A DNA stretch of 64,000 nt. Source: Anolis carolinensis (lineage: Eukaryota). Under the pieces are notes generated by a model. The model saw only the letters and a list, made by a program, of their open reading frames with translations. It ran no database searches and was not told the origin of the DNA. The stretch is taken from assembly GCF_035594765.1 (NCBI RefSeq), contig NW_026943824.1, forward strand, positions 3,305,666 through 3,369,665, in the 5' to 3' direction. Both the position numbers and the translations under genes were made by a program. Below, piece after piece: positions 1 through 64,000 of the stretch; position 1 is the first letter of the stretch; each line of letters starts with the position of its first letter.

Positions 1-88
1 CTTGGGCTTAGAAATGGAGATGAGCACCAACCCCCAGAGTCAGACATGACTGGACTTAACATCAGGGAAAACGTTTACCTTTACCTTA
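1..88 (+). mobile_element. Sauria SINE 3' end (other copies at about 1672-1858, 5662-5912, 29857-30047)
   Basis: CTTAGAAATGGAGATGAGCACCAACCCCCAGAGTC...TTTACCTTTACC tail. Confidence 0.8.
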
Positions 89-2377
89 TGTTTAAAGTTG
101 TTGGAAATAGCAACCTAGAATCATAGAATCGTAGAGTTGGAAGAGACCTCACGGGCCATCCAGTCCAACCTCCTGCAAGAAGCAGGAAAAACCTTCTTCA
201 AGTCTCCACGAGTTATTTGTTATATAATCCGACAGTGAAAACAACCGGACACACATTTCCCATGAACTCAGCCTGGAGTTTTCCAATAGCACAAGTTGCC
301 AAAGGAAAAAAAGGCTCCACCTTTTTAGTACGGTAATAAAATGTACGGTAAGTAGCCCAAGGGGCAATTTTATCAAGAACAGGCATGAAAAAAGAATGTT
401 GCCCCACCATCAGGCTGCATTCCATCGCCTGCCATTTGCACCCATCCAAGGAAGACATATTTCCCCAAAGTTTCAGAGACTGGCATTGCTTTATATGGGG
501 CCTGGGGCTCTTTGCTTGCAAAACATGCTCCCTTGAAGCACCAAAGGACAGTAAAGAGACAGTTCTAGCCCAAGGCAACTTCTGGGGAGACGGCTCAGAT
601 CTCCCTGGCCGACCTCCAATGCCCAAACCACAATACGACACTGGCTCTTTATGCACTGTGGCCAGTGGAAGGGGGAAAAAACAGGAGAAATCATTTCACT
701 TGAATTCGGTCAATACATCCCTATGTGTTGCTACGTTCCGCTCCCATTTTAAGCACAGGCCACTTTGGAGACACACTGTGCTGCCGGAAAGATTTTGGTG
801 CCATTTTGGGCAACCATTGTGTTCTTAAGCAAGAAAGACCTCTTGAAAGTTGAAGACGGGTGAAAACAACAGGTATAAAACCTTCCCCACCATTTATTCC
901 CTTTCTTCCTCCTAAGCCAGTGATGGCCAACCTATGACACGCGTGTCAGCACTGACACGCCTAGCCATTTTTGCTGACACGCTTCCGCATGCAGATTGAT
1001 TGGATGACTAATGTCTTTTGTGGCCAAATTTGGTGTGATTTGGTCCAGTGGTTTTGTTGTTTACTCCATAGGAATTATGCACATTACATTTATATATAGA
1101 TATAGATTATTATATCATTCTATTATTATTATTATTATTATAGTATATTATCATATTATTACTATTATATTATTATATGATTCATTATTCATGACTACAT
1201 TGAAACTAGAATAGAGAGAAATCAGCATGGAAACTGCAAGAGGTACCATAGATTGTTGTACGCAAAGATTTTTTTCCCAAGCTTTGGCTCAGTCTCTTTG
1301 ATACACCTCCAAGAATCTTTGAGAGCAATTCCAGCCTTAACTCTCCCTGGAAGCCAAAATGATTAAATGGAGGCTATCAAACTTTGGACGCTTTATGGTA
1401 AGATGCGGCACATTAGAAATGCGTGATAAAGCAGGAGATAGTAGGTAAAGACCATCTTAATTTTGGATTTATTTAACCAGGGAGGCAATGGCTCAGAGTC
1501 TGCAAGACCTGAGCAGTCTTGGGATGATCACAAATCTGTGAGGTAGATATGCAAAACTAGTCCATGAGTCCACAGGGGTATGGAGATCCAAGGGCCACAA
1601 AAACAGTCTTATAGAGGCCAAAGTGTGCCCATTGCTATTCCAATCCACATGCATTATCCTATGTACCCCAGTCTGCAAATGTGAGTAGATCAATAGGTAC
1701 TGCTCCAGCGAGAAAATAAGGGTGCTCAGTGGCCACATGACCTAGGAGGTGTCTATGGACAACGCCGGCTCTTCGGCTTAGAAATGGAGATGAGCACCAA
1801 CCCTCAGAGTTGGACACGACTAGACTTAATGCCAGGGGGAAATTTTTACTTGTACCTTATTCCAACCCACACACCACATTATCCTATGTATCCCAATCTG
1901 GGGAAGGAAGAAGCTGCACAGATCAATTTTTTCCTCTCATTGGACTTATTCCAGTCACCGAACAGGATGGATTTGCTCAGGCTTTGTTCCTCTGTTTGAG
2001 CGAATCTCATCAATGATGTGGGGAGGAAAATATGTAAACAGATAGAGAAAAACAAAACCATTGCTGGCATGTGAACCGGCCGCAGGAACCGCATCCGCTT
2101 TGAGGAAGAACACAAACTGACTGCATCTGTCAAGTTGCTGCATCAGGACAAAAAAAACCCCACAAAGCCTATAAACATTTCATGTGTCAAAGCCTTGGAG
2201 GCACTCGCAACCATGTTGTAGTAAAGCAGAGACAAGCAACCAGGCACTTTGCACAGACTACAGTTCCCACATGCTGCAACCAAAATGGCAAATGGTAAAA
2301 TTGTGGAAGGTGCCATTCAGAATATTTGGCGCTTTTAGGGCTACATTAAGAATGTTCACCTTAACTAATAGCCAATA

Positions 2378-2895
2378 GCAATTTATTACGGTCTATGACC
2401 AGAATATATGGAAATGGGCACAGGTGCCCGAAAAGGGGAATCGCAGTTCCCATAAAAGTCAGATAAAAGAACAAGTTAAAAACATGCTATGATAAAAACA
2501 AATTAAAAGCCGACTATTAGCAGGGTCAGCTAAAAGTAAATATCGATCCACTAAGGGGGATAGAGGGAGCATTTGCAGTATTTCAGTTATAACAGATTGC
2601 TCTGGCTACAGGCCCTGTGGGGTCAGTCATCGTCCGTCTGATGGAAATTGCTGCCACACAGAACCTGGCGACACTATAGGTTATTGCAGAACAGGAGTCT
2701 GAGAGCAGCAGAGAGGTGTAGTATCTTTCAGTGCGGCCTGGATGTTTTAAAAGTCAAGGAGTGATGAAATTGATTTTAATATCTCTATAAAACATACACT
2801 GGAGGAGCACGTGCTCAATAGTTTCAATATGGCCAGACTCACAAGGGCATAGTCTCTCCGGAGCAGGGGTCTTCCGATACCTCCCCACCTTACCT
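2378..2895 (-). mobile_element. RTE-X-like LINE 3' fragment
   Basis: Reverse strand encodes GRYRKTPAPERLCPCESGHIETIEHVLLQCMFYRD. Confidence 0.65.
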
Positions 2896-2897
2896 AA

Positions 2898-3013
2898 TAG
2901 AATCATAGAATCGTAGAGTTGGAAGAGACCTCACGGGCCATCCAGTCCAACACCCTGCAAGAAGCAGGAAAATCTCATTCAAAGCACCCCCGACAGATGG
3001 CCATCCAGCCTCT
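2898..3013 (-). mobile_element. CR1 3' end fragment (others at about 117-190, 9219-9305, 10747-10800, 13399-13495)
   Basis: TAGAATCATAGAATC tail followed by CR1 3' UTR sequence. Confidence 0.75.
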
Positions 3014-3325
3014 GATATGTCAACTAGTCATGTTGGATTGAAGGTTCTGGGACTTGCAGTTCCAAAAAGTAACATTTCACATACTCTGATGATACATAGT
3101 TCCAATGTATCATCAGGACAGAGTATCCTATCTGAACTGAGACTGGGCTTGGACTGCAGTTCCCATAAACTCAAGCCAATTCAGTATCCTTCTTTCTTCC
3201 TCCAATGACCAGAAATAGTATAAACTGCAACCACAACCAGCAACTTTCCCCAAGGTGTCTCTATATAGGAGTTGTAGCACTAACATTTTCAGACAGAGAA
3301 GCAAAAGATCTTGCAAAACTACAAC

Positions 3326-3545
3326 TCCGGGCTGTGGCACAGGCTGGAGAGCAGCTGCAATGAATCACTCTGACCAGGAGGTCATGAGTTCGAGGTCCGC
3401 TCGGAGCCTATGTTTGTCTTGTCTTTGTTCTATGTTAAAGGCATTGAATGTTTGCCTATATGTGTAATGTGATCCGCCCTGAGTCCCCTTCGGGGTGAGA
3501 AGGGCGGAATATAAATGCTGTAAATAAATAAAATAATAAATAAAC
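3326..3545 (+). mobile_element. tRNA-derived SINE with LINE-type stem-loop and (TAAA)n tail
   Basis: B-box-like GAGTTCGAGG; 3' CCGCCCTGAGTCCCCTTCGGGG...AAATAAATAAA shared with many short tails in the window. Confidence 0.6.
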
Positions 3546-5353
3546 TCCAAGGATTCTATAGCAGTTCAAGTGGTGTCAAACTGCATTCATTCTACAGTGT
3601 AGATATACCCAACATGAACATGGTTTAAATGTGTGATGGGAGCCAGTTTTTCAGAGCTGTGGACTCACTCCTTCTAGGAGACAGTGGCCAAAGGGATTCA
3701 GTAGAAACCTTGTAGGAAAAACATAAAACTGAATGAGAGGACTCCACAGACGGTTGTCAACAAGCAAAAAGCACTAAGATGCCATTTCACAGACTCGGCT
3801 GGGACAAACTAGCCACAGAGTGTTCTCTCAGCAACCAAACCACAGCTAATCTTGGTTTCCAGGTGCAGGTGTAAATATAATCCATGTTTGCAAGTCGACA
3901 TTTGTCGCCCTAGTGATGTGGGTTTGTCTGGAGGAGAATTGGAACATTTTGCATTAGAATACGTTATTTGAGATTTGGCTCTGGTTCGTCACCAAAACTT
4001 TGCCAACTAACTTCAAACCTGATTCCTGCTTATCGTGACAGCATAAATGAGAGAACTCCAAGTCACACTATTACCAAGAACCTGACTCAGGGCTTGAAGA
4101 TTGAGAGAAGGCACGGCTTTCTTGGTGGAATTTATCCATCTGTACTGAAGTTTTTATTTATTACCTTCCACCTTTGCAAGCACAATCCTAACAAATGCTT
4201 AGGCAAGACCCTTAAATATCTTTGCACTTGCCCAGGACAGTATGGGTTTCTGTTATGCTTGAAAGGCACTGTGCCTTTCAATCCATTTGGGAGGCTTTCT
4301 GCCATGTTTTGGGACACAAAGCTCCCCAAAATCATATGATACAAGTGTGGTTGGTACTTATGGAGAAAGATTTAAAGGGTCACCAACATGACAAGTTGCT
4401 TGTCATGCTTGTTACTTTACTTTGTGCTACTGTTTTGAAAATATCCCTTTTAGGATTGGTAACAAAAGAGCATAAAAGTTGCAAAAACAAATTCCTCGAA
4501 TAGCTCTGAAGAAGCACATGATTCTGTGCCTGAGATCATAGAGGGTTGTTTTTGGTGAGATTAGACAACCCTGGGCTCCATAAACAAGTACTATAAAGCA
4601 GTTCTTCCAAAATAACAGTCAAGTTACTGAAAATTATCAAAACCAAAGAGAATTTTTCCAGTGTGATTTTCTGGGGCAATTACATGACCCATCTCCATTA
4701 TCCGTTATGGAATACTGGACTGAATATCTCAATTCAAAGCCTTTGAAGCCAAGTGAGGTTTCTTTAGCACACTGAATAGTTGAGTCTAGAGTCTGTCTTT
4801 AAAAGGTCAGCTTTTAAAGGCAAGAGAGATGAATCAAGGACTTCATGGAAGCCTTCTTAGATTCATAGGTATTTGACAATATTTGATCATGGCCAAATCA
4901 CTTTGGAGAGTTGATGCTATTCTGGCCAAGCATTGCGAATATGCCAATGTGGCTTGGTATGAGGATGGTGAAATTGTAACTTGTTGCAGCAGTTGACGGG
5001 AAGAAGTGCAAAGGAGGAGTTATGTCACACTTTAGGGAAGTTATTCCCGCAACAACGGTGGAATGGCCAAAAGTAACTAACCACAAGGCTAGGACTTTTC
5101 TTCTCTGTTGTAAGTTGCTACATGGCCATTCCGGTCGCTGTTATTACATTTGTAATAGATGGAGACACCTGTAAGAATGTTCTATTCTTTGGTAACCTCT
5201 GGAACTGTTGGTTCTCCAGATGTTCTGCACCAGGAATTGTGTAAACCAGCGACAACTAGAGAGTCAAACATCTCATTCCCATGCTTCTTATGCTCCCATT
5301 TCTCGGTTTTGAGGAATGGAGAGTTTGGAATGGCCTTTCAAATCCTTGGTTAA

Positions 5354-5471
5354 GAGTCGTTAGCTGCCCCTGGTTCCCATGTCTGGAACTTCTCTATTTT
5401 CAGAGTTCCAGACAGGAGAACCAGGGGCAGCAAACAAAGGATGTTGGGAGGTGTTTCTAGTTTCCAGCATA

Positions 5472-5517
<46 letters not shown>

Positions 5518-6189
5518 GTTTATTTGTATCCCACCACCATCTCAAGGCGGCTCACAGAAATATCAAATGCAAAACAATAACAATATACAATACATCAATA
5601 AACAATAATAATAAACAGCTCAGCAGTTTAACCCGCTGCACCATCAGGGACTCCCTGTTTAGAGTCCCTGATGGTGCAGCGGGTTAAACTGCTGAGCTGC
5701 TGAACTTGCTAACCGAAAAGTTGGCAGTTCGAATCCGGGGAACGGAGTAAGCCCCCGCTGTTAGCCCCAGCTTCTGCCAACCTAGCAGTTTGAAAACATG
5801 CAAATGTGAGTAGATCGATAGGTACTGCTTCTGTGGGATGGTAACAGTGCTCCATGCAGTCATGCTGGCCACATGACCTAGGAGGGGTCTACGGACAGCG
5901 CTGGCTCTTTAGCTCTCTCCTGATGTTCCGCCCACATCTGTGGCAGGCATCCTCAGAGGTTGTGAGGTATGCTTATAATGTGCACTTTGCTAATCTATTA
6001 TTACAACCTCACTGTTTTTAAATTCTATGTTTTTAATAAGTGTGTTTTTATTCTTTTTGGTTAATGTGCAAATATTACAACTGGTGCATATTATTGTTTA
6101 TTGATGTATTGATGTATTGTATATTGTTATTGTTTTGCATTTGATATTTCTGTGAGCCGCCTTAGGATGGTGGTGGGATACAAATAAAC

Positions 6190-6238
<49 letters not shown>

Positions 6239-6357
6239 TATGCTGGAAACTAGAAACACCTCCCAACATCCTTTGTTTGCTGCCCCTGGTTCTCATATCT
6301 GGAACTCTGAAAATAGAGAAGTTCCAGACATGGGAACCAGGGGCAGCTAACGACTCT
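5354..6357. repeat. Long inverted duplication (arms about 5354-5610 and 6090-6357)
   Basis: Near-identical reverse-complement arms that include a (TAA)n tract. Confidence 0.85.
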
Positions 6358-6484
6358 GAACAAAGGATGCCCCCAGGCAGGAAGAAGCCAGGATATGAAG
6401 CTATTCAATGCTGATTAAGGTGATTAACTACACATTCACACTAGCCTCCAACTGACAAGAGTTCTTCCCTCACCCTGGACTTTC

Positions 6485-6533
<49 letters not shown>

Positions 6534-7330
6534 TAGAGTCTCACTTATCCAACATAAACGGGCTGGCAGAAGCTTGGATAAGCAAATATGTTGGATAATA
6601 AGGAGGGATTAAGGAAAAGCCTATTAAACATCAAATTAGGTTATGATTTTACAAATTAAGCACCAAAACATCATGTTATACAACAAATTTGACAGAAAAA
6701 GTAGTTCAATACACAGTAATGCTATGTAGTAATAACTGTATTTACGAATTTAGCACCAAAATATCACGATATATTGAAAACATTTTTTTAATTTATGTAT
6801 TTATTTCAATTATTTATACTCTGCGCTTCTCACCCGAGGGGACTCAGGGCGGCTTACAAGTGGCAATTGATGCTGTTACACTGTTATACAATGAACTAAA
6901 GTGTTAAAACAGTTAAAACAGTCATAAAATACAATATACAAAGTTTAAAACAATGCAAAGTGCTTATGCCATTCATCCACCAGACCTTATACCTTATCAC
7001 GATATATTGAAAACATTGACTACAAAATGTGTTGGATAATCGAGAACGTTGGATAAGCGAGTGCTGGATAAATGAGACTCTACTTGTATATATATATATA
7101 TATATATACTTATCCAACATAAATGGGCTGGCAGAAGCTTGGATAAGCGAATATGTTGGATAATAAGGAGGGATTAAGGAAAAGCCTATTAAACATCAAA
7201 TTAGGTTATGATTTTACAAATTAAGCACCAAAACATCATGTTATACTAGCCTCCAACTGACAAGTTTTTCTCTCGCCCTGGACTTTCCACAGATATATAT
7301 ATAAACCTTCCTTGCTGAGTTTCTCCATAC

Positions 7331-7382
7331 CTCACAACCTCTGAGGATGCCTGCCATAGATGTGGGCGAAACGTCAGGAGAG
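7331..7382 (+). ncRNA. Minimal type I hammerhead ribozyme motif (Penelope-associated), tandem copy 1
   Basis: CCU-CUGAGGA-U-GCCUGC[CAUAGAU]GUGGGC-GAAAC-GUC-AGG; stems I and II pair; helix III is reduced to palindromic ACGU. Confidence 0.8.
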
Positions 7383-7540
7383 AATGCTTCTAGAACATGG
7401 CCATACAGTCCAGAAAATATTCAACAACCCTGATTAACTACAACGTTCACACTGGCCTCCAACTGACAAGAGTTCTTCTCTCACCCTGGACTTTCCACAG
7501 ATATATATATATAAACCTTCCTTGCTGAGTTTCTCCATAC

Positions 7541-7592
7541 CTCACAACCTCTGAGGATGCCTGCCATAGATGTGGGCGAAACGTCAGGAGAG
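7541..7592 (+). ncRNA. Minimal hammerhead ribozyme motif, tandem copy 2
   Basis: Identical core 210 bp downstream of copy 1. Confidence 0.8.
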
Positions 7593-7750
7593 AATGCTTC
7601 TGGAACATGGCCATACAGCCCAGAAAATATTCAACAACCCTGATTAACTACAACATTCACACTGGCCTCCAACTGACAAGAGTTCTTCTCTCACCCTGGA
7701 CTTTCCACAGATATATATATATAAACCTTCCTTGCTGAGTTTCTCCATAC

Positions 7751-7802
7751 CTCACAACCTCTGAGGATGCCTGCCATAGATGTGGGCGAAACGTCAGGAG
7801 AG
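7751..7802 (+). ncRNA. Minimal hammerhead ribozyme motif, tandem copy 3
   Basis: Identical core 210 bp downstream of copy 2. Confidence 0.8.
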
Positions 7803-7989
7803 AATGCTTCTGGAACATGGCCAGACAGAACGGAAAACATACAAGAACCAAGGTCAAAAGAGAAGGCCCATCTTTCCAGTTGGGAAGAAAGCGACAAGGG
7901 AGACAAAGGGGTCTGTCTGTCTCCAAGGCTCTTGTGCCAAGCTGGAGTGGGTGAGATCCCCAGAGAAATGGTCACCTCACCCACTTCCC

Positions 7990-8520
7990 CCTCCTCCTTT
8001 TCCGAGGGCGAGGCTGGCACCCACGTGGGGATCTCGGAGGGGGAAACAGGGGGGTCTAGAAGGTCCCCAGGCTCTTCCTCCAAGGCTCTTCTTACCCATT
8101 ACGCACCGCATTTTACGCACGGCTTTTTACGCACCGCTTCTCCGGCTCCGCCCGCCTCTCCTGCTGCTTCTCCGGCCTCGTCGAGGGATGCTCGGGTCCT
8201 CCCGCAACCGAGGCCCCTCCCGGGCCCCGGCCAGCCCCACGGCTCCTCCCCCGTCTCGCGAGAAAGACCCACCACCGAAGGAGGAGGAGGAGGAGGAAGG
8301 CTGCAGAGGAGGCTGAGCTCTCCAAATGCTCCGCCCGCCGCCTTCCAAGAGGGGAGAGGCCCACAGACACCCTTTTCCCTCGGCTAGGAGTTCGGATTTG
8401 GGGGCCACCGAATCGGAGAGACTCCAAGAGTCGAATCCCTTGCTCCAGGAAGGATTTCCAGCTCCAAAGGGGTGCAGGGGATGCAAACCGCATCAGAGGA
8501 TGCAAACCCATGCAGGGGAT
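7990..8520 (-). promoter_or_regulatory. Orphan CpG island; probable promoter and non-coding first exon of a minus-strand gene (CHST12 expected by synteny)
   Basis: CpG-dense; strong minus-strand donor TGG|GTAAGA at 8094-8095; gene identity inferred only from vertebrate gene order. Confidence 0.5.
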
Positions 8521-8586
8521 GCAAACCCATCATCTCCCTTCAACTGTGGTGCCCAAAATTGGACACAGTATTCCAGGTGTGGTCTA

Positions 8587-9130
8587 TTCTGCCTTGGTCA
8601 GACCACACCTGGAATCACACTGTGTCCAATTTTGGGCACCACAGTTGAAGGGAGATGTTGACAAGCTGGAAAGCGTCCAGAGGAGGGCGACTAAAATGAT
8701 TAAGGGTCTGGAGAACAAGCCCTATAAGGAGCGGCTTAAAGAGCTGGGCATGTTTAGCCTGCAGAAGAGAAGGCTGAGAGGAGACATGATAGCCATGTAT
8801 AAATATGTGAAGGGAAGTCATAGGGAAGAGGGAGCAAGCTTGTTTTCTGCTGCCCTGCAGACTAGGACACAAGGGAACAAGGGCTTCAAACTACAGGAAA
8901 GGAGATTCCACCTGAACATCAGGAAGAACTTCCTCACTGTGAGAAGGGCTGTTCACCAGTGGAACTCTCTCCCCGGGGCCGTGGTGGAGGCTCCTTCCTT
9001 GGAGGCTTTTAAGCAGAGGCTGGATGGCCATCTGTCGGGGGTGCTTTGAATGCGATTTCCTGCTTCTTAGCAGGGGGTTGGACTAGATGGCCCATGTGGT
9101 CTCTTCCAACTCTACTATTCTATGATTCTA
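8587..9130 (+). mobile_element. 5'-truncated CR1 LINE (ORF2 C-terminus and 3' UTR)
   Basis: [35 protein letters not shown] is typical CR1 ORF2; ends in a TTCTATGATTCTA tail. Confidence 0.9.
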
Positions 9131-9324
9131 GAGGAAGAAATGGCACCAAGTCCCTGAGCTATCAAATGCTTGGGCAGCCTTTCAACAGCAGTTCTATTGC
9201 AGGAAAGAACAGAAGCATAGAATAATAGAGTTGGGCCATCTAGTCCAACCCCACGCCATGCAGGAAAGGCACAAAGTATCCCTGATAGATGGCCATCCAG
9301 CCTCTGTATAAAGCTCATCCAGGT

Positions 9325-9575
9325 TGGTTCATCAAGGCTGACTTCTCTGGTTAGCCTATTAATTGACAACACAGAAATGTTGGACCACTCTTAACCACCA
9401 TGTCAGGCTACACAGAGAAGCCATTGAAATCCACAAGAAGCATGTGGACAATTTCAACAGAAAGGAGGAAACAATGAAAATGAATCAAATCTGGCTACCC
9501 GTGTTTAAAAAATTCTAAAATCAGGACAATAAATAAAAAAAACAACACTCTCAAAACAGGGGAATTCCAGATAAG
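9325..9575 (+). mobile_element. Penelope-like element fragment (GIY-YIG endonuclease C-terminus)
   Basis: Translates as NHHVRLHREAIEIHKKHVDNFNRKEETMKMNQIWLPVFK. Confidence 0.75.
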
Positions 9576-9617
9576 ACCTTGTTTTCTCAAATCAATACAT
9601 GCTAGACTTGGAATATT

Positions 9618-9648
<31 letters not shown>

Positions 9649-10266
9649 CTTTATTCTTATACCCCGCCCCATCTCCCAAAAGGGACTCGGGGCAGCTTAC
9701 ATGGGGCCATGCCCAACACAACAATAAAACAACAACAGCAAAACAATAAATATATCAACAAAAAAAATCAGCATCAATAACAATAATAATAACTTTTATA
9801 ATAATAACTTTATTTTTGCACCCCACCTTCATCTCTCCGAAGGGACTCAGGACGGCATACATATGACACAAGGTGCTGAAAACAACTCATAGAATAAACA
9901 CATAGTACAATACAAATAAAACCACTAGTATTTAAAACAACAGTTTGAACTCAAAGCAGTGCCAATAACCTATAGTGTCATCTGTCGTAAAAACATGGCC
10001 AACTGTAAACAAAAAGAAAGGGATAGTACAAGTTGTAGCTATGGAACGAGAATTAGATAAACGTTCTGTGCTGTATCATAATTGCCACCAAGCCACTCAC
10101 CCATTTAAAGAGATGACTATAATATGTTTTATCTTTCAAATAATTTTTATCAAAGCATATTCGCATTATGAACTTCACCGGTTATCTTTTGTTTAAGCAT
10201 ATCACTTGGTTAAACAAAAGACTTGTGGGATCTCTACCTGATATATTGCCTGATTATATAGAATCA

Positions 10267-10744
10267 CTAGCTGTGCCCGGCCACGCGTTGCTGTGGCAAA
10301 GTGGTGGTGGTATTGGTTAAAAATTCTTGTGTAATTTTTATTTGACGTTATTTGTATTTTTAAATTAATTTTATTGTAAGTTATCTTTTTATTTATTATA
10401 TTTTATTATTATCTTGTATTATTTTTAGTTATTTTCTGTTATTATAGTATTTTATTGTATTAATTTTTTAGTGTTTTTAATTATTTTTTAGTGTTTTTTT
10501 ATTTTTATTTTTATTGGGTTGCTAGGAGACCAAGTTGGAGGAGCTTAGCCTTCTAACTGGCAGCAATTGGATAAAAGCAATTATTCCTCTCCCTCTAATT
10601 AGGACTTTATTTTTCTTTTCTTTTTGCTGTATCAATCTAGAGCCGTGGATGATGGGTTGCTTTGTCAAATTTCGAGGTTGGGGGGCCTGTAGTTTTGTTG
10701 TTTTGTCTGGTGCCGTGATTCCATCACTCTTTTATATATATAGA
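10267..10744 (-). mobile_element. Non-autonomous Helitron
   Basis: Minus strand starts A|TCTATATAT and ends CTAG|T, with a GCCAC...GTGGC hairpin about 10 nt from the 3' end; no TSD. Confidence 0.8.
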
Positions 10745-11918
10745 TAAGAGTTGGAAGAGCCCACATGTGCCATCTAGTCCAACCTCCTGCCATCCAGGGA
10801 AAGCACTTTTGGGAAATGGAGAGCTCCTAATTGCTTGTTCAGAATATTTCCAAATACTTTCCATTACAACAGTCTATTATTGTTGGAGTAGGGGTGAGGA
10901 AAGCCATGTCTCCTGTGAATTAAAGATTGCAGGGGGATCTTGGGTGAGACGGCAGACGATGTTGTCTTTGCTTCTAAATCCAGATGTCTGATTGCTCCAG
11001 CCCTGTCAGCCTTGGCTTCCCTCCACCATCGGAAACCTCTCCTCCTCACCAGACCCACCCAAGGCTGGAAATGTCAACTTGTTGACGTTTCTCCTCTTCT
11101 TCCAGACTCCTTGTGACTTGCGCCTTTGCAAGAATGTCTTGACAATTTGTACATCTCGAAGAACATAAACTTCGGGCTCAGAGCACTGACTTGGACATTT
11201 GAACTCCAGTAACCGGAGCCAGGTGCAAACGGGTGGCGAGAACGAAGGAACAAGGGTGCCTCTCAGTACAAACTCGGCCTGTGTCCGTTTTCAGAAGCTG
11301 TGCCATGTTGAACTCACACTTCTTTCAATCTCACAGATACATTATTTCAGTTTCCTAATGGAAATCTGGAAGGATCTCTCTGTTGCTGCTGTTGTGGATA
11401 CACAGTTGGACCTCAGCAATGCTCAGTGATCTTCCACTACTTTAGCCCACTCTGTTGTAAATGCGGCATTTTAATCCGACCCGGAGGAGCCAAGAGTGTT
11501 TGGAGTCTCTCCATCTGGGATGAAGGACTCCTCTGTTCGGCTTCATTCACCGAGTCCTCCATTCACCCTGCCATGTTCCAGAAAGTGTTCTTTCCCCGCT
11601 CTCCTAGTCCCCAGCCTCCTGGGTAAACTCAATCCCTCTTCTGTGACTTCCTTCGATCACTTTCATGCTTCAGATACTTCCTGACCAAATCCCCTCCTGG
11701 TTGGTTGTCTCGTTCCTCCTCTCATATCCAGTTGGCACAACTCTCTGATGCAAGTGGAGTTTCCCACTGAAATCTATGGCTTCGCATTGATTTGGCATTG
11801 GGTGGTGTTTGTGGTGTGGAGATAAGTGTTCTTCTATGTGTTGTCGAAGGCTTTCATGGCCGGGATCACAGGGTTGTTGTATGTCTTTCGGGCTGTGTGG
11901 CCATGTTCCAGAAGTATT

Positions 11919-11970
11919 CTCTCCTGACGTTTCGCCCACATCTATGGCAGGCATCCTCAGAGGTTGTGAG
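11919..11970 (-). ncRNA. Minimal hammerhead ribozyme motif in inverted Penelope pLTR
   Basis: Reverse complement carries the intact CUGAGGA...GAAACGUC-AGG core. Confidence 0.72.
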
Positions 11971-12421
11971 GTATGGATAAACTAAGTAAGGAAAGGAAAG
12001 AATATATATATCTGTGTATATATATGTGGCAAGAGTCCTTTGTCACTGGGAGCCAGCATTAATGTTTCAGTTAATCACCCTAATTAGCATTGGAAATGTT
12101 TTGTCAGACTACACAGAGAAGCCATTGAAATCCACAAGCATGTGGACAACTTCAACAGAAAGGAAGAAACCATGAAAATGAACAAAATCTGGCTACAAGT
12201 ATTTAGAAAACTCCAAAATCAAAACAGTAGATGGGAACCAACACTCTGAGGGCTTGACTGAACAAAGGATGCCCCCAGGCAAGAGACAAAACATTTCCAA
12301 TGCTAATTAGGGTGATTAACTGAAACATTAATGCTGGCTCCCAGTGACAAAGGACTCTTGCCGCACCCAGGACTCTACACAGATATATATTCTTTCCTTT
12401 CCTTACTTAGTTTATCCACAC

Positions 12422-12473
12422 CTCACAACCTCTGAGGATGCCTGCCATAGATGTGGGCGAAACGTCAGGAGAG
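12422..12473 (+). ncRNA. Minimal hammerhead ribozyme motif in Penelope pLTR
   Basis: Intact core and stems. Confidence 0.72.
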
Positions 12474-14354
12474 AATACTTCTGGAACATGGCCACACAGC
12501 CCGAAAGACATACAACAACCCAGTATTCTTCTAGTTTGGAAACATTGGTCAACTCGGGAATAAACAGCTCAGTCTCAAAATCATAAGCATATTGTCTATT
12601 TGCAAAACAAACATCATAGAAGAAAGAGCGGTTTGTCTGTTGCTGTTTGGAAGACAATGAGGCGTGTTTCCTCTTTGACTTGTCTCCAAACGTCCTCATT
12701 GAAAACATTCACAGCACTTGGCAAGCCAAGATTGCAAAACTCTAGGGAAATATCCGAAATGGGTTTCGAACTGTTTTTAATGCTACAGTGTAGATGCATC
12801 CTTAAGGCCACTAAGACAACCAAGCACAAACGTGGCAGCCCCACTCCAAATTCCTTCTCCACCCTTGCGTTTGGGTTGCTCTTCCAACAATCTGATCCCA
12901 GGTAATGTGCTTTGAAGTGGATTATATGAGTCTCCACTGCCATATAATCTGGGATAAGCAGATAACCTGGGATCAGATCCTGGGATATAAGGACAGTGTA
13001 GAAGGGGCATCAGAAAAGCCATTTCTCGGAGACCACAGCACCCTCTCGTGGCCACAAAGCACACATTAGAGAACAGATCACACATCCAAAGAGACTAAAG
13101 ATGTGTCCACAGTGTAGAATTAATGCAGCCTGACACCACTTTAACTGTCATGGCTCAGTGTTAAAAATTCATGGCAGTTGTAGCTTGGCAAGGCACCAGG
13201 GCTTTTGGGTAAAGGAAGCTAGTTTTTGCAAAACAAACTCCTATGTGTTGTTTTGAAGGCTTTCACGGCCAGAATCACTGGGTTGCTGTGTGTCTGGAAC
13301 ATGGACATACAGCCCAGAAAACTCACAGCAACCCAAAAACTACCATTATCCTATAGCATTGAGCCATGGGAGGAATCCTACATTTTAAATGCACCTTTAG
13401 AATCATAACATTGAAAGAGGTCTCCAGAAACCATCCAGCCCAACCTCCTGCTGGGAAGGAAGAAACAATCAAAGCGCTCCCGACAGATGCCCTGCTTAAA
13501 ACTCCATCTGGAGCAGCATAATAGCAGTGTTGGCCACTACTGAGTCTTTCCCATAGGTCAGTTGGCTGTGCCCATCCACATCAAGCTTCTGAATGTGAGC
13601 ATTGCATGACTCATCTCCATCTCTTAGCACATTTCTCTCTCGCGCTCCCTCTTCACACCCATTCAATCGGCACAAAATAGCTTTCTACTCCATCGCCTGC
13701 GGAGACCACTTGATATAGCCAGCTGGCATTTTCCAATGACCTTAATGAAAGAAAGTGTGAGGCCAAGAGCCAAAAAAAGATGCGCAAATCGGAGCCATCG
13801 GGCACAGCTTTCCAGCAGAGAGAATCTCATCTGCGCACCGAGGATAGAATTGAATGAAGAATATATCAAATGAGGTGAAGCAAAGTAGTAGCAGTACAAG
13901 TCTGTTAACCTGGCATACAATTGGGTCCTCACATTTTTCATATTTAACTCTTCCCTGATTGGATATATTTCTGGAGAGAATATATCACTGAGGATGGTTG
14001 CCATAAATGTGGGCAAAATATCAGGAGAGAATGTGTCTGGAACATGGCCATAAACTCACAGCAACCCAGTATTTAATTGTTTTTAAGTTTTGTATTTGCC
14101 ATTTTTAAATTAATTGGGTTATGTCATGTTATTGTAAACCAACCTTGGTGGAAAGGTGGGGTAGAAATAACTTAATTGATAAATAGATACGGGTCTTGTA
14201 AAGGAAAATACCACATGAGGCTACAGATAATTTGTGGGTCCCTAGTGACTTATGTTTGAGGCACATAGAGTACAGATTCAAACGGATGCAAAATCTGACA
14301 GGCAACATCAAACCAAGGCATTTCAATGTTTCAAATGACACCCAAGACCGCTTC

Positions 14355-14588
14355 CTTTGTTAAGCATACAGGTCTGCTTTATTTCCAATCTTCAACCAGT
14401 GGAGAGATCCTGTCACAATCTGAAGGGAGGAGGGTAAAGCCCACTGTAGTGCTGCTTCAGCACACTAAAGCACGCCGCGCAGAGAACGGTTCTTTTGCTG
14501 GTCATTGCCCTGACAAAACCCACGCCGGTCCGTGCGTTTGGGATGCAGTCCATTGCAAACTGAAGCATGGTGTGTTTGTGGCAAGATG
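14355..14588 (-). other. EIF3B: Probable EIF3B non-coding terminal (3' UTR) exon with poly(A) signal
   Basis: Acceptor CCCATTTTCCAG| at 14589-14590; AATAAA on the minus strand at 14378-14383. Confidence 0.65.
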
Positions 14589-15032
14589 CTGGAAAATGGG
14601 CCAAGGCTGTGCTTGAAAGGGCAACAGTTCCAAGCTGCCCAGTTAGGGAGCCCTGCTCAGATGTGCCAAGCAGCAAATACTGGTGGTAGAATATTAAAAA
14701 TTAAGCTACACCCTCCCCTGGGGATAGAATAAAAATTTAAAAGCAGTGCCTTTTAAGGACCCCACGGGAGGCAGTGAGAACCAGAAGGCACTACAATGTG
14801 TCAGAATGAATAAACCCTATGCATTCACCGTCCAGAGAGATAAGATGGAGTTCTAAAAATTCCAAGCTGTGTAGACCTTTTGAAAATGAACACTTTCCCT
14901 TCTCGATATTAGATGTGGTGGTGCTGCAAGAGAAAGAGGAGAAAATTAACGTTGGGACTTGGGTATTTCAACAAGCTTCCCACCACCACTTTTTACTATC
15001 TTTTACAAAGAGAGCTTACCACAGTTTTCGGA

Positions 15033-15136
15033 TTACTCTGGCTCTACAACTGTAATTATTTCTTCATTGATAAAAAATTCAACGGTCTCCTCCTCCCAGT
15101 CGTCTACATTGCTGTCCAGCTCATCGGTGTCCACTC
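15033..15136 (-). CDS. EIF3B: EIF3B exon 18 (last coding exon, TAA stop)
   Basis: [34 protein letters not shown]; donor GTG|GTAAGC lies 13 nt after the stop. Confidence 0.95.
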
Positions 15137-18100
15137 CTGGAACAAAAGGAAAATTAGACCTGGATTCACCTTTAATCTTTTCCCAACCTCAGAATGACGC
15201 GTGCTATTCGGTTACAATTCCCATTATCTCATTATGTTTGCAAGGCAATGTTTCCCAAGTTACCTCCTCTGAGTTCGAGCCGCTCATTCCTCTGTTCCAT
15301 GTACAGCTCTTGCGCCATCTTGCGGTATTTCTTGAACTCTTCCATCATCGTTCGTCTCCTATCTACCAATTCCTACAGAAAACAAGGTTGCTGTTAAAAC
15401 CTGCCATCAAATTGTACTTAGAAACTTCTCCAACTGTTATGATTTGGAAAAAGCGGTTTCTTCCTTGTGAACTACTTCAACAGACTAGCAATACCAAGCA
15501 GTTTTCTTTTATAAAAAGAATGTTTACTTTTATAAATTGCATCACTTCAGGATTTGGCCAAAGACAGTTTGGGGCACTTTTCACAAAATATAAATTCTGC
15601 TCTATTTTTCCTGAGGAAGAATGATTTACAGTTTACCTTTGAGGCTTTAGATTGGCTGAGACGATCTTTCTGTTCAAATATTTTGGAGTAGCGCTTCAGG
15701 TCTTTCTTGATTTGCTACAAGAAGAAAAAAATAGAGCATGTCAAGAAGGTTTTCTTCTTAATGTAGACAGCTGATTATATGCGGTTTTCAAGCACTCAAT
15801 AATCTATGTGGATGTGGTTACACAGTTATGGGGTCTAATTGTAGGAAATTACACAAAGCCTCTCACTAGAAGGGGCACAACACCTTTATCTGATCTTGGG
15901 TGAGCAAAGTAGGCGGCCTGGGTCTCCACAGTAACTGGCAGAATCGGTCTTTGTTGTTCTTCTGGAGGAGACGTCCTTGGAAAGTCCACAGCCAATAGGC
16001 ATTGTCCACCTGGAAATACATTACGATCAAGTTGTAACATACAAGCTGCAGGATTCTGTGGTAGTCAGCATGCAGGAAACCAGCCCAATTGCAGTAATAC
16101 AATGTGAAACAACATCTAAACTCAACAAACACGTGCTTTCACTTTCATATGGTAAACGTTTAGAATAATGATCTGAATTGTGTGGAAAAATGCATTCCAG
16201 CAGACTGTCATTCACAAGCAGAAATCAAAGCATCACAATGAAATGAGGAAACAGCCTGAAAAACTCCCAGGAATGAAAAAGGGAAATAAAAACAGTGAGC
16301 AGTGTTATCACGAATAGGCCCAACAAGGGCTTAAATACAAATGGCTATCTAAATGAGTAACAACGCACTCAATCTCTTAAAATATAAGTTGGATAAAATA
16401 CAAGGACAGTTTTCAGAATACCTTGTGACTCCACCAAGACACAGAGGTTATGACATAACGGCCTGTGGGATCCCATTCGACATCGGAGGCAGTGTAATGC
16501 TCAGCAATGTTCATCATGGTGCAGTCAGACGTATCTACAAATGCTAAGGCACCATTCATGCTGCATGGAAAGAAAAAAAATGTATATATTGTACACACAC
16601 ACACTTTTTGGAAAAGAGACTTCTATTTCTTACATATTAAAAAAATGAATTATCTCAGTTTCTATAGAACAGTTCCAAGCCACAGTTCACTTTACAACCC
16701 AGAAATATTAAATAGCTATGAGGCACCGGGGAACTATTTTATGTGAATCCACATGAACAAAAATCTCAAAGAAATTCAAAATGCCCTTTGCTTGAAACAG
16801 ATATGGCTTTGATGTTTTCAAGGAAGAGAAACCTAAACTTCCGTTTTATGAAAACAACTTCTGCATCTACAGATACAGTAGCCTGTAAGGGACTATAATA
16901 GCAAAACAATAACATCCTAAGAAAATAACTATGTTGCATTTGCCACTGAGACACCTTCTTAAGTTTGTCATGATATTCACCTCCTGAGACCAGCCAGCAC
17001 CACAAACTGTCCTTGAGGACTCCAGAATATCGTGTTGGCTTGCTGCTTGTCAAAGATTTCTGAGAAGGGGGGAAAAAAGACCACAAAGTTATTATTTAAC
17101 TTCTTTCACATTTAGTTAATGAGGTATCTAATAATAAATCCACACAAACCACAGTATTCCTTTAATCCTAAGACACACTTTTAAGTCATGAAAATAACAT
17201 CCTAAAAAGTGGGTTCCAGAAGTCATTCTGGATGTTGGCACACTTTGCACAAAAGCTTTTCAAACTCCTATTGATGGCAACAGCAGGAACGACACTTACT
17301 AATGAGTTCTATCTTCCCATTGTTCTTCACATGGTAAAAGGAACAGGATATCCGTGGCGATTCTCCATGCAGCACAGCAAACTTGCTTCCATTTGGTTCC
17401 CAAGCAAAGGCTATGATGCTTTCTGCAAGAAAAGACAATCTTATAAGGCTGGTAATATTAGCTCAGCAAAGTGGAAATAGGAAGAACAGAGATTCTATGA
17501 ACACCTTTCCAATTCATGGCATAAAGATCATCCAAACTGTCTTCAGATTATCTAAAAACAAATGGCACAGGGACTCAAATGAAAACAAGCAGGTCTGGAC
17601 TTGGTCAGGCATTAGTTGCGTGCCTACCTGGGAACCCTGTATAAGCCAATGTGAGCAGGACACAGACTTAACTATTAACTGTAAGAAGGAATTATGGCTC
17701 CTGAAGCCAATGATGCCCCTCTCATCTTAAAAAAGGATGCAGAAATAAAAAAATGAGAGTAAGGAAAGCCCCATATTATCACACAACATCTATCTTAAAT
17801 GCATCCTTTACCTTTCATTTCCACCACATCAACTGGGACTTGCTTCTCCCTCATGCGGAAGATTTCAAAGTTGGTCACTACACCCTGGAAAGAAAACACA
17901 TGCACATAATCATTCTAAGAATTCAGAGGAAGCTTGCTTAATAGAGTGAAAGTAGCTGGCTTGTGACCATTTACATTTGAGCACTCATCTGCATACATCA
18001 TCTCATTTCAAACAGAAATAAGCATGCGATCTACAGTACGTTTTTGCTCTACACTTTACACTCTACACAAATTTTCTGATTAAAAAACAGACTTGCATCC

Positions 18101-21100
18101 AAAAGACATCCTAGTGACGGTACCTACCTGCAAATGCTAAGCTAGAGCATTAGAACCCAAATTAGCCTGTATCAATAATAAAATAATAGTCAATTATAGT
18201 CAATAATAAAAAACAAAATTTCTCAAGAGTATCAACCAGTTTAATGGACAAACAAGAGAGCTTTGTACCTGTGTCCCCTTAGGGGTCCTGTCAACCTTCA
18301 CACAGAGATAATCCCCATTCTTTTGCCAATGCAGCTTGCAGTCCACCACATTGAACAGGTTTCGGACTCTCATCTCTTGTCGGGAAGGCAGTTGCATCAG
18401 GGTCACCCTTGCGGGGATATCTTTGTCTTCAGGAACCCAAAAGGCAATTATGTTGCCACCGGGAGACCAGGAGAAGTCTCTGATGGACAAAAAGCAGAAA
18501 TTAAAAACTACAACATTGCTGCATCTTAAAACATTTATTTAAACAAGAGCATAAAGTCTATTTTCTCAGACTATCAGTCAAGGAGTGACACTCATTTATA
18601 TTCTAGAAAAATGGAAATTGAGCACATCAATGGTAATCAAAAGGGAAGTGAAGCATACTTACTTGATCCCTTGGATTTTCAAACTCTTCTTGTCCAACAG
18701 ACCCATAGACTGCAAGAGAAGACATCAAGAAAGTCATTTTTGCAAACTCATACTCTACTCATATAAAACCTTCATAGCAGCGAGGGAAGGAAGGAAGGAG
18801 AGAGAGGGAGACTAATTAACTTACAGGTGTTTCATAGATGCTAAGTGTATCAGATGTCATTCGAGCAAAGAATTTTCCATCATGACTCCACCTAAAAAGA
18901 AAGAATTTCAAGAAATCTGATTTAGTTTTCTTTGACAACTATATATATCTATGTATCTTTTGTTGCATGGGCGGTGTCATCTGTATAACATACTTAAAAA
19001 TGGGCCAATGTGCTGAGCTTTCACAGTGGAATCCTCGCTTCTTCTGTCCAGTTAAGGTATCCCAGATAATGATCGCTTGAGGGTCATCTTGAGTGTCCAT
19101 CAGAGGACTGAAGGTTACTAGATACCTTCACACAGAGAGGGAAAAAAAGATGTATTATAGCAACATATACATTAAAATCGCCTTTTCAAATATAGTTTGT
19201 ATCCTTTAAAACCAAGTCTGAAAACTGTTCCTGGTTTATAAAGTTGAATAAAAATACATATCTTTTGTATTGTCAGTGATTGTGCCTTGTTTTTGTTTTT
19301 TTTTTATCAAAAGGCATATTTTCTGTTTTTCCAGTCTTGGTCTGTGATTTTTTTTTTTGGGGATGTATGATACTAATGTCTGCAGGAGGTTGTGTCTAAC
19401 AGCCAAGAGACTATTCTTGATGTCAGCATGACTCAGGAAAAGACAGGCATCCCATTCAGGCCCGGCTCAATTGGCCAAGTCAGAAAATTAAATTAAGACC
19501 ACACTGGCCAGTTTTCAACAGAGCTATTTACAACTGCTTGGGCAGCAGTCCAAACTATCAGCTTCACACTGTGTCCTGCAAAGTATGCAATACAAATAAA
19601 CAGGACATGGAGAACACTGGGATGACTGAATGGCATAGCCTTGAAAAACATGATCCATCTCGTCCTATCACCTCTCTTTCAAATGTGGTAGAACTACAAC
19701 TACCATCATCCTTCACCAATAGGTTGGCTGGCACATTGCCTATCTCTATATCAAGATTTCTATATGAATAACATGCTCTGTTTTGATACCCAAGCATTTC
19801 ATATTCTACAGAACCTTACTGGACACTTTGTCAGTATCTTTATAACGGTCAGTTCCTGAATTACTGAACATTCAACTCAAAACAATCAAATACAACTTGA
19901 ACAAAGATTTTAAAGTCAGATTACATTTGTCACTTAACTCACCAACATGATTGTATCTGTGATATTATCCAACAATTGTGAATGATCACAATGATGGTAA
20001 TTATCACTTTCTACTCCCAGGTCCCACTGCCCTCACTTTTTACCATTGACAAATCTGCCAACTTAAGATTAATGCTTCACACATATAACAAACTGGAGAG
20101 TGTCCCAAAAGCAGGTGGCAACAGCAACATTTTTTCTGGCTCTTTCAGATGCAACAGGATCCTTGAGAGTACCTTTCACAAGGAGAGAAGTCAATGAGCT
20201 GAACTCCCTGATGGCCAAATTTCTGAATCTGTTTGAATTTCTCTCCACCCCACAGTGCAATGCCTCTCTGATGGAATGTAGCCAGATAGGTGCCCTTTGG
20301 AGACCAGCGTACATACGTTTCTGTCCATCGCTGTGGGGAACAAAATATGCAGCATATGTTTTTTTATCTTGCTTAAAAATAGATGTACAAAATATTACTT
20401 GAAGAATGCTGCATAGATCCCAGAACCCTAAAAAGAGGTTTAAAGTGAGAGGGAAGTAATACTGAGCTCATCACTGGGCAGGAGTTAAAAGTTATGAGTT
20501 TCAATTCATACTCTGGCCCTTAATAAGTTGACTTCATCAAATGGGCACACCGCAAGCTATAATAACTATAACCCTCTTTCTCTCCACATATATACATACT
20601 GCATGCCAATAAATAGGAAGGTAAAATATAATAAGAATAAGAATAATTTATTTATATCCTGCACCAATCTCCCTGCAAGAGACACTTACAGTTCGCTCCT
20701 CAATTGTGACAGGATCTTTGACATCATTCCAGTATATAGTTGTCCTATCTCCAGATTCAAAGATCACACTGTACTGATCTCTACAATCTGGATCCTCCAA
20801 CCAGTAGCGCAAATTCCCCTGCACAAAAAGAAAATGTAAAACTGCCAAATAACAATGTGTTATATTATCACACTTTCTCTTTCCTTCATATTACATGGCT
20901 ATCTGGCTATAGGAAAACAAACAAATTCTCATCATTTTAAGCTACTCCATAAGAACAACGTTAAGCAGAAAATATTAGGCCTTCAGATAGTTCTAAGGAG
21001 GAAATCAAGGAATGCATTTTCCTTTATACAACTACAAATTTTTCATTTGTTCTGCTGATAATAAGCATAGGGGTTTAAGATTAAACTTTACAAACCAACG

Positions 21101-24100
21101 TATTTTCAGACTCTTACCAGATCTTTAAATGGCTGCTTTTCTGGAATTTCCCACTCATCACTGATTGTCATATATCTGAAAGAGTGATTAAACCCATTAT
21201 ACACATATATGTGTGTGTGCATTTATAAAACTCAACCTTGTCTTTCTAAGGAAGAATGTATCCAAAACTGCACCTACTTGTCAAAGTCAGTGAAAAGGTT
21301 CACTCTGAAAGTATGCTGCTTGTCCAGCTTGTAGCCATCTGCATTTTTAACAGCATCTATGGCATGAGTTGGAGACATGTATTCCAAGAAAATATACCTG
21401 CAAAAATGCAAGTAAATTGACTTAATGTTAGCAGTAGCAACTTTATTTGGGATCACAGTGCACTTAGAGGTGTATCAAATAAAGGGGTAAAATACTCTGG
21501 ATTCAAGCAAAATTAGCAATGACATCAATACTTCAACTGGATATAATTTAATACCAATCCTTTTCTTGCTCTCTGTCAAAAACAGCTTCCAGCTTTGTTC
21601 GTAAAAATAAGCAAATGTCATATGATGTTGAACAACAGCTGGGATGGCAACCAGCTCTTGGCAAGACCCTTCCCTTCACATACAGCAAGCATTCTTTCAA
21701 GGGCAGGAACATTGGTTCAATCTGCATGGTGTCCAAAAACACCACTAAGAAATAAACTTGAGATACCACTCACACCACACACATTTCAACTGGGCGAGAA
21801 ACTAAGATTCAAAAATGAACTGAACAGGGTGGAATAAAAATGGGAGGTCTGTTTAAGGCCAGCAGAATGAGCAATGGAAATTTTGACAGGAATTTGAAGA
21901 TATAACATATGAGAAGGAAGATGACTGCAAGCACACTAGCCATGTAGCAACAACCTCCAGACTATTTTCAAGAACTATACCATGGTATGACAAGATATCA
22001 TCCTTCATTCCAACTTTGAAGCTACAGAGATGTGTATAAAACATGTGTCTGACAATCCCCGATCCCAGCAAAGATCTCCAATTGAGGTCTCCTTGACTGT
22101 TTGGAATTGTAGCATTATGTGCACCTCACCTTTGAGTCTCTAAGGAGCACATTACACATCTACCCACTTAGAAACAGCAGGACCATACTTATGTCCTCAC
22201 CCTTTGGTCTGTCCATCAGCTTCAGGGTAGAATTCATTCGTAATGTTACCAAACTTTGAAAAAATCTTATGGATAACATTCTTCAGTTTCTCAAGACGGT
22301 CTGGTCCAACCTGAGGAACATTGTCCACTACAATCACTGAATCAATTCCATCTGCCTCCTGTGGGCGTTCTTGTAGAATATCACCAAGTAATTCTGTGGA
22401 AGGTAAGATAAGGGAAAATTGACATACAGAGTCTATGAAGGAAAGGAATAGCCAAGCCCACAACTATATTTAAAATCCTATGAAGTCCTCCTATGCTGCC
22501 AGAGACCCTTTGTGTCAGGGTGGGGAATATGCCATCCATCAGCTTCCAACAGTATATCCATCTATAAACGTAATGGAAGTTGTAATCTAACCGTGTGTAG
22601 AGAGGTATACGCTCCCCACCCCTTTTCTTGTCAAATGCTTTGAGGAGCATCGTAGCATCATTATAATTAGCAAGGAAATTATGTTCAAAGTCTTTAATCA
22701 GAGCAACTGAACAAGTTTTCCTGGCTTTCCAGGAGTCATTTAATCATATCCAGAAGTAAATCAAGACGAAACCAAGGTACTGTTGCCTTTCACTAAATGT
22801 ATCTGTCCCTTCCACAAAATGGACTGACAGAACCAATGTTACTACACAACTAGAATCCTTGCAAAACTATATTTGTGTACTTCAAGATCTTCACAAAGTT
22901 CAAATTAAATCACAATCTGTAAATGCAAATAAAGAATTATACACAGAGCTAAGCTGCTTGCTTGATACTTCTAAACAAGACTATTTTCTGTAAGACTAAT
23001 GCAGTATGGCAACACAATGCTATACATTGTAAAACAATCGCAGAAAGATGGAAGCTTCCTCTAGTTTAAGTATTTATACTGATTCTAGCCACTATTATAA
23101 CTGCTCAGACAGCAGTTTGCCGTTCGGATGAACTCAGCCCATAAAATTCTGAAATAAAACAAGACATGTTTGTTTTTTATGCGTTCCTGTCAGGATAACT
23201 GGAGGTCTTTTGTTTTCCATTGTGCTTAGAATAACTCACAACTGTCCAGCAAAGAACTCTGCTCTAGGACACTTGGAGGGAGGGCTGGAGAGGAACTTCT
23301 GACAGGCCTCTCCTCCCATTCTCTGGTGTATGCTTTTTAACTGTATTGCTTTTTAAAGTGGGGAGTCGTTTGTGAAGAAAGCAGAGCACAAACAACTACA
23401 GTAGAGTCTCACTTATCCAACATTCTGGATTGTCCAACGCATTTTTGTAGTCAATGTTTTCAATATATCATGATATTTTGGTGCTAAATTTGTAAATACA
23501 GTAACTACAGTACTACATAGCATTAATGTGTAATGAACTACTTTTCCTGTCAAATTTGTTGTATAACATGATGTTTTGGTGATTAATTTGTAAAATCATA
23601 ACCTATTTTGGTGTTTAATAGGCTTTTTCTTAATCTCTCCTTATTATCCAATATATTCGCTTATCCAATGTTCTGCCAGCTGGTTTATGTTGGACAAGTG
23701 AGACTCTACTGTACAATCACAGGAGGAAAAGTAATAATATTAATAGCATAATAATAATAGCCACCTTCCTCTTCGATGTCATCCACAAAGTCCTCTGGGG
23801 GTTGGTGCTCATCTCCATTTCTAAGCCGAAGAGCTGGCATTGTCCGTAGACACCTCCAAGATCATGTGGCTGGCATGACTGCATGGAGTGCCGTTACCTT
23901 CCCGCCAGAGCAGTACCTATTGATCTACTCACATTGGCACGTTTTCGAACTGCTAGGTTGGCAGGAGCTGGGGCTAACAGCGGGCGCTCATTCCGCTCCC
24001 GGGATTTGAACCTGGGACCTCGTCACCGGGGCTCCTAAGTGACACTCAACTGTAATTGTATTGCTTTTTAAAGAGTCATTTGTGAAGAAAGGAAGGCACA

Positions 24101-24753
24101 AACAACTACAACCCAGGAGGAAAAGTAATAACATTAATAGCATAATCATAATAATAATAGCCACCTTCCTCGTCGATGTCATCCACAAAGTCCTCGGGGT
24201 CACTGAAAGAGATGTCCTCCTCCTCCTCCTCCTCGTCTTCTTCCTCCTCTGGTTCCTTCTCTGAGGGAGGAGGCTCCTCGCCCGCCTTCTCCTCCTCCTC
24301 CGGCCCGGGAGGCTGCTTCTCCTCGACTGTGGTGATGGACTGCTCCTCCTTTGGCTCTTCTTCCTCCTCCTTCTGCTCCTCTTTGGCTTCCTCTCCTGGA
24401 TATTTCTCCTCAGAAGCTTCCACCAGGCCTTCCTCGGCCTCCTCTTTCCCCCCCTCCTCCTCCTCTTCCTTCACTTCAGGGCTGGGGGGCTTGGGCTTCT
24501 CCTCAGCGGTGGGAGGCGGGGGCGAGGCCGGCTTCTCCTGCTCTGGAGCCCGTTCTCCCTTCTCGCCGTCCTCCTCTTCCTCCGGCAAGGCCTCAGCCTC
24601 GGCCTTCCTCCCCTCAGGCTCCTCCGAGGCAGTAGGCCTAGGCCCGTCCGGCTTCCCAGCCCCTTCGGAGCCCTCCTCCGCTTCCTCGCCGGGCTTCTCT
24701 GCTTCCGCCCCGTCGGGAACGGCAGGCGCCAGGCTCTCCTCGGTCTCCTGCAT
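15033..24753 (-). CDS. EIF3B: Eukaryotic translation initiation factor 3 subunit B, complete spliced CDS (18 coding exons, 844 aa)
   Basis: complement(join(15033..15136,15264..15372,15637..15714,15884..16009,16422..16560,16981..17059,17300..17422,17812..17884,18269..18479,18663..18709,18825..18891,18994..19125,20173..20330,20690..20818,21118..21175,21278..21397,22201..22393,24165..24753)). All introns are GT-AG with consistent phases, total 2535 nt. Peptides match the eIF3b RRM ([30 protein letters not shown]) and beta-propeller ([29 protein letters not shown]). Confidence 0.97.
15264..15372 (-). CDS. EIF3B: EIF3B exon 17
   Basis: [36 protein letters not shown]. Confidence 0.95.
15637..15714 (-). 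CDS. EIF3B: EIF3B exon 16
   Basis: [26 protein letters not shown]. Confidence 0.95.
15884..16009 (-). CDS. EIF3B: EIF3B exon 15
   Basis: [42 protein letters not shown]. Confidence 0.96.
16422..16560 (-). CDS. EIF3B: EIF3B exon 14
   Basis: [46 protein letters not shown]. Confidence 0.96.
16981..17059 (-). CDS. EIF3B: EIF3B exon 13
   Basis: [25 protein letters not shown]. Confidence 0.95.
17300..17422 (-). CDS. EIF3B: EIF3B exon 12
   Basis: [41 protein letters not shown]. Confidence 0.95.
17812..17884 (-). CDS. EIF3B: EIF3B exon 11
   Basis: [24 protein letters not shown]. Confidence 0.95.
18269..18479 (-). CDS. EIF3B: EIF3B exon 10
   Basis: [31 protein letters not shown]...[11 protein letters not shown]. 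Confidence 0.96.
18663..18709 (-). CDS. EIF3B: EIF3B exon 9
   Basis: [16 protein letters not shown]. Confidence 0.95.
18825..18891 (-). CDS. EIF3B: EIF3B exon 8
   Basis: [22 protein letters not shown]. Confidence 0.95.
18994..19125 (-). CDS. EIF3B: EIF3B exon 7
   Basis: [44 protein letters not shown]. Confidence 0.96.
20173..20330 (-). CDS. EIF3B: EIF3B exon 6
   Basis: [53 protein letters not shown]. Confidence 0.96.
20690..20818 (-). CDS. EIF3B: EIF3B exon 5
   Basis: [43 protein letters not shown]. Confidence 0.96.
21118..21175 (-). CDS. EIF3B: EIF3B exon 4
   Basis: [19 protein letters not shown]. Confidence 0.95.
21278..21397 (-). CDS. EIF3B: EIF3B exon 3
   Basis: [40 protein letters not shown]. 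Confidence 0.96.
22201..22393 (-). CDS. EIF3B: EIF3B exon 2 (RRM)
   Basis: [28 protein letters not shown]...GQTKG; AG/GT boundaries. Confidence 0.96.
23793..24035 (-). mobile_element. Sauria SINE in EIF3B intron 1
   Basis: Reverse complement of SINE head (B-box-like GGTTCAAATCCC) and body. Confidence 0.8.
24165..24753 (-). CDS. EIF3B: EIF3B exon 1 (acidic low-complexity N-terminus)
   Basis: ATG MQETEES...[15 protein letters not shown]; donor AAG|GTGGC. Confidence 0.9.
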
Positions 24754-25600
24754 GGGAAAAACCGGCGTCGCGGCCTTCCCCGCTCGCCTCACGCACCGAA
24801 CGGGAGTCACTCCCAGCCGCCCGCCGCTCCAGAAGGGGGGAAAAGGGAACCGCGCATGCGTGCGCATGCGTACACCCACAGGGGTGTCTCCTCCTTGCCG
24901 GGCCATGTGCGCGAGACCTTTTTTTTCCTTTTTGGACCAAACCAAAGGGGAAATCTCCGAGGTAGGGACAAGAATGGCGAAGAATCTATATTATTTTTCC
25001 GTCTCCCATTTTTTAAAATAAATTATTATTATTAATAGGATCCATGTCTGTAACTAGCCGGGTTTTTCTTCCTCATAAACAAGGCGACGTTATCAATGTC
25101 AAGCAGATGTCCCCCCCTCCAGCATAATGGTTAAATCCAATATGGCGTCCAATGGGTAACTTTGAAAGCAGCGCCTTAGGAGGGGGCGCTGGTGGACGAT
25201 TACACTGTATAGGTTTGGGGGGGCGCTGTTGGATCATTCCATTGTATAGTTTACCTATTGTATAGACAGACAAACAGACATTATTTTCAACGATAAAACA
25301 GTTTATTTTAGGTGTATTTAGCTTTAAGGATATCATGTAAAGTAATACTGGCAAAGGGAGAAACCAATGGCTCCCCTCCAATGAGCACAATGGAATGGTC
25401 CCTTAGGATGACGCACCGGTAACGTGGGCTGTACCAACTCTGATGGAGGGGGTGTGTTTCTAAGACCGCCTCTTTGACACACCATTAAAGCGCCCAAGGC
25501 TGGCCTTGGCAGTCGGATCTTCTGAATAAAATTAAACACGGTACGATAGCAGTTAAGTTATACGTTTTTCTGAGACGAGAAAATCCAGCCATGTATGCCA
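24170..25600. promoter_or_regulatory. EIF3B CpG island and promoter, with tandem NRF1-type sites at 24851-24871
   Basis: GC/CpG-rich; CGCGCATGCGTGCGCATGCG holds two GCGCATGCG cores about 100 bp upstream of the ATG. Confidence 0.75.
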
Positions 25601-25724
25601 CTGTTAATGGTTTGATCCAGCAAGAAAAAGCCACATCAGCTGTGTGTCCAGATGTAGAGAAGCAGTTAATGACAGAATGATGACATTTGATCACTCTTGT
25701 CTGTTTTCCTCTACAGGTAATGTA

Positions 25725-26245
25725 GGATTCGATTGACCTTGATTAGCACTGAATGGTTTTGCAGCTCCAAAGCCTGGTTGCTTTCTGCTTAGGGGAATCC
25801 TTTGTTGGGAGGTATTAGCTGGCCCTGATTGTTTCCTGTCTGGAATTCCCCAGAAAGGAGAAAACCATGAAAATGAACAAAACCTGGCTTCCAGTATTTA
25901 AAAAAAAAATCTAATATCAAGAAAATTCCAGACAAGAAAGAATCAGGGCCAGCTAATCACATCCCAACAAAGGATTCCCCCAGGCAGGAAGCAGCCAAGC
26001 TTTGAAGCTGCAAGACTATTCAATGTTAATCAAGGTAGTCACTTGCAATATTCACACTTGCCTCCAACAGACAGCAGTTCTTTCTTTCTCCCACTCTGGA
26101 AATTATTCCAGATATATCAACCCCACTTGCCTTGTTTCCAACAGACCTCACAACCTCTGAGGATGCCTGCCATAGATGTGGGTGAAACGTCAGGAGATAA
26201 TGCTTCTGGAGCATGACCATATAGTCTGGTAAACTCAGCAACCCA
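25725..26245. mobile_element. Penelope-like fragment with internal inversion
   Basis: Same pLTR and endonuclease-tail sequence, partly in inverted orientation. Confidence 0.7.
26147..26198 (+). ncRNA. Minimal hammerhead ribozyme motif in Penelope pLTR
   Basis: Intact core; stem II closes with a G-U pair instead of G-C. Confidence 0.6.
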
Positions 26246-26390
26246 ATCTTATGATTCCATTGCATTGAGCCATGACAACGAAACTGGTATCAAACTGCAT
26301 TAATTCTACAGTATAGATCCAGCTTTGAGTGTGAGACTCACTATACATTGTAACAATTTTACTGCACTAAATTACATTCCTTCTAATTTA

Positions 26391-27034
26391 CAGTAAAGTC
26401 TCACTTATCCAACATAAACGGGCCGGCAGAACGTTGGATAAGTGAATATGTTGGATAATAAGGAGGGATCAAGGAGAAGCCTATTAAACATCAAATTAGG
26501 TTATGATTTTACAAATTAAGCACCAAAACATCATGTTATACAACACATTTGACAGAAAAAGTAGTTCAATATGCAGTAATGCTATGTAGTAATTACAGTA
26601 GAGTCTCGCTTATCCAAGCTAAACGGGCCGGCAGAAGCTTGGATAAGTGACTATCTTGGATAATAAGGAGAGATTAAGGGAAAGCCTGTTAGACATCAAA
26701 TTAGGTTATGATTTTACAAATTAAGCACCAAAACATCATGTTATACAACAAAATTGACAGAAAAAGTAGTTCAATACGCAGTAATGTTATGTTGTAATTA
26801 TATTGTAATTACTGTATTTACGAATCTAGCACCAAAATATCACGATATATTGAAAACATTTACTACAAAAATGGCTTGGATAATCCAGAGGCTTGGATAA
26901 GTGAGACTCTACTGTACTGTATTTACGAATTTAGCACCAAAATATCACAATGTATTGAAAACATTGACTACAAAAATGCCTTGGATAATCCAGAACGTTG
27001 GCTAAGCGAGTGTTGGATAAGTGAGACTCTACTG
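26391..27034 (+). mobile_element. MITE nested in another copy of itself (inner copy 26596-26914)
   Basis: Inner copy has a TA TSD and splits AATTA|CTGTATTT of the outer copy. Confidence 0.85.
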
Positions 27035-28099
27035 TACTTCAATTCCCTCTACTCCATTAATTTTCACTCTGCACAAAAATATTTGTTTGCACCTTTCCGA
27101 ATAGTATCTTCATATATTAATCTAAAATTGTACTTGGCATTGCACTTGTAGCAGCATATATGATTATATTGGATTTGTGCTGGATCAAAAAATAAAATCA
27201 TGTTGACAATTTTATCTGTTAAGGTCACTGGGAAATGTTCCGACGAGAAGCAAACTAAAGTGCTGCTATTGAGATATCTCGAATAGCGAAGTAAATATGA
27301 ATATAGATAGAGCATCAGAGAACACAAATGCCAAATATGTTCCCATTGGATTCGGTTAAGATTACACACCTTTCCGTTCATGTTTGATATTGGCAGGGAA
27401 ATTAGATTTCGAATCGCAAGGAATGAAACCTGACTTAAGGAAGCGTTTCGGTCTGTTGCAGTATCTATCAATACAATTCTGTAAGCGCTATGCTGCAAGC
27501 ATAAAGCTCATTACGATTTACGATAATTCACTCTTGGCCTTTGAAGAGAATTGGACCACTCGTCCCTCCAAGTTGTCATCTCAGAAAGGATTTTATGTAC
27601 ATGCTTCCTATTTCTCTGCACAAGCTTTATATTAAATTCCTCCCCTCCTGGATTCCTATTTCATAAACCTGCAAACCCGAGGCTCTATTCTAGTGCAATT
27701 ATTTGCATATTTTGTCTTATTGTTACCTTAAGGCCATGTTTACTGTGTCGCAAGATATTTGTTATAGCTATTATGCGCCTTTTAGTTGTTCTCTGCTGCT
27801 TGCGATTCTCAGATGAACCTTTCATATTTCTTGCAAGCTTGATTCAGAGGTTTCCTCTTTATATTACCTTTTAATGAATGTTTTATGGGCTCAATTGATT
27901 TTTCTTTGCTTCGCTACACAATCTACGACGTTTAATAAATGAAAACTAGGATATATATATGGCCAAGAAACGTTAAGAGTGTGGTCAAGAGGGCAAAAGT
28001 TATTATTAGCGAGGAAGAATATGCGAAGTAGGAGAGGATGCAGCGGTTTGTTTTTGCCTCCTCTGCTGCTCATTCGTTTAGTCGTCTCTGACTCTTCGT

Positions 28100-28360
28100 G
28101 ACCTCACAACCTCCGAGGATGCCTGCCATAGATGTGGGTGAAACGTCAGGAGAGAATACTTCTAGAACATGGCCATACAGCCCGGAAAACATGCAACAAC
28201 CCTGTAATCCCGGCCATGAAAGCCTTCGACAACACACCCACATGCTTAGTTTCCAAGACCTCACAACCTGTGAAGATGCCTGCCATAGATGTGGGCAAAA
28301 CATCAGGAGAGAATGCTGCTGGAACATGGTCAGACAGCCCAGAAAACTCACAGCAAACCA
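28100..28360 (+). mobile_element. Two degenerate Penelope pLTR copies fused to an RTE 3' tip (28063-28106, minus strand)
   Basis: Hammerhead cores mutated (CCGAGGA; GTGAAGA...CAAAA); adjacent sequence matches the reverse complement of the RTE tail at about 61980-62020. Confidence 0.65.
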
Positions 28361-29408
28361 CTTCCTTCCTTCCTACCTGCCTGAAGGGGTGCTTTCAAAG
28401 TAAGGACCACACAATTAAACAGGAAATCACATTTTCAAACCAGGAACAGAACATTTTTCAAATTTTGCAGCATGAGTGTTACATATAGGAAGATAGTTCC
28501 ATCTTGTCTCCTGTACCATAGCAACATGCTATGCTAATTTATATATACATATATATATATATATATATAATTTAAAATAATTTATAAATATATAATATAT
28601 TATATATACATAATATTGATAATAATATTATAATGAAATACAATATTATACTAATAATAATACAATATAATAATATTAATTTATATATTATATATTAGAT
28701 GTAATATTACTAATAATATTACCATATAATGATATAGTACAATATAGTAATTTAATGCTTATATTGTGCTATGCTAATAATATATGGTATGTTCATTTGA
28801 TTTGTAAGCCGCTCTGAGTCCCCTTCAGGGTGAGAAGAGTGGGATATAAATGTAGTAAATAAATAAATGAATAATATACATCCGTACAATGACTTGGGCC
28901 TCTGGGCTCACAGAGCTTCTACGAAGTGAACCAATACTGAACCAAAACAGGAGAGAAAACACCCTTCTTGTTATTGCCAAACATCCCTGGTTGCATTTAC
29001 ACTTTAGAAAGAAGGCACGGACACTTTAATTACCATGGCTTAATGCTACAGAGTCATGGTTGCTGTAATTTTGCCATAGCAGAGCACTTGATTTATTATG
29101 TTTGCTGTGTTTCAAGTTGTTGTATGTTGTTTTGACAATTGGCTGTTTTTTTGCATACATGTTAGAAACTGCCCTGAGTCCTCTTGAGGAGATAGAGCGG
29201 TGTATAAATAAAGTTTTATTATATTATTATTATAAAATCAGTACAGTAAATAAAGAACACTCTGAAAACAGGGGGATTCCAGAAGGAAACAATCAGGGCC
29301 AGCTAACACCTCCCAACCAAGGATTCCCCTAGGGCTGAACTTGTCTGAGACCCATCCAAGCTCTAAAAATATGTTATAAATGCATAGTTATTATCATTAT
29401 TATTTTAT

Positions 29409-29800
29409 TATGACACAGCAAACAAGATAGACATGCTGGATTTCATATCACAAAATCACAAGTCGAACACTTCCCAAGTGTCTAGGACTGTGTGATGATG
29501 ATGATGATGATTATTATTATTATCATTATTATTTTATGACACAGCAAACAAGATAGACATGCTGGATTTCATATCACAAAATCACAAGTCGAACACTTCC
29601 CAAGTGTCTAGGACTGTGTGATGATGATGATGATGATGATGATTATTATTATTATTATCATTATTATTTTATGACACAGCAAACAAGATAGATCTGCTGG
29701 ATTTCGTATCACAAAATCACAAGTCGAACACTTCCCAAGTGTCTAGGACTGTGTGATGTATTTTTGGATGATCCGCGCAGATCCCAGTAGGGTGGCCTTT
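29409..29800 (-). mobile_element. R4/Dong-like LINE 3' end with triplicated 3' UTR among (TAA)n/(TCA)n tracts
   Basis: Reverse strand encodes KATLLGSARIIQKYITQS*; the unit GACACAGCAAACAAGATAG occurs three times; another copy at 45200-45852. Confidence 0.65.
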
Positions 29801-30094
29801 AATATTTAATAATATAATAATAATTATTAATTCCTTATTATTATTATTATTATTATCTGCCAACCTAGCAGTTCGAAACCATGCAAAATGTGAGTATATC
29901 AATAGGTACTGCACCGGCGGGAAGATAACGGCGTTCCATGCAGTCATGCCGGCCACATGACCTTGGAGGTGTCTACGGACAACGCCGGCTCTTCGGCTTA
30001 GAAATGGAGAGGACACGACTAGGCATCGCGTCAGGGGAAAACCTTACTATATTGCATATATAATGCCTTAGAGATTTATTCAGTGAAATAGTGT

Positions 30095-30480
30095 TACATA
30101 CGCAGCAACGGTGGGCCATTTCACTTCAAAGCGGTGGACGTCTCTTCACTCTGAAGCGGTGTGAAAGTGCGTTAACGCCGCCGTGTGGATCTGATGGCCC
30201 GGGAGCCCCTCCTCCGGGCCGAAGGGGAGGGAAGAGGAAGCCGTTTCTCCCTCCCGCCTTCCTCCTCCTGCTCCTCACATGACTGGAGCCATGGACGGCG
30301 GGGAAGGTGAGCCACCGGCGGAGGGGTTTCTCCAGGAAGGGGAGGCCTTGGGCGGCCGCTTCTCTCAGGAAAGTCCGGGGCTTCAGGGAAGGAGCAGGGC
30401 CGCGGCCGCGGGGAAGGCAAAGGAGGGGCAGGCATGGCTTGGCTTTGACAGGAGTCGTTTCCCTCCAGGAACTTCGTTAC
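30095..30480. promoter_or_regulatory. SNX8 CpG island and promoter
   Basis: Dense CpG/GC segment around the SNX8 start codon. Confidence 0.75.
30279..30306 (+). CDS. SNX8: SNX8 exon 1 coding part
   Basis: MTGAMDGGE (resembles mammalian MTGRAMD) in a CpG island; donor AAG|GTGAGC; phase 1 fits exon 2. Confidence 0.8.
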
Positions 30481-33400
30481 ACACAGCTATATAAATTCCA
30501 CATTGAACCGGGATATATGGCAGTGTGGACTCCAATAACCAATTCAAAGTAGATACAGTAGAGTCTCACTTATCCAACATAAACGGGCCGGCAGAATGTT
30601 GGATAAGTGAATATGTTGGATAATAAGGAGGCATTAAGGAAAAGCCTATTAAACATCAAATTAGGTTATGGTTTTACAAATTAAGCACCAAAACATCATG
30701 TTATACAACAAATTTGACAGAAAAAGTAGTTCAATACACAGTAATGTTATGTTGTAATTACTGTGTTTACAAATTTAGCACCAAAATATCACGATATATT
30801 GAAAACATTGACTACAAAAATGCGTTGGATAATCCAGAACGTTGGATAAGCGAATATGTTGGACAACAAGGAGAGATTAAGGAGAAGCCTATTAAACACC
30901 AAATTAAGTTATGATTTTACAAATTAAGCACCAAAACATCATGTTATACAACAAATTTGACAGAAAAAGTAGTTCAATACGCACTAATGTTATGTTGTAA
31001 TTACTGTATTTACAAATTTAGCACCAAAATATCATGATATATTGAAAACATTGACTACAAAAATGCGTTGGATAATCCAGAACGTTGGATAAGCGAGTCT
31101 TGGATAAGTGAGACTCTACTGTATTGATGATCTGCCTTGATATTCTAGGTTATATGGCTGTGTGGAAAAGCCCTGGATGGTAGTGTAGAAGGGGCCAAAG
31201 TTTCCCAGGTAAGATTTGTCCACAATTGATTTGTTATGGCCTCCATTGGAGGCTGAGAGGATGTGACTCTTCACCTTTTCATCTCTTGGGGCCCTTCTAA
31301 ACTGCCATATAGTCCAGAATATCAGCTACGTAGAGTCTCGCTTATCCAACGTAAACAGGCCGACAGAACGCTGGATAAGTGAATATGTTGGATAATAAGG
31401 AGGGATTAAGGAAAAGCCATTTAAACATCAAATTAGGTGATGGTTTTACAAATTTAAGCACCAAAACATCATGTTATACAACGAATTTGACAGAAAAAGT
31501 AATTCAATGCGCAGTAATGTTATGTTGTAATTACTGTATTTGCGAATTTAGCACCAAAATATCATGATATATTGAAAACATTGACTACAAAAATGCCTTG
31601 GATAATCCAGAACCTTGGATAAGTGAGTCTTGGATAAGTGAGACTCTACTGTAATTCACATTATTATCTGAGCCCCCGGTGGCACAGCGGTTTAAACCGC
31701 TGAGCTGCTGAATTTGCTGTCCGACAGGTCGTCAGTTCAAATCCGAGTGAGCTTCTGTTGTTAGCCCCAGCGTCTGCCAATCTAGCATTTCAAAAACATG
31801 CAAATGTGAGTAGATCAATAGGTACTGCTCCGGCGCAAAGGTAGCAGCTCTCCATGCAGTCATGCCTATGGCCACATGTCCTTGGAGGTGTCTGCTGACA
31901 TGCAAATGTGAGTAGATCAATAGGTACTGCTCCAGCACAAAGGTAGCACCTCTCCATGCAATCATGCCTATGGCCACATGATCTTGGAGGTGTCTGCTGA
32001 CATGCAAATGTGAGTAGATCAATAGGTACTGCTCCGGCGCAAAGGTAGCAGTTCTCCATGCAATCATGCCAGGGGCCACATGACCTTGGAGGAGTCTGCT
32101 GACATGCAAATGTGAGTAGATCAATAGGTACTGCACCGGTGGGAAGATAACAACGCTCCATGCAGTCATGCCCGTGGCCACATGACCTTGGAGGTGTTTG
32201 CTGACATGCAAATGTGAGTAGATCAATAGGTACTGCTCCAGCGCAAAGGTAGCAGCTCTCCATGCAGTCATGCCTATGGCCACATGACCTTGGAGGTGTC
32301 TGCTGACATGCAAATGTGAGTAGATCAATAGGTACTGCACCGGCGGGAAGATAACAACGCTCCATGCAGTCATGCCCGTGGCCACATGACCTTGGAGGTG
32401 TTTGCTGACATGCAAATGTGAGTAGATCAATAGGTACTGCTCCGGCATGAAGGTAACAGCACTCCATGCAGTCATGCCAGCCACGGGACTTTGGAGGAAT
32501 CTACGGACAACGCTGGCTCTTCGGCTTAGAAATGGAGATGAGCACCAACCCCCAGAGTCAGACATGACTAGACTAAACTCTAATTTTTTGTATAACATGA
32601 TGTTTTGGTGCTTAATTTGTCAAAATCATAACCTAATTTGATGTTTAATAGGCTTTTCCTTAATCCCTACTTATTATCCAAGATATTCACTTATCCAAGG
32701 TTTAGCTCGGATAAGTGAGACTCTACTGTAATAGTCCAGTTCAAAGCAGATAATGTGGATTTTATCTGGCAGTGTAGACGGGGGTCTGGGTCAAAACAAG
32801 AGAGCACTGTTCCTCTGTGAAGAGAGGAAATGAGCGAGATTAATTTATCAGCATTAGAGCGAGATTTATCCCAATTTTGAGTGCCGTCCTGTGAAATATA
32901 ACAAGGATTGGCCAGACAGAATATTCCGAGCAAGGCAGCTGTTTCTTATTGAGGATTGTTTTTGAGAGAGAGAGATTTTCCTGGCTTTGGAGGAAGAGGG
33001 AAACTTCAGAAGCAAGATGTTCTCTGTCTCTTAAGAAAGCTTCACAGACAATTCACTGGGGATTTCCTCTTCAAAACACAGCAATGCACAAACACTTTTC
33101 ATTCTAAGAACTTCTTATTCGAAAGTTGTTTATCTTCTGATGGAGTGCGTTCTTCCCCTGTTGCTTCAAGTACTCATTTTTTAGGAAGCAGGACTTTTAA
33201 GAAAACAGTCTTTAATCAGAAGTGTGCTTTCTTTGGAATTGACCTTCAGTAAACTGCATTCCATTTCTAGCTCCTGGCTTTTTAGTGTGTTTTGTGTGCA
33301 TTTCCTTTCCTTTTTTTGTTACAGGGGAAGATAGGAGAGAAGAAAAGGAAACGCTGATGAACAATATTTTTTTATTGTGTTCAGTTTTCTGGCTCTGGAA

Positions 33401-35562
33401 GGATGGGGAAACATCTGGTTTTTGCTAAGGGGAAACTGGGCTCCCCACACTATTTGGATTCAAAGTCCCCTCTTCCTTCCAAACTCATGGCTTGAGATAG
33501 TAATGATGGAACCTTGACTGCTCTTCCTGATGGATTTATTGTGTTTCCTGGATAATATTTTCTTCTCTTGTTGTTGGAATCTTTGATATGCTGTGGCTGC
33601 TGCTATGAGGTCTGCATTCTGCTTTATGGTACAGTATAGTCTCACTTATCCAACATAAACGGGCCGGCAGAACGTTGGATAAGCGAATATGTTGGACAAC
33701 AAGGAGAGATTAAGGAGAAGCCTATTAAACACCAAATTAAGTTATGATTTTACAAATTAAGCACCAAAACATCATGTTAAACAACAAATTTAACAGAAAA
33801 AGCAGTTCAATATGCAGTAATACTATGTAGTAATTACTGTGTTTACAAATTTAGCACCAAAATATCACGATATATTGAAAACATTGACTACAAAAATGCG
33901 TTGGATAATCCAGAACGTTGGATAAGCGAAAATGTTGGACAACAAGGAGAGATTAAGGAGAAGCCTATTAAACACCAAATTAAGTTATGATTTTACAAAT
34001 TAAGCACCAAAACATCATGTTAAACAACAAATTTAACAGAAAAAGCAGTTCAATATGCAGTAATATTATGTAGTAATTACTGTGTTTACAAATTTAGCAC
34101 CAAAATATCACGATATATTGAAAACATTGACTACAAAAATGCGTTGGATAATCCAGAACGTTGGATAAGCGAGTATTGGATAAGTGAGACTCTACTGTAC
34201 CTTCCAAGATTAGGAATTTTTGAATAAATGAATATTTGATAGATGTGCCAAATGGGAAAATGCTTTGGTCTGTATGTTGTCGACATGGTTTACATTGTGA
34301 CCTTCTGCTATAAATATATGAAATGTAAAATGTAGAATATAAAACCTTGATCAAATGTGCACAGATTTAACGCGGGAAGTGTTCCTTGTTGTTGTCGTTG
34401 GTCCCTTTTGCAATTTGTCCTTATTATTATTATATCATTCTAGCCTGGAGTCCTTGGCAAAACTATTTATTATTTATTATTTGCTACATTTATATGGCAC
34501 CCTTCTCACCCCGAAGGGGACTCAGAGCGGCTTACAAATTAAATTTACATACAATATTATATTATTAGCATAGTACAATACAGGCAATAAATTACTATAT
34601 TGTACTGTATCAATATATTGTAATATTATTAGTAATATTACATGTAAAATATAATATATAATTAATATTATTATATTGTATTATTAGTATTATATCGTAT
34701 TACAATATAATATTACTAGCTGTGCCCGGCCACGCGTTGCTGTGGCGAAGTATGGTGGTATGGGAAATAGTCAAGATAATCCAGTTCAAAGCAGATAAAA
34801 TAAGATTATAAATGGGTTATATAGCTGTGTGGAAGAGCCTTGAGTCTACACTGCCATATAATCCAGTTAAAATCTGATAATCTGTATTTTATAGGCAGTG
34901 TGGAAGAGGCCTAAGTGAAGCCTAACTCTGCCTGTCCCCTGGGCTGAGTGGGTTGCTAGGAGACCAAGTGGGCGGAGCTTAGCCTTCTAACTGGCAGCAA
35001 TTGGATAAAAACAATTATTCCTCTCCCTCTAATCAGGACTTTATTTTTCTTTTCTTTTTGTCGTATGAACGTAGAGGCATGGATGATGGGTTGTGCTGCC
35101 AAGTTTAGTGTCTCTGGGATGTGTAGTTTTGTTGTTTTGTCCTAGGCCGAAATTTCATTACCCTTTTATATATATAGATGAATACTATAACTTATATAAT
35201 ACTATATATACTATAAATACTATAACTATATATAACTTATATACTATAAGTTCCCTGATTATAAACTATCTTCTGTTGAGGTAGGGGGTCACTTTCGACT
35301 ACATTTCAACTGTGAAATTACCTTCCCCATTTCGGCCCATTTCGGCACATGTTGCACTTTGCCTGGGTTCTATGAATTAGTCTCCAGTGTTAATATTGTA
35401 TGTTTTATGTTGATTTTAACGATTGTTTTTACTGTAATTGATGTTTTTATTGGATAACTGTTTTATTGCTGTGTTTTGATATTTGATTGTTTTATCGGGC
35501 AAGGCCCCATGTAAGCTGCCCCGAGTCCCTTCGGGGAGATGGGGCGGGGTATAAAAATAAAG

Positions 35563-35617
<55 letters not shown>

Positions 35618-38600
35618 ATGTAGACTTCTACATCTGCATACATTCTAACTGTGTTGGGATATATGCCAAATGGTTGAGCAGCTGAGCAAGTGATGCCTCA
35701 CAGAAATACCTTATGACTAAACTAAGCTTTTCCTTTAATTGTGTGTGTAAAACGCATATACAGTATCTTGCTTTTAATATTCTTGTGGTTCTGTATGCGT
35801 GAGGGATTTATATACTCCTAACTCAGCAGAAACACATAGGCATTTTCCGTAATTTCTGTAATATTTTAACAACCTTTCTGTTGCTGATTGGTTATCTAAT
35901 GAAACCATGCCTTGGATGAACCATGCACCAGAAGAACTGAAGCGATAGATAAGATACCATGCTTTAAAAAAAACCTCACAGATTTCAATAGGATCTGGTT
36001 CTCATTTTTTCTTTTGGAAGACACAAATTCATAACAGATGGGAGCGTGTTGCAGAAGAATTGAACTGTGAAAACGAGTCTTAGAGTGTGTAAATAACAAC
36101 TAGAGTTAAAACAAATATATTGTATTGGATTTCCTTCATGTGAGAAATGGTCTTTCGGTTGGAAGATCTGTCTTTGAAATAGGCGTGTGGTGTGAAATCC
36201 TATTTTCCTGGCAGTACCCAAAGGCAGGTGTTTTTGATCCATAGTCTGCTAACTGCTCTCTGTCAGTTTAAGAATAGCAGTAACAACAATGGATGGCTGT
36301 GACTCTGTGAGTTTTCTGGGCTGTATGGTCATGTTCCAGAAGCATTCTCTCCTGACGTTTCATCCACATGTGGGGAAACCATCAGGAGAGAATGCTTCTG
36401 GAACATGGCCACACAGCCCAGAAATCTCACTCAACCCAGGGATTCTGGCTATGAAAGCCTTCGACAACACAGTAATAACAATCTCAGAAATAATAGTACA
36501 GTAGTCTAATTTATCCCAAGACTCGCTTATCCAAGGTTCTGGATTATCCAAGTCATTTTTGTAGTCAATGTTTTCAATATATCACAATATTTTGGTGCTA
36601 AATTTGTAAATACAGTAGAGTCTCACTTATCCAACATAAACGGGCTGGCAGAATGTTGGATAAGCGAATATGTTGGATGATAAGGAGGCATTAAGGAAAA
36701 GCCTATTAAACATCAAATTAGGTTATGATTTTACAAATGAAGCACCAAAACATCATGTTAGACAACAAATTTGGCAGAAAAAGTAGTTCAATACGCAGTA
36801 ATGCTATGTAGTAATTAATGTATTTATGAATTTAGCACCAAAATATCATGATATATTGAAAACCTTGACTACAAAAATGTGTTGGATAATCCAGAACGTT
36901 GGATAAGCGAGTGTTGGATAAGTGAGACTCTACAGTCATTACAACATAACATTACTGCGTATTGAACTACTTTTTCTGTCAAATTTGTTTTATAACGATG
37001 TTTGGGTGCTTATTTTGTAAAATCATAACCTCATTTGATGTTTAATAGGCTTTTCTTTAATCCCTCCTTATTATCCAAGATATTTGCTTATCTAAGGTTC
37101 TGCCCGCCCGTTTAGCTTAGATCAGTGAAACTCTACTGTAATTGTGACCTGTGCATAATCCATACACAGCATAATATTCTGCTGATATGTGGTGTAGAGA
37201 AGCTATATGTTACAACATGCATGATATTAAAAACACGTGATTTTAAGAATAAGGGGAAGTTGTCACTATCCATAGCAGAGTGGGTGTTTTTTCTCTCTTT
37301 CTTGGTAGATTTTAGATTGTGGAACTGATGGAGAAACACCAGAATTGGGAGGCAGATAGGCAATGAAGACTTCTGTTTTTTGACATTTGACTGTCATTAT
37401 ATTCAGTTTTTTTAATGTCGATTGTGGATTTTCCCCATTTTTTTCTTTCTCAATTGCTTGATTACATTGTGATGTTTATTACGGTATCCTTCCTTGAGAA
37501 TGTTACTCCTAAAAGGCTGGTTTGCGGCTGTTTTAATTGAAGGGTATAGATTGTGCTTCCATCCCCATGAGGGAAGTGGATTTAGTCGAGGAGGAAGTTG
37601 AGAGCAGCACTTTGTTAAATTATTCTCCATGTAGTTAAACATGATTAGTGGGGAACTTCTGATGTTGTCTTAATTGAAGTCCTCTTGGCCTAACATTTCT
37701 GGGTTTCACGTTTGATGAAGTGAAACATCTGCTTGACAGAAACAGTTTAAAATCTTCTAGTTACACATAGAGGTAAAATAATAGTTCTTTTCCTTCCACA
37801 GTTGTTGTTATCGGATCCGAAAATGCCGAATCAGGGATTTACTCAAATTCTTCTCATAGTGGAAGCAAGCTATGCAGGAAATACAGGACTCTTGGCTGGC
37901 TTACAGTGTAGAATTGTTGGCATCTGTCCTGATTGAGAAGAGCAGCCAGTTTTTTAGCTCGTAGGTGTGAATATAGATGTTCCTGATGTTATCGGGAGGA
38001 AGGTCACGACGTCTCTTCATTTTGGGCACGTCTCATTAGGAAGAAGTGACTCTCTGGGTGTTTCTGCTTTCACTGCAAGTCCTCAAGGAACAACTTTGTG
38101 TTTCCAGGACTGTGGTTTTTAGCAGCAGCAGCAGCAGCAACATTTTCTCTGGCATTTTATTTTATTTTTTCTTCTCCTCCCCTAGACTTGGCAAAGCCTC
38201 CGATAAGTGACGTAAAAGAACCAGACGATCCTCTGATGCAGGCACCCCCGGGAAATCCGCTACTTCTTTCTCACACCTTGCAAGAGCTCTTGAGCAAGGA
38301 CACGGTGCAGGTAGAGCTGATCCCGGAGAAAAAGGGTCTCTTTGTCAAGCATGTGGAGTATGAGGTTTCAAGCAAGGTAATGCCGCTTGCTGGTAAGCAG
38401 AGGGAATCTCTTTCTTGAACTGCTTTTCCTGGACTGATTTTCTTTAGGACAGTTGCTTGATTGAAAATCTTGAGCATAGCCAGACTGACGGAAGAGATGA
38501 GTCCAGAACATCTCAGATTTATTTTTGCCTTTTTGCCTCATAGGAATGGCAACTGGTCTTGGATGTTTGTATTGTGAGTTCACATAAAATGCCCACTCTG

Positions 38601-41600
38601 AGATAGTCCTAGGAATGGGATGATGCTTGGGTTGCTGTGAGTTTTCTGGGGTGTCTGGCCATGTTCCAGAAGCATTTTCTCCTGATGTTTTGCCCACATC
38701 TATGGCAGGCATCCTCAGAGGTTGTGAGGTCTGTTGGAAACTAGGCAAGTGCGGTTTATACATCTGGAATAATGTCCAGGGTGGTAGAAAGAACTCTTGT
38801 CTGTTGGAGGCAAGTGTGAATGTTGTAATTGGCTGGCTTGATTAGTATTGAATTGCCTTGCAGCTTCAAAGCCTGGTTGTTTCCTGCCTGGGGGAATCCT
38901 TTGATGGGAGGTGTTAACTGGCCCTGATTGTTTCTTGTCTGGAATTCCCTTGTCTTCTGGGTGTTGTTCTTTATTTACTGTCCTGATTTCAGATTTTTTT
39001 TTAATACTGGTAGCCAGATTTTGTTCATTTTCATGGTTTCTTCCTTTCTGTTGAAATTGTCCACATGCTTGTGGATTGTGGCTTCTTTGTGTAATCTGAC
39101 GTGATGGTTGTTACAGTAAATAAAGGACAACACCTCTGAGGATGCCTGCCATAGATGTGGGCGAAACGTCAGAATGCTTCTGGAATATGGCCATACAGCC
39201 CAAAAAACTACAGCACCCCAGTGATTCCAGCCATGAAAGCCTTCGACAACACGGGATGATGTTTGTTCTGCAATCTTCGGATCAAAGTAGACAATAAGAG
39301 AAATTTATATTTCCTCTAAGTAATTCACTTCTCCTCTTCAGAAGGATTTGCATCAACACATTAAACCCGTTTCACATTCCAATGACCAGTAAAAAAATCC
39401 CAAAGCATTCTTAATATGAAATGCATCGTTCAGGAAAATCAAATGCAATGACAAACAGACGTTTTTCACTACTCTAGGGAAAAAAATGCAAATTGCTTAA
39501 TCTAGTTTGACACTTTGAATTTCTCCCTTTGGCTATCAATCAGCTGGAAGTGTTTTGAAAATTTTACTGCAGCCAGTCATGCACCAAGGCGAACAAGTTG
39601 TTCTTCCACTTTGAAAAGTCCTTATGACTGTTCAGGTGCAGACAAATGACTCCAATAAAATTTTTGAAAACATGCATATGCTTGTTCCTGCTCTACCATG
39701 ACTGCTTAGGACTTGCAGCCCTTTCCATTTGTTTTACTGTTTGACTAAGTGAATGGCATTTGTTAAGCAATGATTAACTATCCTGTGTGTCAAATCATTG
39801 TTCTCAGATCTTATATTAATTTGGCCACATACAATGTTCCTTAAGTATGTACACCATTTCCACTATCTATCTCTTCCTCCTTTGTTAAAAGGAACTTACA
39901 AGATCCTGAATTTTTTTTTGGGTGTGTCAGGAGTGAGTTGAGAAACTGCAAGTTGCTTCTGGTGTGAGAGAATTGGCAGTCTGCAAGGACGTTGTCCAGG
40001 GGATGCCCGGATGTTTGATGTTTTACCATCCTGTGGGAGGCTTCTCTCATGTCTCCACATATACTGATGTGATCTAGTAATTTCATGGAGTATTTTGGAC
40101 TGGAATATTAAAAGCACACTTTAGGAAACTAGTAATGAGGTTCATTTATTAATTGAGTAGATCAGCTTAACCACATATAATGGCAGTCAAACTTCACTGT
40201 CAAAATTGTGCTCTTTGGCTGTTCTGCAAAATATACTTGTCAAGGTAGTCAACAAGTTAATATTAACTTTACCAGTACGTACTGGGAAAAGTTAATACAG
40301 TTGTATTAACTCTGGAATGGTTTGAAAAAGGATGATCAGTCACAGTGATGACCAACGGCACACTTCCAGTAAAACATAGCTAACCTTCATTCAAAAAATT
40401 GTAATGGTGATCCTGCAGAAGCACTTAGAACTTTTCTTTCATCTTTGTTGTAGCGTTTCAACTGTTCTGTGTACAGGCGGTACAATGATTTTGTGGTCTT
40501 CCATGAGATGCTTCTCCAAAAGTTCCCGTATCGGATGGTCCCTGCGCTTCCCCCCAAAAGAATGCTTGGAGGCAAGTCTTGGGCTGATGGGATTGGGATG
40601 GAGTAAGTGTGACGAAAGAGAGGTGCATAAAGATGTGGAGATTGTAAACTTGGACCTCAAGACATAGATAGAAAGGAAGGAGGCAGTGTTGGTCACTGAT
40701 TCAATATACAATTGGTAAGGGCGGAAAGCAAGCAGTGCTCAGTTTATGTTTACTTAGAAATAGAGGTGTTCCTCAATCTGTACTGTTGTTTTTTTTTTCC
40801 TACAGCTGACCGAGAGTTCATTGAGACAAGGCGGCGTGCATTAAAACGGTTTGTTAACTTGGTGGCTCGACATCCTCCATTCTCAGAAGATGTGCTTTTG
40901 AAGCTCTTCCTCTCCTTCAGTGGATCGGTGAGTATTCGTGAAATTTGTATTTGGGATTCCAAGTATTATCTTAGATAAGAAGTGGTTAATAGGAACATCA
41001 TTTCAAGAGGGAATTGAACCTCTGTGCTGGGTTAGCTATGCAACCAAATCCAGAAGGGTCCTGATCACATGTCCCTTGATTCGTGCTAAATGTGATTACA
41101 GCTCCTTTTTGTATGACGTATTGTTTTCAGATTGCTCTATTTGTTGGGAATCACCCAGGACTACTCAAGTCTAAATGTAGTCAGATAGATGATAGAGTTA
41201 GATTGAGGGAACCCTTTCCCCGTTTCCAAAGCATGCCTAGATAGGCTTTACTGTGTTCCCCCTCTTTCTATCCTGTTTACGTCATATCCCTTACTTTGAA
41301 GTTAGTATAAATGTGAATCTTCAGGGACACTAACTTCTCATTGGTCAGAATGTTTTATGGCCTCAATAAACTGGACCATGAGGTGGGAACCATTTTGGTT
41401 CTGTCTTCTCCCTTTGTTCTTCTAACTAACAACAGCATCTTACTGTCTCTCCAGGCAAGATGTAACTATTTAGATGTTTGTTATTTTTCCTTTCTTATTT
41501 TTCCTTAGAAACTAGTCTAGAGTAGACTAGACAGCTCCCAAGCCTTTCTATCTACAATGGAGTTCTTTTTACCCGAATAAATGTTTTTTGAACTTTTATT

Positions 41601-42289
41601 GAGCCTCTGCAATTGATTGCCATCCTAAGCTGAAAGCTGTAAGTAACTGCTGCATTTGAAAGTTTTACTTTTGCTACTCTGCTACATTTTGGTGGAATCT
41701 CCCTCAGAGGGGGTTACATTGAGTCTAAATGCTCAGAGATTACCACAACACTATTATCATGTTTTGAGGTGGTAGTGTTCATGTACTGATCAGGAATGAA
41801 AAGGAGGAGGCTCAGTGGCCTATAAAATAAGGTTTGATATGTGGAGGAAATATTAAATACTCAAGAAATGCTTGTATAGATGAGATTCAATTTTGTGTCT
41901 ACCTTCCTGTTCCCAAACCTAGGTAGACTGATGCTTCTGTCTAGTCACAAGCTATGTTTAAGTTTATGATCTTTCTGTTGGGCTCCAGTGACTGATATTC
42001 AAATCTGATATTAACCCTGGATATGAAAATTGATTATGATTGTAGTCCGTATTCAGTGGTCAGATGATTGAAACACATACTAAAGTTTTTAGCCCTGTTT
42101 TTAACCATTTTATGCCGTGCGCTGACTTTTATAACTGTTCATTGATGTTATGTTTTTATTGATATGACATTGTTTTATTGCTGACCTTGTTTTATTGTTT
42201 TATTGCTGTTATTGTATTGTTGTCGGGCATGGCCCCATGTAAGCTGCTCCGAGTCCTTTCGGGGAGATGGGGCAGGATATAAAAATAAA

Positions 42290-42338
<49 letters not shown>

Positions 42339-42398
42339 TATAAAGGCACAGTGCTGCCTGATGTTTGTAGGAACGAAAGAGAGATAGGAATGTTTGGA

Positions 42399-42446
<48 letters not shown>

Positions 42447-45400
42447 TTATTCTTGTACCCCGCCCCATCTCCCCGAAGGGACTCGGGGCGGCTCACATGG
42501 GGTCTTGCCCAACATCACAATATAAAATCAAAACAAAAACACAAATTTACAACAATAAATCAACAATATCGGTAAAACAATCAAAAGGACAATCTTACAA
42601 GATAAAATGTTAAAACAGGTATATCAAACACAAGTCTGGGCCGAAAGGTGAATGTGTCAAATCAGGAGGAGATAGTTACATAATTGACATAGTCAATAAA
42701 GTACTATAAATGACAATAGTGACAATAAAAGGGCAGATGAACTTCCTCTAGGCATCACCAATACTTGAAGTCTTCCAATCCAAACATTGGTCCTAGTGTG
42801 AATTCTCACCAGTGTCCTTTAAAGTTGTGGGAAAGAGTTGATTAAGGATCTTGGAAGAGAGAGTGATCAGCATGTATTTGCTAAGGGCCAGTCTTTGAAA
42901 GAGGAGGGAGTTGGCCCTGAAGATCTCTTTCCCACAAAGTCAGCTTTGTTTTCAGCCTGGATTTGGTGTGAGAGGTCAGTTTCCTCTTTGCCTGCCCCCG
43001 ACTCCAAACAGAAGCAATTAAATGTTGGAAGGCTTGCTGAGGGAAGCAAAAACTCTGGAATGGAATTCTGGTCAGATGTAGCTGCTGATAAATCACCTGA
43101 TTGCTTTTTTTGTCTCCTTTTCTTTTTGTTTTGTTTTTATTAACATCTCTTTTCTCCTGTTTTTCCAGGATGTGCAAAACAAGCTGAGAGAGTTGGTGCA
43201 GGGCGTGGGAGATGAATTCATGATTTGCAAACTAGCAACTCAGGCCAAGGTATCCTCTAAGCTGTGTAACATGGGGAGCCTTCTACCTGTTTGGAAAACA
43301 GAGGCGGCATTGTTTTAACACGACATTTCCAAAGCTGCTTCTGGGATAAGGAGAGCTGCTGGTTGAAATTTCATAGACTTTGATCAATTTCTTAGAAGTT
43401 TCCATCATGTGCAGTACTGTTGATTTCATATATGAGAGCCCTGCGTGAGTTAGGGCCTTTTACCCTAGCACTCAAGACCTGGCTCTTTACTAGAGCTTTT
43501 AATCTATGTTAATTTTAATCAATATTTGTATGTATGTATTTTTATCCTTTACAATTTTATCTTGTAAATCGCCTAGAGCATCTTGGGTGGAGGGCGTTTA
43601 ATAAGTAATTAAATGATTATGATGATGATGATGTAATGAGGGGCATGCTAATTCAACTCATTACAATATATATTGTTCATATCTATATCATCACATTCAA
43701 CAGCACCCCCAGTTTAATGTCCTATGTATACTTTGGATTTCAGTTCCCATCAGCCTAATGGCATAACTTGGGGCAGGTAGAATTAATACTCTCCTTTATC
43801 CTGGGAATCCTGATTAAAAGTGGGCCTTGTTACAGCAGGCCTCCAAAGAAATGTTTGTATTACATATCTCCAATATGTTGTCCAGTTTGAGTCTTAGGTT
43901 GCAATGCTGTGTCCCTACCCATGTTGGTTATGTTCAGGTGTAACCCTAGCAAAAATTATTTATTTATTTATTACAATATTTATATCCCGCCCTTCTCACC
44001 CAACAGGGGACTCAGGGCGGCTTACAATAAAACACATATATAAAAATTGTACAATGCACTATAAAACAGTTAAAAATTAACTTACATCAAAAATGCCATC
44101 AAATTAGTCATACTTGCCATTTACCCCATCCTATGACTTAAAAAATAGATGATCCACATTCTCTTGTGCCCAATACATTAGTGGAAGGAGTCCCAGCGCA
44201 TTTGTTGCACTTGGGATATGTGTACAAGCTCCTGTTGGTTTGAAAACTGTTTTGTGTGGGGAATTGTAAATAGATGTATGATTGACACATTATCCTTTCC
44301 CTCTGAGCTTGCAGACAGCCTGCTTCTTTTGTGATGTGTTCTTTATGCGTTTGGCAGCTGTCTGAAGCTCTTGTTGGATCAGTTGACCTATCTTGTGCTC
44401 TTTTAGGATTTCCTGCCAGCTGACATCCAGGTACAGTTTGCTGCCAGCAGGGAGCTGATCCGAAACATCTACAATAGCTTTTACAAGCTGCGGGACCGAG
44501 CTGAGAGAATAGCCTCCCGAGCTGTAGACAATGCCGCTGACCTCCTTATTTTTGGGAAGGAACTAAGGTAAATGAATTTAAACTGAGAGATGTTTTGCAA
44601 ACCCCAAATAAAAATAAAGAAGGAGGTCTGTAACTAGACTACCTGTTGCTTTACAACAGATCTCAATATAGACTGTGGTTATGAGGGAGGTGGGGGATAA
44701 CCCTTTCCTCCTGTACATTGAGGTTTCCCTTATATGGCGTTTCGGAAGAGCCTGAAAATCTGGCTTTTCACCCAGGTCTTTGGTTAAGATCGCCCATCCT
44801 CATCATAATCATAATTATATTCCTCAACCTTTTTATATTGGTCGCACTTCTCCTGGTTACTTGACATTAGCTCATGGTTTCTCTCATCCCAAATTGACTT
44901 AAAACGAACTTGTAGCACTTTATCTATGTTTTGAATTCACAACTTATAATGTGCAATTTGCTAATCTACTATTACAGTCTCACTGTTTTTAATTCTATGT
45001 TTTTAATAAGTGTTTTTTTTTAAATTTTCTGGTTAATGTGTAAGTACTACAACTGGTGTATGTTATTGTTTATTGATGTATTGTACATTATTATTGTTTT
45101 GTATCTGATATGTCTGTGAGCCGCCCCAAGTCCCCTTTGGGGGAGATGGAGGCGGGATACAAATAAACTTCTTCTTCTTCTTCTTCTTATTATTATTATT
45201 TTATTATGACACAGCAAACAAGATAGATATGCTGGATTTCGTATCACAAAATCACAAGTCGAACACTTCCCAAGTGTCTAGGTCTGTGTGATGTATTTTT
45301 GGATGATGCGTGCAGATCCCAGTAATAATAATAATAATAATAATAATAATTTATTTGTTTGGCCAGTCATATGACCATTTCAAAGTGCAACATAAATAAA

Positions 45401-45854
45401 AAACAAGGCAAAAAGGATGGTAGGACAGGCAGCTGGCCATCTGTTTGCCGACAAAATCTTATTTTCCTGATTCTTCTTTCAGGAAATGTGCTCTTTTCTT
45501 GATAGCTTTCAGGATAAAAAGGCTTACTCTAATTATGGTGGATCTTTCTTGTCCTTGCAAGAGGAGTGTCAGAAGATCATTTTTGTTGGGAGACCTAAAA
45601 TTAGATAGTAATGGATGTAAGTAACTGTGTCTAAGTTCGGCATATGCTGGGCAGTCAATCAAAAAATGTTCGATATCTTCCACTATTTGATCTCCCCAGA
45701 CACAGAATCTCTCATTTCTTGGGATGTTACAGTAGCGACCAGTTTGCATCATAATACCGAGTTGTTCAAACCTGGCCCTGGTGTATATTCTTCTTAAGGG
45801 CAATGGAAACAGATCCCAGTAGGGTGGCCTTTTGCAGTTGGCAGATCGTAATTA

Positions 45855-45919
<65 letters not shown>

Positions 45920-48237
45920 GGCAGATAGCAATTTTGTGGGGATTTTTTTCAATCATGGGAAATGGTGCACAGAAAGAGTTTGTCATCTTTTGCAGAGCCA
46001 TGTGTCAGATTTTGTTTTCCAAATGTAACAAAATAGGCTTTTTGCTATATCCTAATAACTGCTTATTTCCTTCCTCTAGTGCTTTAGGCTCCGACACAAC
46101 TCCACTCCCTTCCTGGGCCGCTTTGAACAGTAGTGCCTGGGGCAACCTCAAGCAGGCACTGAGAGGCCTCTCTGTTGAATTTGCTCTGTTGGCTGACAAA
46201 GCCGTGCAACAGGTGAGCTCTTGCAGTTTTTTCCTTGCCCTTCTAGTAGTATATTCTCCTCTCTCTTCATGGAATATGTATGTTCTGGGTTCATGGTGGC
46301 AGAGGGATGGAGAGAAAGCATGGAGAAAAGGGTGTCTGGGAGGGGTATTATGCCTCTTCTTAGACCTCATACATCCATGAAAGGAGAACCCACCAAACTG
46401 TGCAAGCCTCTCTGAGTTTGCAACACTCGTGACACGTTGGTTCTGGATGTGTGGATATTTATATGAAATCACTAGGCTGTTCTAGTAGTTTGAATCAAAG
46501 CAAACAAGGGTCCTAAATGACATACACTCTTGCTCTGTTTTCAGAGGCCTGCAGTCATCCTGACTCCCTTCCTCCCTCCCTCAATTTGTTATGTGCACTT
46601 TTTGACATCTGTCTAAAACATTTGCAGAACAAGTGGTTGGAAAAATTGCATGGTTGCAAAAATTGCTTACCGTTGGGAACTATGCCTCAGGCAGTGGTTA
46701 TATAAGGCTAACTGGGACCCCATTGGCTCCACAGATCACCTGATTCAACTGTGATGTTAAATTGAAGTACATCTTTCATGCCATACTGCTTCCCGTGTCT
46801 AAGAGCTGTCTCAGTGCCCAAGATTAAGGCACACAGGGCACTGTTTCCAGGTTCCTTGTTTAAGCCACATAGAGAGTTATCCCTTCCCTCCAGCAGCTTC
46901 AGCCATGAAGCCCTTCTTAAGCCCTAAGGACACTATAAGTATCTGAGCCTGCACCCCCGTAAGCTTTAGAAATGGAGACTCATAAATGTCCTTTGTGTGC
47001 ATGTGTGCTTTGCTGCCCAAATTCACACTCTCTCTTTCATTCACTTGTCCTTTGGCTTTCTAGGGTAAACAGGAAGAGAGTGATGTGGTGGAGAAGCTGA
47101 ATCTTTTCCTGGACTTACTCCAGTCCTACAAAGTGAGTCAGTCCTGCTTTCTTTGTGCCAGTGAGTTGAGTAAGCTGCCCAAAAACAGCTGTGTGCATTT
47201 GCAAGAAGGCCATGCATCAGAAACCCAGCCAGAGAATTTGCCATGAGTCTGAATTAGATGTTGGAAATCTGGGACAGTGACAGGTTCTCTGTATCTTGGA
47301 TGCCTCTAGATCAGGGGTCCCCAAACTAAGGCCCGGGGGCCGGATGCGGCCCTCCAAGGTAATTGACCTGGCTCCCGCTCTCAGTTTTAGACTTTGGCTC
47401 ACCCAAAGTCCGAAATGACTTGAAGGCACAACACCAACAATCCTACTTAACTTGACTATCTCATTGGCCAGAAGCAGGTCCACACTTCCCATTGAAATCC
47501 TGATAGGTTTACACAGTATGTTGGTTTAAATTGTTTTTATTTTTAAATATTGTATTGTTCTTTAATTTACTAATACTGTGCAATCCTAATAATATAATAT
47601 ATTGTGTATACATATAATATTGATAATAATATTGTAATGCAATACAATATAATATTTATTTATTTATTACAGTATTTCTACCCCCCCCCCCCTTCTCACC
47701 CAATAGGGGACTCAGGGCAGTTAATAATAATAATACAATATAATAATATTCATTATATATTATATATCAAATGTAATATTACTAATAATATTACAGTATA
47801 GTGGTATAGTACAATATAGTAATATATAATGCTAATATTCTACTATGCTAATAATATAATATATTGTATGTACATACAACTTGTAAGCCGCTCTGAGTCC
47901 CCTTCGGGGTGAGAGAGGGTGGGGCATAAATGTAGCAAATAAATAAATAAATAATTGTTGTTGGGTTTTTTTTTTTGCACTACAAATAAGACATGTGCAG
48001 TGTGCATAGGAATTTGAATATTTTTTTAATGATAATTCGGCCCCTCAACAATCTGAGGGGCCATGAATCGGCCCTCCACTTAAAAAGTTTGAGGAACCCT
48101 GCTCTAGATCAGGGGTCCCCAAACTAAGGCCCGGGGGCCGGATGCGGCCCATCGAAGCTATTTATCCGGCCCCCACGGCACAAGGGCAGAAGCGGGTTGG
48201 ACTAAATGACCCAAGGGGTCTCTTCTTCTCTTACAAC

Positions 48238-48289
<52 letters not shown>

Positions 48290-48395
48290 ATTGAGGCTGG
48301 GTGGCCATCTGTCAGGGGTCCTTTGCTTGTGCTTTTGGTGCACAGAGGCAGAAGGGGGTTGGACTAAATGGCCCAAGGGGTCTCTTCCAACCCTC

Positions 48396-48446
<51 letters not shown>

Positions 48447-51100
48447 GTAGTAGTAGTATTAGTATTATTATTAACAACATTGAGGCTGGGTGGCCATCTG
48501 TCAGGGGTGCTTTGCTTGTGCTTTTGGTGCACAGAGGCAGAAGGGGATTGGACTCAATGGCCCAAAGGGTATCTTCCAACCCTCTTTGATATTGTTGTTG
48601 TTGTTGTTGTTATTATTATTATTATTATTGCTTGGTGGCCAACTATAGTCCGGCCCTCCAACGGTCTGAAGGATCGTGAACTGGCCCCCTGTTTTAAAAG
48701 TTTGGGGACCCCTGCTCTAGATGATAGAGGAGGGAAATCTGCATCACTATAGTCGAGTTATGTGACCTGAGCAATGTAGACAAATATCATTTGCATTAAA
48801 CAGCTTACTTTTCTGTTAGATTTGGAGAAAGGGAGGTAGTTTCCCTTTCATTGCAAGCCTGTATTTCCACGCAGTCTAAATGGCAAGACATCCTTGTTTG
48901 TGTATTGTCCTATTTCATTGTAACTAGGGAATATTATTCATGGGGGGCAGCCAGAGTTTTAAAAGTAGGATGTAAGCATAACAAATGCCTCATACTATAG
49001 ATGGAGGATAACTGCAGAAGGAGGTTGGACTGCCTAGAGCTTCCAATGAAATCAGAGCAGAAATTTGAACTAAAGACTCCTCGAGCGAACTGACCACTTA
49101 CTTGGGGATTTTGATCTACTAGTTCAGCTTTAGTGAAGCCACTTGGGAGGGCAGGTGAAGGTCAGGCTCTGCTGGCTGAAAAGGCACTTTGCTGCACTCA
49201 TTAGTTCCTCTGCTTTGCTCATTATTCTTGCCCTTGACCGTTCTCTGTGCTCCCTAATGCTGCTCGGTATGTAATACAAGATAATTAAAAGGGTTATTCA
49301 AAATGTACTGCAGAAAAGAGTTGAAAAAAGGGTACCAGCAGGCAACACGCAGATTCCAAATGGTTTTTGACAATTCTTTGTGATGGAGGTTTGGTCAGAG
49401 GTTTGAACCTTTAGCTTCTTCTTCATTTTTAAAATAAAACTGCCTTTCTGTCCCTTTTTTGTTGCAAAAAGCAACAGTCATTAGCACTATGGAAAAGATC
49501 ATTCCTGTGTTGGTTTTATGACCTGTTTGTTTACCATTTGTAATAACTAATGCAGGCTGGGGTGGCGGGGAGATTAATCCACATTGTGTTACTTTAATTG
49601 AAATACTGTATATACTTGAGTATAAGCCTAGTTTTTCAGCCCTTTTTTTAAGACTGAAAAAGCCCCCCTCAGCTTATACTCGGGTGAGGGTCCTGGTTGG
49701 CTTATATTTGGGTCAGCTTATACAGTAGAGTCTCACTTATCCAAGCTAAACGGGCCAACAGAAGCTTAGATAAGCAAATATGTTGGATAATAAGGAGGGA
49801 TTAAGGAAAAGCCTATTAAACATCAAATTAGGTTATGATTTTACAAATTAAGCACCAAAACATCATGTTATACAACAAATTGGACAGAAAAAGTAGTTCA
49901 ATATGCAGGAATGTTATGTTGTAATTATTGTATTTACGAATTTAGCACCAAAATATCACGATATATTGAAAACATTGACTACAAAAATGGCTTGGATAAT
50001 CCAGAACCTTGGATAAGTGAGGCTTGGATAAGCGAGACTCTACTGTATTGTGCTATGCCAATAATATATTGTATGTTCATTTGATTTGTAAGCCGCTCTG
50101 AGTCCCCTTCAGGGTGAGAAGAGCAGGATACAAATGTAGTAAATAAATAGTAAATAAATAATACTACAGTTCTTCAGAAGGATGCTACCTTTCAAAAAAT
50201 TTTTATAAGATGTTGTGCAATCCAAGGAATTTGGAAGGCAATGCATTTAGACAGTCCAATGGCATCTCAGTTCCACAACCTGATTTTTGCAGGATCTGTG
50301 TGAGCGGCATGAGAAAGGAGTTCTGCACAAGCACCAGCGGGCCTTGCATAAATACAGCATGATGAAGCGGCAGATGATGAGCGCCTCAGTACAGAACAAG
50401 GAGCCGGAGTCTGTGGAGCAGCTGGAGTCCCGCATTGTGGAGGTACCGCCCTCTCCCTCTTTTGCAACTCAACATTCAGATCCGTGTCTGTCATGTGACT
50501 CCGGTCTTTCCAGACAGGCCCTATATCCCAGGATCTGATCCCAGGTTTTCTGTTTATTCCAGATTATCTGGCAGTTTGGACTCATATAATGGAGTTTAAA
50601 GCAGAAAACCTGGGATCAGATCCCGGGATATAGGGCCTGTCTGGAAGGACCCTCCATGCCCTCACAGAAATGAACAGTTTTGAGCCCAGACTGAAGAACC
50701 TTGCATCTTGTCTGGTCTTTTGTAGGGAAATTTCTGAAGTGAGAAAGCCAAGATTGCAGTGGTTTGGGAGGGCAAGCAGAGCTGGATGACCAGCCTCATT
50801 ATAATTTTATTCTGAATTTTACTAGGTCAATCTTATCTGGGTATTTTAACCTGATGATTCTATCTTTATATTGCTGCAGCAGTTCCCCCACCTATGAAGT
50901 TGACTGAATTGTATTGGTTGTTTGTTTGATATTATTACTGTTATATTAACTTTTGTTTTATTATCTTATTGTGTTTCAACTTGTGTATATTGTGCTAATG
51001 TATTTATGTTATTACTTTTGTGAACTATGTTGACAGGGCTTTGCCCCATGTGAGACGCCCCGAGTCCCAGCGGGGAGATGGTGGTGGGGTATAAATAAAG

Positions 51101-51149
<49 letters not shown>

Positions 51150-53079
51150 CATTGTTATTATAATTATTGGTCTCCTTGATTATGGGATTTGCTACTCTCT
51201 CCAATTGGCTATGTAGATTTAGGAAATATTACAGTCTTTGCTATTTTGACTGTGTGGAAATACAGATTTGCATTAAGTGTTAATACAGCAATAAGCAGGG
51301 ATTGGGAAACAGTAGGTCCTGACCCCCGTATTCCCATATTGCTGCATCCCCGTCTCCATGCCAGTGCTGTTTGTTCCATTCCCAGTTTATCTATCCCCAA
51401 TCTCTTCTGAAACGAAGACATATATCACCTAGGCTTAGTAATTGGGCATCAAATGGGACGGTCAATCACAAGCTAGTTTTTTTCAGCTTGGGAAGTTCTT
51501 GAAGACTATGACTTTGTTTTTAGCCGTTTATTTTTAGTGTTTTGTTAACATGAAACATACTTACTTTATTGTTTCAAAGGTACTTTAATGTTTTTCAACA
51601 AACAAAAACGACATACTGTTTCCATTTGCTCTTTTCAAGGAACGGAGAGAGCTTGGAAATCCCATTTGCAGTTCCTTTCTGTGAGCTGGAATGTTTGTCT
51701 CTTTATTCCTATGGAGCAGAGGCAGCTCTTCTTGGCTCTGTTGCCCCTCCTGGCCCCCAATTGCCCTTTTGCAACTCTTATTTTGCACTTCCGTACTTGT
51801 TTGCCCAGGATTTAACGTGGCAGGGCTTCTTGTGGACATTCCAGAGCAGAGATCTGAAATGCTGTTTCTGTGTCATCAGAACATCCTGGTAATTAATTTT
51901 TATTCCTCAGCAAGAGAATGCAATCCTGACAATGGAGCTGCGCAATTACTTCTCCCTGTATTGCCTCCACCAAGAGACTCAGCTCATCCATATTTATCTT
52001 CCTCTCACGTCTCACATTTTGGGGGCTTTTGTCAACTCTCAGATCCAAGGGCATAAAGAGGTAAGACTGCTTTTAAATGTGTTGTCCTAAACATAACAGG
52101 GGGGTCTCTTTAGCAGCATCCTGACTGTGGGACTCCCTTTCAAAGGAAGTTGAGTTTCCAGTGACCTTTAATGTTTGAAATTGCTCCGTTTTAGTTTTTT
52201 AATAATAATAATAAATAATAATAATAATATAATAATAATCTTTATTTATATACCGCCCTATCTCCCGGATGGGACTCAGGGTGGTTTCCAATCATAAAAA
52301 CCACACATACATTACATAACAACATAATAACACATTATTAAGCAAGGTGAAACAATACAATTATATAGCAACTAGCTTTGCCCGGCCACGCATTGCTGTG
52401 GCTTATGGGAATCCTTCGTTGGCCAGGTGGAATAGCAGTGAATAGCCTTGCAGTCTCAAAGCCTGGCCATTTTCTGAAGTAGCTAGACCTTTTTGTTGTA
52501 TGAATGTAGAGGCATGGATGAGGGGTTGTGCTGCCAAGTTTAGTGTTTCTGGGCTGTGTAGTTTTGTTGTTTTGTCCTAGGCTGAAATTTCATATATAGA
52601 TAAATAACACTTACACAACCTGATCAAGGGGATGGGAACCATAAACCCAATATATTAAAATGTATCATTGTAGGTAGATAAATCTTGTGCAATATATTCA
52701 GGCACATTGTGGTTTATTATTGTTTTTAGACTGTTTTCTTTATTTAATGGTTCTATTTAAATTGTTCATTGCTTCAGGCAGCTATGTAGGCAAGGAGGCA
52801 ATGTAACAATATGTTAAATATTTCTGAATTGGACATTGTGGCCAGATGTTTACAATTTTTCTTGAAATTCCTCTATAAACACTTGACCTGTTTCCTTTGT
52901 AGTCCCTCTTGTAACTTTCAAGTTTGCCTTTGTGATAGCTCACTCCATTCTCTTCCTTCCTTTAGATGAGCAAAGTCTGGAATGAACTGACGCCCAAGTT
53001 GAGCTGCCTCTTTGCAGGATCCAGCAACATGCAGACACCGCCGTTGTCCACACAGGACGGCAACCTCTTTTCTAGTTAA
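30279..53079 (+). CDS. SNX8: Sorting nexin 8 (PX-BAR), complete spliced CDS (11 exons, 438 aa)
   Basis: join(30279..30306,38186..38376,40454..40571,40806..40927,43169..43249,44407..44567,46080..46212,47064..47132,50293..50442,51911..52060,52966..53079), 1317 nt, phases consistent. PX motif VYRRYNDF...FPYRMVPALPPKR; BAR helices DLCERHEKGVLHKHQRAL. Confidence 0.96.
30556..31121 (+). mobile_element. Internally duplicated (dimeric) MITE; same structure at 33632-34197
   Basis: One pair of TIRs encloses two copies of the internal region. Confidence 0.8.
31670..32574 (+). repeat. Sauria SINE with its internal 102-bp segment tandemly amplified 7 times
   Basis: CATGCAAATGTGAGTAGATCAATAGG at 31797, 31899, 32001, 32103, 32205, 32307 and 32409. 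Confidence 0.9.
34716..35178 (-). mobile_element. Non-autonomous Helitron
   Basis: Same TC...CTAG termini and subterminal hairpin. Confidence 0.8.
36499..37138. mobile_element. Minus-strand MITE with a nested plus-strand copy (36613-36935)
   Basis: Outer halves flank a near-complete inner copy. Confidence 0.8.
38186..38376 (+). CDS. SNX8: SNX8 exon 2
   Basis: DLAKPP...GNPLLLSHTLQELLSKDTVQVELIPEKKGLFVKHVEYEVSSK. Confidence 0.95.
38628..39252. mobile_element. Penelope-like insertion (minus-strand body plus inverted pLTR) in SNX8 intron 2
   Basis: Reverse endonuclease tail at 39005-39115; plus-strand hammerhead core at 39136-39170. Confidence 0.75.
40454..40571 (+). CDS. SNX8: SNX8 exon 3 (GC donor)
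   Basis: RFNCSVYRRYNDFVVFHEMLLQKFPYRMVPALPPKRMLG; donor GAG|GCAAGT. Confidence 0.93.
40806..40927 (+). CDS. SNX8: SNX8 exon 4
   Basis: ADREFIETRRRALKRFVNLVARHPPFSEDVLLKLFLSFSGS. Confidence 0.96.
41142..41750 (+). mobile_element. Solo LTR (609 bp) in SNX8 intron 4
   Basis: TGTTG...CAACA termini; exact 5-bp TSD CTATT (41137-41141 and 41751-41755); internal TATAAA and AATAAA. Confidence 0.8.
43169..43249 (+). CDS. SNX8: SNX8 exon 5
   Basis: DVQNKLRELVQGVGDEFMICKLATQAK. Confidence 0.95.
44407..44567 (+). CDS. SNX8: SNX8 exon 6
   Basis: DFLPADIQVQFAASRELIRNIYNSFYKLRDRAERIASRAVDNAADLLIFGKEL. Confidence 0.96.
45325..45809 (-). mobile_element. Non-LTR retrotransposon 3' fragment (RTE-X-like Cys/His C-terminus) with 12-bp TSD
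   Basis: TGRYCNIPRNERFC...EDIEHFLIDCPAY; flanked by CAGATCCCAGTA at 45313-45324 and 45810-45821. Confidence 0.75.
46080..46212 (+). CDS. SNX8: SNX8 exon 7
   Basis: ALGSDTTPLPSWAALNSSAWGNLKQALRGLSVEFALLADKAVQQ. Confidence 0.96.
47064..47132 (+). CDS. SNX8: SNX8 exon 8
   Basis: GKQEESDVVEKLNLFLDLLQSYK. Confidence 0.95.
47312..48101 (+). mobile_element. Non-autonomous hAT (Charlie-like) transposon
   Basis: TIR CAGGGGTCCCCAAACT...AGTTTGAGGAACCCTG; 8-bp TSD CTCTAGAT. Confidence 0.85.
48110..48714 (+). mobile_element. Second non-autonomous hAT transposon carrying CR1-tail tandem repeats
   Basis: TIR CAGGGGTCCCCAAACT...AGTTTGGGGACCCCTG; TSD CTCTAGAT on both sides. Confidence 0.85.
50293..50442 (+). 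CDS. SNX8: SNX8 exon 9
   Basis: DLCERHEKGVLHKHQRALHKYSMMKRQMMSASVQNKEPESVEQLESRIVE. Confidence 0.96.
51911..52060 (+). CDS. SNX8: SNX8 exon 10
   Basis: QENAILTMELRNYFSLYCLHQETQLIHIYLPLTSHILGAFVNSQIQGHKE. Confidence 0.96.
52372..52600 (-). mobile_element. Short non-autonomous Helitron
   Basis: Same termini and hairpin. Confidence 0.7.
52966..53079 (+). CDS. SNX8: SNX8 exon 11 (TAA stop)
   Basis: MSKVWNELTPKLSCLFAGSSNMQTPPLSTQDGNLFSS*. Confidence 0.95.
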   Translation: MSKVWNELTPKLSCLFAGSSNMQTPPLSTQDGNLFSS

Positions 53080-53635
53080 TGCTTTAGAACTCTGGAATGA
53101 GTGTGGTGGGGAGAGCCATGGGGAAAGCCTATGCAATTTGCAAATAGTTGCACGGAGTTTGTCTCCCATTAGCTACGTTTGTACTTTTTGCCCCCTTCGC
53201 TGCTTTGAGCTGCTCCATGATTTATGGGCTGCCGGGAAATGTGATAAGTGCATAGAGTGAAAGACTCGCTCTCTTTTTAAATTATTTTAGTTTCCATTTT
53301 GAAGTTCTCCATGGTAGGGATGACTTTCCTTATGTCAAAAGCGTTTGTTTGTGCTACACTTGACAGAGTGCTAGGAATCTTCTGTTGCTGATTTACTATG
53401 GGATGGGAAACCTGCAGCCCTCCATGTTTTGGACTTCGGCTCCTATCAATCCTCAGCAGCTTGCCTAAATGATTAACCTGTGGAAGGCCACAGGTTCTCC
53501 ATCCTTTTTATATACTTTAATTTTACTTTGGCCCAAATATAATGATTTAGCCATACAACTGTCTAGTGCTAAGCTCATGCACAGTGTGTGTGTGTGTGTG
53601 CGTGAGAGAGGGAGAGAGAGAACCACAAACCCATA

Positions 53636-53796
53636 GGGCCCTTCCACACAGCCATATAAACCAGAATATCAAGGCAGGAACTCCCACAATATCTGCTTTG
53701 AACTGAGTCCACACTGCCATATATTGCAATTCAAAGCAGATATTGTGGGATGTCCTGCCTCAATATTCTAAGTTATATGGCTGTATGGAAGGGCCC
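53636..53796. mobile_element. Palindromic MITE (possibly PIF/Harbinger-type) in the SNX8 3' region; relatives at about 12893-13010 and 50500-50652
   Basis: GGGCCCTTCCACACAGCCATATAA...TTATATGGCTGTATGGAAGGGCCC long inverted termini. Confidence 0.65.
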
Positions 53797-56700
53797 ATGG
53801 ACAAATATTACGCTTTGCAGACAGAAAATCTCAAGTTCAGTTCTGGGCATTTCCAATTAATAGGAGCAGGTAGTAGGGAACAGGAATGAGACTGAGAACG
53901 TGGAAAGTTGCTGTTTGCCAGAAGAAATAATGCTGGACTGGCCAAAGCCTGACCTGATATAAGGCAACATCTCTGGACACCAAACTGGAAGAGGCTGTCT
54001 GAAGGTAAGGGTGAGCAGGTGAGCTCCATGGGCCAAATTTGACACACAGATAGGATCAAGTTTTGTCTAGATAATCCAGTTGCTCCTGACACACACACAA
54101 AAGCCTTATTTGCTAGCATTACCAGCTGCAGACTTGGGAGTGTATAAAGCAATGCTTTTAAGCGGGCTGAAGACTGTTTGGTGCTTGTAAATAATATTTT
54201 GACACTCCATATTCCTATTTGTACACTTGCACCTGACTATAACATCTTCCTGTTCGGCAATCCCAAGATATATAAAAATGTACGCTGGTGAAAAAGAGAG
54301 CAGTAAGCTATATTGCAAAATGCCGGTGTTAAAATCTGCCTGTCTTGGGCAACACAGCACTTATTATACATTTGAAGACTCCTTTGTGGATGCCTCAAAC
54401 CATGACTAGTACCAAACCTATACTAAGTGTTATTTTCAGAATTTCATTTAACCACAGGTGTAACTGAAACAGTTTGAAAGCAACCAGCTTTGTTGTTAAT
54501 CTGTTTTGAATGTTTTAAGCAAAAAAAAGTTAAAATTGAATTTCGATTGCAATTATAATATTTGTATCAACACATTATTTATTTAACAAAATTCAGTGTT
54601 TGCTGTTTGATTTCTTTTTAAAATTTTGGCAACGCCAACTATGTAAATATATAATCCCAGCCCTTTCCCAGCGTTCTTCGTTTTTTCCTCATTGGGATTA
54701 TATTTAATACAGATGTTATCATTTTCATTGGTGTGCATCTGATGTTCTTGGCGACATGTTTTTCTTGCTCATTGGGCTGTGTGTTGTTCCTCTCCCAATT
54801 GATTTTGTTTATGTATTCATTCATTCATTCCTGAATAGTAATGAGCTGTTTTTATATGTTTCTGTATGTGGAATATCTTACTCAGAAGGGTGATGTGACA
54901 ATCCACTTGAAGGAGCTCAGAGATTCCTAGCTACAAAGGGATGTGTGACGTGTTTGCCTCATTTGTGCCTTTCAAGTGTGCAAGATATACTTGTGAGGAT
55001 GACCCCCTGTTGTCAAATATATTGGCAAAGAGCTAGATCCTTCCTGAGAGAAGCCTTGCAGTTGAATGTGATGAAAGCCTCTTTGTTGGGATTTCTGCTT
55101 TAGGTCATGGTTTGAAGATGTTGTGTGAGTGCCTATTCCTACCAAGACTCTCTTTCACTTGATTGAATGTCACTGTGTCAAACTCATAGATTAGGATAAG
55201 GACAGACCAGACAAGTGTATTAAAGGGATCTCTTTTATCCAAAGGATTTTTTTTTAAATTTTCCGAAGAGGGAAAGTCTAACAAATCCACAGCAGGATCA
55301 CTGTCTGTAAAGTTACTGAATTAAATCCCTTGCTATGTATTTTTTTTAAAGCAAAGTGTTCAAAGCACAGGAAGGTTAAAAGGAACATGATGCCTTTTAA
55401 AAACTAAAGTGGTAGAGGAAACAAAACAGTATTGAATAGATTGCTTTGCACAAATCTGTCTTGCACATTTCAAAGCTAGTATTTGTACTGCTTTCCATTG
55501 TGATAGCTTTTTATTGGTAACTCATTCATGCTTTAGTTAAGATAAGACTTACTTGTCACCAAGTGCTTTGGGCAAGGGAGAGCCAGTACAGTAAAGGGCT
55601 TTAAGTTCAGGACTATGACTGGACAACTGGGTTCGAATCTTGAACACACTGACTGGCGTGAGTCAGGCTGAAACCAGCTCAGAGGCCCACGCAATATACA
55701 TTTCTTTACAAAAAAAGAGAGCTGCCTTAGTCTTGATATGTTAATACAGAACATTTGTAAATGTTTTTATAATGGAGATTTAAAGTATTATTTTTATATA
55801 TTATTCTTCAGTCACAGCTGTGAGGATTTTTCTTTTCTTTAGATAAGCTCATTGTTTTGAAGCTTTAGAAGAGGCTTCAAAACAGCTGAATAGTTTCTTC
55901 AGTGAAAAACAAAGCCATTGAGGATTGGTCTATTGGAAAATGGTGTTCAAAAAAAGGGAGAAATACCGCAACTAGACAAATGGCTTATTGTTCTTCTAAG
56001 CACACTTTGTGGATGGGGCTGGCAAAGTGTTTTGGTCATGTTTGTGCCAAGAAACAGCCATGAGTTTCCTAGTTTAAAAAGAATAGCTGGGCAGCATATG
56101 AAGAGGTTGCTTTGGATTCTATTAAAATATTGTTAAAACTGCACAGCCTTTATATTTGAGTGGGGATGAGCAAATGTCACTCACAACACCTGCTTTCACG
56201 TATATTGTATTAAGAGAAATCACATCAGGATGGTGGTGAAGCTAACATATATCTCCCCTCTGTCCCTTAAGGTATACAATGCTATAATGCTCCAAGAAAA
56301 GTTTGCCTAGTTTCTACTATAAGAGCAGCTTTGGGAGTCTTTATACTACTTGAGAAGTACCACTAGACTCCTAGTAGTTTTTGTGGCTACCTCTCCCCCT
56401 GAGAAATTTAAACTTCTTTTGAAGAACTCAGGACCTAAAGGGAATATAGATAAAAGATCTGTGACTTAAGAGGGACATCTGCATGCCTTGTGGAAGGACT
56501 GCCAAACAAATGTTTAAACCTTGCCTTGGATTTTGCTCAAAGACGGATGTTTTCCCTTTTAGATTTTGCCAACGCTGTGCCTTCTGCCCTTTTGTAAAAG
56601 TAGTCTTGCTAATGTTTTTTTTACAAAACAAAGCACTTTATTAAACCGCAGGAATGCCTTAATACAGCTGGTAGACTACAGAAATGTTTACAGAGTTATG

Positions 56701-57352
56701 ACATTCCCAAAAAATGCTATCAAATGTTACAAAAATATGTATTTTTAAGAGATCTGTAAAACCTGTATAAAACATTGAGAAATTTAATCAGTTGTAAATG
56801 TGTTATTTGTTTTCTGATCACTGTGTCCGCAACAGTAAATGGATAGTGCTTGGTCTCTTCAGCCACGGTTCTATGATCTGGTTTGTGCCTGGGATGTGCC
56901 ATTATCTTTACCCTCCTACCAGTATTTCCAGGATTTTTCCTCAAAAGTTAATTCACTAATCTGTGGCCACTGAACATGTTTAAGTCATCGCTTAACTGCT
57001 TATGTGGTTCTAGCTGTTCAGCAGCTTTTCCTCTTTAAAAGGCAATTCTTACACAAATTTGGCATTTGGAAGAAAGCTAAATTATGCCACGTACTTAAAA
57101 CAAGTCAGGGAAATTGCAAAAGCCAACCAGAGAGGAATACCCCAGAGCAAGGCCACTGAACATGCATTTAGAAGAATGGTCCTTTCTTTTCCTGAAGATG
57201 TCTGTCCAATGTCCGCTTGTTACCGAGTTGTTTCCTTTGGTAAAGAGTTTATAACAAAGGCTATTTGTATGAAAATGTAATCATTTGCCTCTACCCAATA
57301 TGGGCTATGATTTAAATTCAGCCAGTCAGCCTCTGTTCTTCTCAGTCTCCTC

Positions 57353-57525
57353 TTATACATTCTCCACCTCCTTCAGGGTATAGTCTAAGATCGTGTCCTG
57401 CCCCTGGAACTTAAAATAGCCATGGAACCGCTTCTTCTGGAGCAGAAGGGGAAACCAGTAAGTGTCATCTGGCCACATGCTCTTGAAGGGCACCTGGTCC
57501 AGTTCAAACCACTGTGGGCACATTT
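57353..57525 (-). CDS. NUDT1: NUDT1 third coding exon
   Basis: [57 protein letters not shown]. Confidence 0.95.
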
Positions 57526-59045
57526 CTATAAAGAGAAGAGACAGACAGATAAACAAGAAAGATTAATTAAAGATGGGAACAGACCATTAGTTTTTATAAA
57601 GTCCCCATCTGTCTTTTGTTCTGTCAAAAGAATCTGCTGTGTGACACTCCATCTGGAGCAGTGGGTTCTGAAAGCTTATAAGCAAGGGAAGTCCACTGTG
57701 GAAGATTTGCTAGAGGGCATTTGGAAGATTAATAGGAAATTACAGTAGAGTCTCACTTATTCAAGCTAAACGGGCCGGCAGAAGCTTGGATAAGCGAATA
57801 TCTTGGATAATAAGGAGGGATTAAGGAAAAACCTATTAAACATCAAATTAGGTTATGATTTTACAAATTAAGCGCCAAAACATCATGTTATACAACAAAT
57901 AATTTGACAGAAAAAGTAGTTCAATACGCAGTAATGTTATAATTACTGTATTTACGAATTTAGCACCAAAATATCACGATATATTGAAAACATTGACTAC
58001 AAAAATGGCTTGGATAATCCAGAAGCTTGGATAAGTGAGGCTTGGATAAGTGAGACTCTACTGTACAACATAACATTTATCCTGACAAGGCCAGGATGGG
58101 CTTCATAGATGGTAGAAATATTACTATCATTATTAATAATAATATTTCTTATTTGCCTCTCCCTGTGGTGGGTTACAACATAGCTTTTTTTATCGCATCA
58201 GAAGCGACTTGGAAACATACTGCAAGTCGCTTCCGGTGTGAGAGAATTGGCCGTCTACAGTGATGTTGCCCAAAGGATGCCCTGATGTGTTATCCTGCTG
58301 GGAGGCTTCCCTCGTATCCTTGCAAGCTAGAGCTGACAGACAGGAGCTCACCCTGTCTCGCGGAACTGAAACAGCAACCTTAAGGAATACAAAAAACAGA
58401 AGTACAAAGAGTTGTGAAGTACAAGAAAAGAGGAGAAAATATGCTGCCGCTGTCGTCTTCGTCTCTACCTTCGCTTTCTGTGGGATCTCCCTGGAAGCTG
58501 TCAGCCCGGAAGATGTGGACTTCCATCAGCTCCATGTTGCCTACGAACTCAAAGGTGATCTTGCCCGTCTTTTCTAAAGAATCCACAGTCAGTCCACACT
58601 CCTCTTGGAGCTCCCTGCATGTTGAAGCAGAAGCAATACCCGTTTTGTTCAGAAATTCCCCTTCCAATTTTATATCTGGGTTGTTGTGAGTTTTCCAGAC
58701 TGTATGGCCATGTTCCAGAAGCATTCTCCCCTGACGTTTTGCCATATCGATAGCAGGCATCCTCAAAGGTTGTGAGATCTGTTGGAAACTGGGCAAGTGG
58801 GGTTCATATATCTGTAGAATTCCAGGGTGGGAGAAAGAACTCTTGTCTGTTGGAGACAAGTGTGAATATTGCAAGTAATCACCTTGATTAGCACTGAATA
58901 GCCTTGCAACTTCAAAGCCTGGCTGATTCCTGTCTGGGGGAAATCCTTTGTTGGGAGGTGTTAACTGGACCATGATTGTTCCTTGTCTGGAAAACTCACA
59001 GCAACCCAATACTTATTACTTGGAACAATTATATTCTATTCTAAT

Positions 59046-59077
<32 letters not shown>

Positions 59078-59852
59078 TTATATGTTTGTATCTCTGTAAT
59101 GGAGTCTGGGAACAATTATATTCTATATTAATTATATGTTATATATACAGTATTGATTATATGTTTGTATCTCTGTCATGGGGACATGGAACTATNNNNN
59201 NNNNNNNNNNNNNNNNNNNNNNNNNNNNNNNNNNNNNNNNNNNNNNNNNNNNNNNNNNNNNNNNNNNNNNNNNNNNNNNNNNNNNNNNNNNNNNNNNNNN
59301 NNNNNNNNNNNNNNNNNNNNNNNNNNNNNNNNNNNNNNNNNNNNNNNNNNNNNNNNNNNNNNNNNNNNNNNNNNNNNNNNNTATCTCTGTCATGGGGACA
59401 TGGAACTATAAAATTCTATAATATATACATATATATATATATATATGTAATGAAGTCTGGGAACAATTATATTCTATATTAATTATATGTTATATATATT
59501 ATTGATTATGTTTGTATCGCTGTCATGGGGACATGGAACAATTATATTCTATATTTATTTAGTTTATTGATTATATATTTATTTGTATATCTGTAATGGA
59601 GACTGGGCACAATAGGGGAGTTAGTGGATGGGGAAACAATATAAAACCATACATTTGGATAAACTCACAGCAACCCATTCGTTATGATTGTTGTTCTGAC
59701 CTCCTGGCGGCCTGCTCGATGGTCTCCCCCGGCTGGACTTTCCCTCCGAAGCCATTCCATCGCCCGGCCCCAAAGCCACGCTTCTTCATCCCCAGCAGGA
59801 CCCTCTGTGGCTGCAGAACCAGCACTAAAGTGAATAGCTTGCTCGTCGCCAT
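57353..59852 (-). CDS. NUDT1: Nudix hydrolase 1 (MTH1, 8-oxo-dGTPase), complete CDS, 156 aa
   Basis: complement(join(57353..57525,58469..58614,59701..59852)) = 471 nt. Nudix box [23 protein letters not shown] spans exons 1 and 2; C-terminal [16 protein letters not shown]. Confidence 0.96.
57743..58063 (+). mobile_element. Non-autonomous Tc1/mariner (pogo/Tigger-like) MITE of about 320 bp; other copies at 6531-7086, 23399-23711, 31329-31651, 49723-50045
   Basis: TIR CAGTAGAGTCTCACTTAT...ATAAGTGAGACTCTACTG with TA target duplication. Confidence 0.85.
58190..58380 (-). mobile_element. Second SINE family copy (related copy at 39915-40055)
   Basis: Shared GCAAGT(C/T)GCTTC.GGTGTGAGAGAATTGG core; T-run at the left end. 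Confidence 0.6.
58469..58614 (-). CDS. NUDT1: NUDT1 second coding exon
   Basis: [48 protein letters not shown]. Confidence 0.95.
58678..59008 (-). mobile_element. Degenerate Penelope pLTR in a NUDT1 intron
   Basis: Homologous to the other pLTR copies in the window. Confidence 0.7.
59020..59600. repeat. AT-rich minisatellite spanning an assembly gap (N run 59196-59381)
   Basis: Repeated GGAACAATTATATTCTAT...TGTATCTCTGTCATGGGGACAT units on both sides of the gap. Confidence 0.8.
59701..59852 (-). CDS. NUDT1: NUDT1 first coding exon
   Basis: [50 protein letters not shown]. Confidence 0.95.
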
Positions 59853-59981
59853 GCTGTGAAGAGAAGAGGAGGAGCCGGAGGGAAGTTCCGCCTTAGCTGC
59901 GTTTCCGGGGGAAACTTGAGCGGACGGACCCGTTTTGTGCACCGGTGAAAAGCGTCCCCCTCGTCTCATTCGCAGAGTGCC

Positions 59982-59989
59982 ATGAAGAG
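59982..59989 (+). CDS. MRM2: MRM2 (FTSJ2) exon 1 coding part
   Basis: GCC ATG AAG AG|GTAAGA: good Kozak context, strong donor, phase 2 fits exon 2. Confidence 0.75.
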
Positions 59990-60931
59990 GTAAGAGTCTG
60001 TATTGACACCTCTGGGGGTGAGGCTTCCTTTTGCCCACTTTTGTGGTTATCTAAAGATAAATATGATGTCATCTTATATAGAGAGGAATGTTTTTTACTA
60101 TGTGTATTTATGTAAGGCAATTTCTCTCAAAAAGAGTTCCAGCACAGGAGGCAGTCGGACAGAAAATCTAGTCTTGGGAGAGTACAAAAGCAAAGTTTAT
60201 TTTCATCATAGCTATGAGGAGGCAAAACAGCCGTACACACACAAAAAGGGCTGTACTTGCAAATGGCTGTTCAGAAAAACATCTACTTCTGCTGAAAGGG
60301 GCAAGGTTGCAAAAGATGTAAAAATACTCCTCTTAATCCAAAGTCAAAAGCAGGAGGCCCCTTTTCTGTGAAGAGGACGAGGAAAAACACCACAAAAGTT
60401 GGATCTTCAAACTGCAAAAGAACTATTTATTGCGTGGCCATAGCAATGAGACAAAAACATGCATACATGCAATCAAAGGATTTGTCCGAATTTCCAAAAT
60501 GGTTACAAGGGTTTTATCACCTCACAGAAGTTAGCAAGCATGTCCTTATTGGCTTACAAAGATCATTTACTCCATTTGTCTAATGTTGTCTACGTCACAA
60601 GCATCTTAACCATCATGCAATCCCATTGGGTTTCTATGCTGTAACAACATGTAATTCTTTAGACAATTGTGCTTTCATGTTATTGACCCTGACTTGTTAC
60701 AAGTATATGCTCGAAATCGTATGGGAACCGGTTCTGACTTGATGTATTGTTATTATTTGAAAATAACTTCTTTTCTCTGGAACAACTCTTTTCCCAAACA
60801 TCAGCATTTTCTCTCAAGTGCAGGCCTTCCTCAAACATAGGCCTTTTGCAACTTAGGTCAATCAAAACATATGGGACTTATAGTCATTACAAGTATCTTT
60901 GAAAATTCTTTTTTAAACCCACGTCTCCCTC

Positions 60932-62022
60932 ACTGCTTTATTGACTATTCTAAAGCCTTTGACTGTGTGGATCATAATAAACTATGGCATGTTCTTGGTG
61001 GTCTGGGGAGACCAAGTCCCCTTGTCTGTCTCCTGAGAAATCTGTATAAAGACCAAGAAGCCACAGTCAGAACAGACCACGGAACAACAGTCTGGTTCCA
61101 GATTGGGAAAGGAGTGTGGACATCAGGGCTGCATCTTCTCACCCTCCCTATTCAACTTGTATGCAGAACACATCATGCGACGTGTGGGGCTTGAGGAATC
61201 CAAGGCCGGAGTTAAAATTGCTGGAAGAAACATGAACAACCTTAGGTATGCAGATGATACCACTCTGATGGTCGAAAGCAAGGAAGAGCTGAGGAGCCTT
61301 ATCACCAAGGTAAAAGAAAGAAGAAAGTGCAAAAGCTTGGTTGCAGTTAAACGTCAAGAAAACCAAGATCACGGCAACTACACCTATTGATAACTTGCAA
61401 ATACAGGGAGAAAACGTGGAGGCAGGGACAGACTTTATATTTCTAGACACAAAGATCACTGCAGCCAGGAAATCAGAAGACGTTTCCTTCTTGGGAGGAG
61501 AGCAATGGCCAACCTTGACAAATAGTGAAGAGCAGAGACATCACACTGGCAACAAAGGTCTGCATAGTGAAAGCCATGGTATTCCCCATAGTGACCTATG
61601 GATGTGAGAGCTGGACCATAAGGAAGGCTGAGCGAAGGAAGAGAGACGCTTTTGAACTCTGGTGCTGGAGGAAGGTCCTGAGCGTGCCTTGGACTTTGGC
61701 AAGAAGACCCAACCAGTCCATCCTCCAGGAAATAATGCCCAATGGCTGCTCACTGGAGGGAAGGATATTGGAGGCAAAGCTGAAGTATTTTGGCCACATC
61801 ATGAGGAGACAGGAAAGCTTGGAGAAGATCATGATGCTGGGAAAAATGGAAGGAAAAAGGAAGAGAGGCCGACCAAGGGCGAGATGGATGGACGGTATCC
61901 TTGAAACGACTGGCTCGACCTTGAAGGAACTGGTGGCGGAGACGGCCGACAGGGAGCTCTGGCCTGGCCTGGTCCACGAGGTCAGCAAGAGTCGGAGACG
62001 ACTAAACGACTGAGCAGCAGCA
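60932..62022 (+). mobile_element. RTE-clade (BovB-like) LINE 3' fragment with frameshifted reverse transcriptase
   Basis: CFIDYSKAFDCVDHNKLW, QGCIFSPSLFNLYAE, LRYADDTTL and GKMEGKRKRGRPRARWMD fall in different frames; short (GCA)n tail. Confidence 0.9.
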
Positions 62023-62617
62023 GTATATTGGTTATGCTCTGTGTGACCTTCTATTGTCACATTTCTCCTCTTGGAATGATTTTGAAGATCCCGGTCAAGA
62101 AAGCACTGAGCATTTTTAGCTTTAGATCAGGCATGGCCGGAAGGCTGTTAGGAATTGTGGGAGTTGAAGTCCAAAACACCTAGAAGGCCCAAGTTGGCCC
62201 AGATCTACCCTATGGGGAGAATGGTTGGGTATAAATAAAGTAAATAGTAAATAATAATAATAATAAAAGGAAAAAGGATAATGTCTTTTAAATAATTTTT
62301 ATTAAGAACTTTCCGAACACACTGAATGTTGAAAATACTTTAACAAACTGTAAAAATGAAATTAATGAAAGAAGAAAGAACAACAGTAAAATATGAGAAA
62401 AAGCCTAGAAATAATAAAAAGTGGCTTTCAACAGGTTTCAACTGTGAATCTATTACATTATATTTGACACATTGAACTACTAGATAATATGATTTGATCT
62501 CAGAGTTATGAGAGTGAGAAAGATTTGACTATCTAAAGATAAATATGATGTAATCTCATATAGAGAGGAATGATTTTACTCTGCAAAGGAAGTTGTAAGG
62601 AACAATGATAAATATAA

Positions 62618-63001
<384 letters not shown>

Positions 63002-63051
63002 TAAACTCACACATTTGGAAGGACTCAGAGCTGGGAAAGTTTGGTTTAGAA

Positions 63052-63163
63052 TAGGCATGGGCCAACTTCGGCCCTCCAGGTGTTTTGGATGTCAATTCCC
63101 ACAATTGGAATTGTGGGGGTTGATATCCAAAACGCATAGAAGGCCAAAATTGGCCCATGCCTG
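63052..63163. mobile_element. Short palindromic hAT MITE
   Basis: AGGCATGGGCCAA...TTGGCCCATGCCTG; near-TSD GTTTAGAA/GTTGAGAA. Confidence 0.7.
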
Positions 63164-63344
63164 GTTGAGAAGGTCATCTGAGTTGGCTCTGCATCTTGCG
63201 GTGCCAGAGTGCAGTCTGTTCAAGTGGCTCAGTTTTCTGTGTATCCAGGAGGAAGTTTCTCATTTGGTATCAGCCATGCCTTATGGCAACCCCATAAATG
63301 TCTTGGATTTGCTTGTTTGAACTCAACTACATCCTGCACAAGCT

Positions 63345-64000
63345 TGTAGTCCTTATCAAGGACTTAATGGGCAGATGTGTTAATTAGTAGGAGAAAGCCC
63401 TTTCCCCATTGGCCTCTCCGTCTGCTTGTCTCACTATTCTCTCCTCCTATCAGCTTTCTGTTAGTTAGACTTCTCAGGGACTTATCTCATTTTCTGAGCA
63501 CATGGCCAGCCTCCGAGTCCTCTATTTTGTTCTTCTGTGAGCATGGAGAGAGATAAGGTGTCTGCTGTGAGTTAGTTGGATAGATAGCTAGGCCCTGTCA
63601 TTAACTTTCCTGTCTTGGTATGTAGTTCTTTTAATAAACAACAACAACAATTCTTTATTGATTAGTCACTTTTGACCATATCAAAACATGTAAAACATAC
63701 AATACATACACACTTACGCATACATACAATAAAACCATGTAAAGATATAAAACATCCCGACCTGCGGGCTAATAACCCGCTCCTAGATAAGTGTACAAAT
63801 ACAGAGTAAAAAGGTTAAAATTAGTAATTTCCTAAGGTAAGGTTTGAACGAGGACAGGGGTAATCTTTTAATAAAGTCTTCTATAATTTTTAAGCTTGGC
63901 TCTGCTCCTGAACTGCTTAAGCTCTATTGCTCTGCTGCTGGGACCAGAAGTTTATGATCTGCTAAAACTGCTGCTAATGTTGTTGTTTTACTTCTTTTGA
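63345..64000 (+). mobile_element. Probable LTR running off the window, interrupted by a LINE tail (63639-63863, minus strand)
   Basis: Layout resembles the 41142 LTR; the insert is flanked by 12-bp TCTTTTAATAAA repeats. Confidence 0.45.

What the first reader, a model, noticed from the sequence alone, without database searches (positions are those of the whole stretch)
7246..7823. Retrozyme-like array: three intact minimal hammerhead ribozymes at exact 210-nt spacing
Seen: each 210-bp unit contains CUC-ACAA-CCU | CUGAGGA | U | GCCUGC-CAUAGAU-GUGGGC | GAAAC | GUC^AGG-A-GAG. This is the hammerhead core (CUGANGA, GAAA, NUH) with a 6-bp stem II and a stem I (CCU/AGG plus CUC/GAG across an internal loop). 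There is one extra U after A9, and helix III is collapsed to palindromic ACGU. Known: Penelope-like elements carry such minimal type I hammerheads, which cleave as dimers by pairing the palindromic helix III between two copies. Tandem hammerhead repeats of this size class (newt satellite 2, metazoan non-LTR retrozymes) give monomeric linear and circular RNAs. Inference: a plus-strand transcript could fold as a double hammerhead, cleave after C7375, C7585 and C7795, and release two 210-nt monomers able to circularise and be copied by Penelope RT. That would be a lizard retrozyme/circRNA system. The class of motif is known; activity at this locus is untested.
Basis: partly seen in the sequence, partly recalled or inferred. 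Interest (0 to 1): 0.85.

Follow-up and report, generated by a model that had tools for sequence, protein, structure and literature searches.

The report
Tandem Penelope-element hammerhead junction repeats
Three head-to-tail 210-bp copies of the end-piece of a very abundant lizard retrotransposon (Poseidon_Ac, a Penelope-like element) each carry that element's already published hammerhead ribozyme. The array is real but ordinary, and nothing shows that it makes circular RNAs.

Summary
Positions 7245-7849 are a 2.9-copy, 210-bp tandem repeat, and each unit has an intact minimal type-I hammerhead with predicted cuts after C7375, C7585 and C7795.

It is not a new ribozyme system. The motif and its flanks match the published Poseidon_Ac (PAc) Penelope-like element of Anolis carolinensis (Frangieh et al. 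2024, PMC11167929). A9-U-G10.1 is the PAc start codon, and the cut site lies 26 nt after the ATG.

Each unit is the PAc pseudo-LTR from TGATTAAC plus ORF nt 1-84/86. The unit junction therefore joins the published tail-less reverse-transcription start site (about +85) to the published ATT nick site in the pLTR.

At least 13 more copies lie in the window. They are ordinary 5'-truncated copies, in tandem or inverted pairs, mostly decayed at CpGs.

Several points argue against a retrozyme:
- The unit RNA is not self-paired (z +0.3 as a circle, +1.2 linear).
- The double-hammerhead fold is 9-14 kcal/mol above the minimum free energy.
- The unit lacks ORF nt 87-172, which PAc reverse transcriptase needs in vitro.
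- Published RNA-seq shows no ends at the cut site.
- The ribozyme cleaves in vitro only when PAc protein is added.

The runs I could reach were contigs only, so they gave no RNA test. The scan has noted similar arrays elsewhere in this genome, with units of 80-169 bp.

The parts
7245..7849 (+). Whole tandem array: 2.9 units of 210 bp. Each unit is the PLE pseudo-LTR plus ORF nt 1-84/86.
   Evidence: TRF; the repeat finder D1; alignment A1.
7245..7430 (+). Unit 1, incomplete at its 5' end (186 bp). It starts inside the pLTR at ACTAGCCTCC, right after a duplicated piece of another transposon.
   Evidence: It has 12 differences from unit 2; 10 of them lie in its first 48 nt.
7431..7640 (+). Unit 2, complete: TGATTAAC...pLTR...hammerhead...ORF +84.
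7641..7850 (+). Unit 3, complete in length. It has 1 difference from unit 2 in the first 183 nt and 8 in the last 27 nt (7824-7850).
7331..7382 (+). Hammerhead 1: stem I 5' strand 7331-7340, CUGAGGA 7341-7347, extra U 7348, stem II 7349-7367, GAAA 7368-7371, ACGU 7371-7374, C17 at 7375, stem I 3' strand 7376-7382. The predicted cut is after 7375.
7541..7592 (+). Hammerhead 2, with the predicted cut after 7585.
7751..7802 (+). Hammerhead 3, with the predicted cut after 7795.
7347..7433 (+). Remnant of the PLE ORF start in unit 1. The ATG is A9-U-G10.1, followed by 28 codons (MPAIDVGETSGENAS...) that end at a TGA created by the unit junction. The same remnant is in unit 2 at 7557-7643.
   Evidence: translations; compared with the Poseidon_Ac_1p translation.
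7422..7441 (+). Unit-unit junction CAACAACCC-TG-ATTAACTAC (ORF +84/86 joined to the pLTR at TGATTAAC). It occurs again at 7632-7651 and nowhere else in the window.
   Evidence: landmarks from PMC11167929.
6313..6530 (+). Upstream PLE piece: about 108 nt of the ORF 3' end (6313-6420), the pLTR 5' part from TGATTAAC (6421-6487), and an expanded (TA)n (6488-6530). It may be the left half of unit 1's element, split by a transposon insertion (inference).
   Evidence: (D3: 94-96% to units 2/3).
6275..6351 (.). Inverted repeat (32-nt arms, 91% complementary, 13-nt spacer) at the 5' end of that PLE piece. This is the inverted adjacent copy typical of PLE insertions.
   Evidence: PLE structure described in PMC8557442.
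6531..7246 (+). Unrelated TIR element sitting in the TA repeat (6531-7085; TIR CAGTAGAGTCTCACTTATCCAAC). It is followed by (TA)n and a 139-nt, 99% identical duplicate of its own 6543-6681 at 7108-7246, which abuts unit 1.
   Evidence: D4, I18.

Best explanation
The array is a partial-tandem insertion product of a Penelope-like retrotransposon of the Poseidon_Ac (PAc) family of anole lizards. Each 210-bp unit is the element's pseudo-LTR, from TGATTAAC about 22 nt after the ORF stop codon, plus the first 84-86 nt of its ORF. The known PAc hammerhead straddles the pLTR/ORF boundary, so its A9-U-G10.1 is the ORF start codon. Every unit ends where PAc reverse transcription starts in tail-less copies (about +85). 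The next unit begins at the ATT(AAC) site that the PAc endonuclease prefers to nick in its own pLTR. The unit junction was therefore most likely made by the element's own machinery. It could arise by homing of 5'-truncated copies into a resident pLTR, or by template switching of the reverse transcriptase from the pLTR start back to the initiation site. Copy number may later have changed by unequal exchange. These steps are inference. What is shown is the anatomy, the match to the published element, and the coincidence of the junction with both published landmarks. The three hammerheads are intact because the units are young. They are expected to behave like the published PAc ribozyme: weak, dependent on a dimer or on PAc protein, and not needed for insertion. 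There is no evidence that the array has a function of its own.
For: (1) Match to the published element. The Repbase Poseidon_Ac consensus printed in File S1 of PMC11167929 begins ATGCCTGCCATAGATGTGGGCGAAACGTCAGGAGAG. It ends ...TCTCCATACCTCACAACCTCTGAGG. Units 2 and 3 are identical to it, by reading, over the last 27 nt of the pLTR and the first 57 nt of the ORF. [quoted passage not shown]

(2) Junction landmarks. Units end at ...AACCC(TG), which is ORF +84/86. Fig. S2 of the paper puts the tail at about nt 85-119 and equates the tail boundaries with the RT start sites. Four dispersed tail-less copies in this window end at the same ...AACCC, and four others run on to ...GACAACAC(A) at about +118-119. 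The next unit starts at TG-ATTAAC. [quoted passage not shown]

(3) The dispersed copies are ordinary PLE copies. Those that reach TGATTAAC continue upstream into the ORF 3' end (the c6421, c12313 and c58674 flanks match the consensus 3' end). Their 5' ends vary across unit positions 56-176.

(4) The local architecture fits the textbook PLE pattern. An ORF 3' end plus pLTR 5' part lies 800 bp upstream (6313-6530), with an inverted adjacent copy.

(5) The same genome holds on the order of 1e5-1e6 copies of the hammerhead segment. Summed word depth is about 1.2e7, against 16 on the unique flank in run X2. The window has about 13 copies in 64 kb.

(6) Scan notes list other arrays of this motif in the same genome with units of 80, 135, 152, 155 and 169 bp (unchecked). 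Recurrent by-products would vary in unit length like this, whereas one replicating RNA species would have a fixed size.
Against: No target-site duplication or clean pre-insertion site could be found. The left end abuts a duplicated fragment of another transposon, and the right end runs into GC-rich unique DNA. The two ends of the array are much more diverged than the interior: the first 48 nt of unit 1 and the last 27 nt of unit 3. A single simple insertion event does not predict that. The order of events (homing, template switching, later unequal crossing-over) is not resolved. I had no raw RNA reads, so transcription and processing of this locus are untested.
Confidence: 0.85

Rival explanations
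1. An active non-LTR retrozyme. The array is transcribed, the hammerheads pair as double hammerheads and release 210-nt monomers, and these are circularised and copied by a Penelope reverse transcriptase, possibly by rolling circle. That would explain the tandem form.
For: Three intact hammerheads lie at exact 210-nt spacing, within the retrozyme size class of 170-400 nt (PMC7229834). A 2026 preprint finds tandem hammerhead repeats in 4 of 5 reptile genomes and derives them from PLE pLTRs. Rolling-circle copying with internal initiation at +85 would give exactly this junction. An 89-nt contig in run X1 bridges the unit junction, but the run's RNA label is only a guess.
Against: The hammerhead is the minimal PLE variant, not the canonical type I with loop-loop contacts that defines metazoan retrozymes. 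The unit RNA is not self-paired: z is +1.16 linear and +0.30 circular, with 47% of bases paired. The double-hammerhead fold scores -19.9 kcal/mol, against -33.6 for the dimer minimum free energy and -28.8 for two monomers. Published PAc data show cleavage only with PAc protein, no RNA-seq reads starting or ending at the cut site, and a template requirement for ORF nt 1-172, of which the unit keeps only 1-86. No dispersed copy in the window is permuted at the cleavage site, and all continue into the ORF 3' end. The junction string occurs only inside this array in the 64 kb. Intactness of the three motifs is expected from youth alone. Units 2 and 3 differ at 3 of 210 positions when phased on the cut sites, so the chance of no hit in a 55-nt motif is about 0.4.
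Confidence: 0.07
2. A purely local DNA duplication. Replication slippage or unequal crossing-over acted on one solo PLE end-piece, with no role for the PLE machinery in making the junction.
For: Units are 98.6-100% alike in the interior. The immediate neighbourhood holds another recent local duplication, 139 nt at 99% identity with 565-bp spacing (D4). Ends that are more diverged than the interior would fit homogenisation between repeats.
Against: A random duplication would have arbitrary breakpoints. Here one breakpoint is the natural 3' end of tail-less copies (+84/86) and the other is the ATT nick site at the start of the pLTR. A solo copy ending at +84 and starting exactly at TGATTAAC would be needed first. 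Growth from 2 to 3 units by unequal exchange is still quite possible and is included in the main explanation.
Confidence: 0.06
3. An assembly artefact: the triplication is a mis-assembly of a very high-copy repeat.
For: PLE tandem and inverted structures are known to trouble assemblies (PMC8557442). The k=31 contigs I could lay cannot resolve a 210-bp repeat.
Against: The units are not identical: unit 1 carries private indels and substitutions, and unit 3 has a private 3' end. Contigs from two independent runs (X2, X3) span the right-hand junction from about 7800 into 600 bp of unique flank.
Confidence: 0.02

Closest known systems
Poseidon_Ac (PAc) Penelope-like element of Anolis carolinensis and its hammerhead (Frangieh et al. 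2024, Mob DNA 15:12, PMC11167929; Repbase entry by Arkhipova 2006)
   Same: Same hammerhead sequence and same position across the pLTR/ORF boundary, with ATG = A9-U-G10.1 and the cut 26 nt after the ATG. Same first 57 nt of the ORF and last 27 nt of the pLTR. Same 3' end points (+84/86 without the tail, about +119 with it). Same tendency to form tandems.
   Different: The units lack the 2.5-kb RT/GIY-YIG ORF (nt 87-2541) and the first 22 nt of the pLTR. The pLTR has an extra ~20-nt segment (CCTCCAACTGACAAGAGTTCTTC) and a longer (TA)n than the consensus. ORF nt 58-86 differ at about 6 positions, so it is a sister subfamily.
Minimal hammerheads of Penelope-like elements (Cervera and de la Pena 2014, PMC4209133)
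   Same: [quoted passage not shown] Occurrence in tandem or on opposite strands a few hundred bp apart is also shared. Self-cleavage in vitro is reported as low.
   Different: None in kind. That paper names turtles and snakes among reptiles, not lizards.
Metazoan non-LTR retrozymes (Cervera and de la Pena 2020, PMC7229834; Li, Clavereau and Pollet 2026 preprint, doi 10.64898/2026.07.22.740005)
   Same: Tandem repeats of 170-400 bp with one type-I hammerhead per unit, co-existing with PLEs. By the preprint's working definition (tandem repeat plus hammerhead motif; pLTR-derived; found in 4 of 5 reptiles, mean unit 176 bp) this array would be counted as one.
   Different: The 2020 retrozymes carry canonical type-I hammerheads with loop 1-loop 2 contacts and give highly self-paired circRNAs, seen on gels and by RT-PCR. 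Here the motif is the minimal PLE type, the RNA is not self-paired in silico, there are only 2.9 copies, and there is no RNA evidence.
Newt satellite 2 and Schistosoma Sm-alpha hammerhead repeats
   Same: Tandem genomic repeats with type-I hammerheads that need a double-hammerhead conformation.
   Different: Those are high-copy satellites or SINE-like families with their own transcripts and a short helix III plus loop. This is a three-unit by-product of an autonomous element.

Membership tests
Hammerhead ribozyme, type I | Conserved core boxes CUGANGA and GAAA, and an NUH cleavage triplet | tested here: met
   CUGAGGA, GAAA and GUC are present and identical in all three units.
Hammerhead ribozyme, type I | Helix II closed by G10.1-C11.1; helix I open-ended, formed by the 5' and 3' flanks | tested here: met
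   Helix II is GCCUGC/GUGGGC (6 bp, two G-U pairs) and forms in every predicted fold. One extra U lies between A9 and G10.1. Helix I is only CCU/AGG plus CUC/GAG across an internal loop.
Hammerhead ribozyme, type I | Helix III (A15.1-U16.1 plus further pairs) within one molecule | tested here: not met
   ACGU has no loop and cannot pair in cis, so it can only pair as a 4-bp intermolecular helix in a dimer. That dimer fold scores -19.9 kcal/mol against a minimum free energy of -33.6.
Hammerhead ribozyme, type I | Match to the Rfam hammerhead covariance models | tested here: not met
   No hammerhead family hit at gathering score over the window, nor at E<=10 over 7100-7950.
Hammerhead ribozyme, type I | Self-cleavage activity | not testable with these tools
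   Published for the identical PAc motif: cleavage only with PAc protein, abolished by C3G or G8C, and partly rescued by the double mutant (PMC11167929).
Penelope-like element, Poseidon_Ac family | Sequence match to the pLTR and ORF start of the family consensus | tested here: met
   Comparison by reading with the consensus. The last 27 nt of the pLTR and the first 57 nt of the ORF are identical. The rest of the pLTR is about 90% alike apart from one ~20-nt indel.
Penelope-like element, Poseidon_Ac family | [quoted passage not shown] | tested here: not met
   The array keeps only 28 codons per unit. No ORF of 150 aa or more in the window resembles it, and the four tested have no Pfam hit. Only a ~108-nt ORF 3' end lies at 6313-6420. 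The array is therefore a non-autonomous fragment of the family.
Penelope-like element, Poseidon_Ac family | Insertion signatures: 5' truncation, partial tandems forming pLTRs, an adjacent inverted copy, an optional 30-40-nt tail | tested here: met
   Variable 5' ends and fixed 3' ends at +84 or about +119. A tandem pair at 28101-28346. Inverted pairs at 11869/12313, 38629/39132 and 36307-36430. An inverted repeat at 6275-6351.
Metazoan non-LTR retrozyme (sensu Cervera and de la Pena 2020) | Short tandem units (about 170-400 bp), each with a hammerhead | tested here: met
   210 bp x 2.9 copies.
Metazoan non-LTR retrozyme (sensu Cervera and de la Pena 2020) | Canonical type-I hammerhead with loop 1-loop 2 tertiary contacts | tested here: not met
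   This is the minimal PLE variant: no closed loop 1, a long helix II, and no helix III.
Metazoan non-LTR retrozyme (sensu Cervera and de la Pena 2020) | Monomer RNA that is highly self-paired | tested here: not met
   Linear fold z = +1.16. Circular fold z = +0.30 with 47% of bases paired.
Metazoan non-LTR retrozyme (sensu Cervera and de la Pena 2020) | Monomeric linear and circular RNAs in vivo | tested here: inconclusive
   All 24 runs offered were Logan contigs, none on record as RNA. Contigs cannot show ends, and the two runs that cover the unique flank look like DNA at 16-30x. Published RNA-seq for PAc shows no ends at the cut site.

The most novel reading that the evidence does not exclude
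The ORF-less 210-nt pLTR-plus-ORF-start unit could be an incipient non-autonomous derivative of Poseidon_Ac, caught in the act of becoming a vertebrate retrozyme. It would be transcribed from the pLTR promoter, cut at the hammerheads with help from PAc protein in trans, circularised, and recopied. The many arrays of 80-210 bp noted in this genome would then be products of that pathway.
Probability: 0.07. Interest if true: 0.5.

Novelty: already known. Interest (0 to 1): 0.15.

Why it matters
As it stands this is an annotation point. A striking-looking triple ribozyme array is a routine structural by-product of a hyper-abundant lizard retrotransposon, and the ribozyme has already been published and assayed.

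Its modest value is as a clean natural example. The published in-vitro landmarks of PAc retrotransposition are the RT start at about +85 and the ATT nick in the pLTR, and they coincide with a genomic tandem junction here.

If such ORF-less units were shown to give circular RNAs, they would link autonomous PLEs directly to vertebrate retrozymes. A 2026 preprint already proposes that idea from sequence relationships.

Tried and rejected
- Rfam at gathering score on the whole window and at E<=10 on 7100-7950: no hammerhead hit, only chance-level snoRNA and miRNA matches. This does not count against the motif, because the models expect helix III.
- Sequencing runs and laying reads: all runs were contigs and none is on record as RNA. 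X2 and X3 behave like DNA. No starts, ends or strand could be seen, so expression and cleavage stay untested. Depth figures serve only as a rough copy-number indication.
- Pfam on the 206-aa ORF that starts at the third hammerhead's ATG (7767-8384) and on three other ORFs: nothing. That ORF is read-through into GC-rich flank and is not a PLE protein.
- Covariation in the hammerhead stems across the 14 copies in the window: none. All changes are CpG-type decay that breaks the core or ACGU, so the copies say nothing for or against the structure.
- Search for target-site duplications at the array ends: none recognisable.
- A first fuzzy-regex scan timed out and was replaced by BLAST.
The comparison was made by reading.
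Full report
**Observation.**
- Tandem Repeats Finder reports 7245-7849 with period 210, 2.9 copies and 95% matches. The repeat finder gives spacings of 210 and 210.
- The 35-nt string from CTGAGGA through stem II and GAAAC to GTC is exact at 7341-7375, 7551-7585 and 7761-7795. Zero matches are expected in shuffles. The predicted cuts after C7375, C7585 and C7795 and the two 210-nt monomers are arithmetically right.
- The motif has CUGAGGA, GAAA and GUC. Helix II is 6 bp (GCCUGC/GUGGGC), with one extra U between A9 and G10.1. Helix I is short and split (CCU/AGG, CUC/GAG). There is no helix III, only the palindrome ACGU.
- Rfam finds no hammerhead here at gathering score or at E<=10. This fits a motif that lacks helix III.

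**It is an interspersed repeat.** The same 35-mer, with up to 3 mismatches, occurs 7 more times in the 64 kb, on both strands. BLAST with one monomer finds about 13 further fragments.
- Phased on the cleavage site, these fragments share a fixed 3' end at monomer position 54-59 or about 35 nt further on. Their 5' ends vary (56, 61, 71, 121, 148, 164, 172...). This is the signature of 5'-truncated retrotransposition.
- The copies that reach position 56 (TGATTAAC) continue upstream into a shared sequence...AACAAAGGATGCCCCCAGGCAGGAAG...CAATGCTAATTAAGG.

**Identification.** A full-text search led to Frangieh et al. 2024 (PMC11167929). The paper characterises PAc, the Poseidon Penelope-like element (PLE) of Anolis carolinensis. 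Its File S1 prints the Repbase consensus.
- The consensus ORF begins ATGCCTGCCATAGATGTGGGCGAAACGTCAGGAGAGAATGC..., and the consensus ends ...TCTCCATACCTCACAACCTCTGAGG.
- Units 2 and 3 are identical to it, by reading, over the last 27 nt of the pseudo-LTR (pLTR) and the first 57 nt of the ORF.
[quoted passage not shown] Here ATG is 7347-7349 (A9-U-G10.1) and the cut is after 7375.
- The shared sequence upstream of the dispersed copies is the 3' end of the PAc ORF.
- The hammerhead is therefore the published PAc hammerhead, a member of the minimal PLE hammerheads of Cervera and de la Pena 2014. Those have a long helix II, a short helix I, an unpaired base 5' of stem II, dimer dependence and low activity.

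**Anatomy of the unit.** Numbering from the ATG, each unit ends at ...CAACAACCC (+84) followed by TG (+85/86). The next unit starts at (TG)ATTAAC, which in the consensus lies 22-24 nt after the stop codon.
- The unit is thus 126 nt of pLTR plus 84 nt of ORF. ORF nt 87-2541 and the first about 22 nt of the pLTR are missing.
- Both breakpoints are functional landmarks in the PAc paper. The optional tail spans about nt 85-119, and its boundaries are the two reverse-transcription start sites. [quoted passage not shown]
- In this window, four tail-less dispersed copies end at the same ...AACCC, and four others end at ...GACAACAC(A) near +118-119.
- The junction string CAACAACCCTGATTAACTAC occurs only at 7422 and 7632 in the window.
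- A random DNA duplication would not be expected to break at both landmarks. I therefore infer that the junction was made by the PLE machinery, either by homing into a resident pLTR or by template switching from the pLTR start back to the initiation site. Which of these happened, and whether unequal exchange later changed the copy number, is not resolved.

**Local context.**
- 6313-6420 is about 108 nt of PLE ORF 3' end. 6421-6487 is the pLTR 5' part from TGATTAAC, 94-96% identical to units 2 and 3. It runs into an expanded (TA)n at the position of the pLTR's own TA run.
- At 6531-7085 an unrelated element with terminal inverted repeats sits in that TA repeat. It is followed by more (TA)n and a 99% identical 139-nt duplicate of part of itself (7108-7246).
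- Unit 1 starts directly after this duplicate, at ACTAGCCTCC. The 6441 piece and unit 1 share the derived A in CTAGCC, where units 2 and 3 and the consensus have G.
- A plausible reading, which is inference only, is that unit 1 and the 6313-6530 piece were one element. The original insertion would then have been ORF 3' end followed by three pLTR/ORF-start units, later split by the DNA transposon and a small rearrangement.
- At 6275-6351 there is a 32-nt inverted repeat at the 5' end of that PLE piece.
- 5' truncation, partial tandems, an adjacent inverted copy and a tail are exactly the PLE insertion features listed by Craig et al. 2021.

**Does it work as a retrozyme?**

*Folding*
- The hammerhead-competent monomer fold scores -9.7 kcal/mol, against a minimum free energy of -14.4. 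In the minimum-energy fold the CUGA box pairs with UCAG at the cut site.
- The double-hammerhead fold, with intermolecular helices I and III, scores -19.9 kcal/mol. The dimer minimum is -33.6, and two free monomers give -28.8.
- The 210-nt monomer is no more stable than dinucleotide shuffles. z is +1.16 as a linear molecule and +0.30 as a circle, with 47% of bases paired.
- The metazoan retrozyme circRNAs of Cervera and de la Pena 2020, by contrast, are highly self-paired and carry canonical type-I hammerheads. That paper assigns the minimal variants to autonomous PLEs.

*Published experiments on the identical motif*
- There was no cleavage without PAc protein.
- C3G or G8C abolished cleavage.
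- Ribozyme mutants did not affect insertion.
- No RNA-seq reads began or ended at the cut site.
- The RNA template needed the first 172 nt of the ORF. The unit keeps only 86.

*My own read test*
- All 24 runs offered were contigs, and none is on record as RNA.
- On 7586-8400, runs X2 and X3 cover the unique flank evenly at 16-30x, so they behave like DNA.
- Contigs from both runs span the right-hand junction of the array, which confirms that end.
- The hammerhead segment has a summed depth about 1e5-1e6 times that of the flank.
- Loose ends before 7641 are mostly the canonical ORF 3' end, not the mini-unit junction. One 89-nt contig in X1 does bridge that junction.
- Nothing can be said about RNA ends.

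*Selection*
- Across the 14 motif copies in the window, every change is CpG-type decay (GGGCG to GGGCA or GGGTG; ACGTC to ACATC). There is no compensatory change.
- The three array copies are intact, but the units are young. Cut-site-phased monomers 2 and 3 differ at 3 of 210 positions, so zero hits in a 55-nt motif has a probability of about 0.4.

**Unexplained.** Divergence is concentrated at the two ends of the array. Ten of the 12 differences between units 1 and 2 lie in the first 48 nt of unit 1. Eight of the 9 differences between units 2 and 3 lie in the last 27 nt of unit 3. This may reflect homogenisation of the interior, or younger sequence laid into an older resident copy. I could not decide between these.

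**Comparison and novelty.** By the working definition of the 2026 preprint of Li, Clavereau and Pollet (tandem repeat plus hammerhead; pLTR-derived; present in 4 of 5 reptiles), the array would be counted as a non-LTR retrozyme.
- By the experimental definition of 2020 it fails two tested features, the canonical hammerhead and the self-paired RNA. The decisive feature, circRNA in vivo, is untested.
- No paper in the searched library combines 'retrozyme' with 'Anolis'.
- The scan's own notes list similar arrays in this genome with units of 80, 135, 152, 155 and 169 bp. Three were followed up and judged ordinary PLE by-products (unchecked by me). Variable unit length fits recurrent by-products better than one replicating RNA.

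**Verdict.** It is a copy of an already known element carrying an already published ribozyme, so interest is low.

Noticed in passing
window 36307-36430: Perfect head-to-head palindrome of two PLE hammerhead/ORF-start fragments (62-nt arms, 87% complementary, no spacer). It may reflect the extension of both strands reported for PAc, or snap-back synthesis.
   Followed up: partly
window 28101-28346: A second tandem pair of PLE end-pieces with about 157-nt hammerhead spacing. The first copy carries the full tail to about +119, and a 5'-truncated copy follows directly. Both cores are mutated (CCGAGGA; CTGTGAAGA with GGGCAAAACATC).
   Followed up: partly
window 11869-12016 (-) with 12313-12521 (+); 38629-38830 (-) with 39132-39207 (+): Inverted pairs of PLE end-pieces about 300 bp apart. 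The 11916(-) and 12417(+) hammerheads are fully intact, and their ORF starts are identical to the Poseidon_Ac consensus over the stretch read.
   Followed up: partly
window 6531-7085 and 7108-7246: A roughly 555-bp element with terminal inverted repeats (CAGTAGAGTCTCACTTATCCAAC...), inserted in a TA microsatellite. A 139-nt, 99% identical duplicate of its 6543-6681 follows at 565-bp spacing and ends exactly where the hammerhead array begins.
   Followed up: partly
window 7824-7850: The last 27 nt of the array differ from the other units at 8 positions, while the preceding 183 nt differ at 1. The origin of this diverged end is unexplained.
   Followed up: partly
window 7767-8387 and 7900-8500: The ATG inside the third hammerhead opens a 206-aa ORF that reads out of the array into a GC-rich island (65-67% GC at 8000-8500). 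It has no Pfam match and is probably fortuitous. The island may be a promoter or first exon of a neighbouring gene, about 100 bp from the array.
   Followed up: partly
window 7754-7809 (runs X1, X2, X3, X15): The summed k-mer depth of the hammerhead segment is about 1e5-1e6 times that of the adjacent unique DNA. This suggests several hundred thousand copies of this PLE end in the genome (about 13 per 64 kb in this window).
   Followed up: no
window 5912-5971 (-): An isolated 50-60-nt hammerhead fragment on the minus strand with a decayed core (GGGCGGAACATC). Both flanks are non-PLE sequence, and it lies about 350 bp left of the inverted repeat at 6275-6351.
   Followed up: no
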